Below are positions 1-64,000 of a stretch of 64,000 nt of DNA, piece after piece. A model generated the notes under the pieces. The model did not search any database, was not told where the DNA came from, and saw nothing but the letters and a program-made list of their open reading frames with translations. The stretch covers positions 26,526 to 90,525 of the IMG/VR virus record IMGVR_UViG_3300047318_000482; one strand, written 5' to 3'. A program made the translations under genes and the position numbers. This stretch comes from a virus. Positions within the stretch are counted from its first letter, which is position 1; each line of letters begins with the position of its first letter.

Positions 1-83
1 GTCGCTAGGCCGAATCGCTTGACAAAGCCAAGTCCCTAGGCCAAGCTCTAGGGCATAAGGGAATGGCGAGCAGGGGAGACGCA

Positions 84-506
84 ATGAACACCACCACCAG
101 GAAGACCAACCGCAAGTGCTGGAACTGCAACCAGCCCGCCTCGCACGTCATGACCCGCGAGGGCTCCAACACCCTGCACGCCTGCGACAACTGCACCCGC
201 ATCGACCGCGCGGAGGCTGAGCGTCTGGGGTGGACCATCGAGACGATCATCAGACACCGCGCCAACCAGTCCGAGACGACAGTGCAAAAGATGGCCGCCA
301 AGCTGAGCGACGAGGCCCTGTGCCTCGCGTGGATGGCCACGGAGGGACAGCCCGTCACCCAGGAACTCGCCATCGTGCGCGGCTGGATCATGGACGAGCT
401 GAACCAGCGCCTCGGCGACGGCCTGTTCGACGAGTGGCTGATCGCCACCGACGACAACGGCAACGGCGTCAACCCGATTGCCTTCCTCGCAACCAAAGGA
501 AAGTGA
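84..506 (+). CDS. Hypothetical protein with N-terminal CxxC...CxxC zinc finger
   Basis: ORF 63..506; ATG at 84 follows GGGGAG; CWNC and CDNC motifs; TTGACA at 19-24 upstream. Confidence 0.65.
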   Translation: MNTTTRKTNRKCWNCNQPASHVMTREGSNTLHACDNCTRIDRAEAERLGWTIETIIRHRANQSETTVQKMAAKLSDEALCLAWMATEGQPVTQELAIVRGWIMDELNQRLGDGLFDEWLIATDDNGNGVNPIAFLATKGK

Positions 507-585
507 CCGCCAGGCATGATGTGGTGCCCCGGCTGAAGCAAGCAGCCGGGGCACCACCCAGACGGTACCGAAGCAGGAGGCAATC

Positions 586-1053
586 ATGACGACTCAACCG
601 CAGCCCTCTGAGCAGGAGGCAGCAGCCACTTTCGCCCGCGAGTGCACCGATCTCGCGGAAGTCGTCCTTTGGTGCGCCGACCGAGTGCGGTGGGTTGATG
701 AGAGCCCGGCCGTACAGGACGCGGCCGACTACCTACACGACCTCTCCGTCAGGGCGCGGGCTGACATGACACCAATTACAGGCTGGCACGGGCCTGACAG
801 GCCGAACATCATTCGTTGGTGCGCGCAGGAGATCCACTCCATGGGCGGCGACCACAACGTAGAGAGGGCCGCCGAGTACCTGGACGACCTTGCCGTTGAA
901 GCACAGGAGGCACGGGACGAGGTGGAGGCTCAGGCGCACCTGGACGCTCTCGTGCCGCTTGCCGAGAGCCTGACCGCTTGCGGGTGCACCACGGGTTCGC
1001 CAGGCATGTACGAAGGCCCGGCCCGGGATTGCCACCTCCACGGCGAGAAGTGA
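586..1053 (+). CDS. Hypothetical protein with internal duplication
   Basis: RBS AGGAG; repeated WCA...AA(D/E)YL(H/D)DL segment. Confidence 0.65.
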   Translation: MTTQPQPSEQEAAATFARECTDLAEVVLWCADRVRWVDESPAVQDAADYLHDLSVRARADMTPITGWHGPDRPNIIRWCAQEIHSMGGDHNVERAAEYLDDLAVEAQEARDEVEAQAHLDALVPLAESLTACGCTTGSPGMYEGPARDCHLHGEK

Positions 1054-1064
1054 GGACACCGACC

Positions 1065-1463
1065 ATGGCAGACGCTGGAACCGACCTCTGGAACGTGCAG
1101 AAGTTCGACCAGATCCTGCGTGTGTACACCACCCTTGAAGCGGCCAAAGACCATGGCGAACACATCATCCGCCACCACTACCAAGACGCCATGGACCGCC
1201 GCCGCGTGCCCGAGTCCCACCGTGCCATCGACTGGCGCATCTACTGCTGCGGCCACCTCTACGGCCCCGGCCAGTTCAACCACACCGCCTACCCCGAGAC
1301 GCATGCGGAAGGATGCTGGCGGACAGAGCCCACGACGCTCTGCCTGCGCCCGTTCTGGGTCGTCAGCGGTAAGTCGGCAGGCACTGGACACACGAGTACC
1401 GACTGGGAGATCTGGCAGGGCGTGGCTTACGACCGGTTCGACCCGAGCTCAGTACTCGTATAG
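1065..1463 (+). CDS. Hypothetical protein
   Basis: In-frame ATG within ORF 978..1463 after GAGGA; MADAGTDLWNVQKF... Confidence 0.6.
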   Translation: MADAGTDLWNVQKFDQILRVYTTLEAAKDHGEHIIRHHYQDAMDRRRVPESHRAIDWRIYCCGHLYGPGQFNHTAYPETHAEGCWRTEPTTLCLRPFWVVSGKSAGTGHTSTDWEIWQGVAYDRFDPSSVLV

Positions 1464-1472
1464 ATCCGCCAC

Positions 1473-1515
1473 CGACGGCGCCCGGCCAGGGAATTGGCCG
1501 GGCGCCGTCGTTTCT
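1473..1515. terminator. Hairpin terminator between convergent genes
   Basis: 16-bp perfect inverted repeat CGACGGCGCCCGGCCA / TGGCCGGGCGCCGTCG followed by TTTCT. Confidence 0.8.
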
Positions 1516-1520
1516 GCACC

Positions 1521-1679
1521 CTACTTCTTGGCCTGTAGCGCGAGGACGGGGGCGTGGCAGACGACGCAGAGCGGGCAGCCGCCGTACCCGTACCGGTGCG
1601 TGGGATGCCCGCAGCCCGCGCACGGGCCGACCTGCGCTGGCGCGCAGACGGGGGCGGGTGGCTTCACGGGTGTGGTCAT
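1521..1679 (-). CDS. 52-aa Cys-rich zinc-finger microprotein (not in the ORF track)
   Basis: Manual translation MTTPVKPPAPVCAPAQVGPCAGCGHPTHRYGYGGCPLCVVCHAPVLALQAKK; ends at the terminator. Confidence 0.6.
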   Translation of the reverse strand: MTTPVKPPAPVCAPAQVGPCAGCGHPTHRYGYGGCPLCVVCHAPVLALQAKK

Positions 1680-1738
1680 GGGGCCATCGTACGTTCCACT
1701 TGGGAAACCCTGTCCGTGTCACTCCAGCCCATATGCCT

Positions 1739-2029
1739 TCAGCGATCCTGAATCTGCAGGTAGATCGTCCGCTCGTCGATCAGGCCGCTGACCGTGGTGA
1801 TCTGGCAGGCGAGCATGCCCAGGTCGCCAACGGTTCCACCTTCCGCTCGTTGGGTCACGAAGGCGCCGTTCACGACTGGCTCCCCGACGACAGTGACTCC
1901 CGTAGGGGTGATCACGACCGAATCGATGGTGTCGCCCACCTGCGTCAGCCAGTCGGTCCAGTCCCAGGTGTAGTCGAGCCGTGCGGCAGGGTCCTTGATG
2001 AGGGTGAAGGAGGTGGTCGTGGCGGCCAT
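1739..2029 (-). CDS. Putative phage fibre adaptor protein
   Basis: KDP..LDY.WDW..WL motif typical of small phage fibre adaptors; lies downstream of the fibre gene. Confidence 0.55.
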   Translation of the reverse strand: MAATTTSFTLIKDPAARLDYTWDWTDWLTQVGDTIDSVVITPTGVTVVGEPVVNGAFVTQRAEGGTVGDLGMLACQITTVSGLIDERTIYLQIQDR

Positions 2030-2033
2030 GGGT

Positions 2034-3269
2034 CTACCTCACTGTCAGGGTGCGGTTCTCGGCGGCTACGACGAGAACCCGCTGTTCGGCGGCGACCACG
2101 TGGCGCCGGTTCTCGGCGGGGATCTTGAAGGTTCGTTCCGGGCTGGGTACGACGGTGGACGCCTCGGTGAGCGGGCGCGCTGCGTCGATCTCCAGGGCGG
2201 GGATCAGCGTTGCGGTCTTGGCCCCGGTGAGCGGGAGTGCCGTCTCCGAACTGGCGGCGGTGGGCAGCGTGGTGGCCGCGTTCAGTTGCTGGGCCTCCTC
2301 GCCAGCACCGGCGGCGAGGAGGGTGGCCGTCTTCATGCCGGTGAGGGCCTGCGCTGTGTCCTGCGCGATGGCCGGCGTGAGAGTGGCGGTCTTGGCCCCG
2401 GTGAGCGGCAGTGCCGATTCCGTCGCGCCCGCGGATGCAATGGCGGCGGACTTCGCTCCGGACAGGGCCTGCGCCCCATCCTGTTGAGCAGCCGGGGTAA
2501 GCACTCCCGCCTTGGCTCCGGTGATGGCCTGTGCTGCGTCGGCTGCGCCGGCCGGGGTGAGCGTCGCCGTCTTGCCGCCGATGAGAGTCTGGGCGGTGCC
2601 CTGCTGTGCGGCCAGAACGAGTGTCGCGGCCTTCGTCCCGGCAAGGGTCTGTGCGGTGCCTGCTTCTGTGGCGGGGGTGAGCGTGGCCGCCTTCGTTCCC
2701 GTGAGCGGCTGTGCGGTCTCGGCGCTGCTGGAGGTACTGAGGGTGGCGCCAGCGGTGATATCGGCGGCGGTGAAGTCGTCGAACCTCAGCGCGGACACGG
2801 ACTCGGCGCGCAGGCCGACGCTCGTGCCCGTGGGCACGTTGGTGTCGGTGACCGAGATCCGTTCGACCCCGTTGACGAATGCTTTGATGGTGCTGCCGAC
2901 GGCTTGGACCTTGGCGACGTCTCCGGCGACGGCGGCGACGGCGTAGGTGCCGATGACGGTGAAAGAGCCGCCGACGACATGGAAGAGGTTCCAGGAAGAT
3001 CCGTCGTTCCTGAACAGGTAGCCCGAGGTGATGTTGCTGTTGCCGCGGATCCACAGCCCGTGGCTGGCCGCCGTGGTGGCGGCCATGGTGACCTGCGCGT
3101 AGTGATCGTTGGACGCCATCGCCCCGGCGGCACGCAGGATGATCGTGCCGCCTGCGCTGCCCGATGAGAGCCGGTTGGAGATGATCGACCAGTCGCCGGA
3201 CACCTCGACCCAGCCGACCCCCAAGGAGGTGGAGTCGGCGCGATCAAAGTTGTCGCTGAAGCTGGTCAC
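2034..3269 (-). CDS. Virion fibre protein: N-terminal lectin-like beta-sandwich plus ~20-aa repeat shaft
   Basis: FSDNFDRAD...W...FDDF domain, then about 9-10 repeats like TAQPLTGTKAATLTPA. Confidence 0.65.
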   Translation of the reverse strand: MTSFSDNFDRADSTSLGVGWVEVSGDWSIISNRLSSGSAGGTIILRAAGAMASNDHYAQVTMAATTAASHGLWIRGNSNITSGYLFRNDGSSWNLFHVVGGSFTVIGTYAVAAVAGDVAKVQAVGSTIKAFVNGVERISVTDTNVPTGTSVGLRAESVSALRFDDFTAADITAGATLSTSSSAETAQPLTGTKAATLTPATEAGTAQTLAGTKAATLVLAAQQGTAQTLIGGKTATLTPAGAADAAQAITGAKAGVLTPAAQQDGAQALSGAKSAAIASAGATESALPLTGAKTATLTPAIAQDTAQALTGMKTATLLAAGAGEEAQQLNAATTLPTAASSETALPLTGAKTATLIPALEIDAARPLTEASTVVPSPERTFKIPAENRRHVVAAEQRVLVVAAENRTLTVR

Positions 3270-3271
3270 GG

Positions 3272-3718
3272 CTACGCGGTGGAGCTGGCCCGGAAGAAGT
3301 CGGCGCCTGACAGGGTGAAGGCGTTCCCGTCGGGCGACCAGGTCAGGTCGTGCTTGGTGAGCGGGATCAGGTCGGAGTCGGTGCCCGTGGTGGTGTCCGG
3401 GTCGTAGCAGATGACGACCGCGCCGATGGCGTTCCCGGTCGGCGAGGACCAGACGACGCTTGCCATGGCCAGGGCGACGCGGTCGTTGGTGTCATCGACC
3501 GTGACGGTGACACCGGTCAAGGGCTTGCGGCCGACGGTGGACTGTTCGTTCGTGGTTCCGGCGACGACGGCGGCGAAGTCGTCCTTGTCGCGCAGGACGG
3601 CATCGCTCTCCAGACCGCTGGATTCCAGGGGGATCAGGACGAGGCCGTCGTTCGCGGCGGGGAGCCCTGCGTAGTAGGCGAGCTTGGCGAGGGCGGTGTT
3701 GAAGACGATGCTGGCCAT
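3272..3718 (-). CDS. Putative fibre base / capsid spike base protein
   Basis: MASIVFNTA...DDTNDR...W...YD pattern of phage fibre-anchoring proteins; coupled to the fibre gene. Confidence 0.5.
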   Translation of the reverse strand: MASIVFNTALAKLAYYAGLPAANDGLVLIPLESSGLESDAVLRDKDDFAAVVAGTTNEQSTVGRKPLTGVTVTVDDTNDRVALAMASVVWSSPTGNAIGAVVICYDPDTTTGTDSDLIPLTKHDLTWSPDGNAFTLSGADFFRASSTA

Positions 3719-3749
3719 GGTCACTCCAGTTCTTGCGGTCGATGCGGCG

Positions 3750-4064
3750 TTACGGGGTCGAGGAGGGGGACGGGGTGGGGGTGGGCACGGTGGAGCAGAT
3801 CTTGTCGGCGGCCGTACGGACGGCGTCGGACACCTTCGCCGCAGCGTCGGCGCGGAGGATTGCCCACAAGGCGCAGGTGAGTTGCTGCTGGTCGGTGCGC
3901 TGGGCCAGGCCGGTGGTCTGCCCGGAGCGGAGGGTGGCGAGACGGTCTTGGGCCTTGGTGTTCTGCCAGACGAGCAGGCCGGCCAGGCACAGCATCACGA
4001 CCACCACGACAGCGATGACGGGGGTGGTGTCATGCCGGGGGCGGCGCAGGGAGGGGATGGCCAT
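3750..4064 (-). CDS. Single-TM membrane protein (lysis cassette)
   Basis: Hydrophobic VIAVVVVVMLCLAGLLVW; two Cys in the ectodomain. Confidence 0.65.
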   Translation of the reverse strand: MAIPSLRRPRHDTTPVIAVVVVVMLCLAGLLVWQNTKAQDRLATLRSGQTTGLAQRTDQQQLTCALWAILRADAAAKVSDAVRTAADKICSTVPTPTPSPSSTP

Positions 4065-4079
4065 GGTGGCCTCCTTTCG

Positions 4080-4709
4080 TCAGTGGGCTACCAGGCGCAG
4101 AAGGCCGCCTAGCAGGGAGGTGTCGGAGGGGGACGGGGATGCGGTCGGGGTGGGGCTGGTCGTGGTGGTGCGGCGGCAGACGAGGGTTTCGGGATCGTCC
4201 GGGGAGGGTTGGAGGGTGTAGCCGTCGGGGCAGGTCTGGCCGTCCTTGCCGTCGGCGCCGTCCGTCCCGTCCTGTCCACTGGTGCCGTCGCTGCCGTTCA
4301 CGCCGTCCTGTCCTGCCGCTCCGGACGGGCCGGCGGCGCCAGGCTGACCGGTCGGGCCGGGTGAGCCGTCCGGTCCCGGGGCCCCAGCGGGTCCAGGCGG
4401 GCCGGGCACGGTGGACGTCGGCCCGGGTGAACCGGTGTCGCCCTGCTCGCCCTTCTCCCCCGGACTGCCCGGGGATCCGGTGGCGTTCTGACCGGGCTTC
4501 CCGGCCGGGCCGGTAACGGGGGTGCCGCCGAGGCGGCGGACCTGTGCGGCCAGAGCGTCGCGGGCCTCGAGTGCGTCGTGGAGGGATGCGGACAGGTCCC
4601 GCATCGTGACGACGATCCACCCCAGTACGGAGATCAGTAAGGCGACGCCGACCACCCAGACCACGTCGATGCGCCGTCTGCGCCGCCGGGACGCCGGACT
4701 CTCCCTCAC
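4080..4709 (-). CDS. Membrane-anchored collagen-like protein (lysis cassette)
   Basis: N-terminal TM, coiled coil, long Gly-X-Y repeats, C-terminal Cys pair. Confidence 0.75.
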   Translation of the reverse strand: MRESPASRRRRRRIDVVWVVGVALLISVLGWIVVTMRDLSASLHDALEARDALAAQVRRLGGTPVTGPAGKPGQNATGSPGSPGEKGEQGDTGSPGPTSTVPGPPGPAGAPGPDGSPGPTGQPGAAGPSGAAGQDGVNGSDGTSGQDGTDGADGKDGQTCPDGYTLQPSPDDPETLVCRRTTTTSPTPTASPSPSDTSLLGGLLRLVAH

Positions 4710-4719
4710 GATCTCTCCC

Positions 4720-5064
4720 TCACGATGACCCCTTACTGGCCAGGTAGACCTGCAGCAGCAAGAGCAGGAGGGGGGCGACGAGAGCGGTCAGCATCAGCCG
4801 TTTGTCGCCTGCTCTGCGGTTCTCCATTTCGCGCTGGTCCTGCTGCCGCTGCTGCGTTTCGCGTTCTCGGGCCTTCTCGATCTCGGTGATCCGGTTGACG
4901 GCTGCGGCATGCCGGTCGTCCTGGGCCTGCTGCTGCAGGGCCAGAAGGCTGGCGTCGACCTTGGTGTCCAGGCGCCCCGCGAGGGTGCGCATGTCGTCCT
5001 TGAGGTCCTCGAATCCGGCGTCGAGGCGACGAGCCAGCTCCCCGTTGGTCGGCTCGTCGCCCAC
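4720..5064 (-). CDS. Coiled-coil protein with C-terminal TM (lysis cassette)
   Basis: GTG start VGDEPTNGEL; C-terminal LMLTALVAPLLLLLLQVYL. Confidence 0.65.
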   Translation of the reverse strand: MGDEPTNGELARRLDAGFEDLKDDMRTLAGRLDTKVDASLLALQQQAQDDRHAAAVNRITEIEKARERETQQRQQDQREMENRRAGDKRLMLTALVAPLLLLLLQVYLASKGSS

Positions 5065-5078
5065 AGCGGCTCCTAAGT

Positions 5079-5441
5079 TCAGGCCTGCACCGACCGCACG
5101 GCGGCGGCCGGGACGGGGGCGGTGACCTGGGTCCGGTCCCACATGCCGACGACGATGGTGACCGCGGTCAGGACCACGGCCTGCCGCTCCGAGGACCAGT
5201 CCAGGCCCAGGCCGACGGCCAGAGCGAGAGCGGCCTGCGCGAAGCCGACCACCGCGGCGCCGACCGCGTCGTGGGCAATGATGGCGACGAGGACGCCGAC
5301 GGCGGCCGCGGCCGCACCGTTGACCCAGGCCTGGGTGTCGGCGGAGGCGTTCCAGCCGAACGCGGCCGTCAGCTTCACGCAGATCGCGATGAGCGCGAGG
5401 ACCGTGGCGGGCTCACGCCCGAGAATCTTTACCGGGGACAC
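5079..5441 (-). CDS. Holin
   Basis: About 4 TM helices with GREPA N-terminal motif, immediately downstream of the endolysin. Confidence 0.7.
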   Translation of the reverse strand: MSPVKILGREPATVLALIAICVKLTAAFGWNASADTQAWVNGAAAAAVGVLVAIIAHDAVGAAVVGFAQAALALAVGLGLDWSSERQAVVLTAVTIVVGMWDRTQVTAPVPAAAVRSVQA

Positions 5442-5476
5442 TGCGGTCTCCTTCTGAGGGATGGGGCGGGGGGTGG

Positions 5477-6766
5477 TCAAACCTTGGGAATCTTCAGGAG
5501 TGCCCAGGTCTTGGGGCCCGGGTAGCCGTCGGCGTCGTCGCCGGTCCAGCCCTGCGCCTGCTGGAACGCCTGGACGCAGCGGCGGTCCGCGTTGGTCCAG
5601 TCAGGGCCGGGTCCGGTCGTGTAGTACCGGCCGAAGCCGAGGGCGACCAGGCGCCGTCCCAGCGCGGTGATGATCGGGCTGTGGCGGCCGCCGTGAAAGA
5701 AGGCCTTGCCGGGGAACGGCTCGTACACGGGGGCGGGCTTCGGGGCGGGCTTGGGTGCGGGCTTCTTGGGCAGGGAGCCGAGGAGTTTGACGAGGCTGGT
5801 CGCGCCGGGGACGCCGTCTGCGTCCTGGCCTGCGTTGGTGCCCTTGTAGCCGAGGGACTTCTGGAAGTCGGAGAAGTTCTTGGTGTCGGCGTCCGCCCAT
5901 GCCTCGCCCTCGCCGGCCGTGGCGTTCTTCGCGAACCCGGCCTTCGACAGGGCCTTGCGAACCGCGGTGACCTGGGTGCCCTTGGCGCCGTATCCGTACT
6001 CCAGGCCGTTGATGGTGACCTTGTATCGGGCCGGGGTGGAGGCGGTGACGCCGGTGACGGCCGGGTACTTGGGGCGTCCGTAGCCGGCGATGTCGTGGAC
6101 GACGCGCACGCGGCGTGCGCAGACGTTCGCGGAGTTGCCCTCGATCGTGTACACGTACTTGCCGTCGCTGGAGACGCTGGTGACGACACCGACGTGGTCG
6201 ATCGCGCCGATCTCGGAGGAGGCGTCCCAGTCGAAGAAGATGATGTCGCCGCGGCGGATCCCGGACTTGAGGATGCCGTCGGTCATCGGCGTCCACTGCT
6301 TGGCCGCGTTGAACGCGGCGGCGTGGGCGACGGTGTACGCGTAGTCCTTGCCGAGGCAGACCGCCCCGTAGTTGTCGGAGGCGTACGCGCTGACGGTGAC
6401 GGTGGCGTCGCACCAGGCGAAGTTCCCGGCATACGCGGGGCCGTTGCGTTCGCGGTACCAGTCCTGGATGGCGTTGGGCTCGCCGGTGCCGAGCCAGGCT
6501 TCCATCGCCCGGATCATCTTCTCCAGGCCGCCCGTGTTGCCGCCGAGACTGCGCGGGCTGTCACTGTCCGCGGAATCGGGCGACTGGCGCTGGCCGATCG
6601 CCTCGAGCCACGGGGCGCCGTAGACGCCGCGGTCGTCGGCGGGGCCGAACTCGGCCGCCAGGAGTTCTTCTTCGGTCGAGACGGTCGGGCCGTTGCCGGA
6701 CTGCGTGAGCAGCGCGGCCTGCCGGTCCTGACTGATGTCGTCCTCGAGGGGGCGGGTTTCGCCCAT
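5477..6766 (-). CDS. Endolysin: CHAP amidase/peptidase with two peptidoglycan-binding domains
   Basis: AWCD, GDIIFFDW, DHVGVV and TIEGN motifs; DADGVPG and DADGYPGPKTW binding repeats. Confidence 0.85.
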   Translation of the reverse strand: MGETRPLEDDISQDRQAALLTQSGNGPTVSTEEELLAAEFGPADDRGVYGAPWLEAIGQRQSPDSADSDSPRSLGGNTGGLEKMIRAMEAWLGTGEPNAIQDWYRERNGPAYAGNFAWCDATVTVSAYASDNYGAVCLGKDYAYTVAHAAAFNAAKQWTPMTDGILKSGIRRGDIIFFDWDASSEIGAIDHVGVVTSVSSDGKYVYTIEGNSANVCARRVRVVHDIAGYGRPKYPAVTGVTASTPARYKVTINGLEYGYGAKGTQVTAVRKALSKAGFAKNATAGEGEAWADADTKNFSDFQKSLGYKGTNAGQDADGVPGATSLVKLLGSLPKKPAPKPAPKPAPVYEPFPGKAFFHGGRHSPIITALGRRLVALGFGRYYTTGPGPDWTNADRRCVQAFQQAQGWTGDDADGYPGPKTWALLKIPKV

Positions 6767-6800
6767 GGCCGGTTCTCCTTTTCAGGGGGCGGGGAGGGGG

Positions 6801-7628
6801 TTATCGGGAGGCGTCGAGCCTGGGTTGGACCAAGTCGGTCTGGTCGCGGAGAGCCCGGTAGACGTCCAGGGACATGCGGAAGCAGCCCTGGTCCGCCCAA
6901 GTCGCTGACCAGGAGTTTTGGACGCGGAGGATGGTGCGGGCGTAGTCGAGGCCGGTGCCGGTGTCGTCGCGGACGACGTCCTCGAGGGCGGTGATGCAGA
7001 CTTCGTGGCCGCCGGCGACGGGCGAGTCCTGCCAGCCGTCGCAGTCGTCGAGCAGGGCGTTCGGGCCGGACGGCTCGAAGAACGCTTCGTGCCAGGGCAG
7101 GCCCATGAGGACCGGGCCGGTCTGCAGGAGCTGGCAGAGCTCCTCGGCGGTGGTGGCGTGCCCGTACTGGTCAATCAGGGTGCGGGAGCGCAGTGCTTTG
7201 GCGACGCCGAGGCCGGAGGAGCCGCAGTCGTCGTTGGGCCACTGCTGGTCGTGCCACTGGTCGGCGCGGGTGGCTTCCGCGTACAGGCCGATCGCCCAGC
7301 GTTCGGCGGCCGCGCCGTCGTTGACGTCCAGGCCGGCCGCGGCGAGGGTGTCGGCGTCGTGGAGGACGGAGACCAGCGCGGTCGCCGCGTTGGCGGTGCA
7401 CGATCCGAGCGCGTCGACGTCGTCGACCCCGTCGGACAGGGTGCTGGTGCGGATGCCCTGGGCGATCAGGTCCTGCTGGTCCAGGACCGGAATCTTGGGC
7501 TGCCAGGCGGTGGGGCGCAGCGAGCCGCCGTCGTAGCGGCGCCGGTAGGCGAGGCTGCGCGGGTCGAGCACGAGGTGCCGGCCGAGCTGGCCGGTGACGT
7601 CGTACTGCTTGATGTCGAGGTCGGGCAC
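6801..7628 (-). CDS. Papain-like (C1) cysteine protease
   Basis: DQ...LGSCTANA, GGHEV and QNSW catalytic motifs intact. Confidence 0.8.
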   Translation of the reverse strand: MPDLDIKQYDVTGQLGRHLVLDPRSLAYRRRYDGGSLRPTAWQPKIPVLDQQDLIAQGIRTSTLSDGVDDVDALGSCTANAATALVSVLHDADTLAAAGLDVNDGAAAERWAIGLYAEATRADQWHDQQWPNDDCGSSGLGVAKALRSRTLIDQYGHATTAEELCQLLQTGPVLMGLPWHEAFFEPSGPNALLDDCDGWQDSPVAGGHEVCITALEDVVRDDTGTGLDYARTILRVQNSWSATWADQGCFRMSLDVYRALRDQTDLVQPRLDASR

Positions 7629-7647
7629 CCGCCCGTGCTCCTGCACT

Positions 7648-7660
7648 CCCCGCGCCTGAG
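7648..7660 (-). promoter_or_regulatory. Conserved late-gene motif, copy 1
   Basis: CCCCGCGCCTGAG on + strand; similar at 27954, 29905 and 32515. Confidence 0.55.
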
Positions 7661-7785
7661 CTGATGTTCGTGGCGGACCGCTGTGGTGCGATCGTCCCTC
7701 GGGGGGCGGTGCGGTGGCGGGCGGAGGGTCGCCCGGTGATCTCAGGCTACGGCCTGACGGGGCGTGTATTGCCCCCGCTGCTCGT

Positions 7786-8004
7786 TCAGGGCAGGGGGAT
7801 CGGGGTGATGGGGAAGATCTGCTCGTGCCGCTCGGCGATGATGGACGCAAAGTCCGGCCCGTTGTCGATGAGCCACTGCTGGATGACGTGGGCCAGGGCG
7901 GTCTCGTCCACGCGGCCGTTGTCGGACTGCACGTGCACGCTGACGATGGTCGGGTTCTCGTCGTGCACGCTGGGGCAGGTGAACACGTTGCTCGGGAATT
8001 CCAT
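7786..8004 (-). CDS. Small hypothetical tail-region protein
   Basis: MEFPSNVFTC..., starts 2 nt after the fibre stop codon. Confidence 0.55.
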   Translation of the reverse strand: MEFPSNVFTCPSVHDENPTIVSVHVQSDNGRVDETALAHVIQQWLIDNGPDFASIIAERHEQIFPITPIPLP

Positions 8005-8006
8005 GA

Positions 8007-11000
8007 TCAGGCCACTTTCTCGATGCGGATGTGGGAGTCGGTGTAGAGGGTGGTCACGGTGGCGCCGGAGGTCCCTTGTGCCCACTGGAGGGCGAGCGTT
8101 CCGGCGGTGGATCCGATGCTGATGAGCCCGCGGACCTGGATGCCGAACGGGGTGGTGCTGATGCCGCCGTAGGTGCGTGTGTTGGCGATGTCGGTCGACT
8201 CGGTGCGGACGGTGTAGCCCCAGACCGATGAGACGTCTTGCTGGGTGGCGTTGGTATTGGTGCCGGAGACCACGGTGGTTCCGTTGCCGAGACCTTGCCA
8301 TTCCCCGAGGCTGCCGGTGGGGAAGGTCCACCCCATGAGGAAGTCGTTGGTGCCGGAGTACTTGATGTAGCCGTCGATCACGTAGACAGCGTTGGCGTCG
8401 ACAGCGAAAGTGATCTGGGTGTCGGTGGTGGGGGTGACGCTGCTGGCCCGGGTGGCGTCGGTAGTTCGGCGTTTGGTTTGCCGGTTGCCGACGCCGGTGA
8501 CGGCAAGGTCGCCGGTGATGGTGGCGCTGCCTGCGATGGTTGCTCCGCCGGCGGCCGTGATGTTGCCGGTCGTGTCGACCTTGAATTTGTCGACCGCGTT
8601 GAGCTGGGCGCGCAGGAGGCTGCCGGTGTGGCCCGTGTCGGCGTTGACGTACAGGGCGGTGCTCGAGGACGCGGGGGCGGATACTTCGAGGCGTGCTTTG
8701 GTGAGCTGTCCGATGCCTTGCTGGAGGTAGAGGTAGGCGTCCTGGGTGGGGTCGGCGGAGTTGCGGAACCCGATGCTTGCGTGGGCGCTGTCCAGGAAGG
8801 TGCGTCCGCCGAGGTAGACGGTGGTATCCGAGTCGCGGACCCGTTCCGCGCACCAGAAGTCGGTGCCGGACTCGTATCCGAGGATGGTCCGCCACTTCAT
8901 GTCGGTGAAGGATCCGGCGGTGAACTGGCCGGAGTTCATGCCGAGGACGGCGGCGGCGCCGCTGACGTTGATGACGGCGCTGTTGGTGCCGCCCACGTTG
9001 GTCAGTTTCAGATTCGGGAACGCGTTGCTCGGGTCCAGTTGGAGTACGGAGCCGTTGGTGCCTTTGACGGTCAGGCCCGATGCGGACAGTTCACCGATCA
9101 CGGTGCCGGAGGAGTTGTAGACAAGGATCTTGTTGGCGGAGGACTCGTTCAGGGTGATGCGCTGCCCGCTGCTCGCGGTCTGGACGAGGGCGCCGGTGAC
9201 GGTTCCGCCGGTGATGGTCTTTCCGGTGATGGCGGTTGCGGACAGTGCGGTCGCGTCGACGGCCCCGGCCGTGATCTTCGCGGCGGTGATCGCACCGTCG
9301 GCGATGTTGACGGTGTTGACCACGCCGGTCGGCAGGGTCTCCACGGTGACCTGGTCGACCTGCATGGTGCCGCCGGTGGCACTGGTCAGGAGGCGGACCG
9401 CGGGACGGACGTAGCGGACGTTGGTGTGGAGGCTGCCCGGGGCTTTGGGGTCGGGGCAGGCGGTCGTGGTGCCGGTGGCGGCGGTGCCCTGGACATATCC
9501 GGTAAACGTCGTCCACGTCGTCCCCACGCTGACGGTGACGGCGTTCGCGGCGATGAAGTGCTGCCCGGTGGTGACGGCATTCGCGCCGGTGGAGGACACC
9601 CGGGTGGTGCCGTCGGCGGCGACACCGATCAGGCCCATGGACACGTTCGCGGTGCCCGCGGAGGGCGCCACGGTGGTCCGGACGCGGGCGGTGACCCGGT
9701 ACATCGTGTCTGGGTCGTAGGGCGTGTTGACGTTGCGTTCGATGGTGACCGGGCCGGCGGCCTGGGCGACGGTTCCGCCGGCGGCGGCGTCGCTCACGCC
9801 GGTGAGCCAGGTGAGGGTGCCGGAGTCCGCGGTCTGCGTCCACAGGGTGGAGTCCCCCATGGCGTCGACCATTTTCGAGGCGATGGCCTGGGAGAGGCCG
9901 ACGGTCAGCGCGGTCGCGGTGACCGCACCTGCGTCGATCTTGCCTGCGATGACGGAGTTCGCGGCCAGTTCGGCAGAGGTCACGGCCAGGGCGACGATCT
10001 CGCGTGCCGTCACCGCGTCCGCCGCGATCTTCCCGGCCGCCACTGCGTCCGCGGCGATCGAAGCGGCCAGGACGGAGTTCGCGGCGAGGTGGGTTGCTGT
10101 GACCTGTGATGCGGCGATCTTCCCGGCCGTGACGGCGTTCGCCGCGATCTCCGTTGCCGTGACCGCACCTGCGGCGAGCTCCGCGGTGTTGACCGACCCG
10201 GCCGTGATCTCCCGTGCCGTGACCGCATCCGCGGCGATCTTCCCGGCCGTGACAGCGTCCGTCGCGATGGCGCCGGCCGTGACGGATCCGGTGATCAGGT
10301 TGGTGGAGCCGACCACCCCGGTGCGGATGGCTTCCACCGTGACGGCCTCGACCTCCATCACCGCGGAAGTGGCCTTGCCGAAGTTCAGCCAGATCATGGG
10401 GCGCAGGTAGCGGACGTCGGCGTGCGTGACCTCGGGGACGCGTGGGTCGGTCGCCGGACCGGCCGGGGCCGTCACCCCCGTCCCGGAGTGGCCCTGGATC
10501 CAGCCGACGTACGTCGTCCAGCCGCTCGCGGTGCCCAGCGTCGATCCGGCGGCGCAGCAGTAGTGCTGGGTGGTGTTGGAGGCGGCGCCGGCCCGGTTGA
10601 CGAGGGTGGTGCCGTCCTGGGCGACACCGACCGCACCGATGTAGACGGTCGCCGCTCCCGAGGGGTCTTGCGCAGTCGCGCGGACGCGGACCATGACCCG
10701 GTACAGGGTGTCCGAGTCCTGCGGGATCAAAGCCGTGGAGGCGACCTGGACGTCTCCGGTGGCGATCAGGCGGCCGCCGCCGGACGGGGTCCCGGCGGGG
10801 GTGGTGTTGACGGTGAAGGATCCGCCGGATGAGGAGGACAGTTGCTGCCAGGCGGTCGCGTCACGGAACAGGTCGGCGTAGCGCTGGCTGGCGGTGTCGG
10901 CGAGGGGCCCGGTGAGGGTGTTCAGGTCGACGGCACCGGAGGCGATCTTTCCCAGGACGACAGCGTTCGCGCCGATCTTCGCTGCGGTGACGGCGGCCGC

Positions 11001-11603
11001 CGCAATGGCGTCCGATTCGATGGCCCCTGTCGCGACTTTCGCTGCGGTGACCGCGTCGTCGGCCAGTTTCAGCGTGGTGACGGCGCCGTCGATGATGTCG
11101 TCCGCGACGACCGGCGCCGGCCCGTACGGGCCGACCGTCCCGGAGGCCGGGGAGGCGCTGCCGGAGGTGTTGCGGGCCACCAGGCGGACGTAGACGGGGG
11201 TGTCGCAGGCGTGGACGACGGTGGCGCCCTGCGCGGTCTCGATGGTGGTGACCAGCGTGGCGGGGACCGGGGTGTAGACGGGGGTGATGGAGGCGTGGAC
11301 CTCGACGCGCTGCCAGTCCATCGGGATGACCGCCCCGCCCGCGAACAGGCCGTTCCAGGAGACGGTGACGCCGCCGATGACGGACGCGACGATCGGATCC
11401 GACGGCGCCGGCGGGGGCGGTCCGTTGACCGCTTGGACGCCGACGGTGCCGTCGCCCTGAACGCCGAGAACGGCGCGGACCGTGCCGGCGCTGTCGTTGA
11501 CGGTGAGCGCGGTGCCTTCCAGTGAGGAGTGGTTGAGGCGTGGGGCGCGCTCCACCACCTCCAGGCGCTTTTGGAGGTGGTGGAGTTCGCGGCCGATGTC
11601 CAT
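8007..11603 (-). CDS. Tail tip / fibre (host specificity) protein, ~1198 aa
   Basis: ATG overlaps upstream stop; FN3-like region, 10-aa AVTAGKIAAD repeats, two duplicated CBM-like domains. Confidence 0.8.
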   Translation of the reverse strand: MDIGRELHHLQKRLEVVERAPRLNHSSLEGTALTVNDSAGTVRAVLGVQGDGTVGVQAVNGPPPPAPSDPIVASVIGGVTVSWNGLFAGGAVIPMDWQRVEVHASITPVYTPVPATLVTTIETAQGATVVHACDTPVYVRLVARNTSGSASPASGTVGPYGPAPVVADDIIDGAVTTLKLADDAVTAAKVATGAIESDAIAAAAVTAAKIGANAVVLGKIASGAVDLNTLTGPLADTASQRYADLFRDATAWQQLSSSSGGSFTVNTTPAGTPSGGGRLIATGDVQVASTALIPQDSDTLYRVMVRVRATAQDPSGAATVYIGAVGVAQDGTTLVNRAGAASNTTQHYCCAAGSTLGTASGWTTYVGWIQGHSGTGVTAPAGPATDPRVPEVTHADVRYLRPMIWLNFGKATSAVMEVEAVTVEAIRTGVVGSTNLITGSVTAGAIATDAVTAGKIAADAVTAREITAGSVNTAELAAGAVTATEIAANAVTAGKIAASQVTATHLAANSVLAASIAADAVAAGKIAADAVTAREIVALAVTSAELAANSVIAGKIDAGAVTATALTVGLSQAIASKMVDAMGDSTLWTQTADSGTLTWLTGVSDAAAGGTVAQAAGPVTIERNVNTPYDPDTMYRVTARVRTTVAPSAGTANVSMGLIGVAADGTTRVSSTGANAVTTGQHFIAANAVTVSVGTTWTTFTGYVQGTAATGTTTACPDPKAPGSLHTNVRYVRPAVRLLTSATGGTMQVDQVTVETLPTGVVNTVNIADGAITAAKITAGAVDATALSATAITGKTITGGTVTGALVQTASSGQRITLNESSANKILVYNSSGTVIGELSASGLTVKGTNGSVLQLDPSNAFPNLKLTNVGGTNSAVINVSGAAAVLGMNSGQFTAGSFTDMKWRTILGYESGTDFWCAERVRDSDTTVYLGGRTFLDSAHASIGFRNSADPTQDAYLYLQQGIGQLTKARLEVSAPASSSTALYVNADTGHTGSLLRAQLNAVDKFKVDTTGNITAAGGATIAGSATITGDLAVTGVGNRQTKRRTTDATRASSVTPTTDTQITFAVDANAVYVIDGYIKYSGTNDFLMGWTFPTGSLGEWQGLGNGTTVVSGTNTNATQQDVSSVWGYTVRTESTDIANTRTYGGISTTPFGIQVRGLISIGSTAGTLALQWAQGTSGATVTTLYTDSHIRIEKVA

Positions 11604-12706
11604 CACACGCCCCCGTACTGGTAGCTGTCGGCGGGCTTGAGGCCGATGACGGTCTGGGGGCCGCCCTGGGCCTGCGGTTTGCGGGTCCAGCCGGTGATCC
11701 GGCACCAGCCCGCGTATGCGGTCCACGGGTTGTTCACGCGGACGAAGACGTCGTCGCCGGCTTGGTAGGAGCCGAACGGGGCGGCCGCCGTGTCGCGGAC
11801 GATGACCTGGTCGACGCTGCCGCGCACAGTGGTCTGCCGCCAGGTCCGTTCCTCGCTGGCACGGGTCTTGAGGATGTCGTTGCCGTTGACGTCCGGGAGG
11901 TCCAGGACGTGCTCGTGGCGCAGCCGCCCGTTGCGGACGGCGGAGAACTGACGAAGGCGGGAGCGGCCCTCTCCGGCACCGGCCGCACCGACGACCTGGG
12001 CATATTCGTCGCCGGACAGGCCGTCCTCGGGCTCGTCGACGATGTTCACGCCGGAGGAGAAACTGATGTCCGTACGGCGTGCGCCAAGGCGCGGCCAGCC
12101 GAGCCGGATGCGTTTGACGACGTCGGTCTTTGCGGTGTTCCAGGAGGTGGCGCACGTGTAGTCGGGGGTGGCGTCGCCCGAGACGAGGTCGTCGACCTGG
12201 TCGCCGAGGCGGGGCATCTCCCACCAATTGGAGTGGTAGACGTCCTCGGGGGTGCCGATCGTGGCCGTGGAGGTGGTGGAGTCGACGACGACGCCGAGGT
12301 CGCCGTCGTCGATGGACTGCGCGTAGGTCCAGATGTTCCGCAGGACCTGGCAGCGGTCCGCGTACGTGTAGGGGCCGCGGCCCCCGTGCTCCCCGTCGAA
12401 GTCGTAGCGTTTTTGCAGGTAGGACGACCACGACGCGGCTTCGATGGCGTAGTCGTTGCCCTGGGCGCGGACGTCCCAGATCAGGCCGCCCCATTGGAGC
12501 TGTCCGCCGGATTCGACGTAGATGAGGGTGTTGCCGGGGTCGACGACCGCCGGGTCGGAGGCAACCAGGCGGGGCGACAGGCGCCCGCTGAACGATCCGG
12601 GTCCGTTGAGTTCGTCGCCGTACTCGAGATCGACGACGGGCAGCGCGGTGGCCAGCCACGTCCCGGTGAGCGCGTTCTGGGTAAGGATCCGGTCTGGAAC
12701 GGTCAT
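11603..12706 (-). CDS. Minor tail (baseplate hub / Tal-like) protein
   Basis: LNGPG...WGG.IW motif; siphovirus synteny. Confidence 0.75.
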   Translation of the reverse strand: MTVPDRILTQNALTGTWLATALPVVDLEYGDELNGPGSFSGRLSPRLVASDPAVVDPGNTLIYVESGGQLQWGGLIWDVRAQGNDYAIEAASWSSYLQKRYDFDGEHGGRGPYTYADRCQVLRNIWTYAQSIDDGDLGVVVDSTTSTATIGTPEDVYHSNWWEMPRLGDQVDDLVSGDATPDYTCATSWNTAKTDVVKRIRLGWPRLGARRTDISFSSGVNIVDEPEDGLSGDEYAQVVGAAGAGEGRSRLRQFSAVRNGRLRHEHVLDLPDVNGNDILKTRASEERTWRQTTVRGSVDQVIVRDTAAAPFGSYQAGDDVFVRVNNPWTAYAGWCRITGWTRKPQAQGGPQTVIGLKPADSYQYGGV

Positions 12707-13638
12707 CGTGGCGCCTCAACGAACTCGATGTCCGCGATCAGGGTGGTGGATCCGTCGACGCCCACCTTGCCCGCGTTGCCGGCGAATCCGGCTGCCTGGA
12801 AGCGCAGGGTCTGGGTGGAGCCGCGGTAGCCGATCGGCAGGGTGATGGTGTCACCGAGGACAACGGTGCCGCGCCGGGTGCCGGAGGCGTTGTCGTCGAG
12901 GTTGACGGCCTGAATGGTGGCCAGCAGTCCGAAGGTGGCGCGCAGGCCGCCGAAGAAGGCGGCGGTGTTGTAGCGGATCTGTCCGACGGCCAGAGAGAGG
13001 ACGGCGGTGGTCGCCCAGTCGGGGATGTCGATGGGCCAGCCTGCGGCGGTGGAGAAGGTCGTCCAGGTGCTGCTGGTGCCGCTGATGTCGGTGGACAGGG
13101 AGGACGGGGACTGGATTTTCAGGGCGCGTTCGCGGCGCGGGTTGGCCACCTTCCGCAGGTCCGTGATCATCCCGCTGGTGATCGTGGACGTGCTCGAGGG
13201 GATGTCGATCCGGGCCAGCGGGATGCCGGTGCGTCCGTCCGGGATCGTCGTCGCGGATGAGGACACGCCGGAGATGACCTGGAAGTAGGCCACGTTCCCG
13301 GTGACCGGGTTCACGCTGCCCTCGTACTCGGGGTCCTCGATCCGCAGGATGACCATGTCGGACCGGGCGCTGCCGCCGGTGGCGCTGATGGGCACGTCGG
13401 TGGTGCCGATGTTGCAGGCCGAGTAGTGGCCCTGGAAGGTGTTGACGCGGCCGCGGATCACGCCGGAGCCGTCCCCGACGGTGACGCCGGCACCCGGGGT
13501 GGTCCGCTGAAGGACTTTCAGGTCGTCGCCCTGGGTGATGCCTTCGGCGCCGGAGGCCAGGTCGCGTACGAGCATGCGGAACTGCTGGGCGGGGTGGGTG
13601 GCCCCGTTGGTGAGGATGGGCCGGGCGAACAGGGTCAT
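12703..13638 (-). CDS. Minor tail protein
   Basis: R.D.V...IPLARI...ITDLR motif of actinophage minor tail proteins. Confidence 0.7.
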   Translation of the reverse strand: MTLFARPILTNGATHPAQQFRMLVRDLASGAEGITQGDDLKVLQRTTPGAGVTVGDGSGVIRGRVNTFQGHYSACNIGTTDVPISATGGSARSDMVILRIEDPEYEGSVNPVTGNVAYFQVISGVSSSATTIPDGRTGIPLARIDIPSSTSTITSGMITDLRKVANPRRERALKIQSPSSLSTDISGTSSTWTTFSTAAGWPIDIPDWATTAVLSLAVGQIRYNTAAFFGGLRATFGLLATIQAVNLDDNASGTRRGTVVLGDTITLPIGYRGSTQTLRFQAAGFAGNAGKVGVDGSTTLIADIEFVEAPR

Positions 13639-13649
13639 GTCGGCTCTCC

Positions 13650-14552
13650 TCAGAGGGCGATGTAGGCGGCGCGCCAGGTCACGCGCATGTGAGAGGTGTT
13701 CGTGTTGTCGAACGCGGTGAACCGGAGCTCGGACTGGCCGGGGGGCAGGGAGAACAAGTCGATGCGGGAGGCCGGGGAAAGGGTGGAGGAGGCGTTGCCG
13801 CCGTTCTCCCGGGTGACGGTGCGGTAACCGGGCCGGGTGTCGATCTCCACCCACTGGCCGGCCGCGAGAGAGAGGGTGGGCATGGCCAGGGAGCGCCCGG
13901 ACTCGGCGTGGATGACGGTGACGGTCGCGCACGGCCCGTAGATCCGCAGGATGGGCCAGGCGTCGGCGTCGCCGTCGTTGACGGCCCAGCCGGGCCGGTC
14001 CGCGGCCACCGTGCCGTCCTGCACGTAGATCGGGGCGACCACGGGAGCGGCGAATCCTCCGCCGGTGAGCCAGCCGATCGGCACGTCGGTGACGCTGTCG
14101 CTGTCCGCGTAAAAGACCGGGTCGTGAGCCAGGAACTCCATGTCCAGGGGCACGTAGCCGTGGACGACCTGCTTGTACTCGGGGTCGAGCTTGCGGGCGC
14201 GGACCGTGAGCTGCTTGACCGCCCGGCCGGGCCGCTTCATCCGCAGCGTCAGGCCCTGCCCGCCGACCAGACGGACCGCGGCCGGGTCGGTAGCAGCCTG
14301 GAGCGCTGCGACCAGGTCGTGGCAGGCTTCCGGATTGCCCGGGACACGGATCGCGGCATCGAACTGGATCTGCCTCGCTGCCCAGTAGTCGGGGCCGGCG
14401 AACGAGCCGTCCATGGACGGCTGGTCGATGTCGTTGTCCCGAACCGGGGGTCGGCCCAGGCCGGTGGTCTCGATGACCTGCACGTTGGTGCCGGCGCCGA
14501 TGACGACGCCTCCGATGTCGTACTGCCAGTCAGACAGCTCAGCCAGCGGCAC
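13650..14552 (-). CDS. Distal tail protein (Dit)
   Basis: Follows the TMP; GLG.P...DG...A.DP.FY...N.GD..AWP...L.PG motifs. Confidence 0.8.
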   Translation of the reverse strand: MPLAELSDWQYDIGGVVIGAGTNVQVIETTGLGRPPVRDNDIDQPSMDGSFAGPDYWAARQIQFDAAIRVPGNPEACHDLVAALQAATDPAAVRLVGGQGLTLRMKRPGRAVKQLTVRARKLDPEYKQVVHGYVPLDMEFLAHDPVFYADSDSVTDVPIGWLTGGGFAAPVVAPIYVQDGTVAADRPGWAVNDGDADAWPILRIYGPCATVTVIHAESGRSLAMPTLSLAAGQWVEIDTRPGYRTVTRENGGNASSTLSPASRIDLFSLPPGQSELRFTAFDNTNTSHMRVTWRAAYIAL

Positions 14553-17500
14553 GGGCGGCCACCCCTCCCCTGCGGGCGCGGCGGACGCTGCGTCCGACCT
14601 GCGCTCCGATGTCCGATGCGGTGGCGCCGGTGCGGACCGCGGTCACGTTGACGTGGGTGTCGCCGCCCTGGCGGATGATGACGACGGCCCGGGACGCGGC
14701 GACGTCGGTGATGCCCAGGCCGAAGCGGTGCGCGATGTCGGCGAGCACAGGCAGGGCGGTGCGCCGCTTGGACGGGCTGAGGGGTACGTAGCCCTCCCCG
14801 TGCGTCTCCGGCTCCGCAAAACGCACGACGCCGCCCTGGGTGGCGTAGATCCCGGCCCGAATGCCGCCGTCGGCGTAGGAGAGGTGCTTGTTCGCGCGGC
14901 CCAGGTCGGCCAGGAACTGGGTGGCCCGGGTTCCGAGGCTCTTGCCGATCTGCCCCTTGGCTTTGTTGGCCACGGCAATGATCTCGTCCTCGCCGAGCGC
15001 GGTGGTGGCGGCGACGTCGTGGATGCCGGTCTTACTCGTCTTGATCGCGGCGATGATGGAGACGAGTTCGGACACCTCGTCGGCGGTGAGCGCGTTGTTC
15101 GCGGTCTTCGCCGCAGCGTTCGCCTTGGACGCCTTCGATTTGTCCTTGACCGCGGCGGCCGCGAGGTCCTGGGCGGCCTGGTCGTTCTCCGCGGCAAGCT
15201 GGGAGGCCAGATCCCCGAAACCTTCGGCGGCCAGCTTGGCCAGGTTGTCGGAGAACGTCTTGTTCAGGGTGTTGGCCTTGCCGAGCTGGCGGGTGTAGTC
15301 CTCGAGCGTGGCCTTGGCGGTCTTCTGGAGGTCGCGGAGGGCCTTGGACATGTCGTTGATGTACTTGGTGGAGCCGGTGGCCATCTTGTGGGCCAGCTTC
15401 ATGCCGTCCTCGCCCATCGCGGCGAGTGCGTCGGCGACGTCCCCGCCGGCGCGCCGGGCGACGGCCTCCAGGTCCTTGTTCCAGGCGGTGGTGGCCTTCG
15501 CGGCGGACCTCAGCTTCTTCTCGACCGCGGTGATGTCGAAATACTCGACTTCCTTGGTCGTCCACTTGCCCTTGCCCTTGGTCTTGACCTTCTTCGTCTT
15601 GTGACCGGACTGCCCTGCGTCGGAGGCGGAGTACAGGGAGCCGGTGGTGGGGTCGTAGCGCCAGTCGGTGACGGAGCCGTCGGCGTTCCACTCGATGCTG
15701 TTCGCGTCACCGCCGAGGCGGCGCACGATCTCCTCGGTGATGGCGCGGGAGCGAGGCCGCTTGGAGGGGGCGAAGGGGACGTAGCCCTCGCCCTGCGTCT
15801 CCGGCTCCCCCCACACGCGCCACGATCCGCCGGGGGCGATCTGCGCGACGTGGTTCTCGGACCCGCCCGCGAATCGGCGTACGCCACCGCGCTGAATGCC
15901 GCCGCGCGCGTAGTAGTCGACGACGCCGCCGTCCGCGTAGTCCCGCTTGGCGACCGCGATGCCGCCGCTGCCGGGGGCGCCGACGGTGGAGAACTTGGTG
16001 ACCTTGTTGGTCGTGATCGTGATGGCTCGGTCCCGCAGCGAGGCGATGGCGCGGGCCAGGGCGGCCACGTTGGCCTGCTGGCTGCCGGTGGGGACGGATA
16101 CAACGACCTTCTTGCCCTTGGTGCTCTTGATCTTGAATCCGAGGGCTTCCAACTGGGCGCGGGCCTGCGCGGTCGGGGCGTTGACGGTGATGGTCTTGCC
16201 CTTGGTGGACGCGACCTTCTTCTTCACACCCTCAAGTTCGACGATGGCCGCGGCCGTCCTGGCATCGACCGTGATGTCCTTGTCGTCCGGCGTCTCGGCC
16301 ATCTTCCCGATCAGCAGGTTGAGCTGTTCCCGGGCTGCCGCAGTCGGAGCGGTGATCTTGTATTCGCGGGTGCCGGGAATCAGCTCGATCTTGTAGCCGA
16401 GATCTTCCAGTTCCCGCTTCGCGTCCTCGCCCAGCGCGTCGACCTTGATGGTCTTCGCATTCGGCACCGCCTTGAACTCCGCCTGCACCGCCATCAGCTC
16501 GGCGAGGGTGGAGTCGACGCCGTGAGCGGACAGCAGGATGGACACCTGGCCGGGGATCAGGCCCATCGAGTCGGCGACCGTGGCCGCCTGCTCCGCGGTC
16601 AGCCCGTAGCTGCCCATCAGGTCGATCGCGGCCTTGCGGGACTTCTCCATCTCGCCGCTGGCTGCGGCCATCGACTCCTTGAGGCCCTTGCCCTGCGAGT
16701 CGGCGAATTCGTAGGCGGCCACCGCGGCGTTCGCGGAGCCGTCGGCGACGGTGTTGAGGGTGTTGAAGAGGTTCTGGCCGTTCTTGCTGGCGGTGTCGAG
16801 CTGGCCGTTCTGCTTCAGCAGCGCCTTGCCGTAGCCGTCGGCGTGGTCGACGCCGTTGGCCAGTGACTCGTTGGCGTTGGTGAGCGCTTCGTTCACCCGG
16901 GCCTGTGCGGCCTGGAGAGAGACGCTGCCGCCGGACAGCAAATCAAGGGCCTCGCGCAGGGCCCGGGTGCGGGAGTCAGCGTCCGCGGTCTTGTCGGCGA
17001 GCGCGCCGACAGCACCCTTGAGCCGGTCGTAGGCGCTGACCCCGTCGCTGGCGCCCTTGACGCCCTCGTTGTAGTCGCGGGCGTCGGCGGCCGCCTTCTT
17101 GAAGTCGCCGGACAGACCGGACAGCCCCTTGCGCAGGTCGTCGGCGGCCTGGCCCTGTTTGTTCAGGGCGTCGCCCCCGACACCGGACTCGGGGTCAAGG
17201 ACCCAGTCATGGTTGGCTGCGGCGACGTCCTCGAGGTGCTTTTGCAGCTTGCCGAGGCTGGTGCCCTGGTTGGTGTAGGCGTCGACGAGTTCCGACATCG
17301 GGACCTTCGCGGTCCGCGCGAGGTCGACGAGACGCTTCTGCCCGTCCAGCGTCGTCTTGATCTTCTGCTGCATCAGGTTCTCGGTGGCGATGGAGCGCAC
17401 CGAATCGTCCACGGCGCCGTTGGAGTCGCGCAGTGCCTGGGAGAGGCTGCTGATCTGCTGCTGGTGCTCGGCGGCGGCTTGGGCGGCCTGCTGTTGCTTG

Positions 17501-19809
17501 GTGGCGAGGAAGCCGAGCCCGATGGTGGCTGCGGTGATGGCCAGGCCCCAGGGGCCGCCGAGGGCGCCCATGAGGCCGGATCCGAGTCCGCGGGCGGCGG
17601 TCCCGGCTGCGGCGCCGATTCCGCGGAGGGTTCCGGTGAAGCCGGTGCCTGTGGTGGAGGCGGTGCGGAACGCGGCACCCATCCGGCCGATGATCGGGAC
17701 TCGGGTCTGGAGAACGGCGAACGCTGCGCCGTACCGGGTCAGGGATACGCCGGCCGCGGCGGCCAGTGACCGCTGTACGGCCATCTGCCCGCTCAACGAT
17801 CGGAAGGCGCCGGTGACGCTGCCGCGGACGGTGGTGGCGAGCGATGTCAGACGCGGCTGGATCCGGGAGGTCAGCATCGCGGCGAGGACGAACTGCTGGA
17901 TCGGGCCGGGCAGCGCCCCGAACGCGGAGACGAGTGTGCCGACGAGGTGGCCGATCGGGCCGAGGACGACGGAGACCGCGGATACGGCGGTCATGAGGAG
18001 GTCGAGGGCTCCGACGACGATGTCCAGGCTGGAGGCCACGGTGCTGCCCTCGCCGGTGAGGTCGCCGAAGGCGGACACGACGGGCTGGACGCCGTCGGCC
18101 AGGTTGCCGAGGACGTCCATGACCATCTGACCGGCGTTGATGATGAGGTGGAAGAAGTCGGCGATGCCTTCGCTTGCGAGGTCCTTGAACGGTTCGGCCA
18201 GGCCCTTGGCTTCGGACTTGATGCCGGCGAACTCGGCGCGGGCGGCGGAGAGCAGGTCCGGTCCGAAGACCGAGCCCAAGTCGTTCATGTGCTGGAAGAA
18301 CTGTTCGATCTTCGGGGTGGCGGTGGAGAGGCCCTTGGTGATGCCGCGGGTCAGGAACTCCAGGCCGGGCGCCATGCCCTGGTAGATCGTCAGGCCGGTC
18401 TGTTTGGCCTGGGTCTTGAGCTGGAGCATGGCGCCGGCGAGGCCCTTGCCCTTGGCGGCGGCGATCTCGGCGGCGGCGCCGGTGTCGGACACGGCGGCCA
18501 TGAGGTTGTCGAAGGAGTCGACGCCCTGGTGGGCGAGGGCGATGGCGCCGGACATGGCGGGCTTGCCCATGGACTGCTTGACGGCGGCCGCGAAGTCCTT
18601 CTGCGACATCTTGTGCTGGGCTTTGGACAGGCCGTCGATGACGTAGCGCAGGCCCTTGAAGCCGCCCTGGGCGTCCCACGCTTCGATGCCCATGGCCTTC
18701 AGGCCCTTGATCATCTGGGGGGTGGGGGCGGCCAGGTTGGCCATCATGCCGCGCAACGTCGTACCGGCGGTCTGGCCGAGGATGCCCGCCTTGCCGAGCA
18801 TGCCGACCGCGGCGGCGGTCTCGCGCATGCTGACGCCGAGCCCGTGGGCGACCGGACCCGCATATTTCATTGCGAAATAAATGTCAATAATGTCACCACT
18901 TGCGGCATTTGCCGTAGCGGCGAGGGTGTCGGCGGCCTGTCCTGCCTGGTCGGCGCCCATCCCGAACTGGTCCATCATGTCGCCGAGATACTTCGCGCTG
19001 TCGGCCGCGTTCACCTGGGCTGCGGAGGCGAGGATCAGGCTGGCCCGGGTGGAGGAGATGGCCTGGTCGGTACGGAAGCCGGCCTTGGCGAGCTCCACCA
19101 TGGCCTCGGCGGCATCCGCTGCGGTGGCGCCAGGGATGGAGAGGTCGTTGCCGAGCTGGTTCGCGGTCGCCGACGCGCGCTTCATCTGCATGGCGGTCGC
19201 GCCGGTCGTCGCCCCGAACGCGTTCATCGACTGCTGGAGCTCGCCGCCCATCTTCAGCAGCTCGGCGCCGCCGATGACGAACGCCCCGCCGGTAAGGAGG
19301 GTGGCCAGGGACATGAGCTGGCGCCGGGCGCGCCCGGACTCGTCGCCGATGCGGCGCAGGCCGCGGACGCTTCCGCCGCCGACCCGGGTCAGGCGGGAGT
19401 CGGCGCGGCGGGCCGCGTCGGCCAGGCGCAGCAGGTCCCGGACGGCGGTGTTGATCTGCCCGGACATGCTGGCGAGTTGCCGGGCGGTGGTGCGGGAGTG
19501 GTCGCCGAGGGTGTTGACGTGCCGCTGGGCGCGCTGCGCCGCGTCCCCGTAGCGGCCGAGATGGCGGGCCGCGGTCTGGGCGCCTGCTCCCAGCCGGGTC
19601 AGGTTGCGGCCTGCCGTACGGGCTTCGCGGCCCAGGGTCCGCAGGTGCCGGGTGGCCGACTCGGACGCCTGCCCGAGCTCCTTGACCTCGGTCTTGGCGG
19701 TACGGGCGGCGTTTGCGAGGGTCCGGGCGTGCTTCGCCGAGGACTTCAGGGACTGGGCGAGGTCGTTGCCGTGCCCGCGGATGTCCACGGACAGGTTCCA
19801 GTTGGCCAC
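14539..19809 (-). CDS. Tape measure protein
   Basis: 1756 aa, Ala-rich helical, TP901-type core (MKYAGPVA...AGTTLR); downstream of tail chaperones. Confidence 0.9.
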   Translation of the reverse strand: MANWNLSVDIRGHGNDLAQSLKSSAKHARTLANAARTAKTEVKELGQASESATRHLRTLGREARTAGRNLTRLGAGAQTAARHLGRYGDAAQRAQRHVNTLGDHSRTTARQLASMSGQINTAVRDLLRLADAARRADSRLTRVGGGSVRGLRRIGDESGRARRQLMSLATLLTGGAFVIGGAELLKMGGELQQSMNAFGATTGATAMQMKRASATANQLGNDLSIPGATAADAAEAMVELAKAGFRTDQAISSTRASLILASAAQVNAADSAKYLGDMMDQFGMGADQAGQAADTLAATANAASGDIIDIYFAMKYAGPVAHGLGVSMRETAAAVGMLGKAGILGQTAGTTLRGMMANLAAPTPQMIKGLKAMGIEAWDAQGGFKGLRYVIDGLSKAQHKMSQKDFAAAVKQSMGKPAMSGAIALAHQGVDSFDNLMAAVSDTGAAAEIAAAKGKGLAGAMLQLKTQAKQTGLTIYQGMAPGLEFLTRGITKGLSTATPKIEQFFQHMNDLGSVFGPDLLSAARAEFAGIKSEAKGLAEPFKDLASEGIADFFHLIINAGQMVMDVLGNLADGVQPVVSAFGDLTGEGSTVASSLDIVVGALDLLMTAVSAVSVVLGPIGHLVGTLVSAFGALPGPIQQFVLAAMLTSRIQPRLTSLATTVRGSVTGAFRSLSGQMAVQRSLAAAAGVSLTRYGAAFAVLQTRVPIIGRMGAAFRTASTTGTGFTGTLRGIGAAAGTAARGLGSGLMGALGGPWGLAITAATIGLGFLATKQQQAAQAAAEHQQQISSLSQALRDSNGAVDDSVRSIATENLMQQKIKTTLDGQKRLVDLARTAKVPMSELVDAYTNQGTSLGKLQKHLEDVAAANHDWVLDPESGVGGDALNKQGQAADDLRKGLSGLSGDFKKAAADARDYNEGVKGASDGVSAYDRLKGAVGALADKTADADSRTRALREALDLLSGGSVSLQAAQARVNEALTNANESLANGVDHADGYGKALLKQNGQLDTASKNGQNLFNTLNTVADGSANAAVAAYEFADSQGKGLKESMAAASGEMEKSRKAAIDLMGSYGLTAEQAATVADSMGLIPGQVSILLSAHGVDSTLAELMAVQAEFKAVPNAKTIKVDALGEDAKRELEDLGYKIELIPGTREYKITAPTAAAREQLNLLIGKMAETPDDKDITVDARTAAAIVELEGVKKKVASTKGKTITVNAPTAQARAQLEALGFKIKSTKGKKVVVSVPTGSQQANVAALARAIASLRDRAITITTNKVTKFSTVGAPGSGGIAVAKRDYADGGVVDYYARGGIQRGGVRRFAGGSENHVAQIAPGGSWRVWGEPETQGEGYVPFAPSKRPRSRAITEEIVRRLGGDANSIEWNADGSVTDWRYDPTTGSLYSASDAGQSGHKTKKVKTKGKGKWTTKEVEYFDITAVEKKLRSAAKATTAWNKDLEAVARRAGGDVADALAAMGEDGMKLAHKMATGSTKYINDMSKALRDLQKTAKATLEDYTRQLGKANTLNKTFSDNLAKLAAEGFGDLASQLAAENDQAAQDLAAAAVKDKSKASKANAAAKTANNALTADEVSELVSIIAAIKTSKTGIHDVAATTALGEDEIIAVANKAKGQIGKSLGTRATQFLADLGRANKHLSYADGGIRAGIYATQGGVVRFAEPETHGEGYVPLSPSKRRTALPVLADIAHRFGLGITDVAASRAVVIIRQGGDTHVNVTAVRTGATASDIGAQVGRSVRRARRGGVAARAAG

Positions 19810-19851
19810 CGGTACGCTCCTCCCTCGCTGCTCGACTCGTGCGGTGTGCGG

Positions 19852-20232
19852 TTACTGGGCGCCGAGTTCGGCGGCCAGTTGCTGCGCGGCGTGGATGTAC
19901 GCCGGCAGCAGCAAGACCTTCAGGCCGGCCCCGGCCTGCCCCTCGGGGATCTCCTTCTGCTTCATGGCGAGCTCCTCGCAGCCGAAGCAGTTGTGCGTGA
20001 TCGCGACGTAGGCGTCCACGTATTCGCCCTGCTCGTCGACCCACTCCGACTCGCGGGTGCCGCACTGCGGGCAGGTCCCGCGCAGGTAGTCGGAGTAGGC
20101 GAGGGCCTTGGCCCGGTCGCCGGCCGACCAGGTGCCGTCGCCAAGGCCCCGGAAAAGCGAGTACGGGATGCGGTACTCGTGGCACAGGGCCATCTCGGCG
20201 CGGAACCGTGGGTCATCGGTCAGCCTTTTCCC
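19852..20232 (-). CDS. Tail assembly chaperone, -1 frameshift extension (gpGT-like)
   Basis: The -1 frame from the slippery site reads KRLTDDPRFRAEMALCHEY... Confidence 0.75.
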   Translation of the reverse strand, partial: GKRLTDDPRFRAEMALCHEYRIPYSLFRGLGDGTWSAGDRAKALAYSDYLRGTCPQCGTRESEWVDEQGEYVDAYVAITHNCFGCEELAMKQKEIPEGQAGAGLKVLLLPAYIHAAQQLAAELGAQ

Positions 20233-20786
20233 AGGTCGGCCCGGGTGGTGTGCTGCACCCCGAGGGCGGCGTTGAACATGGCGTTCGCCTCGGCGAGGGA
20301 CCAGGAGTCCAGGAGTTCACGCGCCTCGGCTTCGGTCATGCCGTCCACGGACGATGCGGCGATCAGCGCGGCCGGGTAGCCCTCGCCCCACTCCTTGCCC
20401 TCTTCGGTCTCCGCCTCGGACGCCGGGTGCGCCTTGAACAGGACTTCGAAGGCTGGGCGGGGCAGCGCGCGGAACCGGATGGCGATAGACGTCTCGTCGT
20501 AGGCGGCCTTGGCCGCGTCTCGCTCTGCGGTTGCGGTGGCCAGGTCGGCGGCTGCCTCGGCGTCCTCGGGGTGGGCCTTGGCGTACGCCTCGGCCATGTC
20601 GAAGGCCCGGCTGGCCCGGTTGTGGCGGTCGCGGACGGCCTGGTCGTCGCAGATGACGAACGTCGTCTCGGCGAGTGCCCGGTTGCGGAGCCGGTTCATC
20701 TTGTCGGACCAGTGCGCGTCGGCGGCCACAGCCTGCGCGGGCGGAGGCTGGGGGGTGGTGGTCTGGCGGGTCCGGGTGGTGGTCAT
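20220..20786 (-). CDS. Tail assembly chaperone (gpG-like)
   Basis: Between tail tube and TMP; ends in the slippery sequence. Confidence 0.8.
   Translation of the reverse strand: MTTTRTRQTTTPQPPPAQAVAADAHWSDKMNRLRNRALAETTFVICDDQAVRDRHNRASRAFDMAEAYAKAHPEDAEAAADLATATAERDAAKAAYDETSIAIRFRALPRPAFEVLFKAHPASEAETEEGKEWGEGYPAALIAASSVDGMTEAEARELLDSWSLAEANAMFNAALGVQHTTRADLGKG
20226..20232 (-). other. Programmed -1 ribosomal frameshift site GGGAAAA
   Basis: CTG GGA AAA GGC TGA at the end of the chaperone; -1 frame is open into 19852..20193. Confidence 0.8.
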
Positions 20787-20805
20787 GACGGGTGGGTCCT
20801 CCGGT

Positions 20806-20850
20806 TCGGGAAGGGGACCCGGCCGGGCGCCACAGGCGCCCCTTCCCGAA
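20806..20850. terminator. Hairpin downstream of the major tail gene
   Basis: TTCGGGAAGGGG / CCCCTTCCCGAA inverted repeat. Confidence 0.5.
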
Positions 20851-20898
20851 CGTCGGGGCCCGGCCGGGCGTAGAGGGGGTGTTGCGGTCCGGCTGGGG

Positions 20899-21702
20899 TC
20901 AGCCGCCCGGCGTGGTCGTGGTCACCGTGACGGCGGGGCTGGTGCCGCCGGTCAGGGTCGCGGTCGCGGTCATCTGCGGGACGTCGGCGCCGTCGTAGGC
21001 TCCGCCGAACGTGACCGTGATCGGGGTCCCCGGGTGCGGGCCGCCCGCGCAGACGACGTCGCCGGACGCGAGGTTCGACAGCGCCTCGAGCGCGGACTGC
21101 ACCGCGGCCGCGGCAGCGTTGTACGGGATGGCCGAAGTGGTCTGCCCGGACCAGGTGAGCGTGTACGTACCGCCGGTGGGGGTGCCGGTGATGGTGATGG
21201 TCTGGACTTCGTCCGTGCCGGCCGCGGGCACCGGTGCGCCCTGGAGCGGGCGGGAGGTGATGGAGCAGGTGGCCATGAACTTCGCGGCCTCATTGTCGGC
21301 GGTGTACTGCGGCGACTGGGAGGCGACCCGGATCGGAAAGACGTCCATCGAGTTGTTCGCGGGGACGTCGCCCTTACGCATGATCACGATGTGGGCGTTG
21401 GTGCCCTTCGCGAACAGCTGCTCCAGGTCGGCGTCTTCCTCGTCCTCGTAGAACGTGAAGCTGCTGGAGTCGGCCTTGTCGCTGCCGGGGATGGTGGAGT
21501 CGTAGGTGTCCGCCATGTCCGGCGTGTCGATCTCCTGGTTGGCGACCGTCCACCCGTCCATCGCGGCGATGTACGCGGAGAACTCGGTGCCGGCAGAGAT
21601 CTCGCTGCGCGTGGGCAGCATGTCGTCGGCGACGACGTTCGGCACGAAGAAAAACTTCGACGTGCCGCGCCTCATGTATTTCTTCGGCTTCGGAAGCAGC
21701 AT
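20899..21702 (-). CDS. Major tail (tube) protein with C-terminal accessory domain
   Basis: LPTRSEISAG...IDTPD...IPG motif; synteny. Confidence 0.85.
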   Translation of the reverse strand: MLLPKPKKYMRRGTSKFFFVPNVVADDMLPTRSEISAGTEFSAYIAAMDGWTVANQEIDTPDMADTYDSTIPGSDKADSSSFTFYEDEEDADLEQLFAKGTNAHIVIMRKGDVPANNSMDVFPIRVASQSPQYTADNEAAKFMATCSITSRPLQGAPVPAAGTDEVQTITITGTPTGGTYTLTWSGQTTSAIPYNAAAAAVQSALEALSNLASGDVVCAGGPHPGTPITVTFGGAYDGADVPQMTATATLTGGTSPAVTVTTTTPGG

Positions 21703-21842
21703 TTCGTGGGCCCCTTGGTCCCGGGGCCTTCGCGGTCGCTGGGACCCGGCCCCTTACACGGTGTGTATGGGTGGCGGCCACCTGTGGTGGTGGCGTCCGC
21801 GTGGGGTCCCGCCGCGGTGCGGTTGTACGTGCCTGAATCGGG

Positions 21843-22292
21843 TCAGGCGCTGGTCAGGTCGAACCTGTACCGGCTTGCACTGCTCATGATTCCATCGGCG
21901 GCGTCGGGTGTTCCCCCCGCTTCCGCGTCGGGAGCGCGGGCGATGACGCGGGCGTCGGGCACGGTCAGGTCGTGGAGCCAGCGCCGGGTGCCCGGGTCGC
22001 GGCCGATGAGGACTTCGCGGGCCTTGTCGCCGAGCCACTCCATCTGGTCCTGGGTGCCGTAGGAGTCGGGGTCGGTCAGGTCGCGGGCGGAGATGCAGTC
22101 GACCTGGTAGACGATGCTGCAGTCCTCGTGCAGATCGGAGAACGGGGCTCCGGAGGTCTGCCGGTCGATGAAGTGCAGGATGTAGTACTCGGTCGGGTCG
22201 CCGTCCGGGACCTTCCCCTCTCCCACCGGCTTTCCCGATGCCTGAGCCAGGAGCTCCTTGATGGCGTTGGTGACCAGCCTGGTTTTGATCAT
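21843..22292 (-). CDS. Tail terminator
   Basis: Position upstream of the tail tube; YQVDC motif; size. Confidence 0.6.
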   Translation of the reverse strand: MIKTRLVTNAIKELLAQASGKPVGEGKVPDGDPTEYYILHFIDRQTSGAPFSDLHEDCSIVYQVDCISARDLTDPDSYGTQDQMEWLGDKAREVLIGRDPGTRRWLHDLTVPDARVIARAPDAEAGGTPDAADGIMSSASRYRFDLTSA

Positions 22293-22465
22293 GCTGGTTC
22301 CTCGTGCTTCTCCCGGCCGTCCAGCGAGTGGTGGGTGATGACCCAGCCGACGGATCCGTCGTCGCACTTCACCGGCCGCATGCCGGGCCCGCAGACGCAG
22401 TCGTCGGACTCCGTGTCGTGCTCGATCAGATCGTTGACCGGGTAGGCGTGGACGCGGTTGCTCAC
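22289..22465 (-). CDS. Small His/Cys-rich hypothetical protein
   Basis: VSNRVHAYPVNDLIEH...CVCGP...HHSLDGRE; overlaps both neighbours by 4 nt. Confidence 0.6.
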   Translation of the reverse strand: MSNRVHAYPVNDLIEHDTESDDCVCGPGMRPVKCDDGSVGWVITHHSLDGREKHEEPA

Positions 22466-22848
22466 AGCAGGACCTCCGCGAGGGCGAGCCGCATCGACGC
22501 CATCAGTGTCGCCTCGATGAACGGGAGCGCCGGCTGGACGTGCGGGAACGGCGGCTGGTTGTAGGAGCGGCCGATACTGTCCGTGCCGGTGAACCCCCAC
22601 TCCAGGCGCCGCCCCTGCGGCCGGTCGGTGCCCAGAGTGCAGATCGCGCCGTACGGCAGGCGCCGGGTCTCGGTCCGCCAGGAGCCGCGGTAGTCACCGG
22701 TGATGACGTTCGGGCCGGGCCGGCCGGACGCGTTTCCGGCGATGCGGGCCTTGCCGAGGGTGCCGGTGTGCTCGACACCGTGCGCGATGGCCGGGCCGAT
22801 CTTCTTCGCCGCCAGTTCCAGCTTCTCGGCGAGCTCGTCCGGGGTCAC
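22462..22848 (-). CDS. HK97 gp10-like tail completion protein
   Basis: PNVITGDYRGSW...LEWG...QPPFPHVQPA. Confidence 0.75.
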   Translation of the reverse strand: MTPDELAEKLELAAKKIGPAIAHGVEHTGTLGKARIAGNASGRPGPNVITGDYRGSWRTETRRLPYGAICTLGTDRPQGRRLEWGFTGTDSIGRSYNQPPFPHVQPALPFIEATLMASMRLALAEVLL

Positions 22849-23294
22849 GACGTGGCTCCCGGTGCCTGGTTCTGATCGAGGGGGGTGATCCGTACGACTT
22901 CGGTGGTCGCGGCCCGGGAGGGGTCCTGGCACACCCAGGACCGGCCGATCAGCGCGGTGTTGGACGGGTCGTGGACCTGGACGACGGTGACGATGGCATC
23001 CTTCGGCACGATCGGCGCGGTCAGCGGAGTCATCATCCGGTAGCGGGACTTCGTCTCCTGCACCCACGGCTGCAGGACGGCCGGGGTGGCGGAGATCTCC
23101 GACTGGGCGGTGCCGCCCTGCACGGCGCCCGGCCCCTCGTAGAGGACCACACGCTCCGGCCGGGTGAGCTTGCCGGTGGTCTCGTCGAGGACGGGCTTGC
23201 CGGTGGCGGGCAGTTCGACCCGCACCACGTCAAGGAGAAGGTTCTTCTCCACCCATCCGCGTACGCCGGCGAGCGCCGCATCCAGTCCGGGCAT
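22845..23294 (-). CDS. Head-to-tail stopper (DUF6093-like)
   Basis: D..TG......VLYEG..VQ motif; synteny. Confidence 0.65.
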   Translation of the reverse strand: MPGLDAALAGVRGWVEKNLLLDVVRVELPATGKPVLDETTGKLTRPERVVLYEGPGAVQGGTAQSEISATPAVLQPWVQETKSRYRMMTPLTAPIVPKDAIVTVVQVHDPSNTALIGRSWVCQDPSRAATTEVVRITPLDQNQAPGATS

Positions 23295-23674
23295 CAGTCC
23301 CTCCCCTGCGCCCACTCGGCAAGCTGCCGAAGGATTGCTTCGGTGACGCCCGTCTTCCCGTCGTCCAGGTCGGTGCGGTCCAGCGCGGCCCGCTCCACGG
23401 CGGCCGGGTCGAGACCGAGGACGAAGTCGGCGATGGCTTTCCCGACGTCCTGCTGGCTGGCGACGGCGACCCGGGCCAGGCCCTCGAAGGCGACGCTGTC
23501 GGCCTGCCGGGTGTGCAGGATCAGCATGGGCAGCGCGTCCGCGATGGAGTGCTCGAGCTGGTAGCCGACGACCTGCCCGGCCGGCAGGGCAGTGCCGTCG
23601 AGGCGGATGGTGGCGCTGCCGGGCTGCGCGTCGATCCGGACGCCGTGCGCGGTGGGCTCGGCTTCTGTGGTCAT
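23294..23674 (-). CDS. Hypothetical virion-region protein
   Basis: Coupled ORF MTTEAEPTAH... Confidence 0.55.
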   Translation of the reverse strand: MTTEAEPTAHGVRIDAQPGSATIRLDGTALPAGQVVGYQLEHSIADALPMLILHTRQADSVAFEGLARVAVASQQDVGKAIADFVLGLDPAAVERAALDRTDLDDGKTGVTEAILRQLAEWAQGRD

Positions 23675-24516
23675 GCGGGGTCTCCTGAGACGAGTCCGCG
23701 GCGGCCGTTGAGGTCGGGTCGGGGCACCCATTCCCTTATGCACCCATGGTGAGCGGCAGGGAACTCGGTGGCGTCGTCTGCGGAGCGGATCGTGCCGTCG
23801 GCGTGGTCAGTGTCCGGATGATCACGAAATCCACACTCGGGCCCGTCCACGCATTCGAACCAGACTGCGTCCAACTCCTGCCGGCCGGTGTTGATGGCAC
23901 CGTGGTTGGCGGTGACGACGGCCTGCCAGGTCAGAGCGGAGTGGGCCCACGACTGGACGGGATGCTTGGAGTTGTTGGAGTAGACGATCGTCGACAGGGG
24001 GTGGTCGGCGACGAGTTGGGCGGAGTCGATGCCGGAGTGGTTGCGGCGCAGGGTGACCTCGCGGGTGGCTGCCTGTGCGGCGCGGGCGAAGGCTTGGGCG
24101 CGGCGGACGGTCTCCTGGATGCGCTGGATCAGGTCGACGTAGAAGGTGCCGGTCAGTCCGGTGAGCGCGGCCTGGTGGTCGGCGGTCCACTGGAAGAGGG
24201 TGATGTCCCGGCCGGCTTTGCGCAGGGCGCGCAGGGCGCCGTCGCGGTAGGCGATGGGCAGGTCGGTGGCGGCCCATCGGGTGGCGAGCGCGCGGGCAAG
24301 GCGGTCGAACTCGCCGACCTCGTCGTTGAAGCCGCTGATGATGCTGCGGATGCGGGTGGTGGCGCCGAGGGTGGGCTGGAGGCGTTCCAGGACGCGCAGC
24401 AGGTTGTCCTGGGCCGTGGTCAGGCGCTGCCAGCGTCGTACGAGTTGGGCGGTCATCAGGGCGATGAGGAGGGTCAGTTCGGTGCGGTCGTCGGTCTCCT
24501 GCACCGGGGTGGTCAT
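23671..24516 (-). CDS. Minor capsid (MuF-like) protein
   Basis: C-terminal DG.EC...ADG......P.AH.GC.R motif. Confidence 0.65.
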   Translation of the reverse strand: MTTPVQETDDRTELTLLIALMTAQLVRRWQRLTTAQDNLLRVLERLQPTLGATTRIRSIISGFNDEVGEFDRLARALATRWAATDLPIAYRDGALRALRKAGRDITLFQWTADHQAALTGLTGTFYVDLIQRIQETVRRAQAFARAAQAATREVTLRRNHSGIDSAQLVADHPLSTIVYSNNSKHPVQSWAHSALTWQAVVTANHGAINTGRQELDAVWFECVDGPECGFRDHPDTDHADGTIRSADDATEFPAAHHGCIREWVPRPDLNGRRGLVSGDPA

Positions 24517-24851
24517 CGGCGGGGCCGTTCACGCAGGAAGAACACGCCGAGGGTGTCGCTGTCGGCGCTGTCAGCGGGGTTGGCCGGATCGTCGGGTGCG
24601 GGGGGCTGGCCGCTCTCGAGGTAGGTGATCTGGCGTTCGTAGGCCTTGATGTTCTCGGTGTAGGAGACGCCGACGACGGAGGTGACGGTGACGGTGGCCG
24701 GCTGGGAGCGCAGGGCGGACAGGCGCTCGCGGACGACTTCGAGGGCGACGGCGCGGCCGGTGCGAAGGCGGGTGTAGCGGGTGATGAGGTCGGCGAGGTC
24801 GGTGTCGGTGCCGAGTTCGGCGAACAGCCAGGCGCGTACGGCGGCATCCAT
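24513..24851 (-). CDS. Head-to-tail adaptor
   Basis: MDAAVRAWL...VALEV..ERL; helical; synteny. Confidence 0.55.
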   Translation of the reverse strand: MDAAVRAWLFAELGTDTDLADLITRYTRLRTGRAVALEVVRERLSALRSQPATVTVTSVVGVSYTENIKAYERQITYLESGQPPAPDDPANPADSADSDTLGVFFLRERPRR

Positions 24852-24945
24852 GGCAGCTACCTCCAGGCGGATGGGTGGGGTGGGAAGGGTGCGGGTGCGG
24901 GCCCGCCGGTGGCGCCCCCACCACGGGGGCGGGCCCGCACGCGCT

Positions 24946-25245
24946 TCAGTCGCCGCTGGTGCCCTCGTCAGCGGCGGCCCGGCCCCGAGACCGGCTGGAC
25001 GCCGCGGTCTTCTTCGCGGCCGTCTTCTTGGCCGCAGATGCGGCCGGCTTGGTGTCGCTCTTGTCGTCCCCGTCGTAGGCGCCGTCGGTCTTGGCGTCGG
25101 TGTCGGGGAGTTCACCGTCCTCCCAGGCGTCCGGGTTGGTGACCAGGGCCGCAAGGCGCGGCTCGGGCTCCTCTCCGGGCAGCAGGAGGACGGTGCGGTG
25201 GCGTTCGGGATCCCTTACGTGCACGGCCTTGCGGAGCTTGGCCAT
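24946..25245 (-). CDS. Small capsid-associated hypothetical protein
   Basis: LLPGEEP...VTNPDAW and Lys/Ala tail, directly after the major capsid gene. Confidence 0.6.
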   Translation of the reverse strand: MAKLRKAVHVRDPERHRTVLLLPGEEPEPRLAALVTNPDAWEDGELPDTDAKTDGAYDGDDKSDTKPAASAAKKTAAKKTAASSRSRGRAAADEGTSGD

Positions 25246-25250
25246 GGCGA

Positions 25251-26300
25251 TCAGGCCCCGAGGACGGTCGCCGAGATGTGGATGTCCGGTACGTAGAGCA
25301 CCGGCATGCCGATCGCGGCGCCGCGGGTGTAGATCTGGACGGGGTTGTCGTCGACGTGGGTGACGACGACGATTCCGGGGGCCTCTTCGCGGGTGAGGGC
25401 CGGGTTGGTGCCGGAGGTGAACTGGGCTGCCTCGCGGGTGACTCCGAACTGGGTCTGCGCCCATTCGGAGGCGGGAACGTCCGGGATCATGATCCACTTG
25501 TTGTCGGGGATGACCCGCTGGTAGACGTCGTCGTTCCAGACTTGGACGTCGTAGATGACGATCGGCGGGAGGCCGTAGCGGGCGCGGACGGCGTCGACCT
25601 CGAGCGGGGACAGCGTGGTGCCCGGGTTGTTCGCGGCGTTCTGCCCGTAGAACGCGATCTGGTACTCCGCGTTCGCCGCGAGCATCGAGCGGGCGCGGCG
25701 GGAGGTGACGACCTCGCGCGGCGCGGGGGCGCCGGAGTCGATGAGGTAGTCGATCCAGGCCCGCTCGTCCGACAGGGGGGTGGCGGTGGGCTGGTCCCAC
25801 AGAACGGCCGCGGTCGGCATGTTCAGGGCGGGGACGTTCCAGTTGACGTCCAGGCCCAGGCCCGGCAGGGTCACGCTGCCGGTGGCCAGGAGCTGGCCGG
25901 CGGCGAGTTCCTGCGCGGTCTGGATGGACTCCACGTGCCGCTCGACGTCCGAGTACAGGAGGTCGATGTAGGCCTGGGTGTCGGCGCCGCGGCCGACGTC
26001 GAGGAGGATCTGGTCCATTTCGGAGACGGCGAGGGTCTGGCCGAGGGCGGGCAGCATGCCCTCGTTGACGACGCGCTCGGCCTGGCGCTTGGCCATGGCG
26101 GTCGGCGCGTCGTAGGCCCGGAACTTGGCGGCGTTGACGCGGCGCTTCGCGGACGTGGTGCGGAACTTGACGCCCTGGATCTGCGTCTCGGGCAGGACCT
26201 CGCGGGTCAGGCGGTAGTTCGCCGGGGTGTCCATCTGCCGGGCGAAGACCGTCAGGTCGGCGGCGTTGGTGTCGCGCAGAAGGAGCTCAAGGGCTTCCAT
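25251..26300 (-). CDS. Major capsid protein (lambda gpE-like family)
   Basis: 349 aa; AKFRAYDAP...E..AGQ.L.TG...MPVL motifs. Confidence 0.85.
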   Translation of the reverse strand: MEALELLLRDTNAADLTVFARQMDTPANYRLTREVLPETQIQGVKFRTTSAKRRVNAAKFRAYDAPTAMAKRQAERVVNEGMLPALGQTLAVSEMDQILLDVGRGADTQAYIDLLYSDVERHVESIQTAQELAAGQLLATGSVTLPGLGLDVNWNVPALNMPTAAVLWDQPTATPLSDERAWIDYLIDSGAPAPREVVTSRRARSMLAANAEYQIAFYGQNAANNPGTTLSPLEVDAVRARYGLPPIVIYDVQVWNDDVYQRVIPDNKWIMIPDVPASEWAQTQFGVTREAAQFTSGTNPALTREEAPGIVVVTHVDDNPVQIYTRGAAIGMPVLYVPDIHISATVLGA

Positions 26301-26315
26301 CGTCTGCTCCTCCTA

Positions 26316-27065
26316 CTAGCGGTAGTGGATGTTGACGCCGGGCGCGGTGGCGGCGACGTCGGTGGGGTCGAACGGGACCGGGCACTGGTCGGCGAAGACC
26401 TCGCCGTGCCAGAGCAGTGCGCCGCCGGCCTTGGTGCTGCCGGGGTTGAAGCTGATCTCGGAGACGAGGAACCCGGCGAGGGTCTCGGTGCCGTCGGTCG
26501 CGGATGCTCCGCCGCCCGCGGTGGTGGTGGCGATGGCCACGGCGGGGCTGGATCCGCCGGTCAGGGAGGCGGTGCCGGTCATCGCGGGCTGGTCGTCGCC
26601 CAGGTACTGGCCGCCGAACGTGACCACGATCGCCGTGCCGGGGTGCGGGCCGCCGGAGACGGCGACGTCACCGACGTTGATGTTGGACAGCGCCTCGAGG
26701 GCTGCCTTCACCTGCGCCGCTGTCGCGTTGTAGGGGATCGCGGCGGTGGTCTGACCGGACCAGGTCAGCGTGTAGGTGCCGCCGGTGGGGGTGCCGGTGA
26801 CGGTGACGGTCTGCACCTCGGACCGGGGACCCGAGTACGGGGCGTACAGCCCGGACGCGGTGACCTTGCCCAGCGGGATGCCGGACTTCATGACGTTGCG
26901 GCCCTGAAGGACCGGGTTCGCGGAGACCGCGTAGTGCGTGCCCTGCGTGAACTTGCTCAGGTCGAGCGCGATGGTGTTGGTGTCCTGGACTCCTACCAGG
27001 GACGCGAGCCACGGCCGGTCGGCGGTGACGCTGTCCGTGTAGGAGTAGGGCTGGAAGTCGTTCAC
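26316..27065 (-). CDS. Head decoration protein with inserted accessory domain
   Basis: KSGIPLGKVT.SGLYAPY...DGTETLAGFL...HG motif interrupted by a ~100-aa insert. Confidence 0.75.
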   Translation of the reverse strand: MNDFQPYSYTDSVTADRPWLASLVGVQDTNTIALDLSKFTQGTHYAVSANPVLQGRNVMKSGIPLGKVTASGLYAPYSGPRSEVQTVTVTGTPTGGTYTLTWSGQTTAAIPYNATAAQVKAALEALSNINVGDVAVSGGPHPGTAIVVTFGGQYLGDDQPAMTGTASLTGGSSPAVAIATTTAGGGASATDGTETLAGFLVSEISFNPGSTKAGGALLWHGEVFADQCPVPFDPTDVAATAPGVNIHYR

Positions 27066-27178
27066 GGCCTTCTCCTGGTGTAAAGCGGCGTGCGGTGACA
27101 GCAGCACCGTGCGGTGCGCGTCCACGAGGAGAGGGCGTGGTCCCGTTGTCCCGGCCCCCGGTGAAGGGGGCCGGCGGT

Positions 27179-27925
27179 CTATGCGGTGGCGCGTTGGTGG
27201 CCGCGCAGGCGGGCCATTTCGCGTCCTCGGTCGCCGGGCTTGCCGGTGGCCGTCTGTCGGGAGGGCGGGCCGCCCGCGGGTGCGCCGCCGGGCGCCGGGG
27301 GAAGCTGGGTGGCGGGCGGGACGTTGGTGGGTGCGACGCCGAACAGTTCGGGGCGGCGTTCCCTCAGCTTCGTGGCCGCCTCAGTGACGGCGGCGTCGTC
27401 CGCGTCGTCGGGGACCCGCAGGAGGGCTGCGGCGTCCTCGAGGTCGTCGCCGGTGGCGCCGAGCCCGACGAGGGTGGCGCGCCGGTTGGCGTTCCGCTCC
27501 CGGGCGATGGCCGCCTTCTCGCGGGCGTCGGCTGCCGCTTCGCGGTCGGCAAGCGCCTTCTCCCGCTTCTGCTGCTCGGAGAGCTGGGCTTCCTCCGCCT
27601 TGCGGGCGGCGACGATGAACGCCTCGGCGTCCTCGATGCTGCTGAAGCCGTACTTCTCGGCGAACTCCCGGGCGGCCGCGCGCTTGCCCTGGGACTTCTC
27701 GCGGGCGGCGAGCGCATCGACTTCGGCCTGGGTGAAGGTGCGGGAGGCGGGCGGGCCCGGCTTGGGAGGATCGGCGGCCGGCGGTTCTGTGGCGGGCGGT
27801 TCGCCGCCGCCGTCGTTGTAGAAGACGGCGAGGCCAGCAACGCCGGTGTACGGGTGGGCCCAGCCGGTGCGGGCGCGAGGTCCGCGGGCGACCGGTCCGA
27901 AGCTGTTCTGCGCGGGGCGACGCAT
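27179..27925 (-). CDS. Capsid scaffolding protein
   Basis: FTQAEVD...A.EK, coiled coil, RPELF; between portal and capsid. Confidence 0.75.
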   Translation of the reverse strand: MRRPAQNSFGPVARGPRARTGWAHPYTGVAGLAVFYNDGGGEPPATEPPAADPPKPGPPASRTFTQAEVDALAAREKSQGKRAAAREFAEKYGFSSIEDAEAFIVAARKAEEAQLSEQQKREKALADREAAADAREKAAIARERNANRRATLVGLGATGDDLEDAAALLRVPDDADDAAVTEAATKLRERRPELFGVAPTNVPPATQLPPAPGGAPAGGPPSRQTATGKPGDRGREMARLRGHQRATA

Positions 27926-27953
27926 GTGTACAAGTCCTCCCAGACTCGTTCCA

Positions 27954-27972
27954 GGCCCCGCGCCTGAGATCA
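27954..27972 (-). promoter_or_regulatory. Conserved late-gene motif, copy 2
   Basis: GGCCCCGCGCCTGAGATCA (+ strand) upstream of scaffold. Confidence 0.6.
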
Positions 27973-27987
27973 AGGACACCACAGATG

Positions 27988-29883
27988 TCACTCGGTGTTC
28001 CCCCCGCTCCCCTGCTGCCCCTGCGGGTCCTCCTCCAGGGCCGGGTCCGTGTCGTCCGCGGGGAGGCCGGGCAGGGTGGGTGCGGGCGGTGTCGGGTCGG
28101 GGTTCAGGTCGATGCCGAGGAAGTCCCCGACCGCACCGGTGTCCCCGGTGGCGTCGGCCAGCGCGCGGGCTTTCTCGAACTGCCGGGACTGGATCCGCTC
28201 GATTTCCTCGCCCACGTCTTCGATGGGGAACCCTGCCTCGACCAGCATCTTCATCGCGGTCTCCAGGGAGATGACCTTGTCGACGCTGTTGGTGACCTGC
28301 TCGAGGATGGCGGCCTTGTCGGTGGGCGTGTACGGGCCGAACACCAGCTTCGCGGGCAGCACCTGGACGCCTGCCCAGTCGGGGTGCTGCCCGGCCAGGT
28401 TCAGGCGCTGCACCATCTTCAGGAGCAGCGCGTACTTGTGGTCGCGGGCCAGGCGCATCCCGCCGATGAGGGAGTCGAGTGGGCCGAGGCTGACCTGCAT
28501 CGCGAATCCGGAGGGGACCTTGGACGGGTCGAGGGTGCCCAGGGCGACGGCGGGAAGGCGGGCGACGTTCGCGGCGCGGTCGGCGAGGTCGTGGCGGTGG
28601 TCGCGGAGTTCGCGCAGGGCGGGGCTGGTGTCGACGGTGAACAGCTTGCCGTCCTGGCCGAGTTTGAGGACGGCGCCGGGGCCGATCTGGTACTCGCTGC
28701 GGTCGGTGCCCGCGCCGGCGATGCCGACCATGGGCAGGCCGGTGGTGGCCGATGCGCGCGCGGAGTCGGTGTCCGAGCCCTGGAGTTCGTCGAAGACCTG
28801 CAAGACCTTCGCCAGGGACGACTGGCCCCAGTGCTCCTCGGCCGGCGGCACCGTGTTGGGGACGTGGAGGACCGGAATGAAGTCGAGCATCAGGTCGAGG
28901 TGGTCGAGGACCTCGCCGTCGCCGCGGGTCGCGAACGTTGCCGACCCGAGCGGCAGGGTGTCGACGTCGATGTCGCCCTTGAGGTCGCCGATGTTCCAGG
29001 TGGCGTCGGTGAGGTAGCAGGTGATGCCGGACGGGGCGTCGTTCCACGCGTACTGGCGGGTGATGCCGCCGGTGGCGGGGTCGATGACGTCGCCGCGGCC
29101 GATTGCTGGCACCAGTTCCCCGTCCGGGCCCTCCGCGGTGACAGGAGCGCGGACGGCCCTCTTTCCGGATTCGTCGATGCCGGTGGCGGTGGCCGGGCCG
29201 ATCGGTCCGAGCTCGTAGGTGATGCGCCGCAGCCGGGGCTTCAGGCCGCGCTTGGTGTCCTCGGGTAGCTCCCACGCGAAGTGGATCCGGTCGGGGTACT
29301 CGCCGCCGTCGTCGTCCTCCCCGATGATCGGGAAATAGAAGCCGGGGTCGGTGACCCGGAGGGTGACGCGCTGCTTGCCCGGGTCCCAGGCCAGCCGGTA
29401 CACGCCGTCGCCGAGGGAGACGGCCTTGCGTTCGGCCTGCTGCATCCGCATCGGCAGGAGTTCGGCCTCTGCCCACTCACGCAGCAGGTCCTGGACCTTT
29501 TCGGCGGCCGCAGTCTCCGGATCGGGTTCGCCGTCGCCGTCGCCGTCGTGTTCGGCGCCGGGGACGGCGATGTGCTGCTCGCGGCCCAGGACGTGGGCCA
29601 GGAGCGTGTCGATGAACATGGACGGGTCGCCGAACTCGCGCCGGTCCGCGGCCTCGGGTCCGTCGACAACGGAGGCGATCTCGGCGGCCTGGTTGTTGTC
29701 GTAGGCCGCGAGGAGTTTGTAGGCGGCGAGGCGGCGGGCGTCCTGGTCCGGGACCCACATGGCCTGGGCTTCGGGGAACACGCGCCGGTTCGGCATCCCC
29801 TGGGGGTCGCTGAAGACGGGCTTGTAGTTCAGCCACGACCAGCCGTCAATGATGAGCGCCCTGGTGGTCGCGATGAGGCCCAC
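27988..29883 (-). CDS. Portal protein
   Basis: 631 aa; LGDGVY.L.WD and HVPN...WGQS motifs; follows terL. Confidence 0.8.
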   Translation of the reverse strand: MGLIATTRALIIDGWSWLNYKPVFSDPQGMPNRRVFPEAQAMWVPDQDARRLAAYKLLAAYDNNQAAEIASVVDGPEAADRREFGDPSMFIDTLLAHVLGREQHIAVPGAEHDGDGDGEPDPETAAAEKVQDLLREWAEAELLPMRMQQAERKAVSLGDGVYRLAWDPGKQRVTLRVTDPGFYFPIIGEDDDGGEYPDRIHFAWELPEDTKRGLKPRLRRITYELGPIGPATATGIDESGKRAVRAPVTAEGPDGELVPAIGRGDVIDPATGGITRQYAWNDAPSGITCYLTDATWNIGDLKGDIDVDTLPLGSATFATRGDGEVLDHLDLMLDFIPVLHVPNTVPPAEEHWGQSSLAKVLQVFDELQGSDTDSARASATTGLPMVGIAGAGTDRSEYQIGPGAVLKLGQDGKLFTVDTSPALRELRDHRHDLADRAANVARLPAVALGTLDPSKVPSGFAMQVSLGPLDSLIGGMRLARDHKYALLLKMVQRLNLAGQHPDWAGVQVLPAKLVFGPYTPTDKAAILEQVTNSVDKVISLETAMKMLVEAGFPIEDVGEEIERIQSRQFEKARALADATGDTGAVGDFLGIDLNPDPTPPAPTLPGLPADDTDPALEEDPQGQQGSGGNTE

Positions 29884-29904
29884 GAAGAGTTCCCTCCGTC
29901 TTCA

Positions 29905-29923
29905 GGCCCCGCGCCTGTGATCA
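29905..29923 (-). promoter_or_regulatory. Conserved late-gene motif, copy 3
   Basis: GGCCCCGCGCCTGTGATCA (+ strand) upstream of portal. Confidence 0.6.
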
Positions 29924-30307
29924 GCGTACGGGCAGGGTGGAGTCGGGTTCCCCCGGCTGTTCGGGCAGCGGCACCGTGCGGCGGCCGCCGTCGTAGCCGA
30001 CGGCGTGCCCTGCGGTGACGAGGTCGCTGTTGAGGACGTGGGAGTCGGCGACGATCGTGGCGAGCAGCCGACCGAATTTCTCGCGCCGGTCCTTGACCGT
30101 GCGGATCAGCAGGTCGGGGCCGTGCTCGGCGATCCATGCGGTGGTGTAGGCGGTGGCGTCGGTTCCACCGACAGTTCCGTGCTCGGGGCAGTTGATGCCG
30201 AGGAGACGGATCCGCTGCCGAGTGTGGATATCGAAGCCGACGTCCACGAGAACGTCCAGGGTGTCGCCGTCCACGATCTTCACGAGGCGGGCGGTGTATT
30301 CGTACAC
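29921..30307 (-). CDS. Thermonuclease (SNase) family nuclease
   Basis: VDGDT, RIRLLGINCPE and EKFGRLLA motifs. Confidence 0.85.
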   Translation of the reverse strand: MYEYTARLVKIVDGDTLDVLVDVGFDIHTRQRIRLLGINCPEHGTVGGTDATAYTTAWIAEHGPDLLIRTVKDRREKFGRLLATIVADSHVLNSDLVTAGHAVGYDGGRRTVPLPEQPGEPDSTLPVR

Positions 30308-30325
30308 GGGGTGTCTCCCAGGGGG

Positions 30326-31942
30326 TTAGCGGCGGCCGCGGAGGCGCTGGTCGGTGTAGTGCCGGGTGCCGAGGCCTTCCTGGGCGGGGTCGGCGAGCTC
30401 GGTCATCGCATGGACGGCGGCGTCCATGCGGTCGGGTGAGTCCATGCCGGGGATCCAGGTGACCATCTGGCCCTCCAGGCGGGGGAACTCGCCGAGGTGG
30501 TGGACGAGGCCTTGGGCGTAGAGCTGGGCAATCGGCTCGGCGCGCAGGCGTTTGCCCTGCTTGGCGTGCACCTCGATGATCGACGGCATGAGCAGGCCCT
30601 TGGTCTCCCCCTGCTGGGCAAGGGTCTTCCACGCCTGCCGGATGATCTGCTGGGCCATGTCGCCGCCGAAGTTGGCCTCGACGACGATGGCATCGGCCTG
30701 GTACTCGATGGCCAGGCGGCAGGCTTCGATGCCCCAGGTGTCAGCGCCCATGCGGCCGGATGCATCGGCCAGCAGGTACAGGTGTCCTTCGCTGTTGCGT
30801 CCTGCCGCGCACAGGCCGGCTTCGTCGTTGCCGTCGCCTTCACCGCCGGCGTGGTCCACGGCCACGATGGTCCGGGTGAGGTCGATGCCGCGGAATGCCA
30901 TGGGGGTGATGCGGTTATCGGTGATCCACGGCCATTTCCACACGCCGCCCTCAAGCGGGCGCGGTTTCTGCATGTAGAGGGACCACCAGACGCGTTCCCC
31001 AACCGCGCGGCGGATCTTCTCGAGGGCTTTGCTGCCGTAGCGGATGGGCCACAGGGGGCGGCCGATCTCGCGTCCCAGGGCGTCGTCGTCGCTGTCGGCG
31101 ATGGCGGGCAGGTCGAGGATGGTCCAGTCGTCGGCGTCCTCGCCCGCGAGGATGCGTCCGGCGAGGTCCTGTTCGTGCCAGCGGGTCTGGATGACCAGGA
31201 TGCTGCCGCCGGGTTCGATGCGGGTGTTGAGGACGGACGTCCACCAGTCCCACAGGCGGCGCCGCATGGTCGGGGACTCGGCGTCCGCGGCGTCCTTAAT
31301 TGGATCATCGACAACTGCCAGGTGGGCGCCCTTGCCGGTGAGGCCTCCGCCGACGCCGGCGGTGACGAGGCCACCTTCGAGGCGTTCCCCGGTGTCGGGG
31401 TCGGCGAGGTCGAACCGGTTCGCAGCCTTGGAGCCGGAGTGCAGGGCGAGGCCGAGCTGGGGGCCGTAGGAGACGATCGCGTCGCGGATCCACCGGCCGT
31501 GGTCGTCGGCCAGGTCCGCAGAGTATGAGGCGATCATGACGCGGTGGTCGGGGTGTTTCGACAGGTACCACAGGGGCGCCCACCGGGCGGCACGCCGGCT
31601 CTTCCCGTGCCGTGGGGGCATGGTGATGAGGACCTTGCGGGGCCGGCCGCGGGCGATGTCGCGGAACACCTGGTCGATCAGGTCCAGGTGGCGGGCCTGC
31701 TTCTCCTTGCCGTCGGTGAGGATCGCCGACATGGAGCCCGGGGACCGCTTCAGCGCCATGTCCCGTTCGACTCCGGCCAGGACGGTGCGGAGTTCGGGGC
31801 TGGCGTACAGGGCGATGCGGCGGCGCTGGGCACGGTTCAAGCGCCGGTACTGGGCGACGGTCTGGAGGAGTTCCTCCGCCTCGCGGACGATGTCGCTGTC
31901 GTCCTGCCGCGGGTGAGACTCAGGTGTCGCCGCGGTCGTCAT
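30326..31942 (-). CDS. terL: Terminase large subunit
   Basis: PPRHGKS Walker A, VVDDP Walker B, QTRWH, VAVD...D..SPDRMDA nuclease motifs. Confidence 0.92.
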   Translation of the reverse strand: MTTAATPESHPRQDDSDIVREAEELLQTVAQYRRLNRAQRRRIALYASPELRTVLAGVERDMALKRSPGSMSAILTDGKEKQARHLDLIDQVFRDIARGRPRKVLITMPPRHGKSRRAARWAPLWYLSKHPDHRVMIASYSADLADDHGRWIRDAIVSYGPQLGLALHSGSKAANRFDLADPDTGERLEGGLVTAGVGGGLTGKGAHLAVVDDPIKDAADAESPTMRRRLWDWWTSVLNTRIEPGGSILVIQTRWHEQDLAGRILAGEDADDWTILDLPAIADSDDDALGREIGRPLWPIRYGSKALEKIRRAVGERVWWSLYMQKPRPLEGGVWKWPWITDNRITPMAFRGIDLTRTIVAVDHAGGEGDGNDEAGLCAAGRNSEGHLYLLADASGRMGADTWGIEACRLAIEYQADAIVVEANFGGDMAQQIIRQAWKTLAQQGETKGLLMPSIIEVHAKQGKRLRAEPIAQLYAQGLVHHLGEFPRLEGQMVTWIPGMDSPDRMDAAVHAMTELADPAQEGLGTRHYTDQRLRGRR

Positions 31943-32471
31943 CCGGGTCGTCTTCGTCGGCGTCGGTGTCTTCCCCTGCGTCGTCGGGGTCGTCGTCTCC
32001 CACCGTGTTGATGAGTCTGCGGAGTTCGGCGGCGCTGACGTCCGTGATCGCTACGGGGCCGCCGCCGGGCCCGGCGAGCTCGTTCTTCACTGGCATGTCC
32101 AGGCCGTTGAGCTTGGCGCGCCGGTCCAGGAGCCGCAGCACGGTGTCGACGGCCCGAACGTCCAGGACGTGGTCGACGACGTCGCCGTCCTTGTCAAAGA
32201 CCGGGCTGGGTTTAGTGGCGCGCGGCCATGCGGCCTCGAGGAGGGCGTCCAAGCGTTCGTTCTCCTGCTGCCGGTAGATGCTGGCCTCGGCTGCTTCCTC
32301 GTCTCGGTGGACCTGGAGGGCGCGTACGAGGTCTTTGCGGGCGGCGCTGTCGCTGGCGTAGCCGAGGGAGAGGATGCGTTCGTCGTCGTAGCGAACGCCT
32401 TCTCGGCGGAGCTTGAGGAGCTTGGTGCGGCGGACGGTGGTCTCGTCTTGTTTCAGCTTGGACGCTGCCAT
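31920..32471 (-). CDS. terS: Terminase small subunit
   Basis: HTH, ERLD.L, DRRAKL.GLD.P, G.GGGP; overlaps terL. Confidence 0.75.
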   Translation of the reverse strand: MAASKLKQDETTVRRTKLLKLRREGVRYDDERILSLGYASDSAARKDLVRALQVHRDEEAAEASIYRQQENERLDALLEAAWPRATKPSPVFDKDGDVVDHVLDVRAVDTVLRLLDRRAKLNGLDMPVKNELAGPGGGPVAITDVSAAELRRLINTVGDDDPDDAGEDTDADEDDPDDDRGDT

Positions 32472-32514
32472 GGCGGTGGGGCTCCCGCTCGGTCGCTCGG
32501 TTGTGTGATTGTTC

Positions 32515-32530
32515 GGCCCCGCGCCTGTGT
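32515..32530 (-). promoter_or_regulatory. Conserved late-gene motif, copy 4
   Basis: GGCCCCGCGCCTGTGT (+ strand) upstream of terS. Confidence 0.6.
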
Positions 32531-32594
32531 CGAATGATCGCCGATTTTGGGGATTGTGTTCCCCCGGGGGTGGGTTGGCGGGATGCTGCCCGGC

Positions 32595-33293
32595 ATGAGT
32601 GAGATGCGCAGGGGGTGGGCGGCTGCTGCTGGTGCGGTGGCCGTGGTGGTGTTGGCGGGTTGCGGGGGCGGCTCGGGTTCGGATGTGAAGGCGAGTTCGC
32701 CGACGCCGTCGGTGACGGTGTCGGAGGATCCGGCGACGGAGGTGCCGGAGGAGACGGAGCCGGAGTATCCGCCGGGGCCGGAGGGGGAGATCGACAAGAA
32801 GGCGGATGAGGAAGGCTGGACGTACGACGAGATCTATGACTCGGCGTCGGCGTTCGTGTCGGACATCTGTGAGTCGCTGCCGGATCAGTCGAAGGACTAT
32901 TCGGGGGCGCAGTGGCTGGCTGAGGGCGGCTACCTGAAGGATGACGGCGCATCGATCCTGGATGTGGGGGTGCCGAAGCTGTGCCCGAAGTGGTCGAAGA
33001 CGTTGAAGTCGGCGGAGGCTGGCACGTACGTCCGGTACATCGGGTCTGGAGAGTACGAGGTGAAGGCGCATCCGAAGCCGTACGACCCGGAGTCGGATTC
33101 TGATGTGCAGGAGATCAAGCCCGGTACGTATGTGGCGCGGGGTGAGATCTCGGACTGCTACTGGGAGCGGACGGCGCCGGACGGGACGATCCTCGCGAAC
33201 AATTTTGTGACGCAGGCGCGGGTGATCACGGTGACGCTGCGGGTGGGCGAGTTGTTCAAGAACGACTGCGGGATGTTCAAGCCGGTGGGCTGA
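32595..33293 (+). CDS. Lipoprotein
   Basis: Signal peptide with LAGC lipobox; PGTY...CYWER domain. Confidence 0.75.
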   Translation: MSEMRRGWAAAAGAVAVVVLAGCGGGSGSDVKASSPTPSVTVSEDPATEVPEETEPEYPPGPEGEIDKKADEEGWTYDEIYDSASAFVSDICESLPDQSKDYSGAQWLAEGGYLKDDGASILDVGVPKLCPKWSKTLKSAEAGTYVRYIGSGEYEVKAHPKPYDPESDSDVQEIKPGTYVARGEISDCYWERTAPDGTILANNFVTQARVITVTLRVGELFKNDCGMFKPVG

Positions 33294-33316
33294 CGTAGCG
33301 CCCCGGGATGTGGGAA

Positions 33317-33360
33317 GGCCCCGCTCCGCTCTCCGGGGGACTGGAGTGCGGAGCGGGGCC
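33317..33360. terminator. Hairpin between convergent lipoprotein and traB
   Basis: GGCCCCGCTCCGC / GCGGAGCGGGGCC inverted repeat. Confidence 0.7.
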
Positions 33361-33520
33361 GGGTGCTCGTGGCTGCCGGGGGGGGGGTGGCCTCGAGCGG
33401 TGGGGGTGTGGGGTTCACGGCCGGCCTCGCCTTGGCGCGGGGACACTAAGACGAGGCCGGCTGTGCACTTCTGATGGTGGTACAGGATCGCGGGTTTGTC
33501 CGAGGCGCCTTCCCCCTCGG

Positions 33521-35788
33521 CTACTCCCCCGTGAGTACGGTGCCCAGCCCGTACTTGCCGCGGACGGCCTGGCCGCTGCCGGGCATGCGGTGGATGCGCT
33601 GGTCCTTGACGAGGCGCGAGAGCCGGTTCTCCAGGGTGGAGTCGGTGAGCTTGGTGAGGGCCTGGATGTCGTCCTTGTGGAGGTAGGTGGTCTCCTCGCC
33701 GAGGGGGTCGGCTGCGTCCTGGAGGGCGGTGAGGATCTTTTCGTCCGCGGTGGGTTCCTTCGGCGGGGCGGGCAGGGCCGTGCCTCCGCCGCCACTCTGG
33801 CCGGCTTCGTCTTCGTCGTCGGGGAGGATCGACGTGCGGCCGATCTCGTGGCGGTTCTCCCATCCGGGCCAGTCCGCCGGGTGCTGGACGGCGTCTTCGT
33901 CGATGTAGGGGGCGGCGGACTCGAGGATGAAGTCGCGCATCATTTCCGCTGCTCCCCCGGGTCCGAGGGTGTAGCCGAGTCCGTAGGTGGATTCGGGGTC
34001 CTGGAGGGCGACGGTCTCGTTGTAGATGAGGGGCCGGCTGACGTCCCAGGCCGGGGGGATCTGGCCGGGGTCGACGCCTTCGAAGCCGGTGGTGACGAGG
34101 TTGGACTGGTCGGAGTCGGTGCGGAGCATGACCAGGGAGCCACCCTGGATGACGTTGGTGCGCAGGGCGGTGGATCCGCCGAGCTTGTCGGCGTTCACGG
34201 CCTGGTTGACGACGGTGAGGATGATGCCGAGAGAGCGGGCCTTCGCGGCCAGCGCCTCCACAATGATCTTTGCTTCCTTGCGGTGCTCGACGAGCTCGGA
34301 CAGGGGGACGTGGGCTTCGTCGAGGATTACGCGCACCCACGGCCGGCCCGGGGTGGGGGTGAAGTTCTTCATCTTCAGCCGGGCGGACTCCTCGATCCGC
34401 CACTGCAGGAGGGCGTAGGCGACGCGCAGGGCGCGCATGCAGCCGTCTTCTCCGAGGCCGGAGTAGCAGGCCATGGTCTCGACGTCGGGGTTGGAGGAGC
34501 CCTTGGGGTCGGCGTAGATGATGGCGTGGCCGTTGACGTGGTCGGCTAGGGCGACGATCTGGATGAGTCCGCCCTTGCCGGATCCGGTGACGCCGGCAAT
34601 GAAGAGGTGCTTGGCGCCCAGCTTGGGGTCGACGAACTGGATGCGGGCGGGGAAGCCGGAGACGTGCTGGCCGATCTGGACGTAGCCGCCGTCGGAGATT
34701 TTCAGGACGTGGGTGCCGGGGAAGGGCACGCCTTGCTTGAGGGGGTTGTGCTTCATGAGGCGGACGGTGCCGCGGCGGGGGTCTCCGGGGACGGGGCTGT
34801 AGGAGCAGAGGAGGGTGTTGGTGCGCAGCGCGCCGGCGAGGGCGGCGCGGTCGGGGACGGGGAGTTTGTCGAGGTTCTCGCCGGCGACGACGTAGGCGAC
34901 TTCGCCTCCGGTGTTGGGGTCGGTCTGGGCGTCTTCGAGGTGGGTGCCGGCCATGACGCCGCCGCTGCGGGCGGCCCACTTGCGCCAGGCGCCCTGGAGG
35001 GTGCTGGTGTCGAGTTCGAGAGGCGGGACCAGGTTGACCGTGAGGTGGCATTCCCCGGCGTGGGCACCGGTTTTGAGGGTGATCCAGTCGGCGGGGATGC
35101 CGTAGAGGCTGGAAATGTTGTCGCGGTTGACGGAGACGGACGCTCCGGTGGGGGCGGTGATGGTGCCTTTCCAGAGGTGGCTTCCGTATCCGGTGACCTG
35201 GAGTTCTTGGCCCTTGTGGCTGCCGGTGTCGCGGTTGGAGACGTACGTGTACCAGCGGTGGGCGATCTGGTCGGCGGGGGTGAGGGGTTCGGGCACGGTC
35301 GGGGCGGCTGCGGGGGCGGTGGGCGCGGTGTGCTTGGGGGCGCGGACCCGGCCGAGGACCTTGCGGAGTTTGATGGGGACGAATCCGACGGCGGCAAACC
35401 AGCCGAGGGAGACGATGCCGGGGATCGGCTTGGCGGCGATGTCGGCCCAGCCGAGCATCAGCGCGTCGGATCCCTCGCCGCCCAGGAGGGCGCCCATGGC
35501 GAGGGCGACGCCGCTGGTGAGGGTGGAGATGGCGAGGGGCACGCTGTGTGCGCGGAGGATGTCCCCGGGCAGGTGCCGCTGTAGGCCCGGTGGGAGCCGG
35601 TTCATGTAGTTCGCGGTGGTGAGGGCGGCGGCGCCGCCGTAGGCGATGGTGGCGAGGAAGGTGGCGCTGGCGTCGAGGAAGGGGATTCCGGCGCCCATGG
35701 CGAGGGGGGCGACGCTGGTGGCGATGGCGATGCCGCGTTCGGTGCTGTGGGCGGCCAGCCGGCTGGTGGTGTTGGTGTTGCTGGTCAT
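33521..35788 (-). CDS. traB: TraB-like FtsK/SpoIIIE conjugative DNA translocase
   Basis: N-terminal TM segments, GVTGSGKG Walker A, DPKG, VILDEA Walker B, ARSLGI..TVVNQ, C-terminal winged helix. Confidence 0.8.
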   Translation of the reverse strand: MTSNTNTTSRLAAHSTERGIAIATSVAPLAMGAGIPFLDASATFLATIAYGGAAALTTANYMNRLPPGLQRHLPGDILRAHSVPLAISTLTSGVALAMGALLGGEGSDALMLGWADIAAKPIPGIVSLGWFAAVGFVPIKLRKVLGRVRAPKHTAPTAPAAAPTVPEPLTPADQIAHRWYTYVSNRDTGSHKGQELQVTGYGSHLWKGTITAPTGASVSVNRDNISSLYGIPADWITLKTGAHAGECHLTVNLVPPLELDTSTLQGAWRKWAARSGGVMAGTHLEDAQTDPNTGGEVAYVVAGENLDKLPVPDRAALAGALRTNTLLCSYSPVPGDPRRGTVRLMKHNPLKQGVPFPGTHVLKISDGGYVQIGQHVSGFPARIQFVDPKLGAKHLFIAGVTGSGKGGLIQIVALADHVNGHAIIYADPKGSSNPDVETMACYSGLGEDGCMRALRVAYALLQWRIEESARLKMKNFTPTPGRPWVRVILDEAHVPLSELVEHRKEAKIIVEALAAKARSLGIILTVVNQAVNADKLGGSTALRTNVIQGGSLVMLRTDSDQSNLVTTGFEGVDPGQIPPAWDVSRPLIYNETVALQDPESTYGLGYTLGPGGAAEMMRDFILESAAPYIDEDAVQHPADWPGWENRHEIGRTSILPDDEDEAGQSGGGGTALPAPPKEPTADEKILTALQDAADPLGEETTYLHKDDIQALTKLTDSTLENRLSRLVKDQRIHRMPGSGQAVRGKYGLGTVLTGE

Positions 35789-35834
35789 GGCGATCTCCTT
35801 CGCGGGAAAGCAGGTACGGGCGGGCCGGGGTGGG

Positions 35835-36215
35835 TTATTCCTGGGTGAGCCAGTCGTTGTCGACGTCGTGGATGCCGGAGGCCGGGGAGGCGTTCACCTG
35901 TTCGTGGATGCCCTGGTGGGTGGCGACGGTCTCGTCGTGGCCGGCGCGGGCGAGGCGGGTGGTGGTGTCCCCGGCGGACGCGTACTTGATGGCTTGCTCG
36001 GACACCCCGGTCATCAGCTTGGCGAGGTGCTGGCATTCGGCGACGGTCTCGGGGTCGACGCGCTTTGCGCCGATCCCGTCGGCGACCCGGGCGGTGTCGG
36101 TGGCCTCCTGGTCGATGAACTGGGACCAGCCGCGGAGGTTTTCGGCGTCGGAGCCGATCTCCTTGGCGAAGTCGGTGACGTCGCGGACGAACTGCTCGTA
36201 GCGGAGGTCGGCCAC
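35835..36215 (-). CDS. Helical transfer-associated protein
   Basis: Directly upstream of traB; resembles the C-terminus of 36221..38050. Confidence 0.65.
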   Translation of the reverse strand: MADLRYEQFVRDVTDFAKEIGSDAENLRGWSQFIDQEATDTARVADGIGAKRVDPETVAECQHLAKLMTGVSEQAIKYASAGDTTTRLARAGHDETVATHQGIHEQVNASPASGIHDVDNDWLTQE

Positions 36216-36220
36216 CGCAA

Positions 36221-38050
36221 TCACTTCCTGTACCAGTTGAGTTCGGCGGGCTTGGTCAGGGGGCTGTCGCAGACGGCTTTGTAGATGCCGTCGTAGCGGA
36301 TGCTCACGTTGGTGAGGACGACCTGGGTGCCTTCGGCGGCGCGGACGACCCGCTTGTGGAGTTCCTGCGCTTCGCGGATCTGGATGGTCGCGGCCTCGTG
36401 GAGGCGGGTGAGGACGCCGATGAAGCGGTCGCCGCCTTCGGTCTTGAGGCTCTTGGCCATCTCGACGAACGTGAGGGCCTTCGCGGCCTGCTCCTCGGCG
36501 TGGGCCTGGAGCTGGCGGGTGCCTTCGGCGGCCTTGCCCATGCTGACGGCTTTCTCGCCCATGCGGCGCTCGTACTGCTTGAGGTTGCGGACCTCGCCGC
36601 GGGAGTACATCTGGCCGCCGTCAAGGACCACGTCCTTGTCGGTGACCTCCTTGACGTCGATGGGATGCGGGCCGGACGTCTGCTGGTCGTCGCTGGAGGC
36701 GGTCACGGGCTGGTCCTCCGGGTCTTGGGCGCGCTGCTGCTTGCGGGTGGCGTGGGCCTGGTCGAGGCGGGCCTTTTCACGGTCGGCGGCGTCGTTGATG
36801 TCGCGGTGGCCGTCTTTGAATCCGTCGCGGTAGGCGCGGACGTGGGCGGTGACGTGGGCGGTGCGGGCGCCGTCGCGGTAACCGGCTTCGCGGGAGGGCT
36901 GGGTGCGGATCGGGGTGCCGTCCGCCTTCTTGGGTGCGGTCTTGTCCGGGGTGGTCTTGTCCGGGGTGGTCTTGCCGAGCTTGCCGGGTCCGGTGCTGCC
37001 CTTGGGGGTCTTCTTCAGGCTGGCCTTCGTCCCGCCCACGTTCTCCTTGGGGGCGGTGGCGCTCGCCTGGCCGCCGCCGGTGCTCTTGGCATCGGGCTTC
37101 CGGGGGGTGTCCTTGCCTGCGGGCGCGGCCGCAGCGTCGGTCTTCGCTGCCGGTGCCGGCGTCTTCTTCAGGGAGTGCTTCGGCGTGGCCCCGCTGCCAT
37201 GGGTCTTGCTCTTCTTGTCCTTGGTGAGGCTGATGCCGGAGGAGTCGCCGCAGGTGGCCGTCTCCGTACGCGCGCCCGCGCCGGTTCCGGAGTTGTGCTT
37301 GGCGGGCGTCTTCCCGCCCTTGCCGCTGCCGGAACTGTCGGTACGACCACTCTTGTCCTTCCTCAGCGTCTTCGAGTCGGACTGGTGTCCTCCCGCTCCG
37401 TGACCGGACGTGCCGCTGCCTCCGCGGCCGCCACCGGAGCCGCCAGATCCCGTACCACCGCTTCCCGTTCCGGCCCCTGACCTGGTGCTCTTCGGACCCG
37501 TGCTGCCCTTTCCGCTCCCGGACTTCGAAGAGTTGTTGCGGGAGGGGCCGCTGGAGACGCCGCCACCGGAGTTTTTCGACTTGGAGTCGGTGGATTTACC
37601 GGACGCTGATCCAGAATTCGTGGAGCCGCCCACAAACTTCTCAGACCTGTTGACGGTGCGTGATTCCTTCGTCTGATATGCCTGCGCTTTCGCCTTCTGT
37701 ATGTCGAGGCGCTTGTTGCGGGCCTCACCACCTTTCTTCCACCGTTCAATGGCGGCGAGAGCGAAGGAACGCATGACACCGTTCTGCTGCTTCCCGCCGG
37801 CCTTCGAGCCCGCGTCGCCCTTGCCGTGGATGTCGTCCTGGTAGGTGGCGCTGGATGCACTGGTCAGGGCCTGCCCGTCGGTGTCGGTGGTGGCGGACGG
37901 GTCCAGGTTGAAGGAGGCGGAGGTCGGCCGGGCGGGCTCCAGGGGGGCGAGCAGGCCCAGGATGCCCTTGCCGGTGGCGGTGTCGGGGGTGTCGCTGGAG
38001 GGCTGTCCCGCGGGTACCGGGACGGCTGCCGGAGTGGTGTCGCTGGCCAT
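36221..38050 (-). CDS. Large low-complexity (G/S/K/T/P) transfer-associated protein
   Basis: ATG at 38050 after AAGGA; disordered core and helical C-terminal domain. Confidence 0.65.
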   Translation of the reverse strand: MASDTTPAAVPVPAGQPSSDTPDTATGKGILGLLAPLEPARPTSASFNLDPSATTDTDGQALTSASSATYQDDIHGKGDAGSKAGGKQQNGVMRSFALAAIERWKKGGEARNKRLDIQKAKAQAYQTKESRTVNRSEKFVGGSTNSGSASGKSTDSKSKNSGGGVSSGPSRNNSSKSGSGKGSTGPKSTRSGAGTGSGGTGSGGSGGGRGGSGTSGHGAGGHQSDSKTLRKDKSGRTDSSGSGKGGKTPAKHNSGTGAGARTETATCGDSSGISLTKDKKSKTHGSGATPKHSLKKTPAPAAKTDAAAAPAGKDTPRKPDAKSTGGGQASATAPKENVGGTKASLKKTPKGSTGPGKLGKTTPDKTTPDKTAPKKADGTPIRTQPSREAGYRDGARTAHVTAHVRAYRDGFKDGHRDINDAADREKARLDQAHATRKQQRAQDPEDQPVTASSDDQQTSGPHPIDVKEVTDKDVVLDGGQMYSRGEVRNLKQYERRMGEKAVSMGKAAEGTRQLQAHAEEQAAKALTFVEMAKSLKTEGGDRFIGVLTRLHEAATIQIREAQELHKRVVRAAEGTQVVLTNVSIRYDGIYKAVCDSPLTKPAELNWYRK

Positions 38051-38168
38051 CTCGTTCCTTACTGTGAGTAGTTCCTCCCGGACTCCCCCACCCGGAAGAG
38101 TGCGGATCACGTCCGTCCTGGTGGGGGGGGATCTTGCTGTTTTCGCTGCGGAAGGCCTCCGGGAGTAA

Positions 38169-38735
38169 CTACGTTGCGTTACTACGGCGGCCGCGCTGGA
38201 CCAGGTAGATGAGGCCGATGACACCCAGGCCGCCGGCCAGGAAGACGCCGTTGTTGATGCCGCCGGAGTGGTCGCTGGACGCCGCTGCGGTCTGCAGGTT
38301 CAGGTCGTCGCCGCTCGTGTACTGGGCCTGGCAGGCCTCCACGATGTCCCGGTAGGACGAGTCCAGGGACTTCCCCACCAGGTCCTTGCTGTTCGCCACA
38401 CAGGCGTCGATCTGCTTCTGCCGGACACTGACCGTGCTCGCCTTGGTCTTGTTGACCTGGCTCTGCAGCTTCAGCTTCTCCAGCTCGAGGAGGTCCTTCT
38501 TGTAGGCGATTTCCTGCGACTTCGCGGCGCTCTCTGCGGCGTCCGCCGAATACGCCTGGTAGCCGACCAGGCCACTCGTGGCGATAGCGGCCGCGCTCAG
38601 GGCCAGAGCGACCTTTCCGCGCGGTGTCAGACCGGCTTTGGTATTTGCCGGGCGGGCGCCGTAGGGCTGGGGGTCGATGGATTCCTGCGGGAATTGCGGG
38701 GCGACGATGCGGTCGAATTCGTCGGGGGCGTTCAC
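38169..38735 (-). CDS. Membrane protein (two TM, coiled coil)
   Basis: N- and C-terminal hydrophobic segments. Confidence 0.65.
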   Translation of the reverse strand: MNAPDEFDRIVAPQFPQESIDPQPYGARPANTKAGLTPRGKVALALSAAAIATSGLVGYQAYSADAAESAAKSQEIAYKKDLLELEKLKLQSQVNKTKASTVSVRQKQIDACVANSKDLVGKSLDSSYRDIVEACQAQYTSGDDLNLQTAAASSDHSGGINNGVFLAGGLGVIGLIYLVQRGRRSNAT

Positions 38736-38738
38736 GGG

Positions 38739-39254
38739 TTATTCTCCGTTCTTTCGGGCGGCGTGGGCGGATCGGGTGATGAGGTAGCTGACCTGCGGGA
38801 ATGTGCGGTCGGTGTGGTCGTTCCAGGCGTGGAAGGGTTCGTGGGCGCCGTGTTCGCGGAGCGTCTGCTGCATGTAGTCGACGGCGCGGGCGCGGCTGGT
38901 GGGGGTGACGTGTCCGGTGTGTTCGAGGAGGGTCTGGGCTCCGCGGATGCACATCCGGCCGGTCGGGGAGAAGTCCAGGGTGCGGGCCCAGCCGTAGCGC
39001 TGGAGGACGGCGAGGGTCTGGGCGAGGTGGTCGGAGGGGATGAGCGGGGTCGGGTTCTGCCACAGGCCCCAGGCTTCGGCCGTGTTGCGGATGCTGCGGG
39101 GCACGAGGAGGTGCCAGCGCGTCGGCCAGTCCGGGGCGACCGGCGCCGGCCGGGCCGGGACGGCGGCCGGCCGGGTGGGGGCGGTACGCGCGGGCGCCGC
39201 GGGCGGGGTGGCCGTCCGCGAGGCCTGCGGGCTGCGCGTGGGGGTGGCAGTCAT
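38739..39254 (-). CDS. DUF6197-like hypothetical protein
   Basis: L.RYGW...CIRGA...WND motif. Confidence 0.55.
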   Translation of the reverse strand: MTATPTRSPQASRTATPPAAPARTAPTRPAAVPARPAPVAPDWPTRWHLLVPRSIRNTAEAWGLWQNPTPLIPSDHLAQTLAVLQRYGWARTLDFSPTGRMCIRGAQTLLEHTGHVTPTSRARAVDYMQQTLREHGAHEPFHAWNDHTDRTFPQVSYLITRSAHAARKNGE

Positions 39255-40456
39255 CGGTCCGTGTTTCCCTTCCGGGACTTCTCGAAGGCCTCGTGCATTT
39301 CGTTGTAGAGCTCGCGGAGTGTCTGGTCGGATTCGCCGTATCCGCGGTCACGCCAGGCCTTGATGAAGGACCGCTGGGAGGGCTGTCCGAGGTCGGCGTA
39401 GACGCGGAAGGCGCGGGCCTTGCGCTCGGCGTCGGTTGCTGCGGGGTTCGAACGCGGCTGCGGCTTGTCGTCGTGCGGCTCGTGCGTGTCTTCGGCTCGG
39501 CTGGTGGGTGCGGCTTCGATAGCCGCGCTGGTCAGGAAGCTGAGCGAATCCGGAGAGGCCGCGTCCGTTCCTGCCGTTCCGGTGTTCGACCGCACGCCTC
39601 GCATGAGGGCCACGTCGAAGTGGTCGCCGCCGATCTGCATGCCCTTCTCGTAGGCGATGCGGTCGACGAGGCGGGCTTCCGCCATCTGCCGCTCGAAGCC
39701 TTCGAGGCCGTGGAGGGCGGCGCGGCCGGCCTTTACGAGGGCCTTCTTGTATGTGCCCCGTGTCATGAGGAACGGCTTGCCGACGGAATTCAGGCTGACG
39801 AATTTGTCGGCGGCGTTGCTGCGGGAGATGGCTTCGACGTCGGCGCCGCGGGATCCGATTCCGAGGCGGCTTTCGATCCGGTTCTTCTGGTCGCGCCACA
39901 GTCGGGCGAGGATGCCGTCGGACGTGATCTGGATCTTTCCGAGCTTGGCTTCGAGGCCGAGGAGCTTATGCAGGCCGTAGGCGAGCATCACGGGGCCGAC
40001 GATCCGGACGAGTGCGGTGCCGAGGTCCTCGTGCTCCTGGCGGACGACTTCGATGGCGCCGATCGCCTGGGCGAGGACGAGGACGTAGGCGGTGCGGGTG
40101 GCGCCCTTGTCGTTGAATGCCCAGGCGTACAGGGTCAGTCCGAGGACGATGCCCTCGAGCGTGAGGCCGACGGTGAGGGTCCAGGGGGCTTGCATGTGGA
40201 GTCGCTTCTCGGCGAAGCGGATCGAGGTGTTGGCGGAGAGGCCGAAGCCGAGGAGGACGACGAGGCCCATGCCGGCGAAGCCGGTGATGGTGCGGCGGTT
40301 CTTGCTGGCGTCCGGGGTGCGGTCGGTGGGGTGGGGGCTGCGCTTCTGGGCGATCCGGTAGCCGAGAGTGAGGGTGGTCAGAGCGAGCAGGGGGAGCAGG
40401 ACGGCCCATGCCTGTACGGGCATCTGCTCGACCGCGTTCTGCACTTGGGAAAGCAT
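39251..40456 (-). CDS. SpdB/DUF2637-like spreading membrane protein
   Basis: About 5 TM helices, GPV motif, C-terminal HTH-like region; in the tra operon. Confidence 0.55.
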   Translation of the reverse strand: MLSQVQNAVEQMPVQAWAVLLPLLALTTLTLGYRIAQKRSPHPTDRTPDASKNRRTITGFAGMGLVVLLGFGLSANTSIRFAEKRLHMQAPWTLTVGLTLEGIVLGLTLYAWAFNDKGATRTAYVLVLAQAIGAIEVVRQEHEDLGTALVRIVGPVMLAYGLHKLLGLEAKLGKIQITSDGILARLWRDQKNRIESRLGIGSRGADVEAISRSNAADKFVSLNSVGKPFLMTRGTYKKALVKAGRAALHGLEGFERQMAEARLVDRIAYEKGMQIGGDHFDVALMRGVRSNTGTAGTDAASPDSLSFLTSAAIEAAPTSRAEDTHEPHDDKPQPRSNPAATDAERKARAFRVYADLGQPSQRSFIKAWRDRGYGESDQTLRELYNEMHEAFEKSRKGNTDR

Positions 40457-40492
40457 GGGCGGGTCCTTCCTGGGTGGGCCGGTGACGGGAGG

Positions 40493-40684
40493 TCAGGCGG
40501 CAGGGGTGGTGGTCATGTTGGCGGCGATCTGTTCGAGGGCGGCGCCGATGCGGTCGAGGGCGGTGGCAATGGCGAGCTGAGAGTGGATACCAGCGATGTC
40601 GGTCTGCTTGGTGGTGGGGCGGTGGAAGCCGGTCTCGGGGACGAGGGCGTTGAGGGCGGTGGCGACGTGGTTGGCGGTGGCCAT
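40493..40684 (-). CDS. Small hypothetical protein
   Basis: Coupled ORF. Confidence 0.55.
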   Translation of the reverse strand: MATANHVATALNALVPETGFHRPTTKQTDIAGIHSQLAIATALDRIGAALEQIAANMTTTPAA

Positions 40685-40866
40685 CAGGCGGAGGCCTTCT
40701 GTTCGGTGGTGGGCTGCTGGGTCCAGCGGTCGGCGGTGGTCTTGAGGGCTTTGTGCCAGTCGCCGGTGTAGGCGGCGGTGCCGGGCGGGATGTCGGAGCC
40801 GATGATTTGGAAGACCCGCATGCGGGCTTCGTCGTCTGTCACGGTCGTCAGGTCGGTGGTGGCCAT
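40684..40866 (-). CDS. Small hypothetical protein
   Basis: MATTDLTT... after GAAGGA. Confidence 0.55.
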   Translation of the reverse strand: MATTDLTTVTDDEARMRVFQIIGSDIPPGTAAYTGDWHKALKTTADRWTQQPTTEQKASA

Positions 40867-40910
40867 GGCGGGTCCTTCCGGTGCGGGTGCGGGCGGGTGG
40901 TTGGGGTGGG

Positions 40911-41024
40911 TCAGCCGCAGGCGGCGCAGACGCCGCCGTTCCAGTCGTCGAACCAGTAGCCGCAGACGCTGCACTGGCCGGAGTTCGCGACCAGGTGCCA
41001 CAGGCGGATCAGTTGCTTCTTCAT
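40911..41024 (-). CDS. 37-aa Cys-rich microprotein
   Basis: MKKQLIRLWHLVANSGQCSVCGYWFDDWNGGVCAACG after AAGGAG. Confidence 0.6.
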   Translation of the reverse strand: MKKQLIRLWHLVANSGQCSVCGYWFDDWNGGVCAACG

Positions 41025-41125
41025 CGGGGTGGTTCTCCTTCCGGTGGTGCAGGGTGGGCGGGTGGTTGCTGGTCGGACTCGGCACCGCCCCACCGTGGTC
41101 GGGGCTGGGGCGGCACCGGGCTCGG

Positions 41126-41311
41126 TCAGCCGGGCTGAGTGGTGCGGAAGTCGTGCTCGGTCGCGCCCAGGGACCGGGCGGTGTCCGTCTTGTCGAGTGC
41201 GGTCTGAAGGGCAGTCCCGGCTTCTGTGGAGTCGGGGCCCCAGGTTTTGATGGCGGTGGTGGCGACGTGGATGGCGTTGACGGCGTTCTGAACGGCCTGT
41301 CCGCGCTTCAT
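41126..41311 (-). CDS. Small hypothetical protein
   Basis: RBS GGAAGGA. Confidence 0.5.
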   Translation of the reverse strand: MKRGQAVQNAVNAIHVATTAIKTWGPDSTEAGTALQTALDKTDTARSLGATEHDFRTTQPG

Positions 41312-41329
41312 ACGGCTGGTCCTTCCTGG

Positions 41330-41722
41330 TCAGAGCGGGTTGAGGTCGTAGCCGGCTTCGTAGATGAGGCCGGCGGCCTCGTTGGTGTAGTCGCGCGGCG
41401 CGAACTCGGCGACGGTGAACGCGTGCTGCTCGCCGAGGTGCTGGATGGCCTTGCGGGTCTGTTCGTCCAGCCCGTCCAGGGCCCGGTTGTCGGGCCCGGT
41501 CAGGGTCGTCACGGCGAGGGCGAACAGGTGGGTGATGTCGGGGGTGTCGGGGCTGGCGATGGTGGAGAGCAGGGTTTGGGTGGCGTCCGGACTGATCCGG
41601 CCCGCCCGGGCGGCGGCGTCGAGTTCGGTGAGGCCGTCGAGGATCTGGCTGATGCCGGGAATCCAGCGGAGGCCCTCGAAGTCGAGGAGCGCGTCACCGA
41701 GTTCGCTGTCGCGGCCGGCCAT
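41330..41722 (-). CDS. Hypothetical protein
   Basis: Coupled ORF. Confidence 0.6.
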   Translation of the reverse strand: MAGRDSELGDALLDFEGLRWIPGISQILDGLTELDAAARAGRISPDATQTLLSTIASPDTPDITHLFALAVTTLTGPDNRALDGLDEQTRKAIQHLGEQHAFTVAEFAPRDYTNEAAGLIYEAGYDLNPL

Positions 41723-41964
41723 CAGGAGTCGTCCTCATCCGCGTAAGGGTCGGCGATCTCGCCGAACCAGTCGTCCAGGGCCTGGATCACGTACAGCGCA
41801 TCCGTTTGTGCGTCATCCAGGACGACGCGGGTCATCTCCCGCGGGTCCAGGAGCATGAACACGTCGGTGACGTCTGCGTACAGCTGCCGGCTCCGGTGAG
41901 CGACGGCGGATGCCGTCCACTCTCCCGAGTCGATGTCTTCGAAGTGCGGGCCCTGGCCGATCAC
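41722..41964 (-). CDS. Hypothetical protein
   Basis: GTGA overlap with upstream gene. Confidence 0.55.
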   Translation of the reverse strand: MIGQGPHFEDIDSGEWTASAVAHRSRQLYADVTDVFMLLDPREMTRVVLDDAQTDALYVIQALDDWFGEIADPYADEDDS

Positions 41965-42188
41965 GCCGTCACCGCCTTCACGATGACGAGGAAGGAGTCG
42001 GTGGAGAGGTCCATGACGACCTCGGCGGGCTGTCCGGCGACGCGGCGGTCGGCGGCGAAGTCCTCCGCCAGCCACGACCCGCGCGGGGCGCCAGCGGGGA
42101 AACGCTCGAGGACGGTGGGGGCGACCCGGTGGACGTTGTCACCCGGGTGCGGCGCCCTGGGAAGGGTTGCTGTGCGATCCTTCTTCAC
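41961..42188 (-). CDS. Hypothetical protein (first gene of spd/tra operon)
   Basis: GTG after AGGAGG; PRGSW.AE.FA..RR..G..A.VVMD. Confidence 0.6.
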   Translation of the reverse strand: MKKDRTATLPRAPHPGDNVHRVAPTVLERFPAGAPRGSWLAEDFAADRRVAGQPAEVVMDLSTDSFLVIVKAVTA

Positions 42189-42341
42189 GGGATCAGCCTC
42201 CTGTTGTGGCAGGTAGGGCGGTTCCAAGTCCATTGCGGTGTTCCACCACCGCGCCGGACACGCGACCCCGGTCCGGCGAAAGCTGGCTCGGGGTCGTGCT
42301 GTATGTCCAGTAGACCACTGATATAGACTTGGGTCAACATC

Positions 42342-42635
42342 ATGGTGCAAGATGAGGGTGTGCCGAAGGAATCCGACGAAGGGAGGCCGCCAGAGATGGT
42401 GACGCTCGCCGAGATCGCGAGACGCGTTGATCTCAGCAAGCAACGGGTCCAGCAGCTCGCGCACAAAGACCCGGACTTCCCGATCCCGAAGGAGCAGTGG
42501 CAGAAGGTCGGCCGCTACTACTTCCTCCCTTGGGAGCCGGTGAAGGCGTACTTCGAGTCCAGGAATCCCGAACACGGGGTCCACTTCGCCAAGCGGGCAG
42601 AGCGCCGCAAGGCTGATGGGGACGACGCGTCGTGA
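42342..42635 (+). CDS. AlpA/excisionase-like HTH regulator divergent from the tra operon
   Basis: VTLAEIARRV.LSKQRVQQL...DPDFP. Confidence 0.65.
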   Translation: MVQDEGVPKESDEGRPPEMVTLAEIARRVDLSKQRVQQLAHKDPDFPIPKEQWQKVGRYYFLPWEPVKAYFESRNPEHGVHFAKRAERRKADGDDAS

Positions 42636-42717
42636 TGCCACGGCCGAGGCTCCTGGAGTCGGGGATCTGTTCTGACTCCATGCCAGCACCGGTCATAGGC
42701 CTCGGAGTTGAGGCGAG

Positions 42718-42751
42718 TGTTGGCAGTCGTGGCCAAAGGAATCTGCCAACA
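42718..42751. promoter_or_regulatory. Inverted repeat, putative operator
   Basis: TGTTGGCAG-N16-CTGCCAACA upstream of the XRE regulator. Confidence 0.45.
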
Positions 42752-42828
42752 GGTCAGGTTCCGACATCACGTCGCATAAGCGGCATCACGCACTCCCGTT
42801 CGGATCGGAGAGGAGGAACACTCACCGC

Positions 42829-44034
42829 ATGACGACCTTCCCGGAGCTGCTTCGCGGACTGCGCATGGAAGCCCGCATGTCGCTGGCTTGCCTGGCGCGG
42901 CAGGTGCACTACGACCGCACGTCTCTGCACCACTTCGAGTCCGGCCGCAGACCAGCGCCACTCGAGGTCGCGGAGCTCGCCGACGAGGCGCTGGCCGCCA
43001 ATGGCCGGCTCGTCGCAGCGTGGACCCGGGAAGACGTAGAGCGGCGGGAGGCTGCCGCCACGCACAGGGTGCGGGCCGCAGCGTTGGCCATGTCGCGGGA
43101 TCTGACCGCCTTGGCGGACCTGGACATCGCGGAGCTGCAGGACGGGGTGGCCGTGACCGCGGTCGACTACCTGGCCTCTCCCCCGGGTCCGATGATGGAC
43201 CGTGCGCACGTGCTGCGCGGCGAGGCGTTCGAGCGGATCCGGTCCGGGCATCACCGGCCGGCTGACCGTTCGGACCTGTACGTCGCTGCCGGACGCCTGT
43301 CCGGGGTGTTGTCGTACGCGCTGCTCGACATGGGCGACTCAGATGAGGCGCTCGAGCACGCCACCGCGGCGGGCCGGTGCGCCGAGTTCGCCGGAGATGC
43401 GGAGCTGTCCGCGTGGGTGGCCGGCACGAAGTCCCTGATCGCCCGCTTCCAGGGCGACTACGGGCGCGCGCTGGACTACGTGCGAGACGGATACCAGTGG
43501 GTCGGGGCCGGGCACGGCACCGGCGAGGCACGCCTTCGGTGCGGTGAGGCCCAGTGCCTCGCCAACTTGGGCGACAGCCGGGCCGCGAACCACGCCCTGG
43601 ACGGCGCCGAAAACGCCCGGGAGCGCATCCGCCGACCGGACACCCTGGAGGGCCTGTTCGGGTTCTCGAGAGCGAAGCAGTCCTACTACGCCGGATCCTC
43701 GCTGATCTGGCTGCAAGGCGGCCACGACGCGGAACGCGCGGCGCGGGAAGCCCTCGAGGCGATCAGCCTGTGGCAGTCCGGTCCGGTGGAGGAGCGGTCG
43801 CTGGACGACGAGCGGCTGGCGTTCATCTACCTGGCCACGGCCCGGGTGCAACTCGACGACGTGGAGGGTGCGGCCGAAGCCCTGGCACCGGTGCTGTCGT
43901 TGCCAGTGGAAGACCAGATTTCGTGGATCGTGAAGCGGATGGACCGGGTGGCGGGAATGCTCAGCGCACCCCGGTACACGGGGAACCGGACTGCGTCCGA
44001 GACTGTCGAGAAGATCAACGCCATCGCGGCGTGA
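42829..44034 (+). CDS. XRE-family HTH regulator with TPR-like C-terminus
   Basis: LRGLR...SL..LA..V.Y....L..FESGRR; helical repeats. Confidence 0.8.
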   Translation: MTTFPELLRGLRMEARMSLACLARQVHYDRTSLHHFESGRRPAPLEVAELADEALAANGRLVAAWTREDVERREAAATHRVRAAALAMSRDLTALADLDIAELQDGVAVTAVDYLASPPGPMMDRAHVLRGEAFERIRSGHHRPADRSDLYVAAGRLSGVLSYALLDMGDSDEALEHATAAGRCAEFAGDAELSAWVAGTKSLIARFQGDYGRALDYVRDGYQWVGAGHGTGEARLRCGEAQCLANLGDSRAANHALDGAENARERIRRPDTLEGLFGFSRAKQSYYAGSSLIWLQGGHDAERAAREALEAISLWQSGPVEERSLDDERLAFIYLATARVQLDDVEGAAEALAPVLSLPVEDQISWIVKRMDRVAGMLSAPRYTGNRTASETVEKINAIAA

Positions 44035-44245
44035 ACGAAGGGAGAAGTGCAGGTGCGTAGCCCGCCCTGAACAGCAGAGACGGCCGAGCCGAGTTGCCTC
44101 GGTCGACCGTCTCCGCGCCGGCGTACTGCGAATACGAACCGGCGTAGACCGACCAACCCATGCAAGGAAGGCAGTCACAGATGACTCTACTTGTTGGCGA
44201 TCCTCTCGCGCTGCCACCGGTCCAGACCGATTTGGTGGAGGAACG

Positions 44246-44551
44246 TTGAGAGAGCCCGACCCGAGAACCCTCACGGGCACACCGCCCGTCGTCACCTTCT
44301 CCACCGGCGCTGACCTGCTGGTCCGGCTCGGCCTGGCGAAGAACATGACCCGCGAGGGCGTCCGCCGCCTCTCCAGACACCCCGACTGGCCGTTCGGCCC
44401 AGACCGCGAATACCCGTACTGGGACCTCGCGAACGCGGACGTCATGGAGACGAAACCGTTCCTCCGATTCTTCGAGGACCACCCCATTGTGGGGCGCGGT
44501 CCCGACAAGGAGCCAGGACGGCGTAGCAGCAAGGCGCCGGAAGACGAGTAA
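44246..44551 (+). CDS. Small HTH DNA-binding protein
   Basis: TTG start after GGAGG; MTREGVRRLSRHPDWPF. Confidence 0.55.
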   Translation: MREPDPRTLTGTPPVVTFSTGADLLVRLGLAKNMTREGVRRLSRHPDWPFGPDREYPYWDLANADVMETKPFLRFFEDHPIVGRGPDKEPGRRSSKAPEDE

Positions 44552-44786
44552 CGGTCGCGTCTCCGACCAGCTCAGATCGCAGCCTGAGCCCGGAAACGCC
44601 GAACGGCCGGCTAGAGGTCGCAGCGCCTCGTACCCGGCCGTCCAAAGCAGCACCAGCGGATTTGGCGTCCGCTAGCTGATTGAGTTCCACCCAACGAAAG
44701 GGAGCCTCGATGCTGAGGGTACCCGTACCACCCAGTCTGTCGACAAGTAGCCCCCACATGATCCTCCGCACGGCGGAGGCCAGGGG

Positions 44787-46049
44787 ATGAGCGTCTCCCG
44801 TATTCGCGGCATCGCGAAGCTGCTCGAGCAGGTGCGCCAGTTGGACGCTGCCGACGAGACGTTCGAGGTTGAAGCTGAGGACGACGTCCCGTTCGTTCAG
44901 CTCGGGCACTGGGTCGCCTTGTCTGGCGTCAGCGCCGGCGCTCTCGCGCTGTACTGGATGCTCGCCCTGCACCTGAACCGGACCCGCGGTGACCGCTACG
45001 TATGGCCGACGACTGCCGTCCTCGCCCACATGCTGGGCTACTCCCGCGGCGACAAGATCAAGAAGTTCGCCGACGAGCTGGCCGCGATCGGTGCTATCCG
45101 GGTGATCCCAGTGCCCGACGTCAAGGGACCGCAGAAGCGCAACGTCTACCGGCTACGGCGCACGCCTCCCGAGGGCTACACCGGCCCCCTGTCCCTGGGA
45201 GCGTTCTACGCGGAGCTCAGCGAGGCGTATGAACAGGAAACCGCAGGTGACGCCGTGTGCCCCGAAACGGGGGTACACGTGACCCCCGAAACGGGGGGTG
45301 ACGTAGCCCCTCAAACGGGGGGGCACGTGGCACCCCAAACGGGGGGAGGAACTACAAGAACCACTAACTACATGAAGGAGAAGGACGCGCCTACGGCGCG
45401 TAGCGCCGCTGACGGCCGTAGGCCTCCTACAGGTAGTAGGGGCTCGAGGGCTGGCGGCTCCGCCGCGTCCAGCAAGACGAAGCCCGATCAACTCACCCCG
45501 AGACAGCGCCAGCAGGCCACCGCGTTCTTCCAGTCGCTGCCCAAGCAGCTCGCCGACCTCGTACCGGCGAACCCGCCCGGCAACCTGAAGGCGGCAGTCC
45601 TCGAGGCCCTGGCCGTCGATCGGCCGGAAGCCCGGACCGCAGAGCAGCTCGTCACCTACCGGCTACTCCCGAAATGGAACGGGCACTACGCATCCAAGGA
45701 CCAGGCCGGACCCTTGGAGAAGCCCGTTGGCGTCCTCATCACGATGCTGCACCGGGATGCCGAGTGCGGGGACCCGCGCTGCGACGAGCGGACGAACGTC
45801 GACACCGGGCAGCCGTGCACTTCATGCGAGCAGCGGGCCGTCAACCAGCGTGCCGACCGCGTTCTGGAGGCTGCGGCAACAGCCCCACGGCCCCCGGCAG
45901 ACTCGAGGCCGTCGGCGCAGCAGCAAGCGAGCACGCCCCGTACCGTCGTCTTGCCGCCTCCTGGAGGCCCGGGGGGCGAGTGGGCGGCGCCCAACAGTGA
46001 ATACCGTGCCATCCGGGCCCTGACGTCCGGGCAGAAGCGACACCGATGA
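44787..46049 (+). CDS. Replication initiator (N-terminal wHTH, lambda-O/DnaD-like organisation)
   Basis: ALY..L...VWPT...LA.MLG.S...EL...G.I...N.Y.L; internal iterons; upstream of DnaB. Confidence 0.7.
   Translation: MSVSRIRGIAKLLEQVRQLDAADETFEVEAEDDVPFVQLGHWVALSGVSAGALALYWMLALHLNRTRGDRYVWPTTAVLAHMLGYSRGDKIKKFADELAAIGAIRVIPVPDVKGPQKRNVYRLRRTPPEGYTGPLSLGAFYAELSEAYEQETAGDAVCPETGVHVTPETGGDVAPQTGGHVAPQTGGGTTRTTNYMKEKDAPTARSAADGRRPPTGSRGSRAGGSAASSKTKPDQLTPRQRQQATAFFQSLPKQLADLVPANPPGNLKAAVLEALAVDRPEARTAEQLVTYRLLPKWNGHYASKDQAGPLEKPVGVLITMLHRDAECGDPRCDERTNVDTGQPCTSCEQRAVNQRADRVLEAAATAPRPPADSRPSAQQQASTPRTVVLPPPGGPGGEWAAPNSEYRAIRALTSGQKRHR
45255..45350. repeat. Four 24-bp imperfect tandem iterons (putative origin)
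   Basis: Units GTGTGCCCCGAAACGGGGGTACAC etc., each with internal dyad CCCC-GAAAC-GGGG. Confidence 0.7.
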
Positions 46050-46057
46050 GGGGGATC

Positions 46058-46960
46058 ATGAGCGAGAGCGCAGCCCAGAGTGCGGGCTCCGGCCGCATCA
46101 GCGACCTGATCGAAGGGGTCCTGGACGACATCGAAGCCGCGGGCTCCCGGGAACCACGACAGAAGCCGAACCACCTCCGCGGGATCTCCACCGGGTTCAC
46201 CGAACTGGACTCCCTGACCGGCGGACACCTCGGCGGCCGGCTGATGGTCATCGCGTCCAGGCCGGGCCTTGGACGGACGACCCTGCTGACGGACATGTGC
46301 CGACAGGCGGCCATCCAGAACGACGTCCCCACGGCCGTCTACACGCTGGAGGAGAGCCGCGAGCACTTCATCACGCGCGTCAAGTCCGCGGAGGGCCGCA
46401 TCGCCCGGCACCACATCCACATGGGCAACATGACCGAAGACGACTGGGCCCGACTCGGCAGGATCATGCCGAAGGTGTCCGCCGCCCCACTGTGGATCAA
46501 GTCGCCCAGCAGCCTGACGATGCGGCAGCTGGCCTCCGAGGTCACCGAATTGGTCCAGGATCACGGGGTGCGCCTGGTGGCAGTCGACGGGATCCAGGAC
46601 ATCCGGCCCGAGAAGCGCAGCGACCTCCGGGAGCGCGAGGTCGGCGACGTCGTCCGCGACCTGAAGACCCTGGCCCGCGAGCTGGACGTACCGATCGTCG
46701 CGACCAGCCATCTCAACCGCAGCCCCGAGCAGCGCTGGGACAAGAAGCCGATGCTGGACGACCTGCGCGAGTCGGGGGCCATCACCTTTGCCGCAGACGT
46801 GCTCATCCTTCTCCACCGCGAGGACGCCTACGACCGCGAGAGCCCGCGCGCCGGCGAAGCCGACTTCATCGTGGCCAAGCACCGCAACGGTCCCACCGCC
46901 ACGATCACGACGGCCTTCCAGGGGCACTACGGACGGTTCGTCGACATGGCGGAGACCTGA
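46058..46960 (+). CDS. dnaB: DnaB-like helicase, C-terminal domain only, degenerate motifs
   Basis: GISTGF.ELD.LTGG, LK.LARELDVP, DLRESG.I..AD, AKHRNGPT; Walker A reads GLGRTT. Confidence 0.85.
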   Translation: MSESAAQSAGSGRISDLIEGVLDDIEAAGSREPRQKPNHLRGISTGFTELDSLTGGHLGGRLMVIASRPGLGRTTLLTDMCRQAAIQNDVPTAVYTLEESREHFITRVKSAEGRIARHHIHMGNMTEDDWARLGRIMPKVSAAPLWIKSPSSLTMRQLASEVTELVQDHGVRLVAVDGIQDIRPEKRSDLREREVGDVVRDLKTLARELDVPIVATSHLNRSPEQRWDKKPMLDDLRESGAITFAADVLILLHREDAYDRESPRAGEADFIVAKHRNGPTATITTAFQGHYGRFVDMAET

Positions 46961-46968
46961 TCTAGCCC

Positions 46969-47004
46969 GACGGCGCCTCGGGCCTTCGGGTCTGGGGCGC
47001 CGTC
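46969..47004. terminator. Hairpin with cUUCGg loop after dnaB
   Basis: GACGGCGCC...GGCGCCGTC. Confidence 0.65.
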
Positions 47005-47167
47005 AATCGTCGGGGGTCCAGGGTGGTGGCGGGGTCTCGTTAATGCGGCCGCACCACCAGCAGTCCCACTCGTCCGGGACGCGGTAGAGCTCCCGCCAGA
47101 AGCCGGCGGGCTTGCCGTAGACGGAGCAGTCGGCTTCGCACCACCAGCAGACGAACAGGAAGTTCAC
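47003..47167 (-). CDS. Small zinc-ribbon protein
   Basis: CWWC twice; GGAAGGAAG upstream. Confidence 0.5.
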   Translation of the reverse strand: MNFLFVCWWCEADCSVYGKPAGFWRELYRVPDEWDCWWCGRINETPPPPWTPDD

Positions 47168-47193
47168 GGGCTTCCTTCCGGGCGTGGTGCGGA

Positions 47194-47240
47194 CCACACC
47201 GCATGTTGTATTGCGTACGTAATAGATTCCGGGGTAGGGT
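47194..47240 (+). promoter_or_regulatory. Sigma70-type promoter with overlapping palindromic operator, copy 1
   Basis: TTGCGT-N18-TAGGGT; TATTGCGTACGTAATA dyad; similar to 49711-49756. Confidence 0.6.
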
Positions 47241-47428
47241 CATACACGACAGCCCAACAATGCCCTCGCCCCCCACGATAGGAGACCGCACCCCACCCCC
47301 CAACCCCCCACCAACCAGGGCCCACCCGTCCCCCTCGGGTGGGCCCTCCCTCTTTCCAGGGGGAACGCTGTCAGTGCCGCCCGGCACGATAGGACCCAGA
47401 ACGCCCAACACCGGCTTGGAGGCCTGTA

Positions 47429-48154
47429 GTGGACGCAGCAGACGCAGCAGACTTCTCCACCCTCACCGACGACCAGTACTCCGATGTCCTCACCCGCCAG
47501 GTACACCCGCGGTTCCGCGACCCGGACGTCTGGAATGCGCTGACCAGCCCCGAGAACATCGAACGCACCCGCGCCGTCTTCGTGCAGATGCACCAGCGGA
47601 CCGGGAACGCGCTCGGGCGGAAGAAGTCCGAGCGGGAAGCGTTCGAGCAGGAATGCCGGGCCCGCGGCGCGGCCGGGAAGACCGCCTGGTTCGAGAGCCA
47701 GCCCGCGTACGAGAACGCACGGCGCAAGATCGCCGGGTTCCACCAGAGGCTTCAGCAGGCCATCTCGGACGTCGGGAAGATCCAGAAGGATCACAACCGT
47801 GCCGGTAGCCATATGGTCAGCAACGCGGCCCGCGAGACGCTCCGTCAGCTCGCCGTAGCAGTGCAGCGGCACCAGGCCCAGCACGCGAAAAGCGGATCGG
47901 TCGCGGAGCAGCAGGACTACGAGCTGTGGCAGCTCCTGGACCGGCTCACCGTGCCGTGCGGCCCCAACCACGAGCCGACGAGCCTGCGGACGATGCTCGA
48001 CTTCTACTGGACGGACGTAGAGCAGACCACGGCAGCCGGTGACGCCCGTGCGGCGGCGGAGAAGACCATGCGGCAGGCCCCGGCCGGCCGCTCCTCCCAG
48101 TACGCGGGCGTTCCCCGCGCCCGGCACGTCGGCAGTGAGAAGCCGCTCACCTGA
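47429..48154 (+). CDS. Hypothetical helical protein
   Basis: 241-aa ORF with GGAGG RBS and high GC3. Confidence 0.7.
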   Translation: MDAADAADFSTLTDDQYSDVLTRQVHPRFRDPDVWNALTSPENIERTRAVFVQMHQRTGNALGRKKSEREAFEQECRARGAAGKTAWFESQPAYENARRKIAGFHQRLQQAISDVGKIQKDHNRAGSHMVSNAARETLRQLAVAVQRHQAQHAKSGSVAEQQDYELWQLLDRLTVPCGPNHEPTSLRTMLDFYWTDVEQTTAAGDARAAAEKTMRQAPAGRSSQYAGVPRARHVGSEKPLT

Positions 48155-48166
48155 CCGCGCGGCCCC

Positions 48167-48197
48167 GGGCCAGGCCGTCCGGGGCCTGGCCCATTTC
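48167..48197 (+). terminator. Hairpin terminator
   Basis: GGGCCAGGCC...GGCCTGGCCC then ATTT. Confidence 0.5.
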
Positions 48198-48267
48198 CGT
48201 CCGCACTGTCAGTAGCCGCTGCCAGACTGGCGGCGGCCGACAGCCCCTTCCCGAAAGGCTCCGCCAC

Positions 48268-48654
48268 GTGAACCTGACCCGCACACCGTCCGAACTCGCC
48301 GACGACGCGGCAGAAGCCGTCCGGTCCCTGAACCACGTAACGATGCACCGGGACGCCTACAAGGAGCCGGCCGACATCAATTCGACGGTCGCGAACATCG
48401 AGGCCATGGTCCACATGCTGCCGCAGTTCCTCACCCAGACCACACGGACGCTGCAGGCGATGGCGGAGTCCCCCGGGATCCGTATCGACTCGGGAACGGA
48501 CTCGTCGGAGAGGGTTGCGGAAACGGTCCACGCCCTGACCGCAGCACAGCGGGCCCTGCAGGCAGTTGGAGCCCAGCTCTACGAGGCCAACCAGCGGCTG
48601 TCCACGATGGGATGGCACTTCAGCCCTGACGACGCCACGAGGGAGGAAGCGTGA
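48268..48654 (+). CDS. Hypothetical protein
   Basis: AEAVRSLNH motif; GAAAGG RBS. Confidence 0.6.
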   Translation: MNLTRTPSELADDAAEAVRSLNHVTMHRDAYKEPADINSTVANIEAMVHMLPQFLTQTTRTLQAMAESPGIRIDSGTDSSERVAETVHALTAAQRALQAVGAQLYEANQRLSTMGWHFSPDDATREEA

Positions 48655-48917
48655 CGCTCGGCGAGCTGCGCGCGGAGTTGGAGAAGCTGAAGCACCTCCC
48701 GGACGCTGCGGTCGTTGTACTGGCCGCGAATCCGGAGGGCCTGAACTTCTCGCCTGCAGGCCTGCTGCATGAGGGCTGGTACGTGGGCGACGAGATCGCC
48801 GGCCAGGTGTATCTGACGGAGGAACTCCGCCAGGGCATGGAGGACCCGGCAGAGTTCCCTGCGGTTCCGGTCGGGGAAGGCGCGGTGACAGCCGTCTGCC
48901 TGTATCCGAAGGGCTGA
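48651..48917 (+). CDS. Hypothetical protein
   Basis: GTGA overlap with upstream gene. Confidence 0.6.
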   Translation: MTLGELRAELEKLKHLPDAAVVVLAANPEGLNFSPAGLLHEGWYVGDEIAGQVYLTEELRQGMEDPAEFPAVPVGEGAVTAVCLYPKG

Positions 48918-49213
48918 CGCGACGATGAGGCCGAGACGGCAGCAGCCGCGGGATGTCCGGGGCCGGTACACGCGGCGCCCTGCCAGTCCCCCGCCGTGGT
49001 GGTTCATTGTCCTGGTGGTCGGGCTCGTCTTCGTGGCCGCGTACCTGATCTGACCATCCCTCACTGGACTCGGACGGCCGGGGAACGTTGTCGGTGGCGG
49101 GTGTCAGACTGGGCGCAGATTGCTCCAAAGCGCCCCCATGACCCGGTCACCTGTCCGGTAGGGGAAACGCTGGTCGACTGCCCCCAGACCCGTACGCCGG
49201 GCTGGGGGCGTCT

Positions 49214-49462
49214 TCATGCCGTCTTCTTCGCCTTCGCGTGCCCGGGCCAGTCCTGGTCGTCCTCCGCAGTCGGCAGTTCGCCGTGTCCCTCGTACCAGGG
49301 GTTCGCCCACCCGCAAACGCCGCAGGCGTAACGGCCCTTCAGTCCGGACACCTCCGACCCGCACTGGGGGCAGCCCATGGCGGTGATTTCCTGCGACGCG
49401 AGGAACGCGGCCGCGGCGGCCGCCGTCTCTGTCGCCTGGCGGGTGGGCTGGTCCGTGGTCAC
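49214..49462 (-). CDS. Small zinc-ribbon protein
   Basis: CPQC...CGVC. Confidence 0.55.
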   Translation of the reverse strand: MTTDQPTRQATETAAAAAAFLASQEITAMGCPQCGSEVSGLKGRYACGVCGWANPWYEGHGELPTAEDDQDWPGHAKAKKTA

Positions 49463-49593
49463 GGCGCTGACTTTACCTGCGGGGCCGGGGCCGGCGCGTT
49501 GCCGGATATTGGGCCGCACAGGATGCAGGACCAGGATCCGTCTGAGCCTTGCTGGGCTGTTCCCCCGCAGCGTGGGCAGTTCACGATGACCAT
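49459..49593 (-). CDS. Small zinc-ribbon protein
   Basis: CPRC...CILC; overlaps next gene by 4 nt. Confidence 0.45.
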   Translation of the reverse strand: MVIVNCPRCGGTAQQGSDGSWSCILCGPISGNAPAPAPQVKSAP

Positions 49594-49710
49594 CCCCTTT
49601 TCGTCGCCCGTACGCGACGTCGTGAGACCAGCGTGCCCGGGTTGGGGCCGGCTGAACAGGGGGCCGGTGGGCGGGGGTTCGGTGCCGGGTGGGTCGGGTG
49701 TCGGGGTACC

Positions 49711-49756
49711 CCACCCCGCATTTTCTATTGCGTACGCAATGGTACATGGGTAGAGT
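49711..49756 (+). promoter_or_regulatory. Sigma70-type promoter with overlapping palindromic operator, copy 2
   Basis: TTGCGT-N17-TAGAGT; perfect palindrome ATTGCGTACGCAAT. Confidence 0.65.
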
Positions 49757-49843
49757 GGACCCCACACCCCCCAAGCCGAGGCAACACCCGCCCCAAACCG
49801 GGCCACCCTCACCAATACGCACCCTGCAACAGCAAGGAACAAC

Positions 49844-50503
49844 ATGGCCAGCCGCATTACGTACCGAGGCCGCGTCTGCAAAGTCCTCGCCGCCCGAGGC
49901 AAGCCCTACCACCGCAAGATGGTCATCAACGGCTACACCATCAACAGCGCCTGGCAGGGCAACGACCAGCAGGCCCTGGACTGGTTCAAGCAGATCATCG
50001 ACCAGATGGACGCCGCCGGCGGACCCGGAAACAGCGCCGAACGCCTCCACTACACCGCCCCGCACTGGTGGGAACCCGGCACGTTCGACGTCAACCCCAA
50101 CGGATGCGCCACCCAGCCCGGAGGCGTCTGCCTCTGCACCCGCTGCGTCATCCCCGACATCGGCGGCGGCAAGGCCCGCTTCGCACCCCTCCACCCCGAC
50201 GCCTGCCAGCTCTGCCACCAGCGCGCCGACGGCCACGACGACGACGTCCACCTGGACTGGCACCGCTTCACCGAACCCACCGACGTCCAGCGCGCCGGCC
50301 GTCAGGCCACCGTCGACGAATTCCGACGGCTCACCGAGGACGACGACCCCAGCGAAGCGATGTGCGACGCGATCTACCCCCGCACGGTCCGCGACTACCT
50401 CAGCCCGCCCCGCTGCCTGTGCTTCGCCGACCACCGCGACGCCAACAACCCCGACTTCCACGAAGACGCCCGCGGCTTCCGCTGGCCCCGAACGGTCGCC
50501 TGA
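49844..50503 (+). CDS. Hypothetical Cys/His-rich protein
   Basis: AAGGA RBS; high GC3. Confidence 0.7.
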   Translation: MASRITYRGRVCKVLAARGKPYHRKMVINGYTINSAWQGNDQQALDWFKQIIDQMDAAGGPGNSAERLHYTAPHWWEPGTFDVNPNGCATQPGGVCLCTRCVIPDIGGGKARFAPLHPDACQLCHQRADGHDDDVHLDWHRFTEPTDVQRAGRQATVDEFRRLTEDDDPSEAMCDAIYPRTVRDYLSPPRCLCFADHRDANNPDFHEDARGFRWPRTVA

Positions 50504-50600
50504 CCCCGCGCCCTGCCCCCGCCACCGAGCGGGGGCAACGTGCGTTCCGATCCGCGACACCCTGAACCCGGACACGCCTCCCCGCCCCAGGAGCAGCCCC

Positions 50601-51086
50601 ATGACCGACACCAGCCCCCTCGCCGAGGACCAGATCGACGACATCGACGCCCTCGCCGCGCACCTCCACGAGTACGCGACCACGCTGGACAAAATCCACC
50701 AAGCGCAGCTCGACCAGCTCACCGGGACCGACGTGCCCGCGATGGCCGCCGAGATCCGACGACTCCGGGCCCGCACGCTCACCAAGAGCGAGCACAGCGC
50801 CGCCTGGCACGCCGTCGAAGGCGCCGCCAGCGAGGAAGGCGCGGACCCCGGCACGGTCCTGCACGCCGTCCTCGACAGGCTCGGCATCACCGTCCCCGGC
50901 GCCGAGGAGCAGCCGGCCGCCGAGGACACGCTGCCCGCCTGGCTGGCGCAGCGCTTCGACCCGCGGGGCCCCGAGTGGAACGCCCTGGCCGACGACGACC
51001 GGACGTACTGGGAGCACCACGCTGCCGCTGTCCGCCGCGCTGTCGCCCGGGGCGGGTTCAAGGCCGCCGAGGGGGCGCAGCGATGA
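50601..51086 (+). CDS. Hypothetical protein
   Basis: AGGAG RBS; DVP.MAAEIRRLR motif. Confidence 0.65.
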   Translation: MTDTSPLAEDQIDDIDALAAHLHEYATTLDKIHQAQLDQLTGTDVPAMAAEIRRLRARTLTKSEHSAAWHAVEGAASEEGADPGTVLHAVLDRLGITVPGAEEQPAAEDTLPAWLAQRFDPRGPEWNALADDDRTYWEHHAAAVRRAVARGGFKAAEGAQR

Positions 51087-51292
51087 CCGCCTACCCGATC
51101 GGCGTTGAGGTCTCCTGCGACGGACCCGACGAGCAGACCGACTGCCCCGACAGTGCCGCGGTCCGCGCCAGCTTCACATCTCGGACCGCCCCGCAGGTGC
51201 GGGCCGACGGCCACGCGGACGGCTGGACCACCCGCCGCGGGCCCGGACTCCGCGACGTGTGCCCCGCATGCCGGGCCAAGCCCACCCCGTGA
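51083..51292 (+). CDS. Small zinc-finger protein
   Basis: SCDG...C...GW...DVCPAC; ATGA overlap. Confidence 0.6.
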   Translation: MTAYPIGVEVSCDGPDEQTDCPDSAAVRASFTSRTAPQVRADGHADGWTTRRGPGLRDVCPACRAKPTP

Positions 51293-51380
51293 TCTTCCGC
51301 GACACGGGCCACCTGCCTGCCGGTAACAGGCGGGTGGCCCGCACCCCGAACCCTACGCACCACCCGAGGAGCAACAGCCC

Positions 51381-52124
51381 ATGACCGAGACCACACCCCC
51401 GGACCGGCCGTTCGTCGTGACGGGCCAGACCATCCACGTGACCGTGTCCGGCCAGCCCGACATCGAGAACAGGTTCGGCCCCGGATGGGTCCGCCCCGAC
51501 AGCGTCCGGATCTCGTACCGGGGCCACCACATGGACGCCCGCATCGACGGACGCTGGGTGCGCGAGAACCGTGAGCTGACGACCGAACGCCTCGACCAGC
51601 ACTACTCGGTGCGGACTGCCACGGACATCGTCGCGTGGCCGGACTGGCTGTGCGCGCTGGCCACGCTGCTGCGCCCCGCCGCCGCCACGGTCCCGGCGTC
51701 CGCGCCCACCGACTGGATCGATGGCCACCCGCAGTTGGAGGCCGTGGCCGCCACGGTGTGGGAGCGGTGCGGGCGTCACGACAGCGGCCTGGTCCTCGAC
51801 GACCCGCGGAACATCGCCGTCGCCGCACTCGCCGCCGTGTCGCCTGCGCCCACCGCCCGCTGCCCGCACGGCTGTGACGTCAGCACCTGCCCCTGCCTCG
51901 CCTGCGAAGCCGACCAGACCGCGCTCCGCGACCGCATCGCCGAGGTGCTGGCCAACACCTCGACCACCAGCGGCTTCACCGGGATCAGCCTGGCAGGCCG
52001 GTGGGAATGCGGGAACTGCGGCGCCACCGGCGACGGCTGGTACGACGAGGACAACGGACTGACCCTGCACGACGAGAACGGACAGCCCTTCACTCCCGAC
52101 GAGCACGTATGCGGGGAGGGCTGA
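51381..52124 (+). CDS. Hypothetical mosaic protein
   Basis: GAGGAG RBS; Cys clusters. Confidence 0.6.
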   Translation: MTETTPPDRPFVVTGQTIHVTVSGQPDIENRFGPGWVRPDSVRISYRGHHMDARIDGRWVRENRELTTERLDQHYSVRTATDIVAWPDWLCALATLLRPAAATVPASAPTDWIDGHPQLEAVAATVWERCGRHDSGLVLDDPRNIAVAALAAVSPAPTARCPHGCDVSTCPCLACEADQTALRDRIAEVLANTSTTSGFTGISLAGRWECGNCGATGDGWYDEDNGLTLHDENGQPFTPDEHVCGEG

Positions 52125-52126
52125 CC

Positions 52127-52441
52127 GTGCTCTGGCTTCTCATCGCGGCCGGGGCCCTCGCCGGCTACAGCATCGGCCGATACCGGCCCGGTCACCGCGC
52201 CTCCAACTGGGCGAACCGGAAACAGTACGACCGGACCATCCGCCGCCACAGCGCCCGCTGGTGGGCCAGAGGGCTCGTCCTGTCCGCCGAGAACATCGGC
52301 TGGCTCATCGCCCACCCCGTGCAGGGCTGGCAGGCCTGGCAGCACCGAAACGACCCGCCACCGCCCCGCAGCCCCGCACCCCGATTCGACCCCGACTGGG
52401 CAGCCAAGCGCCGCGCAGCCGCAGAAGACCAGGCCCTGTGA
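52127..52441 (+). CDS. Small membrane protein
   Basis: N-terminal hydrophobic segment. Confidence 0.55.
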   Translation: MLWLLIAAGALAGYSIGRYRPGHRASNWANRKQYDRTIRRHSARWWARGLVLSAENIGWLIAHPVQGWQAWQHRNDPPPPRSPAPRFDPDWAAKRRAAAEDQAL

Positions 52442-52644
52442 GCGATGTGAAGCGGTGTCGCCGCTGCCGCCGGCCCCTGCCCCGCAACAGCGGCGACATC
52501 GGCCCCGTCTGCGCACGACGCGAGACCGGCCCCACCCGACGCCGCTCCGCCCGCCCCGCACCCGTCCCCCACGCCTCCGACGCCCTCCCCGGCCAGGAGC
52601 AGATGCCCCTCTTCTTCTTCGAAGCGACCCTCTGGAGCCTTTGA
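52438..52644 (+). CDS. Small zinc-finger protein (DUF6011-like)
   Basis: CRRC.RPL...IGPVCA. Confidence 0.55.
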   Translation: MSDVKRCRRCRRPLPRNSGDIGPVCARRETGPTRRRSARPAPVPHASDALPGQEQMPLFFFEATLWSL

Positions 52645-53087
52645 TGACCGCCCCCGGCTTCCGCCTCATCGACGAACCCGTCGCGGACCACCCCGACTAC
52701 GAAGAAGACGGCTGCCAGTGCCCTCCCGACGACAAGCAGTTCCTTCTCGAGATCGAAGAGGGCCAGGCCGTCCTCGTGCACGCCGCCTGCGGAAGGCAGC
52801 CCCCATCGTCGTGGGGTGACTGGCACGACCTCGTCTCCATGGCGCCAATTCCCGTCACCGTCACCTGGAAACGCGAATGCGACGGCTCCATGTGGCACGG
52901 CGACCGCCAGTGCGACGACGACTCTTACGTCGTCGTCGAACCAACCAGCGTCCCCCAGGCCGGCCGCGACCGGTGCATCCACGTCAAGGCCATCCACGAC
53001 GAGCATCACGCCGGGCCGGTTGCCGACTGCCCGTGGTGCACGCGCGACGCCGAGAAGGCCTCCCGAGCAGAGGAGGCCAGCCGATGA
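52644..53087 (+). CDS. Hypothetical Cys/His-rich protein
   Basis: Coupled ORF. Confidence 0.6.
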   Translation: MTAPGFRLIDEPVADHPDYEEDGCQCPPDDKQFLLEIEEGQAVLVHAACGRQPPSSWGDWHDLVSMAPIPVTVTWKRECDGSMWHGDRQCDDDSYVVVEPTSVPQAGRDRCIHVKAIHDEHHAGPVADCPWCTRDAEKASRAEEASR

Positions 53088-53752
53088 CGGACCAGCAGGA
53101 GACCCCGCCCACACACTGCTTCATGTGCGGCCACCCCGTCACCTCCCACGACCCGAACGCCGACGGCGCCCGCCCCTGCCGTTCACCCGGCCACCCCAAC
53201 GGCGTCCCCTGCTCGGACTGCCGTGCCATGCTCACCAGCGAGTACCGGGAGCGCGTCCAGGAGGAACGCGACCGCGCCGGATTCGAGGCCGCTTGGAACG
53301 CCTACCAGCTCACCCTTCAGGACGCCCGCAACGCCTTCGGCGAGCACGCCCCGGTGTTCTTCACCGACATCCACCAGTCGGCGCTCGCGTCCGCGTTCAT
53401 CGCCTACCGCGAGCACCAAGAGCAGGCCGACCGGCTGATCTGCCCAGGCCCGAACTGCGGCGAGGACATCACCGACTACAGCGAAGACGACCACGTCACC
53501 CGCACCGGCGACGACCGCCCGTACTGCTCCGGCGAATGCGTCGTAGCCACCCACCGGACCGTCTCCGAGCGCGTGCCGCTGGCAGACCAGGCCGCGATCC
53601 TCCTCGACATGGCTGGCCAGCTCCGCCGCACCCCGCGCGACTCCAGAGACTTCACCGGCGCCCTGCGCGGGGCCCGACTGATCGAAGAAGAGGTCAAACG
53701 CAGGACCAGCCCGGCGACCGAAGCGACCGACACCGAAAGGACCAGCCCGTGA
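53084..53752 (+). CDS. Hypothetical zinc-finger protein
   Basis: CFMCGH...H, C.GPNC...YCSGEC; AGGAGG RBS. Confidence 0.6.
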   Translation: MTDQQETPPTHCFMCGHPVTSHDPNADGARPCRSPGHPNGVPCSDCRAMLTSEYRERVQEERDRAGFEAAWNAYQLTLQDARNAFGEHAPVFFTDIHQSALASAFIAYREHQEQADRLICPGPNCGEDITDYSEDDHVTRTGDDRPYCSGECVVATHRTVSERVPLADQAAILLDMAGQLRRTPRDSRDFTGALRGARLIEEEVKRRTSPATEATDTERTSP

Positions 53753-54684
53753 CTGGCAAGACCGAAGCCCGGGGACTCCTCCTGGACCTGATCGGCGCAG
53801 CCGACGCGGCGAACCGGGGAACCACCCCCGAGCAGGCCGTCGACGACGCCATAAGCGAAGCGATCCTCAACCAGCCCGCGCTGCGTACCTGCCTCGTTCC
53901 CGGCTGCCTTCGCCAGTACGACGCCGTCACCACCATGACCGGGGAGACCCCGTCGCGGCCCGAATGGTCCGGGAAGGGATGGGCCACCCTCGGCTCCGGC
54001 AGCATCTTCCCGGCAGGCGGCCACATCTGCCCCGACCACAGGCAGCTCGTCACCGACCACTTCCCCCGCCGCCTGAAGCTGCCCAGCGACCGCTGGAGCG
54101 TCGACTGCGCGTGCGGCTGGACACCGGCGCCGCAGACCTGGCACGGCGTGCTCCGCGCCTTGTGGGAGCAGCATCTCCTCACCGTGGACGGGAAGCTGCC
54201 GCCAGCCCCGCCGGTCACCGACCCCGAGCACCGGATCCCCCTGGCCGAGCACACCGACGCCACCCTGGCCGAGCTGTACGACCGGCTGTGGGACGCCGAA
54301 GCCGACTACGAGGATCTTCGAGACTTCGCCCGGTCCTGCTTCCTCATCTACACGATCGCCGTCCCCGCCCTCCTGGGAGTGAAGACGTCCCTCGAGGCCC
54401 TCCGCACCCGCATCACCCTCGACTCCCGCGACTGGACCGACGACAAGGTCGACGCCCTGCTCTACGCCGTCCTCGTCGGAGTGAACTGCGAGATCGAAGC
54501 ACCCGAGCACGTCCACAACGACATCGACTGCGCCGGCGACCAAGGCCTGTGGGACCTCGCGAAGCAGCACAAGATCCCCACCGACCAGGCCATCCAGGCA
54601 GGCCACTACCGCTGGTGGATCGCCAACGCCATCAAGGCCGCCAAGCAGATCGAGGACGCCAACAAGCCGGAGGCCCAGCGATGA
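53749..54684 (+). CDS. Hypothetical protein
   Basis: GTGA overlap; CLVPGC, CPDH and CACGW motifs. Confidence 0.6.
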   Translation: MTGKTEARGLLLDLIGAADAANRGTTPEQAVDDAISEAILNQPALRTCLVPGCLRQYDAVTTMTGETPSRPEWSGKGWATLGSGSIFPAGGHICPDHRQLVTDHFPRRLKLPSDRWSVDCACGWTPAPQTWHGVLRALWEQHLLTVDGKLPPAPPVTDPEHRIPLAEHTDATLAELYDRLWDAEADYEDLRDFARSCFLIYTIAVPALLGVKTSLEALRTRITLDSRDWTDDKVDALLYAVLVGVNCEIEAPEHVHNDIDCAGDQGLWDLAKQHKIPTDQAIQAGHYRWWIANAIKAAKQIEDANKPEAQR

Positions 54685-55259
54685 CCTACCCCGACGGTGT
54701 GATCAGCGCGCAGGACATGCAGAACGTCACGATCTCGGCAACCACCGTGCAGGCGTCCGGCATCAGCATCCCGGCATCGAACGGCCGGCCCCTCGTCACC
54801 ATCCGCCCGGACGGCACCCTGGAGTTCGGGAAGGACTACCAGCCCGACGAGGCAGCACGCGCCTTCTGGGAGGCCGTACAGCGCCTCGCGCCCACCGGGA
54901 TGGAGCAGGAGTACGGCAAGCCGCTCACCGCCCGTATCAACGCCGAGCTGGCCGCCGGGGAGAGGGCGCAGAAGCGGCTGGAGGCTGTGACGGAGGCGGT
55001 CGTCCTGTGGCGGGACCGCCCGGGCGGTGAAGTCGGCCTGGCCATCTCCCTCGCCAGCATCCTCGACACGACCGAGCCGGAGCCGCCGGCCGCGACAGCC
55101 CTCGTGCGGGTCCTCAAGGAGTGCGACCGCATCGAGCGCGCGGTGAAGGGCAACCCGACCGATCCGGACTTCGACAGCGCGTACCTGGCCTGCCTGCGCC
55201 ACATTCGCCAGGCCGCCGGTGTCCTGCCCGCCGACGGGGACGACCAGCCCGCCGGATAG
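54681..55259 (+). CDS. Hypothetical protein
   Basis: ATGA overlap; GGAGG RBS. Confidence 0.6.
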   Translation: MTYPDGVISAQDMQNVTISATTVQASGISIPASNGRPLVTIRPDGTLEFGKDYQPDEAARAFWEAVQRLAPTGMEQEYGKPLTARINAELAAGERAQKRLEAVTEAVVLWRDRPGGEVGLAISLASILDTTEPEPPAATALVRVLKECDRIERAVKGNPTDPDFDSAYLACLRHIRQAAGVLPADGDDQPAG

Positions 55260-55262
55260 CCG

Positions 55263-56336
55263 TCAGGCCGCCGACACTGCGCTCTTGTCCTGCCCGTCGA
55301 CGGGGGCGCTGTCGTCGAACCGGTAGTCCGGCGACAGGGCGAACTTGCAGCCCAACTGCGCCGGGGACACCGCCCCGAACTTCCCCTTCAGAGTTTCGAT
55401 GTGCTTCGTCAGTGTCCGCTGGCTGATCCCCAACCGGGCCGCGGTCGTACGCTGCTGGATGCCGTCGACCATGTCCCGCAGGATCGCCCGCTCCAACGGC
55501 GTCGTCCGTACCCGGGGACCCGAGCCCGCCACAGTGTCCACACACCAGTCCCCGGACCCGGACGGCATCTCCTGGACGTCGGACACGGTCCGCGGTTCTC
55601 CCGACCACGGCTGGGCGAGCTGCCAGGCGTTCATGAACGCGCCCACGATGAACCCGATCGCCGCCGGGTCCGTCACATGCCAGGCCGCGTGCGGCGGCGA
55701 CCCGGCCACCGCATAGTCGGAGACGAAGGCGTGCCGGCGGTCGATGACGATGGCCCGCTCGTAGGGGGCGACCAGCGTCCGGTACTCGGCGCCGTGCCCG
55801 GACATCGTCTTGATGTGGCCGGCCATCGCCGTCGACTGGCGGACGGAGTCCCGGTACAGGGTCCGCAGACACACTCCCCGCTCGAGGGCTGCCCGGTCGC
55901 GGTCCACGGACCGTTCCAACTGCGGCCGGGTACGGGGCCCGCCCGGCTGCGCGGCGAGGATCTCGGTACGCGCGGAGTTGAGCAGGTCATCGAGGCGGGT
56001 GTTCACCACGGCGGCGTCGTCGATGTACTCGCTGCTGCCGCCCGCGCGGAGCTGCGCACGGTCGTACTCGGACGACAGTTGCTCCGACATGGCGCGCAGA
56101 CCGCGCATTCTCGCGACGCGTTCCGCGGCCTCGGCCAGCAAAGCCTCGAGACTTCTCTGCGCGATGTCTTCCGGGTTCAACGCGACCGGTGTTCCACCCG
56201 TCGGGTCGATCTTCACGAATCCCCACTCGGCCAACTCGGCCAGGGACTCCACACACTCTTCCGGTATCGGCTCGCCGCCCGCTATCAGGCCAAACGCTCG
56301 CACCGCGTCCGCGGACAACAACTCTCCATCACCCAT
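55263..56336 (-). CDS. TrmB-like / PLD-like sensor domain / LuxR-HTH transcriptional regulator
   Basis: L.EL..WGFV...A..PE (wHTH), EILAAQPGG, RGVCLRTLY, IVIDRRHAF, F...W..A.PW; C-terminal T.LER.IL..M.DG.....A.RLGIS.RT..KH. Confidence 0.8.
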   Translation of the reverse strand: MGDGELLSADAVRAFGLIAGGEPIPEECVESLAELAEWGFVKIDPTGGTPVALNPEDIAQRSLEALLAEAAERVARMRGLRAMSEQLSSEYDRAQLRAGGSSEYIDDAAVVNTRLDDLLNSARTEILAAQPGGPRTRPQLERSVDRDRAALERGVCLRTLYRDSVRQSTAMAGHIKTMSGHGAEYRTLVAPYERAIVIDRRHAFVSDYAVAGSPPHAAWHVTDPAAIGFIVGAFMNAWQLAQPWSGEPRTVSDVQEMPSGSGDWCVDTVAGSGPRVRTTPLERAILRDMVDGIQQRTTAARLGISQRTLTKHIETLKGKFGAVSPAQLGCKFALSPDYRFDDSAPVDGQDKSAVSAA

Positions 56337-56625
56337 TTCGGAATGTGTGGCCAAAGGTTCAGGGACCCGGCCAGGACAAAACCAGACCCTGCGTATACGC
56401 GCAATGCGTAGAGACGCAACGCACAACAGTTGAGGGGGAAAATCCTGTACGGCAGTTTAGTAGCGGGGCGTCCCCCGGCGCCCGTACTCCACGTCCTCCC
56501 CGCACAAAACGCGTCTACTGCCAGGAACACGCGTCGCAGGCAACGGGATCGCAGCGGACCAGAGCACGGGAACACCGGGACGACGCCCCGCTAACGTCCC
56601 CCGAACACTGGACGAAGGGACCCGC

Positions 56626-56817
56626 GTGAACAACCTCCGCGGCATCGCCGCCAGCCTCGCCATCACCGCAACCATCATCACCGGAATCAGCCTCAACATC
56701 GACATCAGCCCCCAAATGGACACCACCTGGGGCGCACCCGACACCCGGGACGTCCCGGCCGTCGACCTTCCCGTCGACCTGCCGCCCGTCACCCCCCTCG
56801 ACACCACCTGGGGCTGA
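56626..56817 (+). CDS. Secreted propeptide with duplicated DTTWG core (candidate signalling peptide)
   Basis: GAAGGGA RBS 5 nt before GTG; signal-like N-terminus; DTTWG internal and C-terminal. Confidence 0.75.
   Translation: MNNLRGIAASLAITATIITGISLNIDISPQMDTTWGAPDTRDVPAVDLPVDLPPVTPLDTTWG
56719..56814 (+). repeat. Exact 15-bp direct repeat GACACCACCTGGGGC (56719-56733, 56800-56814)
   Basis: Read directly from sequence. Confidence 0.9.
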
Positions 56818-56836
56818 CCGGCCCGCCCACCGAGCC

Positions 56837-56870
56837 GGCCCGGCAGCGCACCCCCAGTGCCTGCCGGGCC
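56837..56870 (+). terminator. Hairpin after the peptide gene
   Basis: GGCCCGGCAG...CTGCCGGGCC. Confidence 0.55.
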
Positions 56871-56920
56871 TCGCCCACACCCGGGGGAACATCCCGCCGA
56901 TTCTGCGGCAGCGTGGACCC

Positions 56921-57496
56921 ATGGCCCTTCCCGAACCGCCATCCGCTGATCCGCCCCCGGAAACGCTGCTCCTGTCCGGCAGTACGTGGCGCTACATCCT
57001 CGGCACGCCCCGCCATACCAAGCTGAACGCCTGGCTGACGGCCAACGGGATCGACCCGGCGGATACCCCGGTCGTCACCGACCTGAAGGTCGTACATGCT
57101 CCGGACGGACCCGTCATCGACCACCACGTCCTGCTCCGGAACGCTGCCGGCCACCTCTACTTCGACGCCAGCGCCGGTGAAGCGGCCATGGAACACCGGA
57201 TCACCCCGTGCACCGTCCTCCCTCCCCGCCCCAGGCGATCCGACATCCCCACCCGGGCTCTCCTCCAATGCATTGCCGACCGCACTGCCCTTCGCCGATC
57301 AGTCCCCCTCCTGGACAGTCTGAAGATCCCCAGAGCCTGGGACATCCTCTGCACCATCCACCCGGAGAAAGTCGTCGGCGCAGCATTCGACCGAGAGGAA
57401 GACCGCGGCTACCTGGACTGCGGCGTGAACATCACCTACGCCTTCCTCACCCCCGAAGGCGAAGCCCGACTCGCCGAGCTCGGAGGACAGCCGTGA
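56921..57496 (+). CDS. Hypothetical protein
   Basis: WL.ANGIDP motif; C-terminal winged-helix-like LT..G. Confidence 0.6.
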   Translation: MALPEPPSADPPPETLLLSGSTWRYILGTPRHTKLNAWLTANGIDPADTPVVTDLKVVHAPDGPVIDHHVLLRNAAGHLYFDASAGEAAMEHRITPCTVLPPRPRRSDIPTRALLQCIADRTALRRSVPLLDSLKIPRAWDILCTIHPEKVVGAAFDREEDRGYLDCGVNITYAFLTPEGEARLAELGGQP

Positions 57497-57500
57497 ACGG

Positions 57501-57827
57501 ATGGATCCCGGCGTGAGTGACGATCCCTGGGTCCCCGACCGCGGCCCCGTCGACGGAAGCCCCCACACCTGCATGTACCAGGCCAACCCCGAACCAGGCT
57601 GCGGCGCCCCCGGCACCTGGCACATCGCCTGGGACGAGGCCCGCCAGTCCATCACCTGCGATCCCCACATGACCGTCGTGCAGCAGCGGTGGTTGTACCT
57701 GGACCGGCACCCGCTCAGCCCCGACTGCGGCATGCCCGGCGCCGTATGGCTCCCCGACCGCTGCCAAGTCCCGGGAGCGGCACAGGAAGTCCTCGAGGCT
57801 GTCGAGCTGCCCACCGCAGTCGCCTGA
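57501..57827 (+). CDS. Hypothetical Cys/His-rich protein
   Basis: CGAP.TWH, CDPH and CGMPG motifs. Confidence 0.55.
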   Translation: MDPGVSDDPWVPDRGPVDGSPHTCMYQANPEPGCGAPGTWHIAWDEARQSITCDPHMTVVQQRWLYLDRHPLSPDCGMPGAVWLPDRCQVPGAAQEVLEAVELPTAVA

Positions 57828-57997
57828 ACCCGCCCCAATTGTCGGTGGGGCGTGCCAGACTCCGTGGAGCGCTGAGGCCGTGGACGTCCCCCGTGGCGGC
57901 ACCAGCCAGCACGCTCCGGGCCGGGTCAGCGATCCGGCCCGGACACTCTTGTGGCCCGGCTCTCTGGGGAGACCGGGCCACAGGCATGCGGTGGCAC

Positions 57998-58037
57998 AAA
58001 AAAAGGGGGCCCGCCGCTCCGAAGAACGACGGGCCCC
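57998..58037 (-). terminator. Rho-independent terminator for the leftward operon
   Basis: GC-rich stem next to A7 (U7 on minus strand). Confidence 0.7.
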
Positions 58038-58076
58038 ACTTCCGGGCGCCCCCCATGTGGACGATCACCGTACGCC

Positions 58077-58727
58077 TCAATGCCGGTACGGCGGAAGTAC
58101 CTGATCCACCCGCCGGGCCAGCTCCCGCTTCGCCGCCCGGTTCCGGCCCGTCGGCGCCGCCTTCAGCACCGGGACCAGCGTCTCGGCCGCCAGGACGTGC
58201 ACCGGGCCCGACCGGCCCGCCACCCCCACCTGAAGCCGGCCACCCGCCACCGTCGAGCCGTGGATGACGAGGACCGGCCATACCGCGCCCTCCGGCAGCC
58301 CCAGCAGGCGGGCCACTGTCCCCGCGTACCGGGCGACCTTCTCCGCCTCCCCATGCCGGTCCTCCGACTCGCAGTACAACCGCCCCGACACCACCTGGGT
58401 CGGCCACGACCGCCGCCACGCCTTCGTGTCGAACAGGACGACGTTCTCTCCGTCCGGGGACACCCCCACATGGTCCGCGTTCGCGCGCCCGTGCCCAGGT
58501 AATCGCCGGTCGTGCAGGATCCGCCACCCCCGCCAGCGCAGCCCGCGCAGCAGCCGGGCCGTGTCCCGTTCCGCGGCCGCGCCACGCTCCCAGCGGGCCG
58601 CCACAGCGTCCGCGCGCACCGCGTCCGGGTTCATCCCCGCCCACGCGCTGACACGCCGCCACACACCCCGCCGGGCCCGCGCACGGATCGCCGCAGCCTC
58701 CCGCGCCGCCGACCTGCCCGCGCTCAC
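58077..58727 (-). CDS. NERD-domain nuclease
   Basis: GAAAE, LHDRRLP, NADHV.V.P, DTK.W motifs. Confidence 0.8.
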   Translation of the reverse strand: MSAGRSAAREAAAIRARARRGVWRRVSAWAGMNPDAVRADAVAARWERGAAAERDTARLLRGLRWRGWRILHDRRLPGHGRANADHVGVSPDGENVVLFDTKAWRRSWPTQVVSGRLYCESEDRHGEAEKVARYAGTVARLLGLPEGAVWPVLVIHGSTVAGGRLQVGVAGRSGPVHVLAAETLVPVLKAAPTGRNRAAKRELARRVDQVLPPYRH

Positions 58728-59218
58728 CGGGACGCCTCCCGCCACCAGCGCAGCCCTTCCGGCTCCTCACGCTCGAGGTCCCCGTCACACGTGGCCAGGT
58801 ACCGGGAGTAGGCGGCCACACGGTCCGCGGCGTACTCCCGCTGCGGCGTCGTCATCTTCTTCGTCGTCCACCACCAGTTGCCCTCGAGCCAGACCGTGTG
58901 CCAGGCCCCGTTCTCCGGTGTGTCCCCGGCCTCGTCGCTGGCCTCAGAATCGTGCGCAAGGATCAGCTCGTACTTCGGCTGCCACTTCAGGCAGGCCGCG
59001 CACGTCACCTCCGTGCCCTCCGGCAGCGGACCCTGCTGCATCGACTCTCCGCAGATCCCCGGCCCGGTCGCCCACGCCTCGAACGTGGGCAGCCACGTGT
59101 ACAGGGCGAGGTGCACGCCGTCCGGGTCGTCGGAGATGACCGTGGCGCGCACCGGGCGCAGGTAGCGGCGGGACCGGTCCAGGCCCTGCTCGTCTCCGAG
59201 ATGCACGTCGACGCTCAC
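58724..59218 (-). CDS. Hypothetical protein
   Basis: GTGA-coupled; H...CG...VTC..C. Confidence 0.6.
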   Translation of the reverse strand: MSVDVHLGDEQGLDRSRRYLRPVRATVISDDPDGVHLALYTWLPTFEAWATGPGICGESMQQGPLPEGTEVTCAACLKWQPKYELILAHDSEASDEAGDTPENGAWHTVWLEGNWWWTTKKMTTPQREYAADRVAAYSRYLATCDGDLEREEPEGLRWWREASR

Positions 59219-59352
59219 CGGCTCTCCTCCAGTTCCTCGACTCGGGCGTCCGTCTCCAGGAGAGACGGCAGGCGAGCTGCGGCGCGCCGGCAGAGGATGC
59301 CGAACCGCACCACGGCGGCGACAGCTACGACAGCAAGGAAGATCCACAGCAT
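59215..59352 (-). CDS. 45-aa membrane microprotein (not in the ORF track)
   Basis: MLWIFLAVVAVAAVVRFG...; AAGGAG RBS; 4-nt overlap. Confidence 0.55.
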   Translation of the reverse strand: MLWIFLAVVAVAAVVRFGILCRRAAARLPSLLETDARVEELEESR

Positions 59353-59417
59353 GTGCTGCTCCTTCAGTGGGGTGGCCCATCCGGGCGGTGATCGGCGTTG
59401 CCCGCCGACGACGATGT

Positions 59418-59789
59418 CTAAGATGTCCAGTTTCTCGCGGGCCGTTCGGCCCGATCAGCAGACCGGCGAGGCGTCAGACCACCCCGCTCGTCCACGTACT
59501 GGCCTCGAGGAGCCCGCAGCTCCACCTCGTCCGGGCGGATCAGACCGCGAACCAGCGCGATGGCCACCGCGTTCGCCCGGTCCCTCGCCCCCAGACGCCG
59601 GTAGATCTCCCGCCAGTAGTCGTTCACCGTGTGCGGGCTGAGGAACAACGCCTCAGCAATCTCCGGCGTGCTGTGCCCGTTCGCTGCGAGCCGCAGGAGC
59701 TGCAGGTGCTGGGGGAAGAGGTGGAGCGCTGACGGGACGGGCCCGCCACCCGAAGGCGACGGACCCACCTGCTGCACGGGGGCGGTCAC
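59418..59789 (-). CDS. Stand-alone LuxR-type HTH regulator
   Basis: L.L.ANG.S..EIA..LFLS..TV......IY.RLGARDRA.AV. Confidence 0.8.
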   Translation of the reverse strand: MTAPVQQVGPSPSGGGPVPSALHLFPQHLQLLRLAANGHSTPEIAEALFLSPHTVNDYWREIYRRLGARDRANAVAIALVRGLIRPDEVELRAPRGQYVDERGGLTPRRSADRAERPARNWTS

Positions 59790-60298
59790 AGGTGGCCGCC
59801 GTGGGTGCCGTAGCCGTCGAGCAGCTCGTGCAGCCACTTGTACTCGTGGCTGGTCGCCCAGTCCCGCACGCTCTTCACCTGCTCCCGCAGCTTGGCAACT
59901 TCCTTGTCCTGGCGCTCCCTCTCCCAGGCCTCCGTGTTGGTCTTGGACTCCTCGGCCATCTGCTGGCCGTCGTCAACCCACTGCTGGAGTTCGGACAGAT
60001 CCTTGGCGACGTTCCGCTCGAGCCAGTCCGTGTGCTCCTCCGGGTCCGGGCCCTCCTCGAACGGCCCCTGGAACCAGTCGGTGACCTCCTGCGCCCGATC
60101 CGGGGCGACCTCGCCCAGGGCGTGCAGGGCGCGGGCGAACCCGGCGGCCATCGAGCCGGCGACGGCCTGCCAGCCCATGGCGGCCGGGTGCTTGGGGAGC
60201 GGGGAGACGCAGGTACGGGTGTGAAGTTCACCGAGGTCGTGAAGGAGTTGCTCGGTGGTCTGCGGCGTCTCGGTGACGGTTTCGGGTGTGGCGGTCAT
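59786..60298 (-). CDS. Hypothetical protein
   Basis: GAGGAGG RBS. Confidence 0.6.
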   Translation of the reverse strand: MTATPETVTETPQTTEQLLHDLGELHTRTCVSPLPKHPAAMGWQAVAGSMAAGFARALHALGEVAPDRAQEVTDWFQGPFEEGPDPEEHTDWLERNVAKDLSELQQWVDDGQQMAEESKTNTEAWERERQDKEVAKLREQVKSVRDWATSHEYKWLHELLDGYGTHGGHL

Positions 60299-60312
60299 GC
60301 GGTGGTACCTCC

Positions 60313-60867
60313 TCATGCGGTCGGCAGGTAGAAGACGTGCACGGCCTGGTCGTCGCCCTCGGCCGCGGGATTCATGAACCAGGTGGACTCGGCGTCCTCG
60401 GGCTGCCACTCGAAGACCACCCACTGGGCAGTCATGTCCTCGCGGTCGAAGTAGTCCGGGTCGAAGCCGAGCGTCGGTCCGTACCCGATGGCCGCCGCGT
60501 AGGCGGTCTCCTTGTCGTCGGTGATGACGACCAAGTCCTCCCCGTCCTCACCGATCGCGAGGACCAGGACGCCGGCATGCTCGTAGAAGCCGTTCATGTC
60601 GTTCGCAACGGGGGTGAACGGGCCCAGCGGCAGGTCAGGCACGGGGACGACCTCGTCCAGGTACGTCAGGCCCTCGTAGTTGGGGCGGACGTGCAGACTG
60701 CGGCGGGCCCCGTCAAGGCGGATCAGAAGCCAGGCGATGGACTCGCCAGGGTCGATGCCGGTGATGATTCCTTGGGCTTGGGGCCCGAAGGGGAGGTCGC
60801 CGTAGCGTGTGTACGACACTCGCCTGCCAGCGTGGGCCTTCGGGTATGCGGTCTGGGTGGTCGTCAT
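60313..60867 (-). CDS. Hypothetical protein
   Basis: GAAAGGA RBS; high GC3. Confidence 0.6.
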   Translation of the reverse strand: MTTTQTAYPKAHAGRRVSYTRYGDLPFGPQAQGIITGIDPGESIAWLLIRLDGARRSLHVRPNYEGLTYLDEVVPVPDLPLGPFTPVANDMNGFYEHAGVLVLAIGEDGEDLVVITDDKETAYAAAIGYGPTLGFDPDYFDREDMTAQWVVFEWQPEDAESTWFMNPAAEGDDQAVHVFYLPTA

Positions 60868-60958
60868 GCGGGGTGGTGTCCTTTCGTGAGGGCGGTGAGG
60901 TGGTGGAGGGCGCGGCCGCCGAGCTGCCAGACAGCCAGCGGCCACAACAGGAACGCGG

Positions 60959-61150
60959 TCACCGATCTCGGTCCGCGTCGAAAACCGATCGGGAAGCGCG
61001 CAGGATCTCCAGCAGGCGCCGGCTCACGTCCCAGCCGAAGCCGTCCTCTCCCCGCTCCAGGTCCTCCAGGAGTTCCGGGATTTCAGACGCTTCGATCTCG
61101 ATGTGGATGCGGTGCTCGCCGACTCGGCGGTTGATGTAGATGCGGTCCAC
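60959..61150 (-). CDS. Small hypothetical protein
   Basis: GAGGAGG RBS before GTG. Confidence 0.55.
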   Translation of the reverse strand: MDRIYINRRVGEHRIHIEIEASEIPELLEDLERGEDGFGWDVSRRLLEILRASRSVFDADRDR

Positions 61151-61161
61151 GAATTGCCTCC

Positions 61162-62583
61162 TCAGGCGGCTTCGTCGGTGGCGGGTTGCCCGGACCGGCA
61201 CGCGTACGGGGAGCAGCCGTCCGGGTCGCCTTCATCGGCGAGCTGGAGACGGGCCGCGTACACCTGGTCGTGGACGGTGCTGGCCTTCCACTCCCGGGCT
61301 TGCCGGGCATCGATCGGCGCTTCGTCCAGAGGCAGGCACGAGGCGTGCAGGAATCGCTGGTGGTTCATGCCGGCGCCGTTGCGGTACTCCTTGTCGAACG
61401 CCACGACTTCCGCCCACGCCTTCGGGTCGGTGTCGCGCAGGCGCCGCCATTCGGCGTTGTTCTTGAACGGGCAGCCCAGGCATGCAGATTTGGCGACGTC
61501 TCCCCAGCCCTTGGCCGTCAGGTAGTCGATGCACTGCTGCCGGGACATTTCCAGCTCGAGCAGCGGATACCGGGACTTGGAGTAGCGGGTGTCGCCGCGG
61601 TTGGAGACACGCCCGATCTCGTCGGTGGAGAACCCGATCCACTGCTCCGCCCACACGCCGGCCGGGGGCTGCCCGACCCGACTTATCGTGCCGGTGCCCT
61701 CACAGACCGAGCATTCGCCGACCACGGTCTCGCCGCGCTTGGCCCGCCACGGTGCGACACGCTCACCCTCGCCCTGGCAGTACCGGCACAGCTTCTCCTC
61801 GCCGACAGCACCGCCAAGGAGGAGACGCACCTGCTCCAGGATCGGCTGGAGCTTGTAGGTCTGGGTGCACTTGCGGTTGAGCATCCCGTAGTCGCGACGG
61901 ATCTCCGTATGCGAGGCGACCGCCACCAGCCCCATGGAACGGCAGCCGTCATGCGGCTCCGGCAGCCGGCCCAGGCCTGCGCGGCGCAGCGCCGCGGCGA
62001 CCTGAGCTGAGGCGAGGATGTCGTCAGGACCGTAGCCGTCTTCCCTCTCCTCCCCAATGCGGGTGAGGTCGTCGAGGGCCTCGAGCGTTGCTCGTCCCGG
62101 AACCATGATGACGGAGTCGAACAGGCCTCCCATGTCGCCCGCATCGAAGGCCAGCGTGGCTACATCGAAGAGGGAGAGCAGTTCGTCGTCTCCGTCAGAG
62201 GCCTTCTTGACCTGCCGGAGCTTCCGCCATCCGCACGCCTCGTCCGGGCAGAGCCCCCATTTGTCGACGATCTCCACCTCGTACGGCTTGGAGGCGGTGA
62301 AGCCGGGGATGCCGCGCATCTTGTCCGGGTTGAGGACGTCGTCCTGGATCACCCCGTTGTTGACGCGGTACAGGGGGATGCCGAGCGGCTTGAAGATCTC
62401 CTCTTCTACACGGTCCAACATCGCGTAGACGGCGGCCGGCTCCCACCCGGTGTCGGAGAAGATCGCCGCATCAGGCTTCTCCAACTTCCCCTCCTGGATC
62501 AGAAGGGCCTGCGTGACGGACTGGACGCCCGCCCCGAATGACATCAGCTTCAGGGCCGGCTTTTCTGCGGGTGGGGTAGCCAT
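61162..62583 (-). CDS. PP-loop / PAPS-reductase-like enzyme with zinc-binding insertions
   Basis: SFGAGVQS, FSDTGWE, RKCT..YK..PI, WIGFSTDE, YPL and KSAC.GCPF motifs. Confidence 0.75.
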   Translation of the reverse strand: MATPPAEKPALKLMSFGAGVQSVTQALLIQEGKLEKPDAAIFSDTGWEPAAVYAMLDRVEEEIFKPLGIPLYRVNNGVIQDDVLNPDKMRGIPGFTASKPYEVEIVDKWGLCPDEACGWRKLRQVKKASDGDDELLSLFDVATLAFDAGDMGGLFDSVIMVPGRATLEALDDLTRIGEEREDGYGPDDILASAQVAAALRRAGLGRLPEPHDGCRSMGLVAVASHTEIRRDYGMLNRKCTQTYKLQPILEQVRLLLGGAVGEEKLCRYCQGEGERVAPWRAKRGETVVGECSVCEGTGTISRVGQPPAGVWAEQWIGFSTDEIGRVSNRGDTRYSKSRYPLLELEMSRQQCIDYLTAKGWGDVAKSACLGCPFKNNAEWRRLRDTDPKAWAEVVAFDKEYRNGAGMNHQRFLHASCLPLDEAPIDARQAREWKASTVHDQVYAARLQLADEGDPDGCSPYACRSGQPATDEAA

Positions 62584-62591
62584 GACACTCC

Positions 62592-62789
62592 TTAGCGGGA
62601 TTCGGCGACGCGTCCGGCGACGGCCAGGAGGCGGGTGACAGTGGATTCGTCGATGCACAGCGCGCCAGCGATCTGGGCGGGGGTGCGGCCGTCGTTGGCG
62701 AGGCCTGCCGCCATCGCAGCCCACGCAGTCGCACGGTCAGCGGGCTGCACATACTCGGAACCGAGGCTGTCGCTCGGGATTGCGTTCAC
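62592..62789 (-). CDS. Small HTH protein
   Basis: GRTPAQIA.AL.IDESTV.RLL. Confidence 0.55.
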   Translation of the reverse strand: MNAIPSDSLGSEYVQPADRATAWAAMAAGLANDGRTPAQIAGALCIDESTVTRLLAVAGRVAESR

Positions 62790-62810
62790 GGCAGGCGTCC
62801 TCTCGAAGGG

Positions 62811-63695
62811 TCAGCGGCTGTACTGCTCGGAGCCGTGGTTGACGTGGCCGGTCCCGCCGCAGGCGTTGCAGGCGGCCACGGAGGCGTTGCGGACAATGGA
62901 CAGCCAGAACTCGGTCTGCTGCTCCCACGCCTGCACCGCGGTCTCGTAGTTGTCGCCGGCCACGTCCGCAGGGACGGGAAGGTTGAGGCGGCGTTCGACC
63001 GTCACGGGCACGTTCCGCCCCGACTTGAGCGTCTTGCCTGTCTGACGGCTGATGTCGCGCTGCCAACTGGTCTGCGGCTGCTCGAAAGGGACCCGGATCA
63101 CGACGTGGAGCCCGGTGTAGTTCTCGTACTTGTCGAAGCAGTACTTCACCCGCGGCATCGCCGAGATCAGCTTGTGCAGGTGTTCGCGCAGGCCCGGGAT
63201 ACGGCCCGGGAACAGATGCCGGTACTCGGGGCGTCCGGCCAGCATCTGCGGCAGGTTGGCCACCCACTTCAGCTCATCCGGGCCGGGCGGCTCACGGCCC
63301 TCCAGCATCGTGACCGGGCCCTCGTACACGTGCTCAAGGGCCGGTACGTCTTCCTGGACGCTGGTGTACAGCTCCCACAACGTTTCGCTTTCCCGGTCGC
63401 TGCGCTCCTGCCATTGGGTGAGGCTGAGGGTGGCCGGGTAGCGCACGGACTCGGTGTCCGGGTCGTTGAGCCGGTATCCGACGGTCCGTGGGGAAGGCTG
63501 CGCGGTCGCGGTGAACGTGGTGGATTCACGGTCGGTGGCCCACCAGCTGCTGTGGAGGGCTTCCATGGGCTGGCCGTCGGCGTACACGCCCGTGACCTTC
63601 GCCCTGGAGGAGAAGCCGGGTGTCCCGAACTCGTCGGGTGTGGGCAGGTGGTAGAGGTAGCGGCCGTCGGGGTGGCGAAGCGCGTACACGGTCAC
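62811..63695 (-). CDS. Hypothetical protein with C-terminal CxxCxGxG
   Basis: GAAAGG RBS; CNACGGTG. Confidence 0.65.
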   Translation of the reverse strand: MTVYALRHPDGRYLYHLPTPDEFGTPGFSSRAKVTGVYADGQPMEALHSSWWATDRESTTFTATAQPSPRTVGYRLNDPDTESVRYPATLSLTQWQERSDRESETLWELYTSVQEDVPALEHVYEGPVTMLEGREPPGPDELKWVANLPQMLAGRPEYRHLFPGRIPGLREHLHKLISAMPRVKYCFDKYENYTGLHVVIRVPFEQPQTSWQRDISRQTGKTLKSGRNVPVTVERRLNLPVPADVAGDNYETAVQAWEQQTEFWLSIVRNASVAACNACGGTGHVNHGSEQYSR

Positions 63696-63899
63696 AGGTA
63701 GTGCCTTTCGGGCGGGTGGTGAACAAGGGGAAGGGCCGCCCACCGCGGGCTGCGATGTCTGGGTGGGCGGCCCGTACGTGGTGGGGGGAAATGGGGTCCC
63801 GCCCCGGGGTTGGGGGCGTGGGGCGGGACCCGGGTGGCCTCCGGGGGGGGGCGGAGGCCAGGGGAGGGGCCTCCCGAGGGGGGTGGGAGGCCCGAGGGT

Positions 63900-64000
63900 C
63901 TAGAAGGGGGTGACCTGGACGTGGTAGCCGCGCCACGTGTAGCCGAACTGGCGGGCGTACTCGGGTCCGTCCACGGTCATCAGTCGCGTCTTCGCACGGT
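63900..64000 (-). CDS. 3' end of a truncated hypothetical gene
   Basis: ...RLMTVDGPEYARQFGYTWRGYHVQVTPF-stop at the window edge. Confidence 0.4.
   Translation of the reverse strand, partial: RAKTRLMTVDGPEYARQFGYTWRGYHVQVTPF

Follow-up and report, generated by a model that had tools for sequence, protein, structure and literature searches.

The regulator gene and the small divergent gene described here, which encodes a pre-peptide with a repeated D-T-T-W-G unit, are on sequence grounds a strong candidate for gene-encoded peptide signalling, and probably belong to a new peptide-signalling family that would work like arbitrium and Rap-Phr but be built from unrelated parts. The narrower reading, that the two genes form a two-gene cassette in which the peptide acts through the regulator, is judged to have slightly better than even chances. 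The pair is located in a 64-kb stretch of DNA (hereafter the window), part of a complete IMG/VR virus record of 90.5 kb, which encodes a tape measure protein, a major head protein, a portal and a large terminase. The relatives of this element on deposit are Streptomyces plasmids of 88–94 kb. These virion genes, the complete virus record and the plasmid relatives bear out the phage-plasmid setting put forward in the first-pass annotation, and the element is a Streptomyces phage-plasmid. The DNA of the region gave no match among deposited phages.

Anatomy of the pre-peptide and of the regulator

The pre-peptide gene (56626–56817, plus strand, 63 residues) starts with a GTG codon at position 56626 and finishes with a stop codon at 56815–56817. 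A ribosome-binding site, GAAGGGA (56614–56620, plus strand), was read from the sequence 5 nt ahead of the GTG, and a purine-rich block is kept ahead of the start codon of the peptide gene in the relatives too. The N-terminus, MNNLRGIAASLAITATIITGISL, has one basic residue ahead of a hydrophobic stretch without charges; the signal-like segment as read from the sequence comprises residues 1–23 (56626–56694, plus strand), that is, MNNLR and then 18 uncharged hydrophobic residues. Further on, two DTTWG units, one internal (residues 32–36; 56719–56733, plus strand) and the other at the extreme C-terminus, directly before the stop (residues 59–63; 56800–56814, plus strand), share the coding sequence GACACCACCTGGGGC, an exact 15-nt repeat, and are separated by the acidic, Pro-rich spacer APDTRDVPAVDLPVDLPPVTPL. 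The initial description of this ORF, with its ribosome-binding site, signal-like N-terminus, two DTTWG units, 15-bp repeat and spacer, was confirmed in every element at these positions.

No other ORF of the 64-kb window has both a signal-like N-terminus and a [DE]xxWx C-terminus. Neither Pfam nor NCBIfam holds a family for the pre-peptide, and a search with it as the only query returned just four close relatives; homologous peptide genes are already annotated in GenBank/RefSeq plasmids and in phage Chymera. A chance ORF was rejected on the basis of the GC3 value of 0.92, typical for genes of this DNA, of the conservation of the gene and of the enrichment of such ORFs beside the regulator (see below). 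A lipoprotein was likewise rejected, since the pre-peptide has no Cys.

The regulator gene (55263–56336 including the stop codon, minus strand) is divergent from the pre-peptide gene and encodes 357 residues, with an ATG start that agrees with the annotated starts of homologues. No membrane segment was seen, and the protein is therefore presumably cytoplasmic. The AlphaFold2 model (mean pLDDT 85.7) opens with a winged helix-turn-helix (residues 9–52; 56181–56312, minus strand), assigned from the secondary structure of the model and by alignment to TrmBL2/TrmB. A long helix follows (residues 55–97; 56046–56174, minus strand), seen in the model and in the TrmBL2/TrmB matches, which is the counterpart of the coiled-coil dimerisation helix of TrmB and may serve the same role. 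The central part is a PLD-like α/β domain (residues 102–243; 55608–56033, minus strand), supported by Foldseek matches and by conservation. After residue 243 the model shows a disordered linker (residues 254–274) and then a LuxR HTH (residues 280–340); the Pfam profile PF00196 places this LuxR/GerE-type HTH at residues 279–328 (55353–55502, minus strand) with 24.7 bits against a cut-off of 23.5.

Fold and profile searches support the architecture that had been read from the letters, namely a winged helix-turn-helix, a PLD-like domain without HKD motif and a LuxR HTH. Foldseek matched the model to TrmBL2 (5bpd, E 4e-11) and TrmB (3qph, 7e-8), and the PLD-like domain is also matched to Nuc (1byr), Zucchini and the sugar-binding domain of TrmB (2f5t). 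A profile search against PDB sequences gave TrmBL2 (2e-9) over positions 12–228 of the regulator, and NarL, FixJ and GerE for its C-terminal HTH. The regulator thus has the winged helix, coiled-coil helix and PLD-like domain of the TrmB family, as judged by model, Foldseek and profile, together with a C-terminal HTH of the GerE type. The C-terminal sugar-binding subdomain of TrmB is absent, its place being taken by the linker and the LuxR HTH. Pfam detected in the regulator neither an autoinducer-binding domain (RhlR matches through its HTH only) nor a TPR, the mark of an RRNPP-fold receptor; with the fold search leading to TrmBL2, TrmB and the PLD family, the earlier claim of a fold unrelated to RRNPP/TPR holds.

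A closer view of the PLD-like domain was obtained from the alignment of 89 family sequences. The HxK(x)4D (HKD) motif is absent from the regulator sequence; the strand at this position reads IDRRHAFVSD, and D199 and R200 are the residues conserved there instead. The most conserved residues of the family are E125, L127, Q130, P131, D199 and W238 together with the arginines at positions 135, 153, 158, 166, 186, 194 and 200. These top-conserved residues sit in the PLD-like domain and not in either DNA-binding domain, which makes it the candidate ligand site of the protein.

Conservation of the gene pair and of its intergenic region

The survey covered 107 non-redundant loci, each encoding a relative of the regulator (28–80% identity). 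In 76 of them a strict filter finds a signal-peptide ORF with a [DE]xxW(x) end next to the regulator gene, and 7 further adjacent peptide ORFs recognised by eye bring the count to about 83 of the 107. The comparison suggested by the first-pass annotation, that small signal-peptide ORFs ending in DxxW(x) should adjoin homologues of the regulator, was therefore passed. The two genes are divergent in 59 cases (median gap 301 bp) and convergent in 16 (median gap 73 bp). The density of motif-ending signal-peptide ORFs is 0.61 per kb up to 600 bp from the regulator and 0.006 per kb over the 477 kb of flanking DNA further out, an enrichment of about 100-fold, and a signal-like N-terminus is present in 71 of the 88 motif-ending frames that adjoin regulators.

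The terminal motif appears in 29 variants (among them DTTWG, DTAWG, DTGWG, DTWWG, DSAWG, DSQWG, DPGWG, DSAWN, DTIWN, DSVWQ and DTVWT), which group by regulator clade and change 34 times on the tree. The co-variation that had been looked for, a terminal motif changing with the regulator, is thus present between clades, although the same match would also be expected from co-inheritance alone. Within the regulator, the only columns that track peptide position 3 (T/A/G/W) are explained by shared ancestry, and no convergent regulator changes were found in the three DTWWG lineages.

Two to four identical units are carried by 49 of the 76 unique precursors; that of pSAM1, for example, has DTAWG in all three of its copies. 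The copies differ by synonymous codons only in 29 of these 49 multi-copy precursors, as in Chymera (GATCCGGGTTGGGGC vs GACCCCGGCTGGGGA) or in locus L022 (Ser TCC vs AGC), and the sequences therefore indicate that selection acts on the peptide unit itself. The eight closest relatives keep the DTTWG units unchanged and differ in their spacers; precursor spacers are rich in Pro and usually open with [A/T/S]-P after the unit.

The region between the two genes also presents conserved elements. Two adjoining palindromes, TGCG-N6-CGCA, placed 1 base apart (56390–56418, no strand assigned) and 54–82 bp upstream of the regulator start, constitute a candidate operator. They are kept in 12 relatives although the regulators of these share only about 50% identity, and the pattern has 3 matches in the 64-kb window, two of which are this tandem pair, so that the scan pointed to no regulon. 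The peptide gene is preceded by a conserved leader (56461–56593, plus strand) bounded by 12-nt perfect inverted arms (56461–56472 and 56582–56593) and containing two blocks that are invariant in 28 relatives, CTGCCAG (56518–56524) and TCGCAGC (56549–56555). The long-range leader stem proposed by RNAalifold is almost invariant, with one U-A/U-G column (14:14) and otherwise weak compensatory support, and a local hairpin around CTGCCAG has compensatory arms in some relatives but exceeds shuffles only slightly (5.2 vs 4.6 bp). No Rfam family matches the leader, and a simple scan gave no sigma-70-like promoter.

The hairpin noted earlier after the peptide gene could be verified as a G+C-rich element (56837–56870, plus strand) with a perfect 10-bp stem and no U-tract. 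The 71-nt stretch that holds it has a folding energy of −38.7 kcal/mol (z −3.7 vs shuffles), and the hairpin is a possible terminator or processing site. It is followed by an ORF of 191 residues (56921–57496, plus strand); according to tblastn against the loci of the relatives, some of these have a conserved match to its residues ~30–120 in the same place. This ORF has no match in Pfam or NCBIfam and is, speculatively, a possible output gene of the module.

The pair was found in phage-plasmids, in temperate phages, in plasmids, beside biosynthetic genes and in chromosomes, several of these being typical contexts of quorum-sensing cassettes. In the temperate phage Chymera it lies next to the integrase and the immunity repressor; it is also present on viral contigs of 35–36 kb, and in Kitasatospora it occupies a fixed chromosomal site. 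Lysis-lysogeny control cannot be the general function of the family, because the family, with 1,554 representatives, is far wider than the phage-plasmids. As to the suggested choice between lysis, lysogeny and conjugation in this element, its putative TraB ORF had no match in Pfam or PHROGs.

Proposed mechanism and alternative readings

In the proposed mechanism the 63-residue product would be exported by means of its N-terminal signal-like segment, and extracellular proteases would cut it to short peptides around D-T-T-W-G, two per precursor, an N-terminal cut alone being sufficient for the terminal unit. The level of peptide would rise with the number of element-carrying cells, and a host oligopeptide permease would take it up. 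Inside the cell it would bind to the Arg-rich conserved PLD-like domain of the divergent TrmB/LuxR regulator and alter the grip of this protein on DNA, most likely at the paired TGCG-N6-CGCA palindromes between the two genes, with a resulting change in the expression of the cassette and of the genes 3' of the peptide gene. Here, in a phage-plasmid, a life-cycle decision may be what is controlled. We infer each of these steps, from export, cleavage, uptake and binding to the direction of regulation and the biological output, and with them the role of the regulator as the receptor of the peptide and the sensing of density by the module.

The resemblance of the regulator to TrmB makes a receptor role plausible, since the matching TrmB domain belongs to the sugar-binding region. 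Several observations point the other way. The structure is matched best by TrmBL2, a chromatin protein, which weighs against a ligand-sensing reading, as does the absence from the regulator of the C-terminal sugar-binding subdomain of TrmB, and the conserved Arg-rich site could equally accept a phosphate-bearing molecule or a nucleic acid, like the nucleases of the PLD fold. The N-terminus of the pre-peptide in the window, which has only one basic residue and lacks a clear A-x-A cleavage site, counts against an export signal. Finally, an adjacent peptide gene is missing in about a fifth of the relatives, including a whole subclade at 40–43% identity (L010–L012, L045–L050 and L059), and these regulators keep the conserved domain residues equally well (deviation at conserved positions of 6.2%, vs 5.9% in regulators with a peptide gene). 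The missing peptide genes count against the cassette; the equal deviation is in itself neutral.

The retention of these residues would also fit a regulator that merely controls its neighbour gene and senses something else, or nothing, with the secreted peptide acting elsewhere: as a signal to a host membrane sensor, as an inhibitor of competitors or superinfecting phages, or as a developmental cue. Divergent regulator-target pairs are common, and both the adjacency and the clade matching fit such an arrangement equally; the Arg-rich PLD-like site could take a phosphate-bearing ligand, and at some chromosomal copies the peptide gene heads biosynthetic genes. It would however leave without a reason the 29 motif variants, which change clade by clade alongside the divergence of the regulator, and the movement of the pair as a unit among phages, plasmids and chromosomes, and no conserved membrane sensor gene was seen beside the pair in the loci that were read. 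Simple control of a neighbour is on balance rather unlikely.

An uncut product, acting as a small protein that is secreted or anchored in the membrane (in superinfection exclusion or at the surface, for instance) with the units as binding repeats, is an improbable alternative. The hydrophobic N-terminus of the pre-peptide in the window, without an obvious signal-peptidase site, could be a membrane anchor, and the peptide gene of Chymera is near the repressor, in the kind of prophage immunity region that often expresses small membrane proteins. Against this, precursors range from 28 to 95 residues and, outside the units, their exported part is conserved in neither sequence nor length. The terminal copy, on the other hand, is present in all precursors, and is the only one retained in single-copy forms. 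The unit is always at the protein end or nearly so, and a free C-terminus is therefore apparently needed.

The least probable alternative is a multi-core RiPP precursor whose D-x-x-W-x cores are excised and modified (on tryptophan, for example) under a pathway-specific regulator: repeated identical cores with variable spacers in between are a hallmark of such precursors, and genes for PhyH, TauD, an aminotransferase and an NRPS condensation-carrier protein adjoin some relatives, but the enzymes near the chromosomal copies vary between loci, the pair has no conserved modifying enzyme next to it in the phage-plasmids and phages, where the neighbours are small, variable hypothetical genes, and the N-terminus resembles an export signal and not a leader for a cytoplasmic enzyme.

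Relation to known systems and significance

The peptide-regulator cassette most resembles arbitrium (AimR-AimP-AimX) of SPbeta-like and other Bacillus phages. Both are carried by temperate phages and place a small gene with an export signal beside the gene of a cytoplasmic transcription factor; in both the precursor carries its active unit, here a putative one, at the very C-terminal end, the short peptide varies among related phages, and the Chymera module lies within the lysogeny-control region. In terms of sequence features, therefore, the arrangement that defines arbitrium and RRNPP(A) systems, a pro-peptide gene with export signal and C-terminal unit by a receptor gene, is found here. The regulator, in contrast, resembles TrmB and has a PLD-like domain and a LuxR HTH, whereas AimR is a TPR/RRNPP protein; the genes are mostly divergent and not in tandem as in arbitrium, most precursors have 2–4 units, no output like AimX was seen, the hosts are Actinomycetota, and the present system is known from sequence alone. 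With the RRNPP(A) systems of Firmicutes (Rap-Phr, NprR-NprX, PlcR-PapR, PrgX, Rgg-SHP and ComR-XIP) the cassette would share its logic, that is, an exported pro-peptide, a C-terminal oligopeptide, uptake by a permease and a neighbouring intracellular receptor. Chromosomes, plasmids and phages are carriers in both, with many peptide types, but the receptors are related in neither sequence nor fold and the D-x-x-W-x peptide family is unrelated.

Like the regulator, the archaeal TrmB, TrmBL1 and TrmBL2 begin with a winged helix, continue with a long helix and have a PLD-like domain; in the regulator the sugar-binding subdomain of TrmB gives way to a disordered linker and a second DNA-binding domain (LuxR/GerE HTH). 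To our knowledge the ligands of TrmB are sugars and not peptides, and we know of no ligand of TrmBL2. The GerE/LuxR HTH at the C-terminus is common to the LuxR family (AHL receptors and LuxR solos), but here there is no autoinducer-binding or receiver domain and the putative signal is gene-encoded. The enzymes of the PLD superfamily differ in having the catalytic HxK(x)4D. Some Phr pre-peptides and yeast alpha-factor carry several identical mature units in one exported precursor, with variable spacers between them as observed here; their sequences are unrelated, and the present precursors have no known processing sites.

No paper on the D-x-x-W-x motif family or on peptide signalling in Streptomyces phages was found in the literature, nor any account of a characterised system with this architecture, in line with the first-pass annotation. 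A regulator of matching length and layout, compared by description only, is MilO, the 356-residue activator of the mildiomycin cluster in Streptomyces, which has a LuxR HTH at residues 286–333 and an unannotated N-terminal domain, was placed near receiver-domain regulators and is reported to bind three direct repeats without added ligand (PMC11784345). Its association with a biosynthetic cluster is paralleled by the biosynthetic genes that adjoin some relatives of the 357-residue regulator.

Taken more broadly, D-x-x-W-x peptides and their TrmB/PLD-LuxR partners may constitute a Streptomycetaceae-wide pheromone family of many mutually private 'dialects', in which temperate phages and phage-plasmids would gauge how abundant they are, while control by density would be the use made of the systems by plasmids, biosynthetic clusters and chromosomes; for this wider proposal the chances appear evenly balanced. 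It would make the family the first case in Actinomycetota of quorum sensing by exported peptide and intracellular receptor, and the first communication system of phages found outside Firmicutes, with an origin independent of the RRNPP receptors. The predicted peptides have five to eight unmodified residues, so the hypothesis is directly testable, and culturable carriers exist in S. ambofaciens ATCC 23877 with pSAM1 (DTAWG) and in phage Chymera on S. venezuelae (DPGWG).

In textbooks, signalling in Streptomyces and related bacteria is a matter of small molecules such as the gamma-butyrolactones, and no gene-encoded system of peptide and intracellular receptor was found described for them in the literature. 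Phage peptide communication in the form of arbitrium is, as far as we know, confined to Bacillus and its relatives. If the cassette works as proposed, a peptide would be added to the ligands of the TrmB/PLD-like fold. The short orthogonal peptide-regulator pairs (29 motifs here) could then serve as engineering switches in Streptomyces and would open a way into silent biosynthetic clusters in which such a pair is present. Signalling from phage to phage would have evolved at least twice, with unrelated receptors.

The pre-peptide gene and its D-x-x-W-x unit

The pre-peptide gene lies on the plus strand (56626–56817) and comprises 63 codons, beginning with a GTG that is preceded at a distance of 5 bases by the sequence GAAGGGA. 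The third-position G+C of this frame is 0.92, a value typical of genuine genes in this element, whose G+C content is 69%. The precursor is laid out as MNNLRGIAASLAITATIITGISLNIDISPQM-DTTWG-APDTRDVPAVDLPVDLPPVTPL-DTTWG, each unit being encoded by an identical 15-base sequence (at 56719 and at 56800). Behind the gene lies a hairpin whose 10-bp stem is perfect (56837–56870), contained in a 71-nt stretch that folds with −38.7 kcal/mol (z −3.7). Re-reading of the region confirmed every element described in the first-pass annotation, namely a 63-aa ORF with a ribosome binding site, a signal-like N-terminus, two DTTWG copies from an exact 15-bp repeat and the hairpin. In the whole 64-kb window, no other ORF pairs a signal-like N-terminus with a C-terminal [DE]xxWx.

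Relatives of the regulator were gathered from plasmids (110 records), deposited phages (Chymera), IMG/VR and a one-genome-per-species source, of which the best 80 of 309 relatives were kept; after de-duplication 107 loci with regulator identities of 28–80% were obtained. At 76 of the 107 loci a peptide gene passed a strict filter, for which an ORF had to lie no more than 1.5 kb from the regulator, begin with a signal-like segment and end in [DE]xxW(x), and seven further peptide genes were recognised by eye, three of them failing the crude signal filter and four carrying a short C-terminal extension, so that the proposed adjacency of small DxxW(G) signal-peptide ORFs to regulator homologues is consistently observed. 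Less than 600 bp from the regulator, filter-passing ORFs have a density of 0.61 per kb; for the outer flanks the figure is 0.006 per kb. Fifty-nine peptide genes are divergent from the regulator (median gap 301 bp) and 16, mostly from Kitasatospora, are convergent and placed right behind it. GenBank/RefSeq records already list many of the small genes, as hypothetical proteins.

The DTTWG units are invariant in the eight closest relatives, in which the spacers vary in sequence and length. Two to four identical units are found in 49 of 76 unique precursors, and 29 of these 49 show nothing but synonymous substitutions between their copies. The units of the Chymera precursor show 4 synonymous differences in 15 bases, and at a further locus (L022) one copy encodes the serine with TCC and the other with AGC. 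The units have therefore stayed identical as peptides, and not through recent DNA duplication, and these precursor sequences point to the unit as the feature under selection. The terminal unit is retained in single-copy precursors.

A total of 29 terminal motifs were seen. That position 1 is Asp (rarely Glu) and position 4 Trp is in part imposed by the filter; the same pattern appeared again in an unfiltered view of the small signal-peptide ORFs beside the regulator. Thr or Ser predominates at position 2, position 3 is unconstrained, and position 5 carries Gly in the elements from Streptomyces and Asn, Gln, Thr or Ser in Kitasatospora. In a tree built from 108 regulators, motif classes group as clades (34 changes in total, with more than one origin for DTWWG), in agreement with the idea that the peptide varies with its regulator. 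Two unit variants share one chain in eight mixed precursors (L008, L009, L028, L042, L053, L065, L068 and L069), with combinations such as DTTWG and DTGWG, DTGWG and DTAWG, or DSVWQ and DSVWE; these may mark intermediate steps as specificity or peptide type changes.

The regulator and the shared control region

The regulator gene (55263–56336, minus strand) encodes 357 aa from an ATG that is the annotated start in homologues. Pfam detected a GerE/LuxR helix-turn-helix at residues 279–328 and nothing else. The AlphaFold2 model, built on an alignment of 89 relatives (mean pLDDT 85.7), consists of five parts: a winged helix (9–52), a 43-residue helix (55–97), an alpha/beta domain (102–243), a disordered linker and the LuxR HTH. 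In Foldseek searches the first three parts matched TrmBL2 (E 4e-11) and TrmB (7e-8), and the alpha/beta domain matched PLD-fold proteins (Nuc, Zucchini) and the TrmB sugar-binding domain; the sequence profile also led to TrmBL2 (2e-9). The HxK(x)4D motif is absent from the sequence. The architecture initially assigned, a wHTH followed by a PLD-like domain lacking HKD and a LuxR HTH, is upheld by these results. Fold and profile place the regulator in the TrmB family, with the LuxR HTH standing where TrmB carries its sugar-binding subdomain. The invariant or near-invariant residues map mostly to the PLD-like domain rather than to the two DNA-binding domains; they are E125, L127, Q130, P131, D199, W238 and seven arginines. 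The family comprises 1,554 representatives of 50%-identity clusters (E ≤ 1e-30) with generic automatic names, the taxa listed being Actinomycetota.

The intergenic region was compared among 12–28 relatives, in which regulator identity is only about 50%. One invariant non-coding block contains two adjacent TGCG-N6-CGCA palindromes (56390–56418), a pair with no second occurrence in the window and a candidate operator. The leader of the peptide gene (56461–56593) contains GGGGCGTCCCCCG and, at a distance of 109 nt, its inverted counterpart GACGCCCC, with 12-nt perfect arms, together with the blocks CTGCCAG and TCGCAGC, all invariant in 28 relatives. In RNAalifold the long-range arms paired with each other, as did CUGC and GCAG. 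One stem column splits 14:14 between U-A and U-G, a pattern closer to RNA than to a DNA site, but there are few true compensatory changes. The leader is conserved and may fold; it could be either a structured RNA or several sites for protein binding.

A putative peptide–receptor pair

In its anatomy the pair agrees with the exported-peptide/intracellular-receptor model known from arbitrium and Rap-Phr. The precursor would be exported via its N-terminal segment and its units released, a single cut being enough for the last one; the peptide would then be taken up through an oligopeptide permease and bound by the conserved PLD-like domain, altering DNA binding of the regulator at the shared control region. 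The working scheme is like that of arbitrium/RRNPP systems, but the pair is not a member of that group because the defining TPR receptor is absent. Constant in the peptide are an acidic residue, a tryptophan and the free carboxyl terminus, and constant in the domain are many arginines and aromatic residues; the two sets would be compatible, which is only a suggestion. A search for specificity-determining residues of the regulator, by their tracking of peptide position 3, yielded only columns accounted for by common descent.

Under the main rival explanation, the secreted peptide would act on something else, and the regulator would do no more than control it. A subclade 40–43% identical to the regulator of the window (L010–L012, L045–L050 and L059) carries no adjacent peptide gene, which it appears to have lost; in it the regulator faces a 278-aa helix-turn-helix protein, with a DUF4344 metallopeptidase behind it in L010 and L012. 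The conserved PLD-like site is kept by regulators without a peptide gene. This result is neutral: such regulators may sense peptides from other sources, or the site may have a different role. On balance, we lean towards the regulator being the receptor of the peptide.

No description of the system was found in full-text searches on the motif strings, on Streptomyces-phage peptide signalling or on TrmB-LuxR regulators, consistent with the earlier statement that no characterised system with such an architecture is known. MilO, a 356-aa LuxR-HTH activator of the mildiomycin cluster (PMC11784345), is described with the length and layout of the regulator, and may be a characterised relative of the family.

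The element and the genomic contexts of the pair

The parent of the window is a 90.5-kb IMG/VR virus record rated complete by CheckV, encoding a tape measure protein, a major head protein, a portal, a large terminase and a DnaB-like helicase. Its DNA relatives are 88–94-kb Streptomyces plasmids as deposited, including pSAM1 of S. ambofaciens, and therefore phage-plasmid, the setting first assigned, is a fair description. A candidate TraB ORF had no match in Pfam or PHROGs, and no support was found for a link of the module to conjugation. The ORF after the hairpin (56921–57496, plus strand; 191 aa, no known family) is the only nameable candidate output gene of the element and is partly conserved: residues ~30–120 recur at the same position in six relatives (L017, L022, L027, L028, L040 and L053).

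Other genes of the element include a 401-aa protein (42829–44034, plus strand) with an XRE-type HTH_31, a weak TPR_12 match and a match to phrog_10886 (transcriptional regulator), which is a further regulator and possibly the repressor of the element. A small 139-aa LuxR/GerE HTH protein without sensor domain (59418–59837, minus strand; Pfam E 1.1e-11) lies 3 kb from the module. A NERD nuclease-related protein is encoded at 58077–58745 (minus strand), and a NERD gene is also found near the module in three related plasmids (L001, L002 and L005). The product of 5477–6766 (minus strand), with CHAP and peptidoglycan-binding domains, is a probable endolysin.

The pair is also present on 130-kb plasmids and in the temperate phage Chymera, where the integrase is two genes away and the annotated immunity repressor three; it is found again at the ends of 35–36-kb viral contigs with almost the same DPGWG precursor. 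Three Kitasatospora loci (L062, L067 and L083) share a fixed chromosomal site, with the regulator behind dnaJ-hspR and the peptide gene (DSVWQ, DTVWT, DTIWN) convergent, 56–232 bp past it. On four Streptomyces genome contigs (L074, L082, L111 and L072) a single-copy peptide gene (DSRWG, DSAWG, DSQWG) stands directly upstream of biosynthetic genes, encoding an aminotransferase and a TauD dioxygenase, an NRPS condensation-carrier protein or a PhyH dioxygenase. Beside such genes, the cassette may serve as a cluster-situated switch.
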